Of a DNA stretch of 58,824 nt, positions 1-58,824 are shown in pieces (the first letter of the stretch is position 1; each line of letters starts with the position of its first letter). Origin of the DNA: Candidatus Kapaibacterium sp. Lineage in GTDB: Bacteria; Bacteroidota; Ignavibacteria; Palsa-1295. The translations under genes were made by a program, and so were the position numbers. The notes under the pieces are model-generated. The model was not told the DNA's origin. It made no database searches and was given only the letters and a program-made list of their open reading frames with translations. The stretch covers positions 1-58,824 of the forward strand of contig JADGPZ010000004.1 of the NCBI GenBank assembly GCA_017882165.1, given 5' to 3'.

Positions 1-159
1 GGCATCAAACGGCTGAGCCGGCGGACCCGCACTTGCCCTGGCTTTGATGGACCAGATACTCATCGCCCTGGTGACGACGCTCAGTACCGCGATACTGGCC
101 GCGACGGTGATGATTATCGTCACCGCCATGATCATGCTGGAGAGATCGGATGCATTCAT
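1..159 (-). CDS. possible 5' part of a membrane-anchored protein running off the left edge (partial, unresolved)
   Basis: ATG at 157-159 (minus) directly follows an in-frame stop. It reads MNASDLSSMIMAVTIIITVAASIAVLSVVTRAMSIWSIKARASAGPPAQPFDA..., with one TM-like helix. It runs in the same direction as the upstream lipoprotein gene, separated from it by a 9-bp-stem hairpin (170-194). No SD seen. A competing 38-aa plus-strand ORF (47..163) overlaps it. Confidence 0.25.
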   Translation of the reverse strand, partial: MNASDLSSMIMAVTIIITVAASIAVLSVVTRAMSIWSIKARASAGPPAQPFDA

Positions 160-218
160 CTAGGTTGCCCGTAGTGAGAGCCTGCCTCACTACGAGCACA
201 GGCGACGCGAAGATTCGC

Positions 219-572
219 CTAGAAAGCCGGTAGGGTCAGCACCACTTCGTCACCTTCGTGGATCGTGATGGTCTCCGAAATCGGCGTTCTATTCCCTCCG
301 ATCGGGTCGGCAAGGAAACGAACGTCTGTCGATTCGGTCACTATTCCCCGCGGAATTGTGAGTTTCGTCGTGGCCAGAGCGTCAGCGGTGCCGAGCCGGA
401 TGCGCTGACCGCCGCGGATTATGAAAATGTCCATCGAAAGAGAGGCCCTGTTATCCACCGTCACAGTGGTCGCCGGCCGGTTGTCTGATGCGAACGGCTT
501 TCCCATCGACGCGCATGCGGCGAAGATGCCGAAAACTGCGACGAGGCCAAGAAGCTTCATTGTCTTGCTCAT
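219..572 (-). CDS. small lipoprotein, function unknown
   Basis: Internal ATG at 570-572 is preceded by AGGAGA. The N-terminus MSKTMKLLGLVAVFGIFAAC has a signal peptide and a lipobox Cys. The longer ORF-track start (626) has no signal peptide. Confidence 0.6.
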   Translation of the reverse strand: MSKTMKLLGLVAVFGIFAACASMGKPFASDNRPATTVTVDNRASLSMDIFIIRGGQRIRLGTADALATTKLTIPRGIVTESTDVRFLADPIGGNRTPISETITIHEGDEVVLTLPAF

Positions 573-685
573 ATTGCTCTCCTGATTACCGATAGTCGTA
601 CACACACAGCCAGTTACGTTCCACACACCCGCTCATAGATTGGAAACACGGCAGTTTATCGGCTCCCTGACGCAAGGAGCGGCGC

Positions 686-1867
686 TTGAAGGGAAAGCTC
701 ACTGTCCTCATGGTCACGGCGTTCGTGGACATGCTCGGACTGATAATCATCTTTCCGCTGCTGCCGTTTTACGCAAGCGCGTTCGGGGCAACGCCGGAAA
801 CGATCGGGTATCTGGTCGCGACGTACTCGGTGTGTCAGTTTTTCGCGGGGCCGGTGCTCGGTGGCCTCAGCGATCGGTTCGGCCGACGCCCATTGCTCAT
901 CTACTCGCAGCTTGGCTCGATGACCGGGTTCATCCTGCTTGCCGTGGCACATTCGTTGCCGATGCTATTTCTCTCCCGCATCGTGGATGGGATCAGTGGT
1001 GGCAATGTCACGATCGCCGCAGCCTATATCGCGGATGTGACGGAGCCGAAGGAGCGGGCCGGCGCGATGGCAGTGATTGGAATTGGTTTCGGACTTGGGT
1101 TCGTCGTTGGTATGCCGATTGGCGGCGTGCTTGCGGCGCATTTTGGGTATGCGGTGCCGGCGTTCGTTGCCGCCGGGTTTGCTTTGGCCAGTACATCGCT
1201 TACCACATTCTATCTCAAGGAGCACGATCACGTCAGGGACGACAGCATCGTCTTCGGGCTGCATTATTATACTCGCATCATCGAGTATTTTCGAATCGCG
1301 AACCTTCGTACGTTGCTCGTCACGTTTCTTTTCTTCGTGCTTCCGTTCTCGCTGTTCATGTCGATGTTCTCGCTGTTTGCGATGATCAAACTTCAGTTTA
1401 CGACGCAGGATATCGGTCTCTTCATGGGCTTTGTTGGTGTAGTGGGTGTGCTGTGGCAAGGTGGTGTGGTTCGACCGCTGGTCAAAAAGCTGGGTGAGCT
1501 GATGTCGCTTCGAATTGGACTCGCCGCGATGGTCGTTGGCTTGTTAGGACTGGCCTTCGCGCAAACGATTCCGATGCTTGCGGCGGTCGCTGTAATCCTC
1601 TCCTTCGGCACTGGCGTCACGCGGCCAACACTCTCAAGCCTCATCACACAGTATGCGCCACCGACGCGGAGAGGTGGCGCGCTTGGAGTTTCTTCATCGC
1701 TTGAAAGTCTCTCGCGAGCGATCACGCCGATCCTCGGCGGCTGGATTATTGGAGGGCTACATCCGAATTACATCGGCTATGTCGGCGCTGCGATGGCGGC
1801 GGTAGCAGTGTTCTTCTCGCTTCGCGTACATTTCGATAGCCACGAACTCACGCGGGCTACTCCTTAA
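686..1867 (+). CDS. MFS transporter (DHA1/tetracycline-resistance-like)
   Basis: TTG start with AAGGAG 6 nt upstream. About 12 hydrophobic segments. MFS motif A GPVLGGLSDRFGRRPLL. Confidence 0.9.
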   Translation: MKGKLTVLMVTAFVDMLGLIIIFPLLPFYASAFGATPETIGYLVATYSVCQFFAGPVLGGLSDRFGRRPLLIYSQLGSMTGFILLAVAHSLPMLFLSRIVDGISGGNVTIAAAYIADVTEPKERAGAMAVIGIGFGLGFVVGMPIGGVLAAHFGYAVPAFVAAGFALASTSLTTFYLKEHDHVRDDSIVFGLHYYTRIIEYFRIANLRTLLVTFLFFVLPFSLFMSMFSLFAMIKLQFTTQDIGLFMGFVGVVGVLWQGGVVRPLVKKLGELMSLRIGLAAMVVGLLGLAFAQTIPMLAAVAVILSFGTGVTRPTLSSLITQYAPPTRRGGALGVSSSLESLSRAITPILGGWIIGGLHPNYIGYVGAAMAAVAVFFSLRVHFDSHELTRATP

Positions 1868-3539
1868 CAAACTGCGCCCGGGTGGCACCGTCGCCCACAT
1901 AATAAACGCCTGCTGGAAGGTTAGCAATAATTAGCTTCCCATCCTGCCACGGACATCGATATGCCCTTCCGAGCGCATCGACCACAGGAATCTTGCCCGA
2001 TAATCCCTCTACATTCAGCATGTCATGCGCCGGATTTGGATAGACCGCAATCGATGCTGCGGTCTCGCTGGGAAGGATCTTCACGCCACTCGTGCCCTTG
2101 TAAACGATAAACGTCCGCTGGGCCGTATTGCTCTGGTTTGTCGCGTTGAAGGCCTGAAGATAGATATAGTATTGCCGCCCAGCTTGGCCAGGAGACGTAT
2201 CCACTAAATTGCTGAGGTGGAAATAGGCCGTTGTAAAATTTGAATCTTTGAGCACCAGGGTTGTATTGCTATCGGGATACCCCGACGTCGTGATCGCAAT
2301 CGAATACCGCGTTGCACCGGGAACCGGATCCCACGTCACATTGAACGTCTGTGGCGCGGCAGGCGGACTAAAGTGGGGATAGGTAATATTCGGCAGACTC
2401 AAAATACCATTCGGATGATAGACTAAAACAGCTCCATCCCCGGAGGCAATCATCGCATGGTTCGTATCCGGATAGGCGACATCACTAAGCAGATCGTTGC
2501 TCTGGGCATCGATCATGAAATCGGAGTGAAGCTCGTTCCAGGTCGTGCCGCCGTCGGCGGTTTGAAGAATAAGCCCTTGATCGCCGCAGGCGAAGCCATG
2601 GAGCGAATCGGCGAATGCGATACTATATAGACCCGCCGTATTGTTAAATAACGATGTCGAAAAAGGTACGATTTGTTTCGACAAAATATTCGTCCAAGTC
2701 AACCCGCCGTCCGTCGTCTTGTCGATCTCGGCGGTTTCTGTTCCCAGGTTGAGATCGAATATCGTCCCGGATGCAAAACCAATCTGAGGATTGATAAAGG
2801 CAAACTTCGTGATGGTCTTATTAGCTTGAAATCCGGAATCCCACGTTATCCCGAGGTCTGTCGATCGATAAATAACGCTATTAGGGTATGCATTGTTTGC
2901 AGCCACTAACAGCGTATGGGGCACCTGATATGCGACAACTGGATTCGGTGGCATACCGAATCCAGAACCGTCAACCTGAAAATGAGGAGTCGGAACGGAG
3001 CGCCAAGTGACGCCTCCATCGGAAGAAAGAAGGGCGGAATCGCAGATGTTAGTAGCCTGACCGCTGATAAGCATGACTATGTAATTGCTGTCGAGCGTAG
3101 CGATTGCTCGTATCGCGTTTGGCGAACCACCCGCTTTTATTGAAATGCCCATCGCAGTATCGGTCCACCTTATTCCGCCGTCCGTCGAACGGACAACGTG
3201 GCCGACTGCACCCTGGTAATCCGAGTATGCGGCAAGAATGAGGTTGTGCGACGGATGTACAACACCGGCAAAGCTTGTTCCTGACCGCATTTTGTATGAG
3301 GGTGAATCGATGATAACATAGTTCCATGACTTTCCATAATCCCGTGTCAGGATTTCAAAATCAGGTACACTCCAAGCAAGAAGACAGTCATTAGAATCGA
3401 GCGCCATCAGCTGAGCCACGGCACCTACCGTCCCAGACCCACGAAGTTGGTTATGCAGCCAAAACGATTGTGCGGAAACGACCGAAGGAGGGAGGCACGC
3501 AGCTAATGCGGCCAGGGCAAGGACTCGATAAACTCTCAT
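1857..3539 (-). CDS. secreted beta-propeller (BNR/Ycf48-like repeats) protein with FN3-like region and T9SS C-terminal sorting domain
   Basis: Signal peptide MRVYRVLALAALAACLPPSVVSAQ. Repeated S-x-D-G-G-x-T-W motifs. C-terminus VYPNPAHDMLNVEGL...LPAGVYYV is typical of T9SS CTDs. Confidence 0.85.
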   Translation of the reverse strand: MRVYRVLALAALAACLPPSVVSAQSFWLHNQLRGSGTVGAVAQLMALDSNDCLLAWSVPDFEILTRDYGKSWNYVIIDSPSYKMRSGTSFAGVVHPSHNLILAAYSDYQGAVGHVVRSTDGGIRWTDTAMGISIKAGGSPNAIRAIATLDSNYIVMLISGQATNICDSALLSSDGGVTWRSVPTPHFQVDGSGFGMPPNPVVAYQVPHTLLVAANNAYPNSVIYRSTDLGITWDSGFQANKTITKFAFINPQIGFASGTIFDLNLGTETAEIDKTTDGGLTWTNILSKQIVPFSTSLFNNTAGLYSIAFADSLHGFACGDQGLILQTADGGTTWNELHSDFMIDAQSNDLLSDVAYPDTNHAMIASGDGAVLVYHPNGILSLPNITYPHFSPPAAPQTFNVTWDPVPGATRYSIAITTSGYPDSNTTLVLKDSNFTTAYFHLSNLVDTSPGQAGRQYYIYLQAFNATNQSNTAQRTFIVYKGTSGVKILPSETAASIAVYPNPAHDMLNVEGLSGKIPVVDALGRAYRCPWQDGKLIIANLPAGVYYVGDGATRAQFVKE

Positions 3540-3649
3540 AAGTTAGGTTAAATTAGGATCACCTCTTCCTAAAACACTCCTCTCCGCCGGAAGTTGCGGA
3601 ATCGTGCCGAACTTGACTACTCAATTAATACCTACGTGTCCTAACGCAA

Positions 3650-4120
3650 CTAATCATACCCCACTTGCGCGACGGCATACGCCGCGACGCCTTCCTCGCG
3701 GCCAACAAAGCCGAGGCGTTCGCTGGTGGTGGCTTTGACTGAGACGCGCTTTATGTCAAGCGAGAGTGCCAACGCAATCCGCTCGCGCATGGCTTCGATG
3801 TGAGGGCGCAGACGCGGTGCTTCGAGCACGACCGTCGCATCGACATTTACGACGTGCGCGCCTTCATGGCGGAGAATATGATACACGCGCGTGAGCATGG
3901 CGATCGAGTCCGCGGCGCGCCATTCTTCTTTGGTGTCGGGAAAGTGGAGACCAATATCGCCGAGCGCGAGCGAACCGAGCAGCGCATCCATGATCGCGTG
4001 AACCAGCACATCGCCATCCGAATGCGCAACCGTGCCGAGACTCGATTCCAGAGTGATGCCACCTAAGACGAGCGTCTCGCCTTCTACTAGCCTATGGACA
4101 TCATATCCGAATCCGATCAT
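3650..4120 (-). CDS. ispF: 2-C-methyl-D-erythritol 2,4-cyclodiphosphate synthase
   Basis: MIGFGYDVHRL...HSDGDVLVHA...GDIGLHFPDT are canonical IspF motifs. The start overlaps the topA stop by 4 nt, suggesting an operon. Confidence 0.95.
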   Translation of the reverse strand: MIGFGYDVHRLVEGETLVLGGITLESSLGTVAHSDGDVLVHAIMDALLGSLALGDIGLHFPDTKEEWRAADSIAMLTRVYHILRHEGAHVVNVDATVVLEAPRLRPHIEAMRERIALALSLDIKRVSVKATTSERLGFVGREEGVAAYAVAQVGYD

Positions 4121-6474
4121 CCTACCTTCGTTTCGCTGGCGATCTCGTTTTGGGATTCGTCAAACTCCCGCTTGCAATTCGTACACTTGAGGAATTCGCC
4201 TCGGTCGCGGGTCCATTTCGTCGCGAGCCAGTTGTTGCTGCACACCGGGCACGGCTTGTTGACCGGCTTATCGTTCGAGATGAAGTCGCACTCGGGATAG
4301 CGGGCGCAGCCCCAGAACTTGCGTTTGCCCTTGCCGCCGCGTCGCTCGGCAATGTCGCCGACGTGACACTTCGGGCACTTGATGCCGGTCGGCATCTGTC
4401 GCGTGAACTTACACTTTGGATACCGGCTGCAACCGATGAATTTGCCGAAGCGGCTCGAACGGATCAGCAGTTCGCCGATACCTTCGCCATCGTTACGCTT
4501 AATGCACTCGGGACATTGCTCACCGGTCTTCTCCGGCGCGGGCTTACCTTCGTTCTTCAGCGAAGTCTTCTTGCCGCACTTCGCACAATCGAGGTACATC
4601 CCGAACCATCCGGACTTGACCTCGGTCTCCATCGATCCGCAACTCGGGCACGGGCGAACGGGCATCTCTTCGGAGAGCCGTTCATCCACTTGATCGAGCA
4701 CGCTCTTGAACGGTATGTAGAAATCGGACATGACCGATTCATACGTCCGCTCGCGATCGGCAATGGTATCCAGCTCCAACTCCATCCGCGAGGTAAACTC
4801 GACGTTGAAGATTTCCGGAAAACTCTTGACCAGGATGCGGTTCACATCACGTCCCAGCGTCGTCGGAAACAAGCGCCGCTCTTCCTGCTCGACGTAATTG
4901 CGCTCCTGAATCGTACCGACGATCGAAGCATACGTCGAAGGCCGTCCGATTCCGAGCGATTCCAACTCTTTGACGAGTGTGCTCTCACTAAATCTGGGCG
5001 GCGGCTTCGTCTGGCTCTCGGCCAAGTCGATCTCCTCGATGTTCGCCGTTTGCCCTTGCTGAATTCCATTCGGCAGACGCTTTGACTCTTCAGCCTCGGC
5101 TGCTTTCGCCGGAGTCTCATCGACATCCTCCAGCACCTGCATGTAACCGTTGAATGTAATGACGGAGCCCGTCGCGCGGAAGCGATACTTGCTGCCAGTG
5201 TTCTCAACGGATTCGATCTCGACCTGCGTCTGATCCATCAGCGCCGGCGCCATCTGGCTTGCGACAAGCCTCTTCCAGATCAACTCATACAGCGCGTAGA
5301 GATTCTTATCCTGCGCTTCGAGGAATGGCCTTACGCGCTTTGGGTCATTGAAGATTGAAGTCGGACGAATCGCTTCGTGCGCCTCTTGCGCGCCTTTGAC
5401 CTTCTTGGTGTTGCGCTCCGGGCCTTGATACTGCGGTCCGTAATTTTTTTCGATATAGGAAAGAGTCTCCGCGCGCGCTTCATCCGCAATGCGTGTGGAG
5501 TCCGTACGCATGTAGGTGATGAGTCCAGTCAGACCTTCTTCACCCAGCTCGACGCCTTCGTAGAGTTTCTGCGCGAGTTGCATCGTCTTGCGCGGCGGAA
5601 ACCGGAGCTTCGAACTTGCGGCCGCTTGCAACGAACTTGTAATGAATGGCGGCGGCGAGTTCTTTCGCACTTCACGCTTGGTGAGCGATGCAATGCGATA
5701 CGCTTTTTGTCGCGCATCGGCGGCATAGCCACGCGCGGTTACGGCATCGCCAATAAAACTCTTGCTCGCATCTTCGGCGAGATCTTGCGCGCTTCCTTCA
5801 GGATTTCGGAATTCCGCGCCATCGACGGAGATGAGTCGCGCGTGAATTGGAAACTCTGTCGATTCAGTCGAGAAATCGGCCCAGAGATTCCAGTAAGCGA
5901 TCGGCTGGAATCGCTCGATCGCATCCTCACGCTCACAGATCAAACGGAGCGCAACGGACTGCACTCGGCCCGCCGATAGTGCCTCGCCACTTTTGCCAAC
6001 GAATGCTTTCCAAAGAATCGGCGAGACCTGATAACCGATGATTCGGTCCATGACGCGGCGCGCCTGCTGCGCTTCGAAGAGCGCCGTATCGACATCGCGA
6101 GGATGCTTCATCGCCTCGGTGATGCCGCTCTTCGTGATCTCGGTAAAGAGCACGCGCTTGATGTTGCTGTTTTTGGAAGCGACTTCACCAGCGAGATGGT
6201 ATGCGATGGCCTCGCCTTCGCGGTCAGGGTCCGTCGCGATGAAGACTTCTTTCGATTTCGCCGCGAGCGCCTTCAGCTTGTCGATGATCTCCTTCTTGCC
6301 CTTGATCGTCGTGTAATGCGGCAAGAACGTGCCATCGAGATCGATGCCGAGCTTCGACTTCGGCAGATCTTTGACGTGACCGACCGATGCCTCGACAACG
6401 TAATTGCTGCCGAGGTATTTATTAATGGTTTTCGCCTTTGCGGGCGATTCTACAATGACGAGCGACTTAGCCAT
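4117..6474 (-). CDS. topA: DNA topoisomerase I
   Basis: Toprim N-terminus LVIVESPAKAKTINKYLG, catalytic core, and C-terminal CxxC...CxxC zinc-ribbon repeats. Confidence 0.97.
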   Translation of the reverse strand: MAKSLVIVESPAKAKTINKYLGSNYVVEASVGHVKDLPKSKLGIDLDGTFLPHYTTIKGKKEIIDKLKALAAKSKEVFIATDPDREGEAIAYHLAGEVASKNSNIKRVLFTEITKSGITEAMKHPRDVDTALFEAQQARRVMDRIIGYQVSPILWKAFVGKSGEALSAGRVQSVALRLICEREDAIERFQPIAYWNLWADFSTESTEFPIHARLISVDGAEFRNPEGSAQDLAEDASKSFIGDAVTARGYAADARQKAYRIASLTKREVRKNSPPPFITSSLQAAASSKLRFPPRKTMQLAQKLYEGVELGEEGLTGLITYMRTDSTRIADEARAETLSYIEKNYGPQYQGPERNTKKVKGAQEAHEAIRPTSIFNDPKRVRPFLEAQDKNLYALYELIWKRLVASQMAPALMDQTQVEIESVENTGSKYRFRATGSVITFNGYMQVLEDVDETPAKAAEAEESKRLPNGIQQGQTANIEEIDLAESQTKPPPRFSESTLVKELESLGIGRPSTYASIVGTIQERNYVEQEERRLFPTTLGRDVNRILVKSFPEIFNVEFTSRMELELDTIADRERTYESVMSDFYIPFKSVLDQVDERLSEEMPVRPCPSCGSMETEVKSGWFGMYLDCAKCGKKTSLKNEGKPAPEKTGEQCPECIKRNDGEGIGELLIRSSRFGKFIGCSRYPKCKFTRQMPTGIKCPKCHVGDIAERRGGKGKRKFWGCARYPECDFISNDKPVNKPCPVCSNNWLATKWTRDRGEFLKCTNCKREFDESQNEIASETKVG

Positions 6475-6645
6475 GCACGATGCGTTCTCTGATAATCAAT
6501 AGGTCTCATAGGATCTATTCGTCCTATTCATGAGCGGCGGCAAACATACGGCGTGCCGTTTAAAGTGCGGAATGCCTTGGGCGGCTCGGGGGATCCAGTC
6601 TGACGAGCAGCAACTCATTACTCGTTACTCATCACTCGTTACTTT

Positions 6646-6691
6646 AAAAAAGAAAACCGCAGCGTGCCGAGAAAAGTAGACAGCGCTGCGG
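6646..6691 (-). terminator. rho-independent terminator (minus strand; possibly bidirectional)
   Basis: CCGCAGCG (6657-6664) pairs with CGCTGCGG (6684-6691). On the minus strand the hairpin is followed by TTTTCTTTTTTAAAG. On the plus strand a weaker T-rich tail follows. Confidence 0.6.
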
Positions 6692-6817
6692 AGCTCTTGT
6701 TTTGTTTGCCCTAATAGAACCCGATAGCCGAAGCCACCGGATTCGCGCACACTGGACGAAATTTCCGTGAGAACAGTTTCCCGGTTTTACGAGAAAATTA
6801 TGAAAATATTCGGCCCA

Positions 6818-6838
6818 CAAAAAAGGCCCGCAACGGGC
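6818..6838 (-). terminator. short rho-independent terminator (minus strand)
   Basis: GCCCG-caa-CGGGC hairpin, followed on the minus strand by CTTTTTTGT. It lies about 180 nt downstream of the ABC remnant stop. Confidence 0.4.
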
Positions 6839-7016
6839 TGCCGAAAGCGTACCTTCTCCCATAACAGGAGATCGGGGTGCGCCTCCGGCAAACCATCACG
6901 GGCCGAGGCTTCGATTGTGCTTATTCTCCCAAAGCATCGCGTGCGTTCAACAGACGATGCCTTGCGTTAAAAACGACACCGTGCGAAGGCGAATAGTTTC
7001 AGCGTGACGAGTTCAC

Positions 7017-7448
7017 CTACATCCGCACCACCATCAGATTCCCCGATTCGTACCGCTTCATCACGTGGCGGAAGAAAAACACGGCAAACATCATGCTCAG
7101 ACCGGCGGCAAGCATCAGGATGCCAATGAGCAGCTGACCGAATACAGTGCCGATCGAGTGGGCCAGTTGCTTGCGCTCGCGAGAGGGGTCGAGCCCAGCG
7201 CAACGGATACCTCCACTCGTCGGCATCAGGATTCCAGTCAACATTTTGATCGTGGTCGATTTGCCGGCGCCGTTCGGGCCGATGAAAGCGATCAACTCAC
7301 CGGCCTCACAATCGAACGAAATCCCACTGACGGCCTCGATTTCGCGGAATTCAGGCCGGGCGAGCGAACGCATGCTGCCCCGAAGGCCAGCTCGCTTCTG
7401 TTTCGCCCGGAAAGTCTTCCGGAGATCTCGTGCTTCGATGATGGGCAT
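7017..7448 (-). pseudogene. collapsed ABC transporter remnant: ATPase N-terminus fused in frame to a terminal TM segment
   Basis: aa 1-105 match an ABC ATPase up to the Q-loop (Walker A GPNGAGKST ... TVFGQ). The sequence then switches to LLIGILMLAAGLSMMFAVFFFRHVMKRYESG... No signature motif, Walker B or H-loop is present. Only 143 aa. Confidence 0.7.
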
Positions 7449-7680
7449 TCGTGTCCTGCTTAGATATAGAGAGTAAGTCGGCTCGAACGATTTTGTTACA
7501 GCATAATCATGATTTTTCTGTTATGTCCCTCTCAGGAAGGGGTTACATCACTGTTACTCCTGTTTCGCGGTCTTGACAACCTCCAAATCAGGTCAGGCAC
7601 GTCAATGCTTTTCTGGTTGACCATCATCCAAACGCGGGTCAAAGTGGCCTTCGTTTAGTCTCGGTCATCCACCGTGTATA

Positions 7681-9021
7681 ATGAAGCGGTATCGCATTCT
7701 CGCGTTCGGGTTAATCCTCGCGTTTTTCGGTCAAGCTGGGACCGCAGCACCGCTGCTGGCAAACGTCCATTCCATTTCGCCAAAACGGACACCTTCGAAG
7801 CGTCCGGGCATTCCAGCCACGCAAGCTCCAACCAAACGGGGTGAGCTTTCTCGGCTGTGGCACGAGGCCGGAATGGCCTATATGCGCGCCGATCCCGTCG
7901 CCGCGCGAGATACCTACCGTTTGCTTTTCAAAGCGTGCGCGTTGCACCAGACGCCTTCGGCTGCGTGGTATGCCGCGATGGCGCAGTTCGGAATTGCGCG
8001 GACATCGTCACGGCTTACCGACACCACTGAAACACGATTGGCCTTACTGAATGCGCTCAGGGGTGGCTTCTGGAATTTCGATGTGCTCGACCGCGACTCG
8101 ATCATTCGCAATGTGGCCGGAAACCTCTGGTTCGATTCGCTCGTCAACCTCTATAAAGAACTTCGACTCATCAGCACCCCAACGTGGGCCGCGCAACAAC
8201 CGCTCGTGGTATTGCCTGCCTCCGATCCAATCGTAGCGAAGCGACTTGCAACATTATCGCCAACGATGTCGGCCGGACTGCGCGTACTACTCACGCACTA
8301 CGCGGTCCTCACGATGGATTCCACGCAACGCTCCATGGTGAGGAAGGCGCAAGTTGTGCCGTTGGATGAGTTCGGTGCTTTGTTGCACGAGAAGGCAGAC
8401 GCACGTCAGGTCCAACTTATCGTCGCGCTCCATGGCGGATGTGCCTCGTACAATGAATTTGCCCGCCACTGGTGCAGGGTTGCGGATTCCATTAGGACGT
8501 ATGTTCTTGTTCCGGCAGGCAATATCCGGTACTCCGAGGATATGAATAGTTGGGATGACAACATCGAATCGACCGACGAATCGGTCACTGCTGCGCTGGA
8601 CCGGTACGAGCATTGGTGCGGTTGCCAACCGGATGCCTATATTGCCGGCTTCTCGCAAGGTGGAATGGCGGCGATCAAGCTCGGACTCATGCATCCCGAT
8701 CGGTATCATGCTGTCATCTCGATTGCTGGACTGCTGGATGGGCCACTTCCGGCGGACGCCCTTTCTCAGGCGGCACAGTCGGGACTTCGCATTTACGCGA
8801 TGAGCGGCGAGTTCGACAGCCCAACGTTCCGCGCATCGCTCGAAGCGGCGGGAAGGCAATGCACGCTGTCTGCCATCCCATTTAAGCTTGAAATTGTCCC
8901 CGGCACAATCCATGAAGTGCCGCGCGATTTCGACGCTCACATCGCCGGAGCATTGGCATGGATCCAAGGGCATGGCGCGCCCCAGACTGCCCAGTCCGCC
9001 CTGCTGAAGTCCTCACGCTAA
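7681..9021 (+). CDS. secreted alpha/beta hydrolase (phospholipase/carboxylesterase-type) with helical N-terminal domain
   Basis: Signal peptide MKRYRILAFGLILAFFGQAGTAA. Nucleophile elbow GFSQGG in the C-terminal half, with downstream Asp and His candidates. Confidence 0.75.
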   Translation: MKRYRILAFGLILAFFGQAGTAAPLLANVHSISPKRTPSKRPGIPATQAPTKRGELSRLWHEAGMAYMRADPVAARDTYRLLFKACALHQTPSAAWYAAMAQFGIARTSSRLTDTTETRLALLNALRGGFWNFDVLDRDSIIRNVAGNLWFDSLVNLYKELRLISTPTWAAQQPLVVLPASDPIVAKRLATLSPTMSAGLRVLLTHYAVLTMDSTQRSMVRKAQVVPLDEFGALLHEKADARQVQLIVALHGGCASYNEFARHWCRVADSIRTYVLVPAGNIRYSEDMNSWDDNIESTDESVTAALDRYEHWCGCQPDAYIAGFSQGGMAAIKLGLMHPDRYHAVISIAGLLDGPLPADALSQAAQSGLRIYAMSGEFDSPTFRASLEAAGRQCTLSAIPFKLEIVPGTIHEVPRDFDAHIAGALAWIQGHGAPQTAQSALLKSSR

Positions 9022-9234
9022 GCACTCATTGCGAAAAGCGTTGGGTGCTAAATGCCCATATTGAGTCCGGGAAGAGAAGTCCTTCAATTTGCGTGATTAT
9101 CCACGGTTCCACGATGAAGTATTTTATCGCGTTCGGTGTTACGCACCCCGCGAGCCCGCTTAAGCGGGCAACCCGCTCTGGCGGACGACCCGCTCGCGGG
9201 GGCGACTTAGCATTTAGTACTCAGCACTTTTGAT

Positions 9235-10314
9235 ATGGCTCGTTTAGCGAAATTACAGCGGATCGTAAAGGAGAAGGGATTGGACGCCCTGCTCGTCTCG
9301 CACCTGCCGCACATCCAATATCTTATTAACTATACCGGTTCGAACGGACTGCTCATCGTTCCGGCGCAGGGCAAACCGCACTTCTTCACCGATTTCCGCT
9401 ACAAGGCGCAGGTCAAGCAGGAAGTGATCGGTGCCAAGATCTCGATTGTCGAGCGCGACCGCAACATTCAGGATGCGCTCGTCGAGCGGCAGCTTTTCAG
9501 CGATTACGACTCGCTCGGATTCGAGAAGCAGCATATCTCCTATGCGCTCTTCGATTTTCTCCGCACCAAATTCCGGCACGTCAAGCTTGTGCCCGAGACC
9601 GAGATGGTCGAGAAACTCACTGTCATCAAAAGCGAGGACGAGATCCTCGTGATGAAACGCGCGGCGGAGATCACCGACAAAGTTTATGAGATCGTCACCG
9701 ATCTGATGAAGCCCGGTATGACAGAGAACGAGGTTGCGGCCGAGATCGCCTATCACACGCGCTTGCAAGGCGGCGAGCGCGATGCATTCAACATCATCGT
9801 CGCCAGCGGCGAGCGCTCCGCATTGCCGCATGGCGTGGCCACCGACAAGAAGATCCGCAAGAACGAACTCGTCACGCTCGACTTCGGCTGCGTCTATAAA
9901 GGATTCAATTCCGACATGACGCGCACCGTTTCCATGGGGCGTGTCTCGACCGAACTCCAAAAGATTTACGAGATCGTGCGGGTCTCGCAGCAGCGGACAA
10001 TCGATAAACTACACGCCGGCATGAATGCCCGCGAAGTTGATACACTCGCGCGCGATTACATCACGCTGCATGGCTACGGCTCGAAGTTCGGCCACTCGAC
10101 CGGCCACGGTCTGGGAATCGAAGTCCACGAAATGCCATCGCTCAACCAGCGCGGCGAGCGCTACAAGCTCGAACCGAATCAGGTCGTGACCATTGAGCCC
10201 GGAATTTATCTCGAAGGTATCGGCGGCGTCCGCATCGAGGACGATGTCGTCATCCGCAAAGATGGCTGCGAAGTCCTGACCTGCTCGCCGAAGGATTCGT
10301 TGAGGGTGCTGTAA
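9235..10314 (+). CDS. M24B Xaa-Pro aminopeptidase/dipeptidase
   Basis: Creatinase-like N-domain plus metal ligands (DFGCVYKGFNSDMTRT, HSTGHGLGIEVHE, EPGIY, IED). Confidence 0.9.
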   Translation: MARLAKLQRIVKEKGLDALLVSHLPHIQYLINYTGSNGLLIVPAQGKPHFFTDFRYKAQVKQEVIGAKISIVERDRNIQDALVERQLFSDYDSLGFEKQHISYALFDFLRTKFRHVKLVPETEMVEKLTVIKSEDEILVMKRAAEITDKVYEIVTDLMKPGMTENEVAAEIAYHTRLQGGERDAFNIIVASGERSALPHGVATDKKIRKNELVTLDFGCVYKGFNSDMTRTVSMGRVSTELQKIYEIVRVSQQRTIDKLHAGMNAREVDTLARDYITLHGYGSKFGHSTGHGLGIEVHEMPSLNQRGERYKLEPNQVVTIEPGIYLEGIGGVRIEDDVVIRKDGCEVLTCSPKDSLRVL

Positions 10315-10320
10315 TAGCCC

Positions 10321-10725
10321 TTACGGCACCGTCAAAAACACATGCACCGTGGTCCAGAAATCGCCGTGGGTGTCGGCGTCGTAGGTGTAGAAGGTGTAGG
10401 TTGCGTTGTGCGGGCCGGTGGCTGTTCCCGGTTTGCCGGAGAACGTGATGGTGTGGGTTGTGACCGAGTCCTTGTATCCCTCTTTCGGAGTCACAAGAAT
10501 CGCGGCAGTGTCGCCGGTGGTCACGACCGAGTCGAAGATGAACGTACAGCCGCAATTAAGCCTGAGTGAGACTGCGCCGCTCGCCGCAAGTCCGGCCAGA
10601 GTGACGGTATCCGGCGTCGCCACGAGGGCGTTCGGCGTGGTCGTGTCGTTGACCGAAGGCGCGCAGGAATTGAGCGAAGCAATTAGAAGAAGTCCAATTG
10701 CGAGAGGGTATAGGGTATAGCGCAT
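10321..10725 (-). CDS. small lipoprotein, function unknown
   Basis: ATG at 10723-10725 gives MRYTLYPLAIGLLLIASLNSC (signal peptide plus lipobox). The longer ORF-track N-terminus is a read-through of a repeat. Confidence 0.6.
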   Translation of the reverse strand: MRYTLYPLAIGLLLIASLNSCAPSVNDTTTPNALVATPDTVTLAGLAASGAVSLRLNCGCTFIFDSVVTTGDTAAILVTPKEGYKDSVTTHTITFSGKPGTATGPHNATYTFYTYDADTHGDFWTTVHVFLTVP

Positions 10726-10774
10726 AGGGTATAGAAATCGAGTGTTATACCCTAAACCCCAAACCCTATACCCT
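10706..10774. repeat. heptamer hairpin array (GGGTATA direct x3, TATACCC inverted x2)
   Basis: GGGTATAG at 10706, 10713 and 10727; (C)TATACCC at 10746 and 10766. Lies in the divergent region between the lipoprotein gene and recO and overlaps the first codons of the lipoprotein. Confidence 0.85.
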
Positions 10775-10798
10775 TTGTTCACGGAGCAGGAACACCTG

Positions 10799-11449
10799 AT
10801 GATAGTAGAATCCGAAGCCATCGTACTCCGCGCCCGGAAGCAGGGCGAGACGTCCAAGATCGTTACGCTCTACACGCGCGCCTTCGGGAAGGTGAACGTG
10901 ATCGCCAAGGGCGCCCGCGAACTGAAGAGCAAGTTCGGCGGCGCTCTGGAGATGTTCGCGCGGGCGAATGTCGTCTTCTATAAGAAGGAGCGACCCGAGG
11001 CCGGACTCTATTTGCTTTCGAAAGCCGATCTTCAGGATTCGAACGGCCCGATCCTGAAGAATCTTGACAAAATCGAGTCGGCGACGGCCATGATCGAGCT
11101 GGTCCTCCGTGCCATGCACGATGAAGAGGAGCATCCGGAGGTATTCGATCTGCTTAGTTCAGCCCTGGCGGAGCTATCACGCTCGGACGAGAACCCGCTG
11201 ATCGCCCAATTCCGGTTCAATCTGGCGTTTCTCAGGATCATGGGGTTCGAACTGGGGGCCGAGGCGGCGCGGTCGCTCTCGGCAGCGGCTAATGAATTTT
11301 TCCGGAACATCCTTGAAGGGGCGAGGCCAAATCTGCCGGCGGGGCTTGAGAACGAGCTTCAGAGCTTCTTCCGGGCTTACTTCGCCGAGCATCTTTCGGG
11401 GATGAATCCCCGCTCCATGCGGAGCGGGGCTGTGTTTTCAAGAATGTGA
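10799..11449 (+). CDS. recO: DNA repair protein RecO
   Basis: MIVESEAIVLRARKQGETSKIVTLYTRAFGKVNVIAKGAR is a typical RecO OB-fold N-terminus. The start was moved to the ATG at 10799, downstream of the repeat array. Confidence 0.9.
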   Translation: MIVESEAIVLRARKQGETSKIVTLYTRAFGKVNVIAKGARELKSKFGGALEMFARANVVFYKKERPEAGLYLLSKADLQDSNGPILKNLDKIESATAMIELVLRAMHDEEEHPEVFDLLSSALAELSRSDENPLIAQFRFNLAFLRIMGFELGAEAARSLSAAANEFFRNILEGARPNLPAGLENELQSFFRAYFAEHLSGMNPRSMRSGAVFSRM

Positions 11450-11527
11450 ATGGACAAAATGGACCCGATGGACCTCATGGACAGACTCCGAAGCCTCCAT
11501 TTTGTCCATTACGTCCATATTGTCCAT
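11450..11527. repeat. nonamer hairpin array (4x ATGGACnnn, loop, 4x nnnGTCCAT)
   Basis: ATGGAC at 11450, 11459, 11468 and 11477; (G)TCCAT at 11496, 11504, 11513 and 11522. Exact 9-nt phasing, immediately after the recO stop. Confidence 0.9.
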
Positions 11528-11639
11528 ACGGAGATCGTATGAGTGGGAACATAAGCCCCCTCAAAAGCTTTACGCACAGGCATTTTACCCGGCATAGCCA
11601 ACGCTATCGGGGTCTATTGACGGCATTTATCGTTCAATT

Positions 11640-13634
11640 GTGAAAAAGAACCGCGCCAAGATTATCCTTATCCTGCTTTTTATCGCGGGAGCTATTTACG
11701 CGCTCTACCCGACCTACGAGTCGACGAAAATGAAGGGCGAACTCGACGAGTTCGGCACTTCCGCGAGCGATTCCGTGAAACGAGTCCATTGGCTCGCCCA
11801 GAACGGCGATGACCTGAAGACCGCCAACGCCAAGGCGATCAAGCTGGGTCTCGATCTGCGCGGCGGCATCTACGTGACGATGGAGGTGGACGTGCTGAAG
11901 TTCATTGAAGAGCAGGCGCTGCAACACGACGACCTGCTGGATTCCGTCCTTCACGTGACCGAGCGCGAAGAAGCGACGACCGAGAATCCGATCGTGCCGC
12001 TCTTCGTCCAGCATTTTAACGAGATCGCAAAGCCGAGAAGTAAGTCGCTGGCGAATTACTTCTACTTTGCCGAGGCCGGCAATGGCGATGACAAGAGCAT
12101 CCAGGCCGCATTGCAGAAAGGCGTGGATGAAGCCGTCGATCGCGCCATTGAGATTATCCGCAACCGCGTCGATCAGTTCGGACTCACCGAGCTGACCATT
12201 CAGAAGCAAGGCTCTCGCCGCATCATCATCGAGCTTCCGGGCGGACAGGACGTGAATCAGGTTCACCAACTCCTCTCTGGAACGGCACAGCTTGAGTTCC
12301 GCGTCCTGAAGGATCCGGAGATCGTCAAGAAAGTCCTCGACCGTATTGATAAGCATTTGAAGGGCGACACCTCACTTGCCTACGTCACCAAGAAGGACAC
12401 GACGAAGACGGATTCCTCTAGAATGGCTGAGGCCAAGAAGACAGACAGTGCCAAGACTGCAACCAAGGACACCAGTGCCTCGACTGCCACGGCCGCGCTC
12501 AACCCTGAGGACTCCGCCCACCGCGCCGATTCACTTGCCGAGGTCGGTATGACACAGGAGCAGAAGATCGCGCACTACGTAAAGGGACATCCGTTCACAT
12601 CGATCCTGATGAAGGGCGCCGATCAGAAGAGCGGTAGCATCTATGTAAGCGATTCCGACCGCACGATCGTCAAGCGCATTCTCGCGCGGCCGGATGTCCG
12701 TCCGCTCTATGCCGACGAAGTCAGTTTCATGTTCAGCCGGCCCATTCCGGAAAAGAACGTGACGTTCTATCAACTTTACTTCCTTGCCGCGCAGCCGGAA
12801 TTGACTGGTAAAGTTATCGTTGATGCCCGCGCGGACATCGACCAGCAGACCGGCCACCCGGAGGTTTCGATGCAGATGGATGACGATGGCGCGCACGTCT
12901 GGCGCCGCGTCACCAAAGCGAATATCAACAAGCAGGTCGCGATCACGCTCGACAGCGTTGTCTATTCCGCCCCTAAGGTGCTCGGTGAGATTCCGAGCGG
13001 CAATTCGCAGATTACCGGCATCGGCGATATGACCGAGGCGAACATGCTCAAGATCGTGCTCAAGGCAGGCGCGCTGCCGGCACCGGTCAAGATCATTCAA
13101 GAGTCGGTCGTCGGCCCCTCGCTCGGAGCGGACTCGATCTCGAAGGGCACGTGGTCGATCGTCTGGAGCTTCGTAGTCGTCATGATCTTCATGGCATTCT
13201 ATTATGTCACAGGTGGACTCGTTGCCGACATGGCGGTGCTCATCAACCTGCTGATCACGATGGCGGTGCTCTCGACGTTTGGTGCGACGCTGACGCTGCC
13301 CGGTATGGCGGGGCTTGTGCTCACGGTCGGTATCGCGGTCGATGCCAACGTGCTGATCTACGAACGTATTCGAGAAGAGCTGAGCCTCGGTAAATCGCTG
13401 AAACTCGCGATGGACGATGGCTATCATCGCGCGTTCCCGCCGATCTTCGACGGCCATTTAACGGCATTCTTCTCCGGCGTGATTTTGTATGCGTTCGGAA
13501 CCGGCACAGTGCAGGGCTTTGCTGTCACACTGATGATCGGCGTATCGGCCTCGCTCTTCACGGCGATCGTAATCACGCGTGTGATCTTCGATCTTCTCAT
13601 GGAGCGGAATCAGGAAATGATCAAGTTTGGATAA
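11640..13634 (+). CDS. secD: protein translocase subunit SecD
   Basis: GTG start, N-terminal TM helix, large periplasmic domain, C-terminal 5-TM block with VGPSLG and LTLPGMAGLVLTVGIAVDANVLIYERIREE. Confidence 0.95.
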   Translation: MKKNRAKIILILLFIAGAIYALYPTYESTKMKGELDEFGTSASDSVKRVHWLAQNGDDLKTANAKAIKLGLDLRGGIYVTMEVDVLKFIEEQALQHDDLLDSVLHVTEREEATTENPIVPLFVQHFNEIAKPRSKSLANYFYFAEAGNGDDKSIQAALQKGVDEAVDRAIEIIRNRVDQFGLTELTIQKQGSRRIIIELPGGQDVNQVHQLLSGTAQLEFRVLKDPEIVKKVLDRIDKHLKGDTSLAYVTKKDTTKTDSSRMAEAKKTDSAKTATKDTSASTATAALNPEDSAHRADSLAEVGMTQEQKIAHYVKGHPFTSILMKGADQKSGSIYVSDSDRTIVKRILARPDVRPLYADEVSFMFSRPIPEKNVTFYQLYFLAAQPELTGKVIVDARADIDQQTGHPEVSMQMDDDGAHVWRRVTKANINKQVAITLDSVVYSAPKVLGEIPSGNSQITGIGDMTEANMLKIVLKAGALPAPVKIIQESVVGPSLGADSISKGTWSIVWSFVVVMIFMAFYYVTGGLVADMAVLINLLITMAVLSTFGATLTLPGMAGLVLTVGIAVDANVLIYERIREELSLGKSLKLAMDDGYHRAFPPIFDGHLTAFFSGVILYAFGTGTVQGFAVTLMIGVSASLFTAIVITRVIFDLLMERNQEMIKFG

Positions 13635-13640
13635 GGTTTG

Positions 13641-13692
13641 TAGGGACGTGCGGCGCACGTCCCTCGCATAGGACGTACACTGTACGTCCCTA
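13641..13692. repeat. twin GC-rich hairpins (GGGACGTGC family) in the secD-secF spacer
   Basis: GGGACGTGC-ggc-GCACGTCCC (13643-13663) and GGACGTAC-act-GTACGTCC (13671-13689). Related copies at 26409-26490. Confidence 0.85.
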
Positions 13693-13703
13693 CTAAGAGA
13701 GCT

Positions 13704-14693
13704 ATGCATTTTTTTCGTAAGACTTCAATAGATTTTATCGGGAAGCGGCGCACGTGGTACGTCGTTTCGACTGCCGTCACAGTGATTGGCGTCATCTGGG
13801 CGCTCGTTCGCGGCGTCGAGTATGGCATCGACTTCGCCGGTGGCACCGAAGTGCAACTTCAATTCCAGAAGAACGTCAGCATCGAGCAGATGCGCGGAGC
13901 GCTGGACGCTGCGGGGATTCGCGGCGCGGAAGTGAAGTACTACGGTCGTGACGAGTCCGGCGTGCTCGTCCGGGTGCGCGAAGGTGCTCAGGGAGCACAG
14001 GCTGGCGCGGAAGCGACCAAGAAGGTGTTGGCTGCGGTCGAGACGGGATTCTCGGGTAACAAGTCTCAGCTTCTGCAGGAGCAGCACATCGGTCCGAAGA
14101 TCGGAGCGGAACTCAGATCGAAAGCCGTTTGGGCGGTCTTCTTCACCTGCGTCGTCATCTTGTTCTATCTCACGTTCCGGTTCCGGTTCGTCTATGGAAT
14201 GGGGGCCGTCATCGCGATCGTGCATGATGTGCTCGTTGCGTTCGCATTCGCTGTGGTGTGCAATGGCATCTGGCCGTGGCTGAATCTCGAGATGAACTCG
14301 ACGCTGCTTGCGGCTTTCCTTACGATCGTCGGATTCTCGGTCAACGATACCGTTATCATCTTCGACCGTATCCGTGAGGACCAGCGCAAGTATAAAGGCC
14401 AGACTCTCAAGGAGATCATGAACCGCGCCATCAATGAGACGCTGCCGCGAACGGTAATCACGTCGGGCACAGTGTTCCTCACGCTGCTCGTGCTCTTTAT
14501 CTGGGGCGGCGAGGTGCTGCGTGGCTTTGCGTTTACGATGCTCATCGGCGTTATCACCGGGACGTATTCCTCGATCTTCGTGGCCAGCGCCATCGCGTTT
14601 GATTGGCTCGAACGAGACAAGTCGAAGTCGATACCAGTTACGGCAAACGTGCGCAGCCGCAAATCGGCCGGGCAGGTCGCTGCTACGGCCTGA
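13704..14693 (+). CDS. secF: protein translocase subunit SecF
   Basis: IDFIGKRRTWYVVS...GIDFAGGTEV and the C-terminal 6-TM SecDF block. Confidence 0.95.
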   Translation: MHFFRKTSIDFIGKRRTWYVVSTAVTVIGVIWALVRGVEYGIDFAGGTEVQLQFQKNVSIEQMRGALDAAGIRGAEVKYYGRDESGVLVRVREGAQGAQAGAEATKKVLAAVETGFSGNKSQLLQEQHIGPKIGAELRSKAVWAVFFTCVVILFYLTFRFRFVYGMGAVIAIVHDVLVAFAFAVVCNGIWPWLNLEMNSTLLAAFLTIVGFSVNDTVIIFDRIREDQRKYKGQTLKEIMNRAINETLPRTVITSGTVFLTLLVLFIWGGEVLRGFAFTMLIGVITGTYSSIFVASAIAFDWLERDKSKSIPVTANVRSRKSAGQVAATA

Positions 14694-14732
14694 GGCGACG
14701 GCCTGAATTAATCTCTCTGGGCTGAGCGTTCT

Positions 14733-15047
14733 TTGGGCATGACCTCATCTTTCAACTCTACGCCGGATAGGCTGACCGTCTCGCTCTCGGGCGATCTCAT
14801 CGGCGGTTCCGATGCAATGACGTTCGCAATCGAGCTGCGCGACAAGCTCGCGCACCACACACCGAAGCGCGTCGTGGTCGATGCCGCACAGGTCGGATTC
14901 GTCAATAGCTCCGGCTTGGGGATGCTCATCGCCGCGCGTCAGTCCACGCTCGAACATGGAGCGGAGTTCACGCTGGCATCGCCAGCCATCCAGCTCAAAA
15001 GCCTGCTGAACGTGACGAAGCTTACGGAGCTGATGGGCGCGACCTGA
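14733..15047 (+). CDS. STAS-domain protein (anti-sigma-factor antagonist-like)
   Basis: 104 aa. The VDAAQVGFVNSSGLGMLI core is typical of SpoIIAA/RsbV-like STAS domains. No partner kinase or phosphatase lies nearby. Confidence 0.8.
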   Translation: MGMTSSFNSTPDRLTVSLSGDLIGGSDAMTFAIELRDKLAHHTPKRVVVDAAQVGFVNSSGLGMLIAARQSTLEHGAEFTLASPAIQLKSLLNVTKLTELMGAT

Positions 15048-15163
15048 TCGCTGGCGCAAACGAACTTATCAATTATTCGCTTGTTTTAAGCCCGGCTCAT
15101 TAATGGGCGGCCCATTCATGGGTTGAAAAAACTGCCGCGATGAATTCTCAGGTGAGAGCGTAG

Positions 15164-16507
<1,344 letters not shown>

Positions 16508-16558
16508 GATTAGTCTCGGCGTAGGATTCGCCTCCTCATATTTCGTAACTTTGTAGCC

Positions 16559-18205
16559 ATGAACCGACGACACTTCCTTCAGGGCGCCCTGGCAACGGGC
16601 GCGCTCTCACTTGCAAGTATAGACCGCGTGGCGCAGGCTTCCAGCCTGCGCGCGGCAAAAATGGCCGCGCCACGGTACGATAATCCTCTATCCAAACCCG
16701 GCAAGACCGAACAAGATCTCTGCGACACACTCATCGCCCACGCGAAATCGCTCGGCGCGACGTATTGCGACGTCCGGTTAGTGCGGATGCTCTCGCAATC
16801 GGTGACGGCGCGGAATAACATCATCACGGGACTCTCGGATAACGAGTCTTATGGTATGGGCATCCGCGTCATCAAGAACGGAACGTGGGGCTTTGCCGGT
16901 ACGCGCGAGGTGAACGACGCGAGTGGTAAGATGGCCGTCGCAGAGGCGATCACGATTGCCGAAAGCAACTCGAAGATTCAGGCAGTCCCGCTCGATCTCG
17001 CCCCCGTTGCTGCGGTTACTGCCGAGTGGACCACGCCAATCAAGAAGAACCCGTTCGAAGTCTCCTTCAAAGACCGCGCGCAGTTCCTGCTCGATATGCA
17101 CGCGCTTGGAGCAAGCGTCCAGCTCGGTGGCAACAAGCTCACGCTCAACTCTGATTTGCGTTGCGTCCGCGAGGAGAAGTATTTCGCTTCGAGCGAAGGC
17201 TCGAAGATCTGGCAGGAGGTTACGCGGATCGATCCCTCGACTTGGGCGACGGTTGCCGATCCCGTAAAAGGCGAGTTTGCGTCGCGTGCCCTATTCGTGC
17301 TGCCGCAAGGGCGAGGATTCGAATACGTTGAAGAATATCCCTACAAGGACGAAATTAAGGAAGCGGCACAAGAAGCACAGGAGAAGTTGACAGCGACGCC
17401 AGTTGAGCCGGGCAAATACGATCTCGTGCTTCATCCGACGCATCTCTGGCTCACGATCCACGAGTCGATCGGACACCCGACGGAGCTCGATCGCATCCTC
17501 GGGTACGAGGCGAACTTTGCCGGCACGAGCTTCCTGCCCACTGAAAAATGGAATGGCTACAGCTATGGGTCGTCCTACATGACGATCGTGGCAGACCGCA
17601 CACAGGAAGGTGCGCTTGCGACCGTTGGCTACGACGATGATGGCGTGCCAGCGCAGTCGTATCCGCTGATCGAAAAGGGAGAGCTCCTCGCGGTGCAGAC
17701 AACGCGCGAGCAAGCCAAGATGATCGGTGAGAAGACTTCGCGCGGCCAGAGCTACGCCGAAGGCTGGTGGAACACGCCGTTCCAGCGGATGCCGAACGTA
17801 AGCCTTCAGCCGAGCACGAAGCCGATGTCGCAAGAAGACATTATCAAGGATACCGGCAAAGGGATCTTCATCAAGGGCAATTCGAGTTACTCGATCGATC
17901 AGCAACGATACAATTTCCAGTTCACCGGACAAGTGGCTTATGCGATTCAGGATGGCAAGCTGGGCCACATGCTGCGCGACGTGGCCTATTACGGCAAGAC
18001 CACAAAGTTTTGGGATAACCTCGATGCCATTGGCGATCAGACGACATACATGATCGGTGGCGCGATGTACGATGGCAAAGGCGAGCCGATGCAATGCAAT
18101 CCTGTATCACATGGCTGCCCCGTAGCCCGATTCTCGAATCAGCGTGTCATCAACACACGGCAGCAATCGGCCAACAGCAAGAAAGGAATGCTGGACTATG
18201 AGTAA
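16559..18205 (+). CDS. tldD: TldD-family metallopeptidase with twin-arginine signal
   Basis: N-terminus MNRRHFLQGALATGALSLA (Tat motif). HESIGHPTELDR (HExxxH) metal site. TldD/PmbA fold motifs near the C-terminus. Confidence 0.9.
   Translation: MNRRHFLQGALATGALSLASIDRVAQASSLRAAKMAAPRYDNPLSKPGKTEQDLCDTLIAHAKSLGATYCDVRLVRMLSQSVTARNNIITGLSDNESYGMGIRVIKNGTWGFAGTREVNDASGKMAVAEAITIAESNSKIQAVPLDLAPVAAVTAEWTTPIKKNPFEVSFKDRAQFLLDMHALGASVQLGGNKLTLNSDLRCVREEKYFASSEGSKIWQEVTRIDPSTWATVADPVKGEFASRALFVLPQGRGFEYVEEYPYKDEIKEAAQEAQEKLTATPVEPGKYDLVLHPTHLWLTIHESIGHPTELDRILGYEANFAGTSFLPTEKWNGYSYGSSYMTIVADRTQEGALATVGYDDDGVPAQSYPLIEKGELLAVQTTREQAKMIGEKTSRGQSYAEGWWNTPFQRMPNVSLQPSTKPMSQEDIIKDTGKGIFIKGNSSYSIDQQRYNFQFTGQVAYAIQDGKLGHMLRDVAYYGKTTKFWDNLDAIGDQTTYMIGGAMYDGKGEPMQCNPVSHGCPVARFSNQRVINTRQQSANSKKGMLDYE
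16637..16684 (+). repeat. GC-rich palindromic element inserted in frame in tldD (copy 1)
   Basis: CGTGGCGCAGGCTTCCAGCCTGCG is identical over 24 nt to 44713-44736. Terminal inverted CGTGGCGC/GCGCCACG. Encodes VAQASSLRAAKMAAPR just after the Tat signal. Confidence 0.85.
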
Positions 18206-19550
18206 CCTTCTCGATCTCGACGAATTACAGGCGCTTGGCAAAAAGATTCTGAGCCACTCGAAGTCGGAGTGGGCCGAGGTTTCGCTCGGCAGCAGTCACG
18301 TTGCGAATCTCCGGTATGCGGCAAACACCGTGACGACGAGCGGTTCGTACACCAACACCTCGGTCGACATCACGGCCGTCAACGGCAAGCGAGCCGGGTC
18401 CGTCTCGACGAACGATCTTTCGGACGATGGGTTGCGCCGTGCGGTTGCGCGCGCCGAAGAAATCGCGGCTCTCGCGCCGGAGAACGAAGAGCTTGCGCTG
18501 CCCCTTGCGGTGAAGCAGGCCTATCCGAAATCGTCTGCATACGACGCTCGCTCGACCGATCTTTCGTGGGCGGCCGAACAGCGGTCGAAGATTGCTGGCA
18601 ACGCGATCAAAGAGGCGAACGCGCACAACCTCAAGACGGCCGGCTTCCTCGAGTCGGGCGTTCACCACAGCGTCTATCGCAATTCGAAGGGAATCATCGC
18701 GGCCGATAAGCACACGCGCACGACGTTCTCGACAACGATGCGCAACGCCGAAGGCAGGTCGAGCGGATGGAACAAGCGCGCCTCGCATGCAATCTCGCTA
18801 CTCGATGCGCAAAGCGCGATCCTGCGCGCAAGCGAAAAGTGTGTGGCATGGGAAAGCCCGAAGAGTATGGATGCGGGCGTCTATAAGGCGATCCTGGAAC
18901 CAAGCGCTGCCGCCGATCTCCTGCAGCACTTCGTCTGGGGGCTCGATGCGCGCGAGGCCGAGGAAGGCCGCAGTGCGTTCTCCCGACCCAATGGCACGAC
19001 GGCGCTTGGCTCGCAGGTTGTTGGCGAGAAAGTCCACATTTATAGCGATCCTTCGCATCCGCTTGTGCCGAGCGGTACGTATGGCGAGAGTGGTTTAGCC
19101 GTGCCATCAACGGAGTGGGTCGCGGGCGGCAAACTGATGAATTTGTCTCGCAGCAGATTTTGGGCTGGCAAATCTGGTAAGGATCCGCGACCCGGTCCGA
19201 CCAACCTCATCATGGATGGCGGCGGAATGCTGCCCGAAGATTTTCTCACCACGCTGCACGAGGGCTTGCTCATTACAAGCTTCTGGTATATCCGCGATCT
19301 CGACAACCAAACGCTGCTCAAGACCGGCCTGACGCGCGATGGACTCTATTGGGTCGAGGACGGCAAGATTCAGTACGGCGTCTCGAACTTCCGCTGGAAC
19401 GAGTCACCGATCACGGTACTGCAGAACGTCATCGACTTCTCGAAACCCGTCGTCACAGCTCCGCGCGATGGCTGGGACGGCATGCCAATGTACGTGCCGA
19501 CGATCTACGTGAGCGGGTTTAATTTTGCGTCGCAGTCGGATGCGGTGTAA
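18198..19550 (+). CDS. pmbA: PmbA/TldE-family metallopeptidase partner (no signal peptide)
   Basis: The ATG at 18198 overlaps the tldD stop (ATGAGTAA). TldD/PmbA-family sequence without HExxxH. Confidence 0.85.
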   Translation: MSNLLDLDELQALGKKILSHSKSEWAEVSLGSSHVANLRYAANTVTTSGSYTNTSVDITAVNGKRAGSVSTNDLSDDGLRRAVARAEEIAALAPENEELALPLAVKQAYPKSSAYDARSTDLSWAAEQRSKIAGNAIKEANAHNLKTAGFLESGVHHSVYRNSKGIIAADKHTRTTFSTTMRNAEGRSSGWNKRASHAISLLDAQSAILRASEKCVAWESPKSMDAGVYKAILEPSAAADLLQHFVWGLDAREAEEGRSAFSRPNGTTALGSQVVGEKVHIYSDPSHPLVPSGTYGESGLAVPSTEWVAGGKLMNLSRSRFWAGKSGKDPRPGPTNLIMDGGGMLPEDFLTTLHEGLLITSFWYIRDLDNQTLLKTGLTRDGLYWVEDGKIQYGVSNFRWNESPITVLQNVIDFSKPVVTAPRDGWDGMPMYVPTIYVSGFNFASQSDAV

Positions 19551-19555
19551 CCCCG

Positions 19556-19592
19556 AACCACGATTACGCGGATGATGCGGATTCGCAGGATT
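19556..19592. repeat. left arm of a perfect 37-bp inverted repeat (GGATnnnGC nonamer family)
   Basis: AACCACGATTACGCGGATGATGCGGATTCGCAGGATT. Its exact reverse complement is at 20139-20175. Confidence 0.95.
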
Positions 19593-19635
19593 TAACTTTT
19601 TATTGTTCGAGCATTACATGCAGGCTTAAAGAGAC

Positions 19636-20067
19636 ATGGATTTGACGGGATCCAAGAATCACATTCCTAACCTGGAAGATAGCGAACTGACCCACAGGAT
19701 TATTGGGTGTGCGATGCGGGTGCATACTAAGCTTGGGTGCGGTTTTCCGGAAGTGATCTACCAGAATTCGTTAGGAATCGAACTGAGAAAGGCCGGAATC
19801 GTCTTCGACCGAGAGTTCTCGATGCCGATCTACTACGACACCGAACTTGTCGGAACGCGCCGAGTCGATTTTCTTGTCGAGCAAAGGATAACTGTTGAAC
19901 TCAAGGCTCTGGCTGCGTTAGAGGATGTCCATCTTGCTCAAGCTAAGAATTACTTAGAGGCCTACAACCTTCGTGTCGGGCTTCTAATTAACTTTGGATC
20001 GAAGAGCTTAGAATTCAAGCGTTTGATAAATACCAAAGCACCCTCCCAAAAACATTTTGGAAGCTAA
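19636..20067 (+). CDS. GxxExxY protein (PD-(D/E)XK-like family)
   Basis: GCGFPEVIYQNSL (GxxExxY), then RVDFLVEQRITVELKA (D...E-x-K-like core) and HLAQAKNYL...LLINFG, typical of this small family. Confidence 0.85.
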   Translation: MDLTGSKNHIPNLEDSELTHRIIGCAMRVHTKLGCGFPEVIYQNSLGIELRKAGIVFDREFSMPIYYDTELVGTRRVDFLVEQRITVELKALAALEDVHLAQAKNYLEAYNLRVGLLINFGSKSLEFKRLINTKAPSQKHFGS

Positions 20068-20138
20068 GCCCAAGCCTGCGCTCTCCCGAAATGTCTACCG
20101 TTCTAGGTGCGAACCTCACGCAGAGCCCTTGAAAGTTT

Positions 20139-20175
20139 TAATCCTGCGAATCCGCATCATCCGCGTAATCGTGGT
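20139..20175. repeat. right arm of the perfect 37-bp inverted repeat
   Basis: AATCCTGCGAATCCGCATCATCCGCGTAATCGTGGTT, abutting the PBP1A stop codon (20176-20178). Confidence 0.95.
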
Positions 20176-22290
20176 TTAGTATTCGACCGGCTTCCGCATG
20201 GAATCAATATTCGTGATCTGCACTCGCCCGAGCGAGTCGCGCTTCGTGGTATCCACAGGCGCGACAGGCGCGCCGGGATAGCGGGTGTTGAAGTATTCGA
20301 TGCGGGGACGCAACGCATCGTAGGCATACTTCATAAACTTCCCCCAGATGGGTGCGGCGGCACGGCCCCCCTGTCCGTTCGAACTGTTGAACGTGATGCG
20401 CTTATCGTCGAAGCCAACCCAAACGCCAGCGGTGTATTGCGGTGTGTAGCCCATGAACCAGGCGTCGGCATAATTCTGCGTCGTGCCGGTTTTGCCAGCG
20501 GCAGGATAGCGGAAGTAGTTGAGCACGCGCGTCGCCGTGCCGCGCAGAATGACGCCCTGGAGCGCGGATGTGAGTTCACGGCAAATGCGTGGATCGAGCA
20601 CGCTTTCAAAGGTCGGTTTGCGCTCAAACAGGACTTTGCCACTTTTGTCCTCAACGCGGATGATCGAGTACGGCGCGGCCCGAACGCCTTCATTCGCGAA
20701 GACGGAGTAGGCGCTTGTTAGGTCGAGCGGACTCACTTCCGCTGTGCCCAGTGCGATTGAGGGATAGGGCGGAACATTCGACCGGATGCCAAGTCGCTTC
20801 GCCAGACTGACGACATCGGCTGCTGATGTCAACTCCTGAATGGCATGGACGGCTGAAAGATTGAGCGATTGCTCGATCGCATGCCGAATGCTGACAGTAC
20901 CGCCTTCGTACTCGCCGGCAAAATTATGCGGCGACCAGTTTTGACCGCCGCTCCGGATGGTGATCGGTTCGTTCGAAACACTTGACTCCGGAGTCGATCC
21001 GTGTTCGAACGCGGAAGCGTAGACGATCGGCTTGAACGAGCTTCCCGGCTGCCGCTGTATTTGCGTCGCGTGGTTCAAGCCGTAGCGAACCTCCTTATAG
21101 TTCGAGCTGCCGACCATCGCGACGATCTGTCCGGTCGATTGATCGATGGCGACAAGTCCCGCCTGCAACACAAGCTCTTCGTCTTTCACGCTATCGACAA
21201 AGTCCTTGTTTGCTTTGAGTGCCGCCGCAACCTTCGCGCGATCGGCATCCGACGATACTGCACGATACTCCGAGTTATTGCGAATTGCCTTTGCGAGGGC
21301 AGAGTCGAGCACGGCTTTGTGTTTCGCCCAATTCCAACCTTTGTTGACAACGTTCTTCTGATAGTCGCCGATGTGTTCGAGCACGGCGCGATTCGCTGCG
21401 CGCTGCATAGCAGCGTTGAGCGTGGTATAGACGATAAGCCCGTCGCGATAAATATCGTAGCCCGCCAATTCCGGCATCTTCTGCAATTGTTGCCGCACCA
21501 TCTCGGCAAAGTGCGGCGCGATGCCCTGGTAACCAACGTAGGGTTTGACTTTGAGCGTTTCCTTCTTGAGCCGCTCCGCATCCTGGCGGCGTGTGTAGCC
21601 CGCGTTCACTGTGTTTTCGATCACCGTGTTGCGCCGAGCGATGGCGAAGTCATAGTCGTCTTCGGGGTCGTAGTTCTCCGGGCCTTTGAGGATACCGACA
21701 AGATACGCGGACTGGGCGGGCGTGAGGCGGTTCACATCGCGGCCAAAGTAGGCCTGGCTTGCGGCCTCGATCCCATACGTGCCGCGACCGAAGTAGGTCA
21801 CGTTGAGATACATCTCGAGTATCTCATTCTTGGTGTGGTTGCGCTCGATCTCAACCGCCGTAATCGCCTCGCGAAGTTTGCGCAGGACTGATTTTTCCTG
21901 CGTCAGATAGAGATTCCGCGCAAGCTGCTGCGTGATCGTGCTCGCGCCCTGCTTTGCGTGTAGCGAAAGAATGTCGGTCCCGATCGCGCGGACGTTACCC
22001 CAGAGATCAATACCCCAGTGATGGAAGAAGTCGCGGTCTTCGGTCGCAAGCAGCGCCTTGATGAGGAACGGCGGGACGTTCCGGAGATGGATGTTCGTCC
22101 GGTTCTTGACGAAGTATTGATCGATCGGCTCGCCATCGGTCGAAATGATGCGGGTCGCGATCTCCGGGTGCGGACTCTCAAGCTGCGCCAAGCTCGGCAG
22201 CCCACGCTGGACATCCCACCAGAGGATTGCTAGAATTAGCAGACCGCCTCCGGCCAGGATCAGGGTTCGCGTTCGTTTGGTCAGCTTCAC
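20176..22290 (-). CDS. mrcA: penicillin-binding protein 1A (bifunctional transglycosylase/transpeptidase)
   Basis: GT51 motifs EDRDFFHHWGID and RKLRE; transpeptidase SSFKP, SNE and KTGTT. Confidence 0.95.
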   Translation of the reverse strand: MKLTKRTRTLILAGGGLLILAILWWDVQRGLPSLAQLESPHPEIATRIISTDGEPIDQYFVKNRTNIHLRNVPPFLIKALLATEDRDFFHHWGIDLWGNVRAIGTDILSLHAKQGASTITQQLARNLYLTQEKSVLRKLREAITAVEIERNHTKNEILEMYLNVTYFGRGTYGIEAASQAYFGRDVNRLTPAQSAYLVGILKGPENYDPEDDYDFAIARRNTVIENTVNAGYTRRQDAERLKKETLKVKPYVGYQGIAPHFAEMVRQQLQKMPELAGYDIYRDGLIVYTTLNAAMQRAANRAVLEHIGDYQKNVVNKGWNWAKHKAVLDSALAKAIRNNSEYRAVSSDADRAKVAAALKANKDFVDSVKDEELVLQAGLVAIDQSTGQIVAMVGSSNYKEVRYGLNHATQIQRQPGSSFKPIVYASAFEHGSTPESSVSNEPITIRSGGQNWSPHNFAGEYEGGTVSIRHAIEQSLNLSAVHAIQELTSAADVVSLAKRLGIRSNVPPYPSIALGTAEVSPLDLTSAYSVFANEGVRAAPYSIIRVEDKSGKVLFERKPTFESVLDPRICRELTSALQGVILRGTATRVLNYFRYPAAGKTGTTQNYADAWFMGYTPQYTAGVWVGFDDKRITFNSSNGQGGRAAAPIWGKFMKYAYDALRPRIEYFNTRYPGAPVAPVDTTKRDSLGRVQITNIDSMRKPVEY

Positions 22291-22382
22291 ACAGAATAAA
22301 ACGATTGAACGCCTATTAGGTTGCGCTGTAACTTTGAAAGAAGAAATGTGTTACTATTCCTGCCTCAATATTCGTAATTCCA

Positions 22383-24800
22383 ATGAATACTTCACGGTTT
22401 CGGTTGCGAGGTTTTTCCCCTCGCTCGGTATGGATCGCACTGCTGCTGGCAGCGGGTGTTTCTGCTATTACAAACGCCCAGGGGATCAACTCATCGGGCA
22501 CTGATTTCTGGGCCGGCTTTTTCCCGAACGAGCAGTTGCAGGGGGATACTCAACTGACGGAGCTCTTTCTGGCGAGCACGGCCGCAGATACGGCACTTGT
22601 CACGTTCGATGGGCAGACGACGGCTTGGCCCCTGGCGGCGAACTCGGTCCAAACCGTCAATCTTTTCAGCCGAGGGGTCACCGAGATCCCGGAGACCCCC
22701 ATCGATCGATCGGTCCATATCCAAACCCACGCGCCCATCACCGTCTACGGCTTCTACGATACGTATGGCTTCGGTAGTGGGGGTTCACCCGATGGATTCC
22801 TCGGCCTGCCGAACACTTCGCTCGGGCAAGAATACTACACCGTAAACTACACGGAGTTCAATAATTTTGCCGGTACGGAAACCGCGGAGTTTCTGGTGAT
22901 CGCGCCATACGACAGCACGCTTGTGACGATCACAACGACAGCGCACACCCAAAGCCCGACGCGGCCGATTTCGCACTCGCCTGGCGATACATGGAGCGTG
23001 ATGCTGATGAAGGGCCAATCGTACCTCGTCCAGTCATCCGGACAATTCTCGGGGATCGATGATCTCACCGGTTCGCATGTCGTCAGCTCGAAGCCGGTGG
23101 GACTGCTGACTGGACATCAGATGGCCGACATTCCTCTCTCGATGGGATCGGCAGATTACCTGATCGAGATGGAGCCGCCCGCCGACCGGTGGGGAACGGA
23201 GTATTTCGAAATGCCGATGGCCGGCCGCACGATTTGCGGCGATTATATCCGCATCCTCTCGGCCGAAGACAGTAATGCGATTACCGCGAATGGCGTACCC
23301 ATCGCCAAACTGAATGCCGGCCAATGGATGGAAATCGACACCGTTACGACCCCACAATTCTATCGCTCATCGAACGGCAAGCGATTTATCGTCGCGCAGT
23401 ATTCCTACTCCGCTCATTATCTTAACGATCCCGTGCCCGCCGATCCGTTTCTTATTCTGCTGACAGGAGAAGAAGAATTCGAACGTCGCATTCTCTTCCG
23501 CACGCCCGATCCGGCACAAGGAGCGTCGTACGCGAACTACGTCACTATCCTTGCGCCGCAGAATTCGATGGGCCTGATCACGATCAACGGGACTGCGGCC
23601 ACGTCGTATCCATCGGCGGGTCAATCGGTCTTTCCGGGCACAACCATCGCCGCGCTCCGCATTTTGCTTCCGAACGGATCCAACTCGTATCTTGCCACCT
23701 CGCCGGTCCCATTTGGCATGTATCAGTATGGGATCAGCGACTATGAGGGCTATGGCTGGCCCGCGGGACTCGCACTCAACCTCCACTCGCTGGATTCGCT
23801 GCCGCCCTCACAGTTGTTCTCGAAAACATGTTGCAATTACAACGTCACGATTTTTGGAACGCGCGCGCCTCATGATTCCACATACGTCGACCGAATCGCG
23901 GATGTCACGATGATCACACAAGCTGGAGATCCGCGGTGGTCCAAACCAAGTTCTAACTACACGTTTACGCTCGATCCCACGTTTCAGCCTGGAGATTCGA
24001 CCGCACATTTCTCGCTCGCCATTAAAGATCCGAACAAGTCGGCTTATGCCGCCGTCTATACGATCGATTTTAGTGGCAACGATACCGTCTACCAATATTC
24101 CTCTTCTCCACAAGACGGGCACTCCTACCAGCACCTTGCGATCCGAAGCGGCCTCGCCGGTCAGCAAGTCACGATGCCGATGGCGGAAGATATTGGCGAC
24201 ACAGCATTTCTGCTGACATCCTGGAAGAATCTCACCAGCCTTACAGCAACAATATCCTTCGACTCCTCGAAGCTTGCGTTTCAATCGATCAACCCGCCAG
24301 CCGGCTGGACGATGGGCACGACCACCAATCATGGAAACAGCGTGACCTTCGTACTGAATAATGCCGCATCCTCACCGGCTCGCCCCCTTGATATGGGTTC
24401 AGCCGTCTTTCAGGTGAAGGATGTGCCCTCAGGCATGACGCTAATCGTGTTGAATGATCTCCAATTTTACGTCGGGTCGTCGGTGGACGCACTGTGTCTG
24501 GGTTCTTCCGAGGATGAGATGTGGGGCATCGAAATTGTGAGATCCGCCAGCGGAGTTGGATCTGCTGTGGCTCCGGGACGGGTAGCTGTGCGTCCAAATC
24601 CGTTCGAAGATCATCTCATTGTGGATGATCCGGGCAACACGATCACGGCGGTCGAGATATTCGATGCGCTGGGACGAGAGATGATATCAGGTACCAATCT
24701 CAGCGATGTGCATACCTCAGCGCTGCTTCCGGGTACTTATGTGGTTGTATGCCACACGCGCACCGACCTTCAGACGTTTCACGTCTCGAAACCGCGTTAA
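22383..24800 (+). CDS. secreted protein with IgGFc-binding-protein-like N-terminal domain and T9SS C-terminal sorting domain
   Basis: Signal peptide. GTDFWAGFFPN motif typical of the IgGFc_binding N-domain. C-terminus RPNPFEDHLIV...LLPGTYVVV. Confidence 0.8.
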   Translation: MNTSRFRLRGFSPRSVWIALLLAAGVSAITNAQGINSSGTDFWAGFFPNEQLQGDTQLTELFLASTAADTALVTFDGQTTAWPLAANSVQTVNLFSRGVTEIPETPIDRSVHIQTHAPITVYGFYDTYGFGSGGSPDGFLGLPNTSLGQEYYTVNYTEFNNFAGTETAEFLVIAPYDSTLVTITTTAHTQSPTRPISHSPGDTWSVMLMKGQSYLVQSSGQFSGIDDLTGSHVVSSKPVGLLTGHQMADIPLSMGSADYLIEMEPPADRWGTEYFEMPMAGRTICGDYIRILSAEDSNAITANGVPIAKLNAGQWMEIDTVTTPQFYRSSNGKRFIVAQYSYSAHYLNDPVPADPFLILLTGEEEFERRILFRTPDPAQGASYANYVTILAPQNSMGLITINGTAATSYPSAGQSVFPGTTIAALRILLPNGSNSYLATSPVPFGMYQYGISDYEGYGWPAGLALNLHSLDSLPPSQLFSKTCCNYNVTIFGTRAPHDSTYVDRIADVTMITQAGDPRWSKPSSNYTFTLDPTFQPGDSTAHFSLAIKDPNKSAYAAVYTIDFSGNDTVYQYSSSPQDGHSYQHLAIRSGLAGQQVTMPMAEDIGDTAFLLTSWKNLTSLTATISFDSSKLAFQSINPPAGWTMGTTTNHGNSVTFVLNNAASSPARPLDMGSAVFQVKDVPSGMTLIVLNDLQFYVGSSVDALCLGSSEDEMWGIEIVRSASGVGSAVAPGRVAVRPNPFEDHLIVDDPGNTITAVEIFDALGREMISGTNLSDVHTSALLPGTYVVVCHTRTDLQTFHVSKPR

Positions 24801-24816
24801 GCCACGAATCGACTAA

Positions 24817-24857
24817 ATGGACAGACTGTCAAAGTCCATTTAGTCCATCTTGTCCAT
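24817..24857. repeat. nonamer hairpin array, ATGGAC/GTCCAT family (second locus)
   Basis: ATGGAC at 24817; GTCCAT at 24834, 24843 and 24852 (9-nt phasing). Overlaps the last codons of glyQS (…LMDKMD*). Confidence 0.85.
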
Positions 24858-26327
24858 CAAATATTGCCGGACGCCGGCAATCGCAATCCGAATCTGTTTC
24901 ATCGAATCGCGCTCGCGGATGGTCACGGTCTGATCGACCAGCGTGTCAGAGTCAATCGTAACGGCGAATGGTGTGCCGATCTCATCCATGCGGCGATAGC
25001 GACGGCCAACGGCGCCGGAATCGTCGTAGAAGGACTTCATCGACCTGCGGAGGTCCTTCTCTAAGCTCTGCGCGATCTCCGGCATCCCATCTTTGTTCAC
25101 CAGCGGCAGCACGGCGACTTTAATCGGCGCGATGGAGGGACTCAGACGCATCACAACTCGCTGCTCGCCTTCGACCTGCTCCTCCTCATACGCATTGCAG
25201 AGCAGCGCCATGAAGCCGCGCGTGGCGCCGGCAGCAGTCTCGACGACATAGGGCGTATACTTCTCCTTCGTCTGCTCGTCATGGACTTGCAGGCTCTTGC
25301 CGGAGAACTCGGTGTGGCGCGTGAGATCGAAATCGGTGCGGTTGTGGATGCCTTCGATCTCGCCAAAGCCGAACGGGAAAAGAAACTCGATGTCGCCAGC
25401 GGCCTTCGCGTAGTGCGCAAGCTTCTCGTGCGGCTTGAAGCGCATTTTGCTCTCTGGCATTCCGAGCGATTGCCACCAATTCCAGCGCGTCTCGCGCCAC
25501 TCCTCGAAGAACTGCTCGTCGGTGCCGGCTTTGCAGAAGAACTGCATCTCCATCTGCTCGAACTCACGGGTGCGGAAAAGGAAGTTCTTCGTGTTGATCT
25601 CGTTGCGGAAGGACTTCCCGATCTGGCAAATCCCGAACGGCACCTTCTGCCGCGAGGACTGCATCACGTTCAGGAAATTGACGAAGATGCCCTGCGCCGT
25701 CTCGGGACGAAGATAGACCGCATTCGAGTCATCCTTCACGGGACCGATATGCGTCTCGAACATGAGATTGAAATTGCGAGGCGGCGTCAGCGTCTTGACA
25801 CGTCCGCAATTCGGACACCCGATCAACTCCTTCTCGACAAGTTCTGAAAACAGCGTGTCGCTCTTTTCGATCATGCTGAGTAGGATTTCCGCAAGCTGCT
25901 CCTTCGTCACCTCTTGCGACTGCATGTTAAGCGTCTTGGCGAGCGCGCCTTCGAGCGTCGTCGCTTTGGAGATCGCGCGCAGCTTCTTTTCCGACATCTC
26001 GCCGAACAAATGATCGACGCGGTAGCGCATTTTGCACTCGCGGCAATCGACCATCGGGTCCGAGAAATTCTGCACGTGGCCGGAGGCCTCCCACACACGC
26101 GGGTGCATCAGGATCGAGGCGTCAATGCCTTCGATGCCGCCGCGGCCGGTCATCGCGCGCCACCAGGCGTCCTTGATGTTGCGCAGCATTTCGACGCCGA
26201 GCGGACCGAAATCCCAGCAGCCGTTCAGACCGCCATAAATTTCGGACGATTGAAAAATAAACCCGCGACGCTTCGAGAGCGAGACGATCTTTTCGAGTAA
26301 TGCCTGTGACGACGGTACCTGAGCCAC
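24840..26327 (-). CDS. glyQS: glycine--tRNA ligase (class II, dimeric type)
   Basis: [33 protein letters not shown], class II motifs, and an anticodon-binding C-domain. Confidence 0.97.
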
Positions 26328-26408
26328 GATGAATATCTAATTTGGAATAGAACAGAATTACGCCGGGGAGTAACGAATCGCGGCGCGGGGACGTGCCACA
26401 CTTTCGCT

Positions 26409-26490
26409 GTAGGGACGTGCTGCGCACGTCCTCTTTCGGAATATGAAAGACATTGCCAATTGGCAAAGGACGTGCGCAGCACCTCCCTAC
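26409..26490. repeat. inverted pair of 24-nt GGGACGTGC-family hairpins flanking a 14-nt perfect palindrome
   Basis: GTAGGGACGTGCTGCGCACGTCCT (26409-26432) and its reverse complement with 1 mismatch (26467-26490). TTGCCAATTGGCAA at 26453-26466. Confidence 0.9.
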
Positions 26491-26564
26491 GATTGCCTGT
26501 AACTTTTTCCCGGTTGCCGGGTTCTTAGCTCTGTGGCACATGCCACCATTCTAAACTCAAGGCT

Positions 26565-27452
26565 ATGAGCCGAACCGGTCGTTTTCGCGTGCCTTGCTTC
26601 CTCCTCTTTGGAGGCCTCTTATTATTGGCTCCCACGCTCCGCGCGCAAACGGACCCGATGGCGAAGTGGAAGCCGAATGTGGGGAACAAATTCATCTGCG
26701 CCATATCGCATTCTAGCTCTTGCGGAGACTATCAGTGTGCAGGTATAGATACTGTCTCATTTCAAATCATTGACACCTCCTACAATTCTGATAATCAGCA
26801 CCAGGATGCTGTGTTCGCTGCAACTACCGTTTTGGCTCCGCACTATACCTTCTATTCGTGGGGCAGTGGATGGGGTTCCACTCCAGTGGTCCATCCCTAC
26901 AGCGATACAACTTTGATGGCATTGACGCAGCCGCACTTGCTCGAGACTTCATTTCAAGGATACACCGACGGTTATCATAATTGGTCAAGAATCCTATTCG
27001 ATCGAGATTCATCTCTAATGTTTGACGGACAAAGTTATACTGCCGCGTATGAATCGGCGTCTGGCACGCTGTTTTTGCCGACGATAGGATGGTTCTTTTC
27101 TCTTTCTGGGTATGGAGGAGTTTGTACAGGCTATTGCACGCATGAAACCTGGACGTTGTCTCTGATTGCGGCAAGTAAAACGAACTCAAGCGTTCAAGCG
27201 GACCCGCAAGCAAATTCTTACTTAATGTCTGGCGGTGGCTTGCTGCGACTTGTGAACGTTGAAGCCAACAACATAACCTTATCCGACTTACTTGCCCGCC
27301 CCATCCGCTCTTGGCAGATGCCAATCGATCCTGGCCCGCGCCAGATCACCCTCAACGTCGCGGATGTGCCGAGCGGAGTCTATTTCCTGAAGCTCACCGC
27401 GCCGGGCGTGGAGGAGGTGCGGAAGGTGTGCATCGAACCTGGATTACGCTGA
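26565..27452 (+). CDS. secreted hypothetical protein with probable T9SS C-terminal sorting domain
   Basis: Signal peptide (…LLLLAPTLRAQ). C-terminus ITLNVADVPSGVYFLKLTAPGVEEVRKV is CTD-like. Confidence 0.6.
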   Translation: MSRTGRFRVPCFLLFGGLLLLAPTLRAQTDPMAKWKPNVGNKFICAISHSSSCGDYQCAGIDTVSFQIIDTSYNSDNQHQDAVFAATTVLAPHYTFYSWGSGWGSTPVVHPYSDTTLMALTQPHLLETSFQGYTDGYHNWSRILFDRDSSLMFDGQSYTAAYESASGTLFLPTIGWFFSLSGYGGVCTGYCTHETWTLSLIAASKTNSSVQADPQANSYLMSGGGLLRLVNVEANNITLSDLLARPIRSWQMPIDPGPRQITLNVADVPSGVYFLKLTAPGVEEVRKVCIEPGLR

Positions 27453-27539
27453 TGGGCGTTCAAATTGCTTTGAAGCACATCTTTGTCAATCGAACAATCC
27501 AATCAGTAGAATCAGAAAATAATCAGCGTAATCCAGGTT

Positions 27540-30500
27540 TTAATTAGAATACAGCACCATCTTGCCGATGAAGGTGCCGGAGTGCTGCGTCTCGATCGTG
27601 TAGAAATACGCGCCGCTGGGAGCGATGGCTCCGTCGCTTGCGTGTCCATCCCAGAATGCCGAGTTCGTGCCGGCCGGCTGCGCGAGATTATTCACCGGGG
27701 TGCCATTGGGATCGACCGCATTGGCAACGAACTTTCCGAGTGAGTTGTAAATCTTGATTGAGATGGCATCGCCATCGGTCGTCTCGTCGTAGGGGAGTTC
27801 GTAGTCGATCCGTGTGGCGAGTGCGGGCTGCACGACCGGCGTGTTGTCTGGTCCGAAGGGTTGGAAGGCGCTCGCGATCGTCGAAGTCGGCGTGCCGATC
27901 ATCAGCGGGTTCGGATAGCTCTGATAGACGACCATCTGATTTCCGCCCCAATGCACTTCGACGTTGTTCGAAAAATGGATCGAACCATCGAGATCGACTT
28001 GCTTGAGCTGGTAGAGATACGTCCCTGCCGCCCGGAGCGTATCGAGGAAGTTGTAGTCTAATCGTGTATTCGACGTGCCGCCACCTGATTTGGACTGGAT
28101 GATCGCAGGATTGATGTCCTCGAATGCTGCGCCACCGTACGATCGCTGGACGAAAAATCCAGCATCGCCGCGCTCGCTATCGGTGTGCCACGAAAGCAGC
28201 GTGCCGGACTGCGTCTTGCGGTATGCAAGCGATGAAAGCTCGACCGGCAGTGTGTTTGTCTGCCCTTCCCAGATCCCACGTCCAAAACTCGCGACACGGA
28301 TCGTGATCTTGTTCGCCTGCACTTGCACATCATAGCATGGCACGAGGCCCATTCCTGAGCCAGCCACCGACCAGGTAAGGCCCGAGTCGATCGTGTAATA
28401 AATGCCATTATCCGTTGCTGCATACCAGATGCGCAGCGGATCGACCGAGTCCACCGCGACGCAGTTCACGCCGACGGCGGGCAGCAAATGGCCAGTCGAG
28501 CCATTCCTGCTGGCCCAATGCGCGCCCATGTCCGTCGTGCGCATGACGTGGTTCGTGCCACTTGTTCCAAAGCTCGCGAGCGCAAATTGATCGTCGTGTC
28601 CGGTCGTCACGATCGACGTGACCCAGGCGGAGGAACCTGTGTGCTTTGCAGTCCATGACGCCCCGGCATCTTGTGAAGAATAGATCGAGTCCCAGGTCCC
28701 CACATAGATATTGTTGGAGCTGGTGGCCGACAGCCCGACCGCATGGATGAGATCCCGAAATGCAGCGCTCGATGTCATCGACCACGTCGATCCATCGTTC
28801 ACAGAGCGCCACAAATGCTGACGGCCAGCGTAGAAGACGTGATAGGCCGCAATATTTCCGAACGGCGCGATGGACTGCTTAAACGGCGTATCCCAGTAGG
28901 CGTTGTCCGTGGACTCCGTGTCAATCTGTGACCAGACATGGGTACTATTATTGTACCGGTAGAGATCGCCATTCGGAAGTTCGCCATAATAGGGATACGT
29001 GGTGTTCAAGGAATTCGAGATCGGTTGCAAGCCGTCGCCACCGAGTTCGAGTACAGGGGTTGTCGAGCCTTGGATCTTCCACGTTCCCTGGTCCTGCGCG
29101 CCGCCCATCGTGATGACGTAGTTCGCGACCTGCCGGTCAAGACCGATGTGGTAGAAGCGGCCCGTCTGCATCTGGTTGGAGCGGTACGACCACTCGCCCG
29201 GCAGCCCGGCAGTGTTCGTCCAATACAGGCCGCCATCGCAGCCATCGAACACAATGGAGGGGTCCTGCGGATTGAATGCGATGGAGTGATGATCGACATG
29301 GGAATAAGCCCAACTCCAACTGTTATCGCTGTAGTCCTGCCAGCCGTTGCCATCGTTGCAATTGACCCAGGCCTCGACACCACCAACATAAATCGTATCC
29401 GAGCCGGTCGTGCCATTCGAGAACGGCGTCACACCGAGCATGAGGTCGTACCACCCTTGCGCGGGCTGAATCGGGCCACCCGAACCACCATGGAAAACTG
29501 TAGTTGGAATGACAATCGAACCCCATGTTAGGCCGTTGTCTGTCGTTCGGAAGAGGTCGCGAGAGCCACCGGCGATGATGTCGCCGCCCGTGTTTGTGAT
29601 CAAAACAAATAGGCGCTTTGGATCGCTGATCGACGCAGCCAGCCCACACCTGCCGATCGTATCACCACGCGGAAACTGTGTCGTATACTTCGCCCATGTT
29701 GCGCCATCATCCACCGATTTATAGACGCCGCACTCCTGCGATGTGGCAAGGGGGATATGATTGCCTTCCGCGAAATACAGGTACGGAATGCCGCCGACAA
29801 CGGTCGCAAGCACATCCCAAACGACTCCCGCAGAATAGCCTGAGGTCGGAAAGACTTTCGTCCAGGTCGTGCCAGAATCGGTCGAGCGGTAGAGACCGCG
29901 GGCACCGCTGTACTGGGCTGCGAAAACGACATTGCTTTTGATCGGATCGACCAGCACCTTCACAACAGTCCCGGTCAGCGATGCCGCGCCGATACGCTTC
30001 CACGTGCCGCCGCCATCCACTGATTTGTACAGGCCGGTGCCCGTCAGTTCATCGATGCTGGCGTAACCGTTGCCGGTGCCGACATAGAGTGTATTCGGAT
30101 GCTTCGGATCGATCGCGATCGAAGAGACCGAGAGATTCGGAATGGCATTGTCGGTTAGCGGGACCCAATGCGCGCCCGCATCCGTGGATTTCCATACGCC
30201 GCCACTCGTCCCACCGGCATACATGATGTTCGGAGTGGTAGGATTGATCGCGATCGCGCTGATGCAGCCCGCCGAGAACACGTAGTTGTTCGGCGAGCCG
30301 ATCAGGCCAATGTTTGTCCACGCATTCGCAAGCGGCTTCATCGGCGCACCACCGTTCTGACCGCTCGCTTTTTCCGCAACGCTCGACTGTTCCAAATCCC
30401 GCTGCGATTGCTGGAATGCCTGATAGCGCTCCTCGCGATCGAACGTGCCATCGAGACCAGCTCGTCTCGTCATCTCATACAGCGCGCGGGCGAACGGCGC

Positions 30501-30701
30501 CGACCGGCGGATGTCATCCGGGACATTTTGCAATTCCTTATAGAGCCCGACCGCAGGTGGCAACTCGACGGGCTTAGCGAGCGTCTCACGCTCACCGGCC
30601 TCTCGCTGGACAGCTTCTGGCTGGGCAGCCGGCTGCTGAGCGGAAATCACTGTCGGCACAGCCAACAGCATGAAAAGAAATACAATGAGACGAATCATCA
30701 A
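27540..30701 (-). CDS. large secreted BNR/Asp-box (sortilin/VPS10-like) beta-propeller protein with FlgD-Ig/T9SS-type C-terminal domain
   Basis: Signal peptide. Many S-x-D-x-G-x-T-W Asp-box repeats. C-terminus FWDGHASDGAIAPSGAYFYTIE...MVLYSN. Confidence 0.85.
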   Translation of the reverse strand: MMIRLIVFLFMLLAVPTVISAQQPAAQPEAVQREAGERETLAKPVELPPAVGLYKELQNVPDDIRRSAPFARALYEMTRRAGLDGTFDREERYQAFQQSQRDLEQSSVAEKASGQNGGAPMKPLANAWTNIGLIGSPNNYVFSAGCISAIAINPTTPNIMYAGGTSGGVWKSTDAGAHWVPLTDNAIPNLSVSSIAIDPKHPNTLYVGTGNGYASIDELTGTGLYKSVDGGGTWKRIGAASLTGTVVKVLVDPIKSNVVFAAQYSGARGLYRSTDSGTTWTKVFPTSGYSAGVVWDVLATVVGGIPYLYFAEGNHIPLATSQECGVYKSVDDGATWAKYTTQFPRGDTIGRCGLAASISDPKRLFVLITNTGGDIIAGGSRDLFRTTDNGLTWGSIVIPTTVFHGGSGGPIQPAQGWYDLMLGVTPFSNGTTGSDTIYVGGVEAWVNCNDGNGWQDYSDNSWSWAYSHVDHHSIAFNPQDPSIVFDGCDGGLYWTNTAGLPGEWSYRSNQMQTGRFYHIGLDRQVANYVITMGGAQDQGTWKIQGSTTPVLELGGDGLQPISNSLNTTYPYYGELPNGDLYRYNNSTHVWSQIDTESTDNAYWDTPFKQSIAPFGNIAAYHVFYAGRQHLWRSVNDGSTWSMTSSAAFRDLIHAVGLSATSSNNIYVGTWDSIYSSQDAGASWTAKHTGSSAWVTSIVTTGHDDQFALASFGTSGTNHVMRTTDMGAHWASRNGSTGHLLPAVGVNCVAVDSVDPLRIWYAATDNGIYYTIDSGLTWSVAGSGMGLVPCYDVQVQANKITIRVASFGRGIWEGQTNTLPVELSSLAYRKTQSGTLLSWHTDSERGDAGFFVQRSYGGAAFEDINPAIIQSKSGGGTSNTRLDYNFLDTLRAAGTYLYQLKQVDLDGSIHFSNNVEVHWGGNQMVVYQSYPNPLMIGTPTSTIASAFQPFGPDNTPVVQPALATRIDYELPYDETTDGDAISIKIYNSLGKFVANAVDPNGTPVNNLAQPAGTNSAFWDGHASDGAIAPSGAYFYTIETQHSGTFIGKMVLYSN

Positions 30702-30718
30702 TAACTTGGAATGCGAAA

Positions 30719-30780
30719 TTAGGAATGAGGAATTGCGAACTACCTAATCCTATTTTCTCACTCCTGATTCCTCATTCTTA
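30719..30780. repeat. heptamer hairpin array (AGGAATG direct, CATTCCT-like inverted)
   Basis: AGGAATGAGGAAT (30721-30733) against ATTCCTCATTCT (30767-30778), with 7-nt phasing across the interval. Lies between the HAD gene stop and the BNR gene start. Confidence 0.8.
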
Positions 30781-30783
30781 ATT

Positions 30784-31470
30784 TCAGTTTCGAGTGTTTT
30801 GCTTATCGACAATGGCCAGGAGGTCGGTAATGTCGTGCAGATCGAAGTCAGCGCCGTGCTCGATGACGCCGGTGACATCGCCGTAGCGGGCAAAGGCAGT
30901 CTGCATCCCGACAGCTTTCGCGCCGGCAATGTCGCGTTCCGCCCAATCTCCAACCATGAGTGCATCGGCGGGTTTGGTCTCCAGCAGATCAAGAACTTTG
31001 AGGAAAGGCTTGGCTGAGGGCTTGCGCTCGCCGGTCTCATCGAACGTCACGGCGACGCCAAAAATGTGGTGGAATCCGATGTGGCAGAGTCTGAGCCACG
31101 CTTCACGGCTTGGGGCGTCGGTCAGCACGGCGAGATTGATCCCGCGTCGGATAAGCTGCATGAGCGTCGCCGTGACGTGCGGGTAGGGTTTGAGCGCGGC
31201 CTCGCGCGCGCGGCGATAGGCAATCACGCCGGCGGCAAGAATCCGGTGATCGAGCTTTTTGAACACGCCAAAGAGCAGATCGTCGAAGACCTGCTGATAC
31301 TCGATGCCGCGCTCCTTGTAGATCGCGTCGATGCGATTACGGATGTCCGCGCGTTCGAGATCGAGTCCGGCATCGAGCATCGCGTCGATCGCGGCTTCGA
31401 TCGCAAGCCGCTTCATCGCCATAAAATCGACGAGCGTGTTATCGAGATCGAAGACGATGGATTGAATCAT
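30784..31470 (-). CDS. HAD-superfamily hydrolase (phosphatase)
   Basis: Motif I FDLDNTLVDF, motif II LAVLTDAP, motif IV GDWAERD. Confidence 0.85.
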   Translation of the reverse strand: MIQSIVFDLDNTLVDFMAMKRLAIEAAIDAMLDAGLDLERADIRNRIDAIYKERGIEYQQVFDDLLFGVFKKLDHRILAAGVIAYRRAREAALKPYPHVTATLMQLIRRGINLAVLTDAPSREAWLRLCHIGFHHIFGVAVTFDETGERKPSAKPFLKVLDLLETKPADALMVGDWAERDIAGAKAVGMQTAFARYGDVTGVIEHGADFDLHDITDLLAIVDKQNTRN

Positions 31471-31505
31471 GATGCCGTGCTAAAATAGGATTGAAAGAGA
31501 GGAGA

Positions 31506-31778
31506 TCATGCAAGCTGGGAGAGGAGCTTGTCATATTCGGAATGTGAGCCGATCCAGTACCAAACGATGTCGTCACCGCTGCGCTGGCCTAAGGCTCGCC
31601 AATCACTCCCAATACGAATGGAATACACTTCCTCTTTCGAGTACACCTTCTTGAAGTCCAGGCTGGGGTGCGCTGGATCATTCCTCCAAAGCGCATAGTT
31701 TTTTCGCGCGATCTCCTGGACATGCGAAGGAAGCTTCGCAAAGAGCCGATGGAACCGGGCCGTTAGATGGGATCTCAC
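31506..31778 (-). CDS. ParE-like/RelE-superfamily type II toxin
   Basis: 90 aa. …PSLDFKKV…YSIRIGSDWRALG…VWYWIGSHSEYDKL is the pattern I associate with the ParE-like toxin family. 4-nt overlap with the upstream small ORF. Confidence 0.7.
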   Translation of the reverse strand: MRSHLTARFHRLFAKLPSHVQEIARKNYALWRNDPAHPSLDFKKVYSKEEVYSIRIGSDWRALGQRSGDDIVWYWIGSHSEYDKLLSQLA

Positions 31779-31993
31779 AATTCATCCCAGCCAAGCTCTT
31801 CGGTTTTGCCGTCCCGAAATTCATCGAGTGCTTCTTGACCCATACGGAGGAGCATGTCCTTCGACTTCTCGAATGAGTGTTGCCACCGAAGTTCGGACTC
31901 CATTTCGGCCATAAAGAGTGCGCCAAATTCATCTTGAAGTTCTGGCGGAAGTTCTGCGGCGCGATCGAATGCCTTGGTAAGCAACTGTGTCAT
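31775..31993 (-). CDS. putative cognate antitoxin
   Basis: 72-aa acidic protein (…LPPELQDEFGALFMAEMESE…). Stop/start overlap with the toxin gives classic antitoxin-toxin order. Confidence 0.6.
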   Translation of the reverse strand: MTQLLTKAFDRAAELPPELQDEFGALFMAEMESELRWQHSFEKSKDMLLRMGQEALDEFRDGKTEELGWDEL

Positions 31994-32046
31994 AGCACTA
32001 CTGCCAACTTCTTAGATTTGATCGCAGTTCCGAAGGGGAATAGCTT

Positions 32047-32814
32047 TCACTCCAGATTGAACGAGAGTCCATCATACGCCAGTCGCACGCTCTCCGGCAG
32101 CTCCCGCTCCGTTTGCTTGTGGAGGACGTCGTGGTTCATGTGTGTGAGATAGGTGATGCGCGGCGCGATGCGCTCGGCGACGAGCACAGCCTCCGAAATC
32201 GAGAAGTGCGTCGGATGTGGCTTGTGCCGCAAGCCATCGAGCACGAGTGTATCCAAGCCTTCGAGTAGCGGAAAGGATGCTTCCGGGATTTCGCTGCAAT
32301 CCGTGAGATAGGCGAAACCTCCGATGCGGAATCCGAGAATCGAAAGCATCCCATGGATGAGTGGTACGGGGATAATCCTGAGTCCGAGCAGATCGAATGG
32401 CTGTTCGTCGATGACTACCAGCGGCACTTCAGGTAATCCGCCACCTGCTTGTGTCGCCGCGCCGAAGGCATAGTCGAACGTTCGGCGGATGTGCGCGGCC
32501 GTCGGTCCATCTGCGTAACATGCCGGCGCCTTTCGCATCAGGAATTGGAATGCACGAATATCATCGAAGCCCGCAAGATGATCGTTGTGGCTGTGGGTGT
32601 AAAGTATTGCTTCGAGGTGGGTTACCTTGTGCAAAAGCATCTGCTGCCGGAAGTCAGCGCTGGTGTCGATGAGGATATTCCTCTCTTCATGCTCGATGAG
32701 GACGCTCACGCGCAGGCGCTTATCGCGCGGGTCGGTCGAGCGACAGATGCGGCACCCACAGCCGATCATCGGGACGCCAGTCGAGGTGCCGGTACCTAAG
32801 AGCGTGACCTTCAT
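32047..32814 (-). CDS. MBL-fold metallo-hydrolase (PhnP-like phosphodiesterase type)
   Basis: LGTGTSTGVP, CGCRIC zinc knuckle, THSHNDHLAG (HxHxDH). Confidence 0.85.
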   Translation of the reverse strand: MKVTLLGTGTSTGVPMIGCGCRICRSTDPRDKRLRVSVLIEHEERNILIDTSADFRQQMLLHKVTHLEAILYTHSHNDHLAGFDDIRAFQFLMRKAPACYADGPTAAHIRRTFDYAFGAATQAGGGLPEVPLVVIDEQPFDLLGLRIIPVPLIHGMLSILGFRIGGFAYLTDCSEIPEASFPLLEGLDTLVLDGLRHKPHPTHFSISEAVLVAERIAPRITYLTHMNHDVLHKQTERELPESVRLAYDGLSFNLE

Positions 32815-32826
32815 CGGTGCTTAGCC

Positions 32827-33099
32827 CTATGCGTTTTCCTTCATTTCCTTAGCAATTTCATCCTCGATTGCTTCGCGCAAGGCCGGCCGGATGAAGATGC
32901 TTCCCAGACCATATTCTGAAAGACCGCGCGCCAGCGTCCGGATCTTTTTCGGGACCGTAGCGCGGCGGTTCAGTACGAGCAGTCGCTCCTCGCGCAGCAG
33001 GCAATAGCCGCCATCGAAATTGCCGTTCTCGAAGCGAAGCTTGATACCAAGCTCGGCGGCGAGCGCTTTGAGTTCTTCGAATAATTCTTCGTGGGTCAT
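32827..33099 (-). CDS. hypothetical protein (90 aa), probably co-transcribed with the MBL hydrolase
   Basis: Clean ORF 12 nt upstream of the MBL gene with plausible codon usage. No family recognised. Confidence 0.55.
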   Translation of the reverse strand: MTHEELFEELKALAAELGIKLRFENGNFDGGYCLLREERLLVLNRRATVPKKIRTLARGLSEYGLGSIFIRPALREAIEDEIAKEMKENA

Positions 33100-33102
33100 T
33101 AA

Positions 33103-33169
33103 GAGAACCTGGATTACATGGATTAGAGGGGATTACGCGGATTGATTTTAGGATTCATGTCTAATCCAG
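33103..33169. repeat. GGATTAC-family nonamer array
   Basis: GAGAACCTGGATTAC ATGGATTAG AGGGGATTAC GCGGATTGA… then one TAATCC. Shares its first 15 nt with the array at 33915. Confidence 0.8.
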
Positions 33170-33216
33170 TCTCTTTACAACATTTTGGACGAAGCGGTTC
33201 TTGCTTCATCCCGTTT

Positions 33217-34008
33217 CTATCGCTCACCCAAATAGCGGACCGGAAACGGCGTCTCGATAATTCCACCGTTGGTGAGTCCGACTTTGAATACCCGCGCACC
33301 CGGCACGGAGCTGATGGCTTCGACAAAATTGCCGTCCACAAAGTGCAGCGCGGCACCATCATCGGCGGCATAACCACCGGGCATTCCTTCACGAATGAAC
33401 TTGTGATATTGCGGCACTCGGTTCGGCTCGCTGTTGTAGTGCGGACAGTTACTGCCACGAATGAAACCGAGGCCATCATAGAGCGGGTCGAGCTCAAGGC
33501 TGAACGAATCGGTCACGCCGCACTCGAACCAGCACAGCGAACCGGCGCTCGTGCCACACATGACGGTCCCCTGCTCGTAGGCTTCGCGCAGGATTTGGTC
33601 TACGCCATGCACCCGCCAGATGGCGAACATATTCGCCGTGTTGCCGCCGCCAACGTAGATCACGTCCTGCGCAAGCAGGAACGCGCGAAGATCCTTCACC
33701 GATCGCGCAAACAGCTCTAAGTGGGTGGCTTCGCAGAGATCGGGGGAATATCGCGTGTGGAATGTTTCGATATAGGAGGGCGGATCGCCGCTGGCCGTCG
33801 GCAGGAAGCAGACATGCGGGCGCGACTTGCCAGTCAGGCCGAGAACGAACTTCGCTGAGAGCTTATTTTGCGGGTCGGAGAGAAATCCGTCGCCGCCGAA
33901 GGCAACAATATGACGAGAACCTGGATTACGCTGATTCAATTGGATTACGCGGATTGATTTGTAGGATTGATTCGATGAGAATTCGGATTGTATGGTCCAA
34001 CAAGACAT
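33217..34008 (-). CDS. S51 peptidase (peptidase E/cyanophycinase-like)
   Basis: VAFGGDGF…, VIYVGGGNTANM, CGTSAGSLCWFE (nucleophile Ser). The true start is uncertain (ATG 34008 or TTG 33939), because the ORF-track N-terminus is translated repeat sequence. Confidence 0.8.
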   Translation of the reverse strand: MSCWTIQSEFSSNQSYKSIRVIQLNQRNPGSRHIVAFGGDGFLSDPQNKLSAKFVLGLTGKSRPHVCFLPTASGDPPSYIETFHTRYSPDLCEATHLELFARSVKDLRAFLLAQDVIYVGGGNTANMFAIWRVHGVDQILREAYEQGTVMCGTSAGSLCWFECGVTDSFSLELDPLYDGLGFIRGSNCPHYNSEPNRVPQYHKFIREGMPGGYAADDGAALHFVDGNFVEAISSVPGARVFKVGLTNGGIIETPFPVRYLGER

Positions 34009-34068
34009 AATATGATAATCCGAAAAATCAATCCGCGGAATCCCCCTCAATCTGCGGAATCCAGGTTC
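33915..34068. repeat. about 150-nt imperfect hairpin built from GGATT(A/G)nnn units (GGATTAC family)
   Basis: Terminal GAACCTGGATT (33917-33927) pairs with AATCCAGGTTC (34058-34068). Internal GGATTACGC, GGATTGATT etc. are mirrored by AATCCGCGGAATCC…GCGGAATCC. Fills the S51/porX divergent region. Confidence 0.85.
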
Positions 34069-34070
34069 TT

Positions 34071-35651
34071 ATGAAAGGTAACATTCTCTGGGTCGATGAC
34101 GAGATCGACCTGCTAAAACCGCACATTCTGCTCCTCGAAGGCCGCGGCTACGCCGTGCGTACCGCGATGAGCGGCGAGGACGCGCTCGCGATGGCGCATG
34201 CCGAGGCGCCCGATCTCGTATTCCTCGACGAGAACATGCCCGGCATGGGCGGACTCGAAACGCTCGAATCGCTCAAAGCGCAGCATCCGGATTTGCCGGT
34301 TGTCATGGTCACGAAGTCCGAAGAGGAAGACCTGATGGAGCAGGCCATCGGCAAGAAAATCTCGGATTACCTGACGAAGCCGGTCAATCCCGCGCAGGTG
34401 CTGATGGCGGTCAAGAAGTTTTTGGAGGGCAAGCAGATTGTGGACGAAGCCGTCTCGCGCGATTACACGCAGGAGTTCGCGCGAACTGCTGTCGAGATGA
34501 TGAACGCGCGTAATGCGGCGGACTGGACGCAACTCTATGCGAAGCTCGTCCAGTGGGAAATGGAGCTTGACGAGCATGGTGGCCTGGGACTCAAGCAAAC
34601 GCTGCTCGATCAGAAACGCGAGATGAATGCCGAGTTCGGAAAATTCGTTGAACGGCATTACAAGGATTGGGTCAACACGATTTACGTGGAGTCGAACCGG
34701 GCGGAGCGTCCAGCGATGTCGCCGGACCTGATCGAGCAATGGGTGCTGCCGCTGCTCCAAACCGACACAAAACAGAATGTCGTCTTCTTTGTCATTGATT
34801 GTCTCAGGCTCGATCAATGGATCATCATGGAAGCCGAGCTGCGCAACCTCTTCAAGATCACGCGCGAATATCACTATGGCATTCTGCCGAGTGCAACGCC
34901 TTACGCGCGCAACGCGATCTTCTCGGGACTCTTCCCCGTGGAGTTCGGCAAGCTGTTTCCGAACATGTGGTCCTCGAAAGAAGACGATGAAAGCTCGCTG
35001 AATCGCGACGAAGCGGCGATGCTCGCGAAGCTCTTGGAGCGCAAGCGGATCAAGCTGCGGCAGGAGCCGAAGTACATCAAGATCATCGACCGCGATTATG
35101 GGGCCGGCATTGCCGACAACATCACGCAGCACGCGAAGAACGATCTCACGGCCATCGTCGTGAACTTCGTCGATATGCTTGCACACACGCGGAGCGACTC
35201 GCCGATCCTGAAGGAGATCGCGCCGGATGAGAGCGCGTACCGCTCGCTGACGCGCTCGTGGTTTCTGCATTCGAGTTTATTCGAAATGTTCAAGGCGCTC
35301 GCCACGATACCGAATCTCAAGATCGTTGTCTCGACCGATCACGGCTCGATCCGAAGTCTGCGCGGCGCGAAAGTCCTCGGCGACCGCGAAACTTCGACGA
35401 GCCTCCGATACAAATACGGCCGGAACGTGAAGGCTGAAGAGAAGCAAGCGATGCTCATCAAGCGCCCGGAGGAATACAAACTCCCGGAGCGCGGCGCGGC
35501 GGCGAATTACATCATCGCGAAGGAAGACTACTACTTCGTCTATCCGACCGACTACCACAAGTACCTGAACTACTATCGCGACACCTTCCAGCACGGCGGC
35601 ATCTCGATGGAAGAGATGATCCTGCCGGTCGTAACGCTGGAAGGGAAATAG
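34071..35651 (+). CDS. porX: PorX-type response regulator (CheY receiver + PglZ/alkaline-phosphatase-like domain)
   Basis: Receiver ILWVDDEIDLL…DLVFLDENMPGMGG…TKP, followed by a PglZ-type domain (FVIDCLRLDQW…, DMLAHT…). Length and architecture match PorX of T9SS-bearing bacteria. Confidence 0.85.
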   Translation: MKGNILWVDDEIDLLKPHILLLEGRGYAVRTAMSGEDALAMAHAEAPDLVFLDENMPGMGGLETLESLKAQHPDLPVVMVTKSEEEDLMEQAIGKKISDYLTKPVNPAQVLMAVKKFLEGKQIVDEAVSRDYTQEFARTAVEMMNARNAADWTQLYAKLVQWEMELDEHGGLGLKQTLLDQKREMNAEFGKFVERHYKDWVNTIYVESNRAERPAMSPDLIEQWVLPLLQTDTKQNVVFFVIDCLRLDQWIIMEAELRNLFKITREYHYGILPSATPYARNAIFSGLFPVEFGKLFPNMWSSKEDDESSLNRDEAAMLAKLLERKRIKLRQEPKYIKIIDRDYGAGIADNITQHAKNDLTAIVVNFVDMLAHTRSDSPILKEIAPDESAYRSLTRSWFLHSSLFEMFKALATIPNLKIVVSTDHGSIRSLRGAKVLGDRETSTSLRYKYGRNVKAEEKQAMLIKRPEEYKLPERGAAANYIIAKEDYYFVYPTDYHKYLNYYRDTFQHGGISMEEMILPVVTLEGK

Positions 35652-35690
35652 GTCTGGAATTCTATTCCGGGTGACATCATTATTCATATT

Positions 35691-36008
35691 ATGATTCAGA
35701 GCCAGATTTGTAGCTTTGCGGACCAAATTGCGCAGCGGTTCGGACCGGAGAAGATCATTCTCTTCGGATCGCAGGCGAACGGCACCGCACGGAAGGACTC
35801 CGATGTAGATGTCCTTGTGGTGATGGACTACGAGGGATTGGCTCCGCATAAGGCAGCCGAAATTCTCTCGTCGATCAATCCAAACTTCTCTTGCGATTTG
35901 TTGGTCCGCAAGGCGTCGGAGATACAGGAGCGGCTTGCCCTGAACGATTACTTTTTCCGCGATCTCATTGCACACGGCCACATCCTTTATGAAGCCCATC
36001 ACGCTTGA
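35691..36008 (+). CDS. MNT-type nucleotidyltransferase (antitoxin of HEPN-MNT module)
   Basis: LFGSQANGTARKDSDVDVLVV (GSx10-SDxD minimal nucleotidyltransferase motif). Confidence 0.85.
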   Translation: MIQSQICSFADQIAQRFGPEKIILFGSQANGTARKDSDVDVLVVMDYEGLAPHKAAEILSSINPNFSCDLLVRKASEIQERLALNDYFFRDLIAHGHILYEAHHA

Positions 36009-36387
36009 GTGGCTTGAGAAAGGCGACGATGACTTTGCAACGATGACGCGAGAGTTCCGCGCGCGTTCGCGTCCGAACTATGCGGGAGTCTGCTTCCATG
36101 CCCAGCAGTGCGTGGAGAAGTTGCTCAAAGGTTTTTTGTTTGAGCATGACGTTGACTTCTATCGCACGCACGACCTCCGCCAACTCATTAATCTCGCTGC
36201 CTCGTTTGAACCCGAGTGGCCTCGCTCGCTCGAAGATGCATCCCGCCTCACCAACTACGCCGTTGAAGTGCGGTACCCGGGCAACATCGCCACCAAAGAG
36301 ATGGCCGCAAATGCAATTCGGATTTGTCGGAAGATTCGGGAAAGAATCCTCCGTTCGCTCGATCTGCCCAGCGAGCTTCCCCTGTGA
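35989..36387 (+). CDS. HEPN-domain protein (toxin of HEPN-MNT module)
   Basis: The ATG at 35989 overlaps the MNT gene by 20 nt. Helical HEPN pattern with …FYRTHDLRQL…. Confidence 0.8.
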   Translation: MKPITLEWLEKGDDDFATMTREFRARSRPNYAGVCFHAQQCVEKLLKGFLFEHDVDFYRTHDLRQLINLAASFEPEWPRSLEDASRLTNYAVEVRYPGNIATKEMAANAIRICRKIRERILRSLDLPSELPL

Positions 36388-36878
36388 GCAACCTGCACAC
36401 GTCTGCTTCCCCGGAGGAGACGATCCGGCTGGGGGAGGAATTCGGCCGGGAATTCGTGCGGTCTGGCGTGGTGGTGACGGTTCGCGGTGAGCTTGGCGCG
36501 GGGAAAACGCACTTTATCAAGGGCATCGCCCGCGCGCTTGGAATTGACGAGCGTGAGATCACTTCGCCGACTTTTACGCTGGCCAATGAGTTCGAGATCG
36601 CGCGGACCAATGTAATCGCGGGCAAGATGCCCGCGCCACGCGATTCGAATAGCGCGCCACGCGTTCTGTATCATCTGGATTGCTACCGGTTCGAGAAACC
36701 GGAGGAGTTGCTCGCGCTCGGCGTGGAGGATTATCTCTATCCGAAGCACGCGGCGACGATCATCGAGTGGCCGGAGCGGATCGAGGGGTTTCTTCCGGAG
36801 CATACCATCCAAGTCGAGATTGTCGTCGTTTCTGAGACAGAGAGGCAAATTAGAATAAGGATGAGGGATGAAGGATGA
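36384..36878 (+). CDS. tsaE: tRNA t6A biosynthesis ATPase TsaE (with internal repeat-derived insertion)
   Basis: The GTG at 36384 overlaps the HEPN stop. GELGAGKTHFIKGIARALG P-loop, SPTFTL, LYHLDCYRF. Confidence 0.85.
   Translation: MSNLHTSASPEETIRLGEEFGREFVRSGVVVTVRGELGAGKTHFIKGIARALGIDEREITSPTFTLANEFEIARTNVIAGKMPAPRDSNSAPRVLYHLDCYRFEKPEELLALGVEDYLYPKHAATIIEWPERIEGFLPEHTIQVEIVVVSETERQIRIRMRDEG
36616..36663 (+). repeat. partial copy (3' module) of the in-frame palindromic element, inside tsaE
   Basis: TCGCGGGCAAGATGCCCGCGCCACGCG is 24/27 identical to 44738-44764. CGCGCCACGCG is repeated 21 nt later. Encodes AGKMPAPRDSNSAPR (compare AAKMAAPR in tldD). Confidence 0.8.
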
Positions 36879-36886
36879 AGGATGAA
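36859..36886. repeat. 4 x 7-nt tandem repeat GGATGA(G/A)
   Basis: GGATGAG GGATGAA GGATGAA GGATGAA. The tsaE stop codon (36876-36878) lies inside unit 3. Confidence 0.9.
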
Positions 36887-36900
36887 GGTTTTGTCCTCGA

Positions 36901-37473
36901 ATGATCCTCGTATTCGATACCTCCACCAGTCATCTCGCGATCGGCATTGCCGATGACTCCGGCATGCTGCTTCGACAATTCCATGCGGATGCTTCTGCCG
37001 ACGAGCGCGGCATTCATGATGCACGGCTTGCTGCGGAGACTGCTGCATTGCTGACCGCGACGGACACATCGCCGAAGGCGATCGTACGCATCGGCCTTAT
37101 CATTGGTCCCGGAAGCTTCACGGGGCTTCGTATTGGTCTTTCGTTTGCGAAGGGCTTGGCGTTTGCTACCGGCGCTGGTATTGTACCGCTCACGCAGCAC
37201 GAAGTTCTTGCGGCGGAAGGAAGGACAGAAGATGGCCGCATCGTAACGCCATCCTATCGCGCGGACATGGTCTATGTGGCTATGGCGGAATCGCCACGCT
37301 CGATCGAACTTGTTAGCGCCGAAGAATTCTCAGGACAGCTGGTAAGCGCATTTCATGTGTCGCTTGCAATCCTGGCAAGACTTACGGCTGAATCGCAAGA
37401 GGTCATTCGCGGTGAGGAGATCGATAGTCTCGAACCACTGTATCTCACGGAGTTCAAGGCAGGCGCGCGTTAA
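36901..37473 (+). CDS. tsaB: tRNA t6A biosynthesis protein TsaB
   Basis: MILVFDTSTSHLAIGI…GPGSFTGLRIGLSFAKGLA. Confidence 0.9.
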   Translation: MILVFDTSTSHLAIGIADDSGMLLRQFHADASADERGIHDARLAAETAALLTATDTSPKAIVRIGLIIGPGSFTGLRIGLSFAKGLAFATGAGIVPLTQHEVLAAEGRTEDGRIVTPSYRADMVYVAMAESPRSIELVSAEEFSGQLVSAFHVSLAILARLTAESQEVIRGEEIDSLEPLYLTEFKAGAR

Positions 37474-38237
37474 GGTCGCTTGATCTTATCCAAAACGATC
37501 GAGATCGAGCCAATGGCGATTTTCATGTCGATGCGGACGGGGATGGCAGCGGCATCATCTGTGACGTAGGCGGTGAAGGCACCGTTTGCCCCGAGTGGAG
37601 AGGACGTACCCATCTTCATCATGCCTTTGAGGACACGGGTATGAATCACCTGATCGCCATACGCCGGGACTTGCTCATCGGAGAAAGTACTGGTAAAGTC
37701 GACGGTTACTGGGTATTCCCCCGTGTGATCGCGAACGTGGAAGAGATACTTGTGCCCGGCGGCACCACTCCACGCACGCATTTGAAAGAGTATTCCAAGC
37801 GCATCGTCAAATGGCTGAATGTTCGACGTGACCCTGTTTGTAACCTCGCGATCCGAATAGGTCAGCGTTTTGGCATCCGGATCGTAGGTCAAGAACTTGA
37901 AGAATTTCCCATCGACATTCTCGATGTGCTCTTCGAAACTCCTGATGGTAAGGTCGCGGGTATCAAATTGATCGGTAATGCTCGTCCTTGTGTGCAAGAA
38001 TGGCACGTCGGCGGTCCAGAACTCCATATGGGCGATGGCCGTCCCGTCGATCACTTTCCCCGTCTGAATAATGACCGTCCCGAGCTTGATAAAGCCGTAC
38101 TTGACCTTATAGACCAACCGCTCATCCGGATGGAATACCTCTTTGCGAGCGGCCTGCGCTCGCGAGAAATCGCTACTGGACACTGAGAGTGCGCCAATCA
38201 GGATGATCGTCGAGAGGTATCGCATGTTTCTCGCCAT
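37470..38237 (-). CDS. secreted DUF3108-like protein
   Basis: Signal peptide after the ATG at 38237 (MARNMRYLSTIILIGALSVSS). ERLVYKVKYGFIKLGTVII… resembles DUF3108. The family call is tentative. Confidence 0.6.
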   Translation of the reverse strand: MARNMRYLSTIILIGALSVSSSDFSRAQAARKEVFHPDERLVYKVKYGFIKLGTVIIQTGKVIDGTAIAHMEFWTADVPFLHTRTSITDQFDTRDLTIRSFEEHIENVDGKFFKFLTYDPDAKTLTYSDREVTNRVTSNIQPFDDALGILFQMRAWSGAAGHKYLFHVRDHTGEYPVTVDFTSTFSDEQVPAYGDQVIHTRVLKGMMKMGTSSPLGANGAFTAYVTDDAAAIPVRIDMKIAIGSISIVLDKIKRP

Positions 38238-38610
38238 GTTGCCCTTCTCTACCATCTGGCCGTCAAGAACGTTTCCGCTGTCCGCAGTAGACCGAGCGTT
38301 CACGCTGGCATCTGGACTCCGGGAAACATTTTAGGGTTGCCCGTGTAGAACCGTGTGTGAAAGGGTAGTCATCCATGGTGGATGAGTCCTTGCGAAAGCG
38401 GAATCATCTACGTTCACAATAGCCGTCAATACCTTGCCGGGATGTAATCTCTGCCGCCTAAGCCCCGGGCTTCGCAGACACGCGGCATGTACATTGACCG
38501 GTGGATCGTTCGTGATTTGCGCCCGAATGTTCGACTGCGAATCGCGTTCTCCTCACTCATGGGTGAGACCCTTGCGTAGCACTTACACCTGAATAGCTGG
38601 ACACAGAGCC

Positions 38611-40602
38611 ATGGTACTTAACACATTTCGACTGATCCGTCAGAACATGACCGTTGCCGCATCGGCGACTGCACTCCTGGCAATGCTTCTCCTCGCACCG
38701 CGAACCTTCGCCCAGACTGGAGCCACGACCGCGACGGCCGAGAAGCCCACCTGGCCGACGACCTTGACGCTCGGTTTCGGCGGTGCCGCGAACGGGAACT
38801 TGCAAGCCTCTGGAACCTACGCGACCAACGACCCGCTCGATTCATTCAAGACGCTCGGTTATAGTCAAAGCCACTTCTTCACTTCGCCCGAATTCCACAT
38901 TCTCGCGGAGATCCCAATCGCGGAGAACTGGATGTTCGCGCCGCGAATCGCATACAACGATTACAGCATGCGCTGGGACTCGGCTTCACAAGGTGTAACG
39001 GGCAAGAATCCGGGACTCGCGGTTTCCCAGGCCGTAATCGGAGCCGATCTTCTTTTCAAATACGCCTTTAGCAACTTCCATCTGATGGCTGGCCCGAACC
39101 TATCGATCCCGATCCACAGCCCGTATTATGCCCACAGCCAGTCGGTGTCGGATGCGTCCAATCACAATACCCCAAACTCAGGCACCGTGCCGGATTATTC
39201 CACATTCCTGGTGAGTCTGAAGGGCGGACTCGGTTATGACATCCCGCTCAATTCCAGCAACACCATCTGGCTCACGCCGGAAGCCTTCTTGACGTATAAC
39301 CTAACGGACTACGTCCAGCAGCCGAATCCACCGGGCATGACGCTCTTCCCATTCACAATGTCGGCGGGCGCGAGCCTCAAGTTTGCACTTGCGGGGCCGC
39401 CACCCCCTCCGCCTCCGGCGGTGTCCGTCGTAGTCAAGATCACCGCGCATGGCGTCATGGCCGATGGCTCGCTCACGCCGGATCCTGTCGTACCGCAACA
39501 GGCGCTCCACACGCGAAGCTCGGTGCCGCTGTTGCCATACATCTTCTTCGACGATAATTCATCTGCGATCAGCACGCGCTACTCGCGCAGCGGAGCGACC
39601 GGATACAGCTCGCAAACCGCGCTCAATGGCAAAAACGCGCTCGAAGCAAATCACGAGTTGCTCGACATCACCGGCGAGCGATTGAAGAACAATCCATCCT
39701 GGAAAGTACAACTGGTTGGAACGAACGCGAACGCGAAAGACGAAAAGAACAACATTGCGCTTTCGAAAGCCCGCGCAACCGCCGTTGCCGATTACTTGAT
39801 TAACACATGGGGCATCGACCGGAGCCGCATCACGATCGATCAGCGCAACCTGCCGGAGCTTCCAACGAATCCCGTCACGAAGGCCGGAATGCAGGAGAAC
39901 CGCCGCGTTGAGGTCCGCTCCACGAGTGCCGATCTGACCGCACCGGTCAAGATCGAGGATCGCCAGGCGCTGAGCGTCGGAGCGACCGAAGTTCGCTACG
40001 ATATTAGCCTTACTCCCGATCCGGCAACGCATCATTACAAGAGCTGGGCGATCACGCTCGATAAGGACGGCACAACAATCGGTACCCCGATTGCGGGCCT
40101 CGGCGCGCCACCAGCCTCGGAAACAACATCCATCCCGGATGCCGGGAAGTACTTGAATCAGCCGATCCATTACACGGTCGTTGTCACGGATGAGGACGGT
40201 CAGACCACCAAAGGCGAGGGCCTTACGCGTGTCGTTGCGAAGACGGTCGATCGCGATAATCTCGAGAAGTTCGCGATGCTCTCGTTCGATTTCGACAGGG
40301 CGGACATCAACCAGCGCGCGCGCCAGATGTTGCAACTCATCAGCGAGAGCATCAGCCGCGATGCCACCAGCGTCAAGATCGATGGCTTCTGCGATCAGAC
40401 GGGCTCTGCGGATTATAACCAGTCGCTCAGCGAAGCACGCGCGAATACCGCGATTACGACGCTCCGCTCAATGACGAGCCTCCCGGCCAACGTCACCGTT
40501 CATGGCCACGGCTTCCGCGACCTGCGGTTTGACAACGAACTTCCCGAAGGCCGTCAGCTCGATCGCCGCGTGGAAATCACCATCGATAAATCGACTCATT
40601 AG
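38611..40602 (+). CDS. outer-membrane protein with N-terminal beta-barrel, poly-Pro linker and two OmpA/MotB-like C-terminal domains
   Basis: Signal peptide (…LLLAPRTFAQ), alternating beta-strand region, PPPPPPPA linker, and two OmpA-like cores (NRRVEV… and DYNQSLSEARA…GRQLDRRVEI). Confidence 0.85.
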   Translation: MVLNTFRLIRQNMTVAASATALLAMLLLAPRTFAQTGATTATAEKPTWPTTLTLGFGGAANGNLQASGTYATNDPLDSFKTLGYSQSHFFTSPEFHILAEIPIAENWMFAPRIAYNDYSMRWDSASQGVTGKNPGLAVSQAVIGADLLFKYAFSNFHLMAGPNLSIPIHSPYYAHSQSVSDASNHNTPNSGTVPDYSTFLVSLKGGLGYDIPLNSSNTIWLTPEAFLTYNLTDYVQQPNPPGMTLFPFTMSAGASLKFALAGPPPPPPPAVSVVVKITAHGVMADGSLTPDPVVPQQALHTRSSVPLLPYIFFDDNSSAISTRYSRSGATGYSSQTALNGKNALEANHELLDITGERLKNNPSWKVQLVGTNANAKDEKNNIALSKARATAVADYLINTWGIDRSRITIDQRNLPELPTNPVTKAGMQENRRVEVRSTSADLTAPVKIEDRQALSVGATEVRYDISLTPDPATHHYKSWAITLDKDGTTIGTPIAGLGAPPASETTSIPDAGKYLNQPIHYTVVVTDEDGQTTKGEGLTRVVAKTVDRDNLEKFAMLSFDFDRADINQRARQMLQLISESISRDATSVKIDGFCDQTGSADYNQSLSEARANTAITTLRSMTSLPANVTVHGHGFRDLRFDNELPEGRQLDRRVEITIDKSTH

Positions 40603-40628
40603 AGCGATTCACTCTCTCAGAAACCAAG

Positions 40629-40652
40629 AGGGCACGCCGGTTGGCGTGCCCT
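40629..40652. terminator. 10-bp GC-rich hairpin between convergent genes (bidirectional terminator candidate)
   Basis: AGGGCACGCC-ggtt-GGCGTGCCCT. Weak T tracts on both sides. Confidence 0.5.
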
Positions 40653-40708
40653 TCGACTATTGAATCTATAGATTCCATGGATTGGATGCTCGCATTCGAG
40701 CGAAATCG

Positions 40709-40987
40709 CTATCCTTGCATCGGCGGCGGGATCGGTTGGGGCTGTGGCATGGGGTTGCCCGGAACTGGATTGCCCGGAACTGGATTCGGCGCAGGATCCG
40801 GAAAGGTAGCGGGACGACCCGGCTGGTCTGGAGGAGGCGTGGGTGTGCTCGGCGGCGGAACGCTCGGCGGTGGAACGCTCGGCGGCGGAACGCTCGGTGG
40901 CGGAACGCTCGGTGGCGGAACCGGATGTTGTGTGGTTATCATAGGTCTTATAGGATTTATATGTCCTATTGAACATTCCATCAGCAA
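40709..40987 (-). CDS. possible proline-rich small protein (VPPPS x5); coding status uncertain
   Basis: The only frame of the tandem-repeat region that is convergent with the ompA-like gene across the hairpin. No signal peptide and no SD. Two other frames are also open. Confidence 0.3.
   Translation of the reverse strand: MLMECSIGHINPIRPMITTQHPVPPPSVPPPSVPPPSVPPPSVPPPSTPTPPPDQPGRPATFPDPAPNPVPGNPVPGNPMPQPQPIPPPMQG
40847..40921. repeat. 5 x 15-nt tandem repeat (GCTCGGCGGCGGAAC-like)
   Basis: Five near-identical 15-mers. An adjacent 2 x 15-nt repeat TTGCCCGGAACTGGA lies at 40755-40784. Confidence 0.95.
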
Positions 40988-41232
40988 GGCCCGTGCCGCA
41001 ATCTGAAAATCCCGTCACGAACTTTCGGCGAAAGAAGCGCTGTTGAGCAGGTGTTCATTTTGTGAGATCGCGGTGTTAATGAGGGGGTGATCGGCCGTGT
41101 TTGTTAGCGGCCGAAATCTCATGCGAAACTTCATGCCGCGCCAAAACGTACTCAAAAGGGAACATTAACCAAACTACCGAAGCGTCGTCACAATCGCGTC
41201 AGCGTCTCCGTTCAGCTAATCCATTCAAAGTT

Positions 41233-42885
41233 ATGTCGAAGTTTTACTACAATCCCCGCCGCCTCGCTGTGACCGCTGTGGTCTTGGTGGTCGTAAGCGC
41301 GTTGCTGGGCACGCGTATCGAACGCGCGTTCAGTGACGACAACATTTTGGAGCAGGAGAAGAAGTACGGAGATGTACTGAGCATGGTCCAGCACTATTAC
41401 GTCGACAAAGTGAATGTCGGCGAGCTGAACGATGCCGCCATCGTCGGCTTGCTCGGCAAGCTCGATCCGCACTCGGTGTATATGCCGCCGAAGAATGTGA
41501 AGGAGCAGGATGAGTCGTTCAGCGGCCACTTCGAGGGCATCGGCGTCTCGTTCATAATCCTGAAGGACACCATTACGGTCGATTCTCCGGTCCCCGGTGG
41601 TCCGAGCGAGCGACTGGGCATTCACGCGGGAGATAAGATCGTGACGATCAACGATTCCTCTGCGCTCAAGATGAACGAGGATGACGTTCGCAAACACTTG
41701 CGTGGTCCGAAGGGGACAAAAGTTACGGTCGGCATCGTGCGCTACGGACAGGCCCAGCCAATGAGCTTTACCATTACGCGCGATGTGATCCCGCTCGTGA
41801 GTATCATGGCGCATTTCATGGTCGATCCAACGACCGGCTACGTGGAGATCGGCCGCTTCGTTAGCACGACGCACACCGAGTTGCTGGACGCGCTGAACGA
41901 TCTTCGGTCAGACGGTATGCAGAGGCTCATTCTCGATCTGCGCGGAAATCCCGGCGGGTACTTAGAGCAAGCCGTGCAGGTGGCCGACGAGTTCATCGGT
42001 GGAAACAAGACCATTGTTTATACCAAGGGCCGCGTCTCGAATTTCGACGATATTCAAGTCTCGCAGCCGGGACAAGCCTACGAGAAGACCCCACTTGTCG
42101 TGCTCGTGGATAACGGTTCGGCCAGCGCGAGCGAAATCGTGAGCGGCGCCTTACAGGATTTGGACCGTGCGGTGATCGTTGGGCAAACCACGTTCGGCAA
42201 AGGCCTCGTGCAGCGGCAGTTCCCACTGGCGGATGGCAGCGCAGTACGGCTGACGATCTCCCGCTATTACACACCCAGCGGCCGGTCCATTCAGCGGCCG
42301 TATGACGGCGCACATTATATGAAGTCTACCACGTCGCAGGACGATGATGAGGATAACTACTCGCACTCCTTCGATGTGAGCACTGGTGTACCAGACACGT
42401 CGCGTCCTAAATTCAAAACGGCGGCGGGTCGCACGATCTACGGCGGCGGCGGTATCACGCCGGACTTCATTGTTCGCAACGACACGTCGCAAATGACCAC
42501 CCGGAAACTGCGGGCGGCCGGCATTCTTTCCGACTTCGTCGAGCAGTATGTGACCGAGCATGTTGCCAAGATCAAGGTAAGCGACGGCACAAAGGCTCGC
42601 GACAGCGCGAATTTCATTAATAACTTCAAGATAGAATCCGGCTGGGCGGACAAGATTCTGGCTTCAGCAAAGGAAGTAAAAAATGGCAAACCCCGCGTGG
42701 AGGTAAATATGAAAGAGTTCAACATCGACCGCGGTTGGATGGAGACCGAACTCAAAGCCGCAATCGGCGGACGGATCTTCGGATACAATGTTGCAACCAT
42801 GCTGCTGCTGCCCTACGATCGGCAGTATCAGAAGGCTTATGGCGTGCTTGGCGAGGCGGGCAATCTCGAGGCCGCGTATAAGTAG
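41233..42885 (+). CDS. ctpA: carboxy-terminal processing protease (S41A)
   Basis: The ATG at 41233 gives a membrane anchor. PDZ domain. NGSASASEIVSGALQD (Ser) and TFGKGLVQ (Lys) catalytic dyad. Confidence 0.9.
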   Translation: MSKFYYNPRRLAVTAVVLVVVSALLGTRIERAFSDDNILEQEKKYGDVLSMVQHYYVDKVNVGELNDAAIVGLLGKLDPHSVYMPPKNVKEQDESFSGHFEGIGVSFIILKDTITVDSPVPGGPSERLGIHAGDKIVTINDSSALKMNEDDVRKHLRGPKGTKVTVGIVRYGQAQPMSFTITRDVIPLVSIMAHFMVDPTTGYVEIGRFVSTTHTELLDALNDLRSDGMQRLILDLRGNPGGYLEQAVQVADEFIGGNKTIVYTKGRVSNFDDIQVSQPGQAYEKTPLVVLVDNGSASASEIVSGALQDLDRAVIVGQTTFGKGLVQRQFPLADGSAVRLTISRYYTPSGRSIQRPYDGAHYMKSTTSQDDDEDNYSHSFDVSTGVPDTSRPKFKTAAGRTIYGGGGITPDFIVRNDTSQMTTRKLRAAGILSDFVEQYVTEHVAKIKVSDGTKARDSANFINNFKIESGWADKILASAKEVKNGKPRVEVNMKEFNIDRGWMETELKAAIGGRIFGYNVATMLLLPYDRQYQKAYGVLGEAGNLEAAYK

Positions 42886-42911
42886 AGTCCTTTCAGGGAC
42901 GTAACGGACGA

Positions 42912-42945
42912 AAGGGATCTAAGATTTAGATCCCTTTTGTATTTT
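42912..42945 (+). terminator. rho-independent terminator of ctpA
   Basis: AAGGGATCTAA-gat-TTAGATCCCTT followed by TTGTATTTT. Confidence 0.8.
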
Positions 42946-42995
42946 GGGTCGCTGAGTTCAGGATTCTCTCTCCATTGATTTCAGTTTTCCGAACC

Positions 42996-43727
42996 ATGGC
43001 TACATCACGAAAGGCAAGCGGAATTCCGGACGAACCTGCTCCAATGTTCGACGGCTTCTCCAAAGAGACATTCAAGTTTCTTCATGGGCTAAAGAAGAAC
43101 AACAACAAGGAGTGGTTCGAAGCGCACCGCGATGAGTACGAGCGTTCTCTCCGCGAACCATCGAAAGCGCTTGCCTACGCGATGGGCCAGTACTTCCGAT
43201 CGCATGACATGCCGGTCACCGGAAGTGCGAAGACCTCACTCTTCCGTATCAACCGCGACATCCGGTTCAGCAAGGATAAGTCTCCATACAAGACGCACAT
43301 TGGACTTTCCTTCCCACTCGAAGGCACGAAGAAGGAAGAGTGGTGCGGATATTACATCGGCTTCGAACCGGCGAAGAGTGGGAAAGGAATGCACGTTTAT
43401 GTCGGCGGCGGAGTCTACATGCCTATGCCGCCATATCTCAAACGCATCCGCGCCAAGATTGCGAATGACCACGCGGCGCTAAAGAAACTGCTCGCGGCGC
43501 CGGCGTTCAAGAAGCGTTTCCCAAAAGGTCTCGAAGGCGAATCGCTGAAGCGCATCCCCGTCGGTTACGCCGAGGACCATCCAGCGGCACAATGGCTGAA
43601 GCTGAAGAGCTTCATCTTCGGATTTGATCTTGCCGAGGGCGATCTTCTGAGCGAGGATTTGCCGGAGATACTGGGAAAGAACTTCAAGGTTGCGCTACCA
43701 GTGGTGATGTTTTTTGGAAGAGCATGA
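42996..43727 (+). CDS. DUF2461 (TIGR02453-like) family protein
   Basis: FLHGLKKNNNKEWFEAHRDEYE…RINRDIRFSKDKSPYKTH. The start may be 42996 or 43044. Confidence 0.8.
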   Translation: MATSRKASGIPDEPAPMFDGFSKETFKFLHGLKKNNNKEWFEAHRDEYERSLREPSKALAYAMGQYFRSHDMPVTGSAKTSLFRINRDIRFSKDKSPYKTHIGLSFPLEGTKKEEWCGYYIGFEPAKSGKGMHVYVGGGVYMPMPPYLKRIRAKIANDHAALKKLLAAPAFKKRFPKGLEGESLKRIPVGYAEDHPAAQWLKLKSFIFGFDLAEGDLLSEDLPEILGKNFKVALPVVMFFGRA

Positions 43728-44917
43728 TGGATACACTCGCCGCCAAGTACCGCTCGCACTTCCCGATCCTCGGAACCTCCTGCTACCTCATATCGAACTC
43801 GCTCGGCGCGATGCCGCGTGAAGTCGAGAGCGAGCTTCAGGAATACACGAAGATCTGGCAGACCGAGGGTGTCGAGTCATGGCATACGTGGTTTCCGTTC
43901 GTCGATGAAGTAAGTGGACTTGTTGCAAGCTTGATCGGAGCGGACGCGAAAGATGTCACGCTCATCCATAACCTCACCATCGGCTCCGCGCTGATTGCAT
44001 CGTGTCTCGATTTTAGTGGCAAGCGAAACAAGGTCGTCTATTCCGACTTACACTTTCCAACGATTTCCTATCTCTGGCAAGGCTGGCGAAAGTATGGTGC
44101 CATACCTCACGTGATCGAGAGCGATGGCATTTGGACCGAGACGGAGAAGTACATTGAAGCGATCGATGAGAACACAAAGCTTGTCGCGCTTTCGCATGTC
44201 TATTTCCGCTCGGGCGGATTGCAGGACATCAAACCGATCATCGAGCACGCACATAAGATGGGCGCGCTCGTCATGGTCGATTCGTATCAGGCGGCCGGTG
44301 TTGTTCCGATCGATGTGAAGGCACTCGACTGCGATATTCTCGCAACTGGCGTCCTCAAGTGGCTCTGTGGCGGACCCGGTGCAGCGTTCATGTATGTCCG
44401 GCCTGACCTGCAGGAGCAATTCCTGCCGGCGATTCGCGGCTGGCTGGGCGATAAAGAGCCATTCGAATTCCACATGCCGAGTGTGACGTTCGAGCACGGG
44501 ATGCATCGCTTCCTGACATCGAGCATTCAAGTGCCGTGCCTGCACACAGCTCGGCCAGCACTCCGGATGTTCAATGAAATCGGCATCGACGCGATCCGGG
44601 AGAAATCACTCCAACTCACTGACCGTTTGATTGCGAAAGCGGACGAGCATGGATTCGCTATCAATTCCCCGCGCGAGGCATCACGGCGCGGTGGCGCGCT
44701 AACAATCGATCCCGTGGCGCAGGCTTCCAGCCTGCGAGCGCGGGCAGGAAGCCCGCGCCACGCGACCAAAGACATTTGCGACGAGTTGATCCGACGCCGC
44801 TTCATCGTTGACTATCGCCCGCCGCTCGGCATCCGCATCGCACCACACTTTTACAACGCGCTGGACGAGATCGACGCGGTTATTCAAGAAATGCGGCGAA
44901 TCCTCGACGGAAATTAG
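43724..44917 (+). CDS. kynureninase-like class V PLP-dependent enzyme (carries an in-frame repeat insertion)
   Basis: Start overlaps the upstream stop (ATGATG). …NSLGAMP…, DSYQAAG, GVLKWLCGGPGAAFMYV (PLP-Lys region). Confidence 0.8.
   Translation: MMDTLAAKYRSHFPILGTSCYLISNSLGAMPREVESELQEYTKIWQTEGVESWHTWFPFVDEVSGLVASLIGADAKDVTLIHNLTIGSALIASCLDFSGKRNKVVYSDLHFPTISYLWQGWRKYGAIPHVIESDGIWTETEKYIEAIDENTKLVALSHVYFRSGGLQDIKPIIEHAHKMGALVMVDSYQAAGVVPIDVKALDCDILATGVLKWLCGGPGAAFMYVRPDLQEQFLPAIRGWLGDKEPFEFHMPSVTFEHGMHRFLTSSIQVPCLHTARPALRMFNEIGIDAIREKSLQLTDRLIAKADEHGFAINSPREASRRGGALTIDPVAQASSLRARAGSPRHATKDICDELIRRRFIVDYRPPLGIRIAPHFYNALDEIDAVIQEMRRILDGN
44713..44762 (+). repeat. GC-rich palindromic element inserted in frame (copy 2)
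   Basis: CGTGGCGCAGGCTTCCAGCCTGCGAGCGCGGGCAGGAAGCCCGCGCCACG, same orientation and same frame as the tldD copy. Encodes VAQASSLRARAGSPRH. Confidence 0.85.
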
Positions 44918-45078
44918 CCGTCTAAGGGCACTCGGGACTGCCCTATTTGCGTGGGAGCAAACCCTTCGTTCCGCTGTTTAGGGCCATCGTTACGGATAGC
45001 GGGTAAGGGAGAGTGCCATCGAGGGTCCTCGATTTTCTTTCCGTTCTTCGCGATCCACTTTTCACAATCCACTACCAC

Positions 45079-46386
45079 GTGAACATCTCAATAATTGGAA
45101 CCGGCTACGTCGGGCTTGTGACCGGCGCTGGATTTGCCGAGACCGGCAATCAGGTGCTCTGCATGGACATCATCCCCGAGAAGGTCGAGAACCTTCGCAA
45201 GGGGATCATCCCGATCTTCGAGCCGGGTCTCGAAGAACTCGTGAAGTTCAATGTCCAGGAAGGCCGACTCAAGTTTACGCTCGATCTGAAAGAAGCGGTC
45301 GATCACGCCGAGGTGATTTTTCTCGCGCTGCCGACGCCTCCGGGCGCGGATGGCGCGGCCGATCTCTCGATGGTCCTCGAAACCGCGAAAGCGATCGCGC
45401 AGCTTGCGACCGAACCGAAAGTTGTGGTCAACAAATCAACGGTACCGGTCGGGACAGCCGCTCGCGTGCGAGCGATCTTCGAAGGTGCAACCAACATTCC
45501 GATCGCAGTTGTCTCGAATCCGGAATTCCTGAAAGAGGGCGCGGCAGTACAGGACTTCATGAAGCCCGACCGCATTGTCGTTGGCTCGCGCGATCCGGGT
45601 GCGATCATGGTGATGAAGGAGCTGTACGAGCCCTTCGTCCGCACCGGCAACCCGATCTACATCATGGACGAGAAGTCGTCCGAACTGACGAAATACGCAG
45701 CGAACTCATTGCTGGCGACCAAGATCAGCTTTATGAATGAGATCGCGAATCTCTGCGATCTCGTCGGCGCGGATGTCGAGCATGTCCGCATTGGAGTCGG
45801 CTCGGATGGCCGCATTGGGCCGCAGTTTCTTTTCCCCGGCGTCGGCTATGGCGGAAGTTGCTTCCCGAAGGATATCAAGGCGCTCGTCAAGACTGCGGAA
45901 GAACTCGGGCATGACTTCTCGATCCTGAAGGCCGTCGAGGCAGCGAACGACCGGCAGAAGACACAACTGCTCCGCAAGATTTTGCTGCACTATAACGGCG
46001 ATATTGCCGGCAAGACGTTCACGGTGTGGGGTCTGGCGTTCAAGCCACGCACGGATGACATCCGCGAAGCGCCCGCGATTGAAATTATTAACGGACTCCT
46101 CGCGAGCGGCGCACGCGTACACGCAAGCGATCCGGCCGCGATCACGCCGATGAAGAGTGTCCTGCCCGAGTCAGAGAGTCTCAAGTATTTTCGCAAAAAC
46201 ACGGATGCGCTCGAAGGAAGTGATGCGCTCGTCGTCGTAACGGAGTGGAATGAATTCCGCAACCCGAACTTCGAGATGATCGCGGAGAAGCTCCGCGACA
46301 AAGTCATCTTCGATGGCCGAAACGTCTATGACCCCGAGCGGATGCGCGAGTTCGGGTTTACGTATTATGGGATCGGGAGGCGATAA
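45079..46386 (+). CDS. ugd: UDP-glucose 6-dehydrogenase
   Basis: GTG start gives VNISIIGTGYVGLVTGAGFAE (Rossmann fold). Catalytic GYGGSCFPKD. Confidence 0.95.
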   Translation: MNISIIGTGYVGLVTGAGFAETGNQVLCMDIIPEKVENLRKGIIPIFEPGLEELVKFNVQEGRLKFTLDLKEAVDHAEVIFLALPTPPGADGAADLSMVLETAKAIAQLATEPKVVVNKSTVPVGTAARVRAIFEGATNIPIAVVSNPEFLKEGAAVQDFMKPDRIVVGSRDPGAIMVMKELYEPFVRTGNPIYIMDEKSSELTKYAANSLLATKISFMNEIANLCDLVGADVEHVRIGVGSDGRIGPQFLFPGVGYGGSCFPKDIKALVKTAEELGHDFSILKAVEAANDRQKTQLLRKILLHYNGDIAGKTFTVWGLAFKPRTDDIREAPAIEIINGLLASGARVHASDPAAITPMKSVLPESESLKYFRKNTDALEGSDALVVVTEWNEFRNPNFEMIAEKLRDKVIFDGRNVYDPERMREFGFTYYGIGRR

Positions 46387-46436
46387 GGCATTCGCTGTGC
46401 ACTAAGCATTTGCGAGCGAATCGTTTTGATAAATCA

Positions 46437-46476
46437 GAAGAGGCCAGCAACCTTAGGTTGCTGGCCTCTTCGTTTT
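46437..46476. terminator. strong bidirectional terminator between ugd and the Kelch adhesin gene
   Basis: Perfect 16-bp stem GAAGAGGCCAGCAACC-tta-GGTTGCTGGCCTCTTC, followed by GTTTTG on the plus strand. Confidence 0.85.
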
Positions 46477-46508
46477 GAACTCTCAACTCGATGGTTGAAA
46501 TTGTCTCC

Positions 46509-57900: not shown

Positions 57901-58253
57901 TCTGGTAACGCTGTTGCGCCCGAGCCAAGTGCGAGATTGAACACGCCGTGCGCGACCGGCACCTTGTAGGTGTCGCGCCAGACTTCTTTGACTCCATACA
58001 CATCACTGTAAATGCGCATGGTGATGGAGTACTCGCCATCGGTGATGGCGGTTCCGTCGGTGTTTGCCAGTACGCCCTGGTAACTGATGGTGCGCGGCGC
58101 AGTGGATGAGCGATCATCCACCGTGGATGAGCGATCATCCGCTGTCGCAGGGACCGCTTGCGCTCTGAGCGATTGTACCGCCCACGGTGCGCTCGAACCC
58201 AATACAACCATGGCCGCTATCATTAGCGCCACCGATTTGATGCAGTTTTTCAT
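54996..58253 (-). CDS. large secreted tail-fibre-like/adhesin protein (paralogous N-module, Gly/Thr-rich beta-helix-like body, internal duplication)
   Basis: The ATG at 58253 gives signal peptide MKNCIKSVALMIAAMVVLGSS…RAQA. The N-module aligns with the 46509-49166 product. SLGSLSHRWMDLYL is a tail-fibre-like motif. The protein ends …GWKLLFLF. Confidence 0.85.
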   Translation of the reverse strand: MKNCIKSVALMIAAMVVLGSSAPWAVQSLRAQAVPATADDRSSTVDDRSSTAPRTISYQGVLANTDGTAITDGEYSITMRIYSDVYGVKEVWRDTYKVPVAHGVFNLALGSGATALPEASAMDQPLWLSMQVGDQPELKPFSAMTASAYALNVADKSISANKISADYVKSITLNGQTVSGNGKDVNIQTGDGVVASLDPATNTILLKGGNASLQGAKGGEVQGNTTISGSLTVTGSTFLGSSSAGTYVYGVLTASKDILPVSDNTQSLGSLSHRWMDLYLGGGTLKMIDGSTMTQLKNTGGTVTLSVTSGGVTTDPLTMTTDGVTTTGTQTTTGPITSGNSIVIDGTATPRFINSDAGLDVYCLTAGTGVAGGAISILAGTGGPGGGMAGGNLTLTSGAQGSGGGSTDGDIILKTGGASGTTWMTFNHATGPDMNSHQIHSVTDPSSAQDAATKNYVDNTDAVAVAVSVILAPNGSTRNVIQPTGAAVVPLKIKGYSGQSAHLQDWENSSTTVLAAIDQNGAATTAGLDAGSGTITTTGTTHGANLTLSPLTSSVGITIGSGSTGNDITGNSWHVAHSGAITSTGLDAGSGLIMTSGWIITTGTGGITSAGLLTTNNGLTVTSGTVTLPAASIADAALSSNVALLNGGQTFSAGLTINSGLTLGTQLSVANGGTGATTLTGVLHGNGTSAISASNVNLTSDVTGTLPVAYGGTGATTLTLNTVLFGNGTSAVQAVPVNASATNMFLTQSSSGAPAWSALVAGDIPTGSGNYIQNQSAGAQGPASYWITGSGQVGTTLTAGGNINTTGGALQTAGTTRIDNSGNASLGLVNSFGLQTNSIMRIGANGEGTFTTLTANVHTDATGVYTFDASGAHDFLVIETKDVALDADVLILPTATTGRIVAIKFTGTAATLAVTNPYGAKIEGSAPPFTISPTDQHLITLMCDGTDWWIVGSGQVGTTLTVAGNINTTGGALQTAGATRIDNSGNASLGTITAGNVLTQKSSNLTIVNAHGLYTLDGTSNLYELVGAPGTNEGVALPTGSAGQIIHILNSSGSTQTINGVARANGVGVAYGQFSTAGWKLLFLF
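58102..58140. repeat. two tandem copies (21-nt period) of palindrome GTGGATGAGCGATCATCC(AC) inside the adhesin CDS
   Basis: 58102-58121 and 58123-58140. Translated on the minus strand as DDRSSTVDDRSST, right after the signal peptide. Confidence 0.95.
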
Positions 58254-58551
58254 AAGTAAATTAAAGAAGAAAGTAGCAGCCGCGTCACTCCATAAGGACA
58301 AAAAACCAAATTATAGGTGGGGAACAGCCCAACCCGGTGGCGACGGACTTTCAAATATACTACAAAAAACTGGGTGTCCAATGAATTTTCCATAAGAAGG
58401 GCCGCCGTGACCCGGATAGGCCATGTGGATTAGCGATCGGCCATCTCCGCCCGGAGTGCTATGAGATTTCGCCCCTGAGGGCCGGGTAGTGATTTCGTGT
58501 GTAGTTTTGTGAGGAATCACTTGGAGCTATGATGTTGAATCACCATGCTCA

Positions 58552-58570
58552 GTGGATGAGCGATCATCCA
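58552..58570. repeat. intergenic copy of GTGGATGAGCGATCATCCA
   Basis: Exact 19-mer. A degenerate copy TGGATTAGCGATCGGCCA lies near 58425-58442. Confidence 0.9.
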
Positions 58571-58611
58571 TCCCGATCATTAATGAGAAATATGAAAAGA
58601 CTGGGCTTCGT

Positions 58612-58638
58612 GTGGATGAGCGATCATCCACTTTTGAC
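58612..58638 (+). terminator. copy of GTGGATGAGCGATCATCCAC followed by TTTTGA (terminator-like)
   Basis: 7-8-bp stem TGGATGA-gcg(a)-TCATCCA plus a T tract on the plus strand. Confidence 0.4.
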
Positions 58639-58824
58639 CTCCTCTATCGTCTCGAGAATCGTATCGAGCCAAGGCACGCGCCTACGCTGGGCGCTGGCCG
58701 TCGTATCCTGCGCGTGCCAAGCGTGGGCGCCGGCCTCGGTGCAGGCACAGCCCTCGACCGATAGCCTCATCAATCACTCGCTGAACTACGTCGATTATCC
58801 GGCGTTCGTCCGGCACGGCGAGTT
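58616..58824 (+). CDS. possible 5' end of a secreted protein running off the right edge (partial)
   Basis: Open frame from ATG 58616 to the window end: …TRLRWALAVVSCACQAWAPASVQAQPSTDSLINHSL…, which has a signal-peptide-like segment with AxA sites. The start codon is not resolved. Confidence 0.3.
   Translation, partial: MSDHPLLTSSIVSRIVSSQGTRLRWALAVVSCACQAWAPASVQAQPSTDSLINHSLNYVDYPAFVRHGE

Follow-up and report, generated by a model that had tools for sequence, protein, structure and literature searches.

The stretch of DNA analysed here, which we call the window, covers 58.8 kb of a Candidatus Kapaibacterium genome (FCB group, phylum Bacteroidota), and about 90% of it is coding according to a greedy tiling of open reading frames (ORFs). 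Three of its genes, tldD, tsaE and a kynureninase-like gene, carry short palindromic modules inside their coding sequence (Table 1). The nearest homologues of all three host proteins are encoded in Candidatus Kapabacteria/Kapaibacterium MAGs.

Table 1. Host genes, REP modules and additional REP doublets of the window, with coordinates as window positions
Feature	Position	Strand	Description
REP doublet of a second family, inverted	13640..13693		GTAG-GGACGTGC-nnn-GCACGTCC; intergenic, between two long co-directional ORFs
Host gene tldD, Tat-signal TldD/PmbA-family metallopeptidase	16559..18205	+	matches to the PmbA_TldD domains and to TAT_signal
REP module 1 in tldD	16627..16650	+	C-GTGG-CGCAGGCT-tcc-AGCCTGCG, perfect 8-bp stem
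REP module 2 in tldD, inverted	16651..16674	-	C-GTGG-CGCGGCCA-ttt-TTGCCGCG; diverged, 4 mismatches to the family
REP doublet of the second family, inverted	26409..26490		36-nt spacer; intergenic; DNA fold -34.8 kcal/mol, z -10.3
Host gene tsaE	36324..36878	+	about 22 residues between two beta-strands
Single REP module in tsaE	36617..36640	-	C-GTGG-CGCGGGCA-tct-TGCCCGCG; encodes AGKMPAPR
Older REP head remnant in tsaE	36654..36667	-	GCGCCACGCGTTCT; common to orthologous tsaE loops
Host gene, class-V aminotransferase / kynureninase-like	43724..44917	+	REP-encoded loop at residues 331-347
REP module in the kynureninase-like gene	44713..44736	+	24/24 identical to 16627-16650
Inverted partner module in the kynureninase-like gene	44739..44762	-	C-GTGG-CGCGGGC-ttcct-GCCCGCG

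The modules are built on one plan of 24 nt, in which a C and a GTGG head are followed by an 8-bp GC-rich stem, a loop of the TCC type and the complementary stem. Across modules the stems measure 7-8 bp and the loops 3-5 nt, giving the short imperfect palindrome that is also seen in repetitive extragenic palindromes (REPs). The GTAG-like head at the end of the palindrome is conserved as C-GTGG in all five modules that a relaxed scan of the window returned, at these three sites only; in the orthologous loops the head is GTAG or GTGG. The copies in tldD and in the kynureninase-like gene are inverted doublets of the REPIN type, and the tsaE copy is a singleton located beside an old remnant.

In tldD, the element CGTGGCGCAGGCTTCCAGCCTGCG-CGCGGCAAAAATGGCCGCGCCACG occupies 48 nt, or 16 codons, at 16627-16674. 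A preliminary description of this DNA had given its sequence correctly, but had placed it 10 nt too far downstream, at 16637-16684. Modules 1 and 2 together form a head-out, REPIN-like doublet which is translated in the ORF 16559-18205(+) as VAQASSLRAAKMAAPR and which contributes residues 24-39 of TldD, behind the Tat h-region and ahead of domain 1, the PmbA_TldD domains starting at residue 70. Residues 1-18 match TAT_signal (Pfam) with 20.7 bits, just below the cut-off of 22.7, and the twin-arginine motif RRHFLQ is conserved in orthologues.

As the same description had proposed, the first 24 nt of the tldD element are repeated exactly in the kynureninase-like gene (44713-44736, with 0 matches in 100 dinucleotide-preserving shuffles) and the 3' module recurs in tsaE (36617-36640). 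In the kynureninase-like gene, the two modules, separated by a 2-nt spacer, form a near-perfect 50-nt palindrome or REPIN hairpin (44713-44762), and the loop that they encode, residues 331-347, reads VAQASSLRARAGSPRHA and has low pLDDT. Exact matches to the module GCGGGC-N5-GCCCGCGCCACG were found at 36618-36640, in the tsaE ORF, and at 44740-44762; when up to 3 mismatches were allowed, the window gave 5 matches compared with 0.29 expected. The 24-mer, read directly from the sequence, contains a stop codon in none of its six frames and is exactly 8 codons long, so that copies of it keep the reading frame. Folded as single-stranded DNA, the tldD copy forms a terminal stem with two hairpins inside it (-20.7 kcal/mol, z -3.1), in agreement with the terminal inverted repeats and the pair of internal hairpins described earlier. 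For the kynureninase-like copy, folding gives a single long hairpin of -25.1 kcal/mol (z -5.3).

Two doublets of a second REP family with a GTAG head lie between genes, the first of them flanked by ORFs which we take to be secD-like and secF-like; the host genome thus also carries classical REPINs. No gene for a REP-associated tyrosine transposase (RAYT) was found in the 58.8-kb window, where the best match falls in an esterase-like ORF, and a search against Rfam gave nothing at gathering thresholds, with only a sub-threshold PinT match outside the element. Among other classes of element considered, a CRISPR was rejected because there is no array, an integron attC site because there are no R/L core sites, and an intragenic intrinsic terminator because there is no T-run.

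We also followed the exact 24-mer in other genomes. At least 124 copies were found at 117 or more loci, in at least 32 species-level assemblies whose labels name at least 8 phyla, the phylum labels of some of these MAGs being clearly unreliable; Chloroflexota, Armatimonadota, Planctomycetota, Verrucomicrobiota, Acidobacteriota, Ca. Zipacnadia, Thioalkalivibrio and Kapaibacterium are among the labels of the matches listed. In Schlesneria (L218), one ORF attains the 80 bits set by NCBIfam as cut-off for REP_Tyr_transpos and has 24-mer REP doublets on both flanks, and at an Acidobacteriota locus (L226/L245) the same REP stands on both flanks of a RAYT-like ORF scoring 68.6 bits against that cut-off of 80. 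RAYT-like genes at two more loci (L246 and L247) are also flanked by the exact 24-mer family. Relatives of the L218 and Acidobacteriota RAYTs were collected at 80 loci, nearly all of which are flanked on both sides by REPs of the form GT[AG]G-stem-TCC-stem. Since the same module flanks RAYTs in other genomes, we assign the element to the RAYT-associated REPs of the GTAG superfamily. In these sequences, REP identity does not follow RAYT similarity: RAYTs only 28% identical to each other have the same flanking 24-mer REP and a RAYT 63% identical to that of L245 has a different one.

In three cases, all confirmed with Pfam, the exact 24-mer lies in frame within a protein-coding gene of another genome. 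These genes encode IleRS in L121, a Verrucomicrobiota MAG; a tandem ABC ATPase in L145, an Armatimonadota MAG, with the copy in the linker that joins the domains; and CoaE in L187, a Kapaibacterium MAG, where the 24-mer is read as SQAGSLRHA. Only these three are counted, because an estimate from stop-free spans, by which REP sites are rarer than random sites in open frames of at least 300 codons (0.43 versus 0.74), is made unusable by spurious ORFs in GC-rich DNA. A degenerate contig scan with CGTGGCGCNGGCNNNNNGCCNGCG, which returned mostly single chance matches in GC-rich genomes, was set aside as well. That the 24-mer is read in different frames and orientations, as in CoaE, rules out a conserved peptide motif and bears out the earlier view of a palindromic repeat at the DNA level.

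Three further Kapaibacteriaceae loci (64 kb) held one single REP and one doublet, both intergenic, so the REP load differs between lineages. REPs are by definition mostly extragenic, and the window's GTGG family departs from this at all three sites, each inside a conserved ORF. Both this and the absence of intragenic REPs from the other Kapaibacteriaceae loci count against reading the element as a REP.

Position in the host proteins was examined on AlphaFold models and by comparison with orthologues. The REP-encoded residues are modelled as coil with pLDDT of about 60, compared with more than 90 for the cores of TsaE and the kynureninase-like protein. In TsaE these residues lie between strands 66-70 and 93-98, and within the loop of the kynureninase-like protein residues 337-342 fall below 50. 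All three sites, the Tat c-region of TldD, a beta-hairpin of TsaE and a loop of the kynureninase-like protein, are in frame and variable, and this low model confidence agrees with the earlier claim that the copies sit in frame in loops or linkers of three unrelated housekeeping genes. Except in TldD and TsaE of the window itself, the encoded peptides were found in none of 360 retrieved homologues; their presence in distant orthologues would have refuted the preliminary description. The segments are lineage-specific as that description supposed, but its clean insertion of 16 residues into TldD does not stand, since orthologues have about 11 residues (IAAREAARLRR) at the same position. Where relatives read IDKIAA-REAARLRR-FDTPL, the orthologue alignment shows IDR-VAQASSLRAAKMAAPR-YDNPL in the window, a net gain of about 5 residues in a variable Tat c-region or linker.

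The tsaE loop has 3 residues in T. maritima TsaE compared with about 22 in the window, and most homologues have a turn of 5-6 residues (NGKP) at this position. The DNA of the remnant GCGCCACGCGTTCT is common to the orthologous tsaE loop of GCA_030706745.1, so the fresh and perfect module at 36617-36640 adjoins an older one; at the peptide level, the remnant APR[AV]L-YHLDC is also present in P0243, P0258 and P0268. REPs of the same architecture and on the same strand as the window's occupy the tsaE loops of three related loci, namely CGTAG-GTCGGTGC-TTCC-AGCCCGAC in L241, CGTGG-AGCAGTGC-TTCC-AGCCTGAC in L242 and CATGG-GGCAGTGC-TTCC-AGCCTGCC in L243. All have the 24-mer core GCTTCCAGCC and are at various stages of decay. 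As the group diverged, a GCTTCCAGCC-type REP appears to have been present in the TsaE hairpin loop all along, and the loop to have been invaded anew.

A comparable history was found in the kynureninase-like gene, where a hypervariable loop of the form TIDP-(8-25 aa)-TTKE is present in every Kapabacteria homologue and missing from homologues at 45-56% identity. It measures 17 residues in the window, 13 in P0121 (93% identical) and 10 in P0122. The 93%-identical relative, L237, has GTAG-CGCGACCG-TCCT-CGGTTGCG in this loop, placed and oriented like the right module of the window, the head codon being CAC in the window and TAC in L237. In another lineage (L244), the loop holds an unrelated palindrome, CCCTCTCCC-TCT-GGGAGAGGG, translated as PSPSGRGQGEG, and a REP doublet of another kind lies in the CoaBC inter-domain linker. 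Related lineages already had REPs in the tsaE and kynureninase-like loops, so both are long-standing, repeatedly used REP sites and not places of fresh, independent insertion.

Taken with the 23-24-nt imperfect palindrome, the GT[A/G]G head, the 8-bp GC-rich stems and the loop of 3-5 nt, the inverted doublets and the flanked RAYT genes of other genomes liken the element to GTAG REPs and REPINs, whose in-frame copies encode 7-8 residues when single and about 16 as a doublet, in unrelated proteins. GTAG-tagged REPs and REPINs mobilised by RAYTs were reportedly described by Nunvar (2010) and by Bertels & Rainey (2011, PMC3116915). The GTAG- and CGTC-tagged superfamilies were defined by Di Nocera et al. 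(2013, PMC3733652), who found intragenic REPs of both tags, RPE-4 and RPE-6 included, in several species, most of them in Opitutus terrae and R. conorii. Intragenic GTAG REPs are documented in O. terrae, Thioalkalivibrio, Thauera and others, from several phyla, and most GTAG-20 elements of O. terrae have the head GTGG (PMC3733652). Since in-frame intragenic GTAG REPs had thus been published for several phyla (PMC3733652), the finding is less unusual than the preliminary description held, and it is a new example of a behaviour already documented in other bacteria, not a new kind. By our own back-translation, O. terrae peptides such as HGRDARAT would correspond to GTGG, an 8-bp stem, TCC and a second 8-bp stem. 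What distinguishes the window from the published GTAG REPs is a host from the Kapaibacteriaceae (Bacteroidota), the intragenic location of all three sites, the lack of a RAYT in 58.8 kb, and loops which are re-used and hold remnants of older REPs. A full-text literature search for the core sequence found no paper that contains it, and the literature consulted on REPs and RPEs in general gave no report of REPs in Kapaibacteriaceae.

Most probably, the element belongs to the GTAG-superfamily REPs, as a copy with the GTGG variant of the head, and RAYT-generated copies survive in coding sequence only in tolerant loops. The evidence for this consists of the architecture, the identity of the copies, the association with RAYTs in other genomes, the location in loops and the lineage specificity. 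REPs of this class are non-autonomous, and a RAYT (HUH/Y1) encoded elsewhere in the genome excises and transfers them as hairpins of single-stranded DNA; as the window contains no such gene, mobilisation in this host is what we infer. Where a copy is inserted or copied into a tolerant part of a coding sequence, here the Tat c-region or linker of TldD, the beta-hairpin turn of TsaE and the surface loop of the kynureninase-like protein, it would keep the frame and survive as extra loop residues, the copies at the tsaE and kynureninase-like sites decaying and being renewed in turn. We infer that the effect of these segments on the host proteins is probably neutral.

How the copies arrived is less certain. 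DNA alignment with the closest orthologues revealed no empty site at any of the three positions, and clean insertion was seen at none of them, as the elements overwrite ancestral sequence with a net gain of only about 4-7 residues in TldD and in the kynureninase-like protein and of about 4-14 residues in TsaE. For this reason, gene conversion or insertion plus deletion fits as well as simple transposition, and ectopic gene conversion or template switching, with other REP copies of the genome as source, could have overwritten loop sequence that was itself partly old REP, producing a patch and not a transposition. Such a patch would also account for a right module in the kynureninase-like gene that is positionally orthologous to the different GTAG REP of L237, and for a tsaE loop in which a REP was present well before the fresh module appeared. 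The flanks of the three sites (GACCG|..|GTACG, GATCC|..|CGACC and GTAAT|..|CGATT) contain no direct repeat that would be a target-site duplication beside any copy, which suits gene conversion; HUH/Y1 transposition, as known from the IS200/IS605 family, leaves no duplication either, so this absence does not discriminate. Against conversion, DNA comparison of the tldD site with its L238 orthologue showed no recognisable REP there, and at least the tldD copy therefore needs de novo arrival. We judge the gene-conversion account to be unlikely, and it concerns only the mode of arrival and not the identity of the element.

A selected role for the hairpin or the peptide, either an mRNA hairpin behind the Tat signal that slows translation or VAQA as the AxA site for signal peptidase, seems to us a good deal less probable still. 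RNA folding gave strong structures for the tldD (-31 kcal/mol) and kynureninase-like (-45 kcal/mol) copies, and intragenic tsaE REPs persist across Kapaibacteriaceae lineages. At the TldD site the REP provides A-Q-A where orthologues show (I/L)-A-A, so a candidate AxA cleavage site (RVAQA|SS) is plausibly supplied by the element. However, the same module occurs in unrelated proteins, frames and orientations, orthologues work without it, older copies decay and lose their palindromy, and the RNA fold of the tsaE copy is no better than that of shuffles (z -0.6).

Rickettsia palindromic elements (RPEs), said to have been reported by Ogata et al. in 2000, had been put forward as the specific precedent, and the GTAG-type REP/REPIN class proved the better match. 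RPEs show the same behaviour, being palindromic repeats in frame in unrelated metabolic genes, and the original ones from R. conorii have a length of about 150 bp and encode a conserved peptide (PMC10969869). RPE-4 and RPE-6 are themselves short REPs, of the CGTC-tagged superfamily (Di Nocera et al., PMC3733652). The window's element resembles RPEs in having in-frame palindromic repeats in unrelated housekeeping genes at fold-compatible positions, but its 24-nt modules and 24-50-nt units, its GTGG/GTAG head, its RAYT-flanking relatives and a peptide that varies with frame and orientation set it apart from RPEs as described. The head motif is not common to both and the host is a member of the Bacteroidota, and we regard membership of an RPE family as very improbable.

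MITEs such as Correia, Nezha and ERIC are TIR-bearing deletion derivatives of insertion sequences with DDE transposases. The element resembles them in being small, non-autonomous and built of inverted repeats, with occasional intragenic, in-frame copies, and differs in its length of only 24-50 nt, the absence of target-site duplication and its link to HUH/Y1 enzymes (RAYTs) rather than DDE transposases. Chance similarity or an assembly artefact, for which nothing speaks other than the GC-rich, low-complexity look of the sequence, is next to negligible in view of the empty shuffles, of about 0.004 copies expected in the 596-Gb collection by our own arithmetic, and of copies that lie in frame within otherwise conserved genes of independent assemblies.

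As GTAG-superfamily REPs with the GTGG head, these copies add the Kapaibacteriaceae, a lineage of Bacteroidota, to the organisms with REPs written into their proteins, and the orthologues show that an intragenic REP site can last, and receive REPs again, across long divergence. REPs would then contribute, to a small but real extent, to the variation of loops and linkers among essential enzymes. Peptides such as VAQASSLR, QAGSLRH and AGWKPAPR form a recognisable REP-encoded signature, which annotators and structure predictors may treat as loops derived from mobile DNA. The identity of the 24-mer across phyla (24/24) next to RAYTs only 28% identical would imply movement of REPINs or REPIN-RAYT pairs between phyla, or capture by unrelated RAYTs. 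We advance only tentatively, as a possibility less likely than its opposite, that REPs are a recurrent source of loops and linkers in essential Kapaibacteriaceae proteins and that REPINs or REPIN-RAYT pairs cross phyla or are captured by unrelated RAYTs. If followed up, the cross-phylum identity would bear on the strictly vertical inheritance of REPIN-RAYT systems.

REP type and RAYT sequence were compared in other genomes (loci L245-L248, L245 being from Acidobacteriota, and the Schlesneria locus L218). RAYTs that share the 24-mer REP on their flanks were only 28% identical to each other, whereas a RAYT with 63% identity to that of L245 was flanked by a different REP, GTAG-CACAGAC-ttca-GTCTGTG. 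At L246 and L247, both REP types were found near a single RAYT.

In Chloroflexus MAGs (loci L120, L129, L130 and others), the 24-mer formed part of a repeat unit that is conserved, at least 110 nt long and arranged as gctgcgttaggtcgggctgcaagtgctccc-24mer-tggaggcatcctcgccaccgcc... This Chloroflexus-type unit was also present in L209, a contig binned as Ignavibacteriaceae that is probably mis-binned. Labels of Bifidobacteriaceae or Klebsiella are attached to several RAYT loci (L275, L286) whose sequence resembles that of Verrucomicrobiota.

Two further repeat families were located in the window, as well as other repeats, whose coordinates are compiled in the table. The second doublet of the second, classical REPIN family had a predicted fold of -34.8 kcal/mol (z -10.3). 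Regarding the third family, two of its arms, inverted, 58 nt long and 84% complementary, enclosed a PDDEXK_3 nuclease-family gene, and third-family-like arms were found on both sides of a Peptidase_S51 gene. At the orthologous tldD locus L238, a PDDEXK_3 gene occupied the matching position after pmbA. A palindrome present in 5 copies within ~530 nt at the end of the window may constitute a further REP-like family. An 885-aa protein has Kelch-repeat blades, to which the five ~135-nt tandem units (60-71% identity) correspond. The only ORF spanning the 15-nt repeat (~7 units) was without a Pfam match. Directly upstream of tsaE, an NTP_transf_2 nucleotidyltransferase and HEPN gene pair looks like a toxin-antitoxin module.

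Repeats and associated features of the window
Feature	Position	Strand or context
Second, classical REPIN family, inverted doublet GTAG-GGACGTGC-nnn-GCACGTCC	13640-13693	intergenic gap
Same family	26409-26490	intergenic gap
Third repeat family, GAACCTGGATTACGCGGAT-rich	19543-19600 / 20132-20189	
Same family	27435-27453	
Same family	33098-34069	
PDDEXK_3 gene	19636-20067	
Peptidase_S51 gene	33217-34050	minus
NTP_transf_2 + HEPN pair	35691-36387	
GGCGGNGGAACGCTC tandem repeat	40821-40921	
ORF spanning GGCGGNGGAACGCTC repeat	40617-41018	minus
~135-nt tandem units	46585-47280	
ORF of 885-aa protein	46509-49166	minus
Palindrome (G)TGGATGA-GCGA-TCATCCA	58097-58630	
In-frame ATG (M35) of tldD	16659-16661	

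With respect to coding sequence, coaBC of L325 (8684-9944), on a 3.58-Mb Kapabacteria contig, was split into two overlapping ORF calls, one with Flavoprotein and the other with Flavoprotein and DFP domains. The break fell around the inter-domain linker, where locus L244 carries a REP doublet, and could be a frameshift at a REP site. In tldD, the right REP module was the source of the in-frame ATG, located downstream of the Tat signal; a start at M35 could in principle yield a signal-less TldD isoform.
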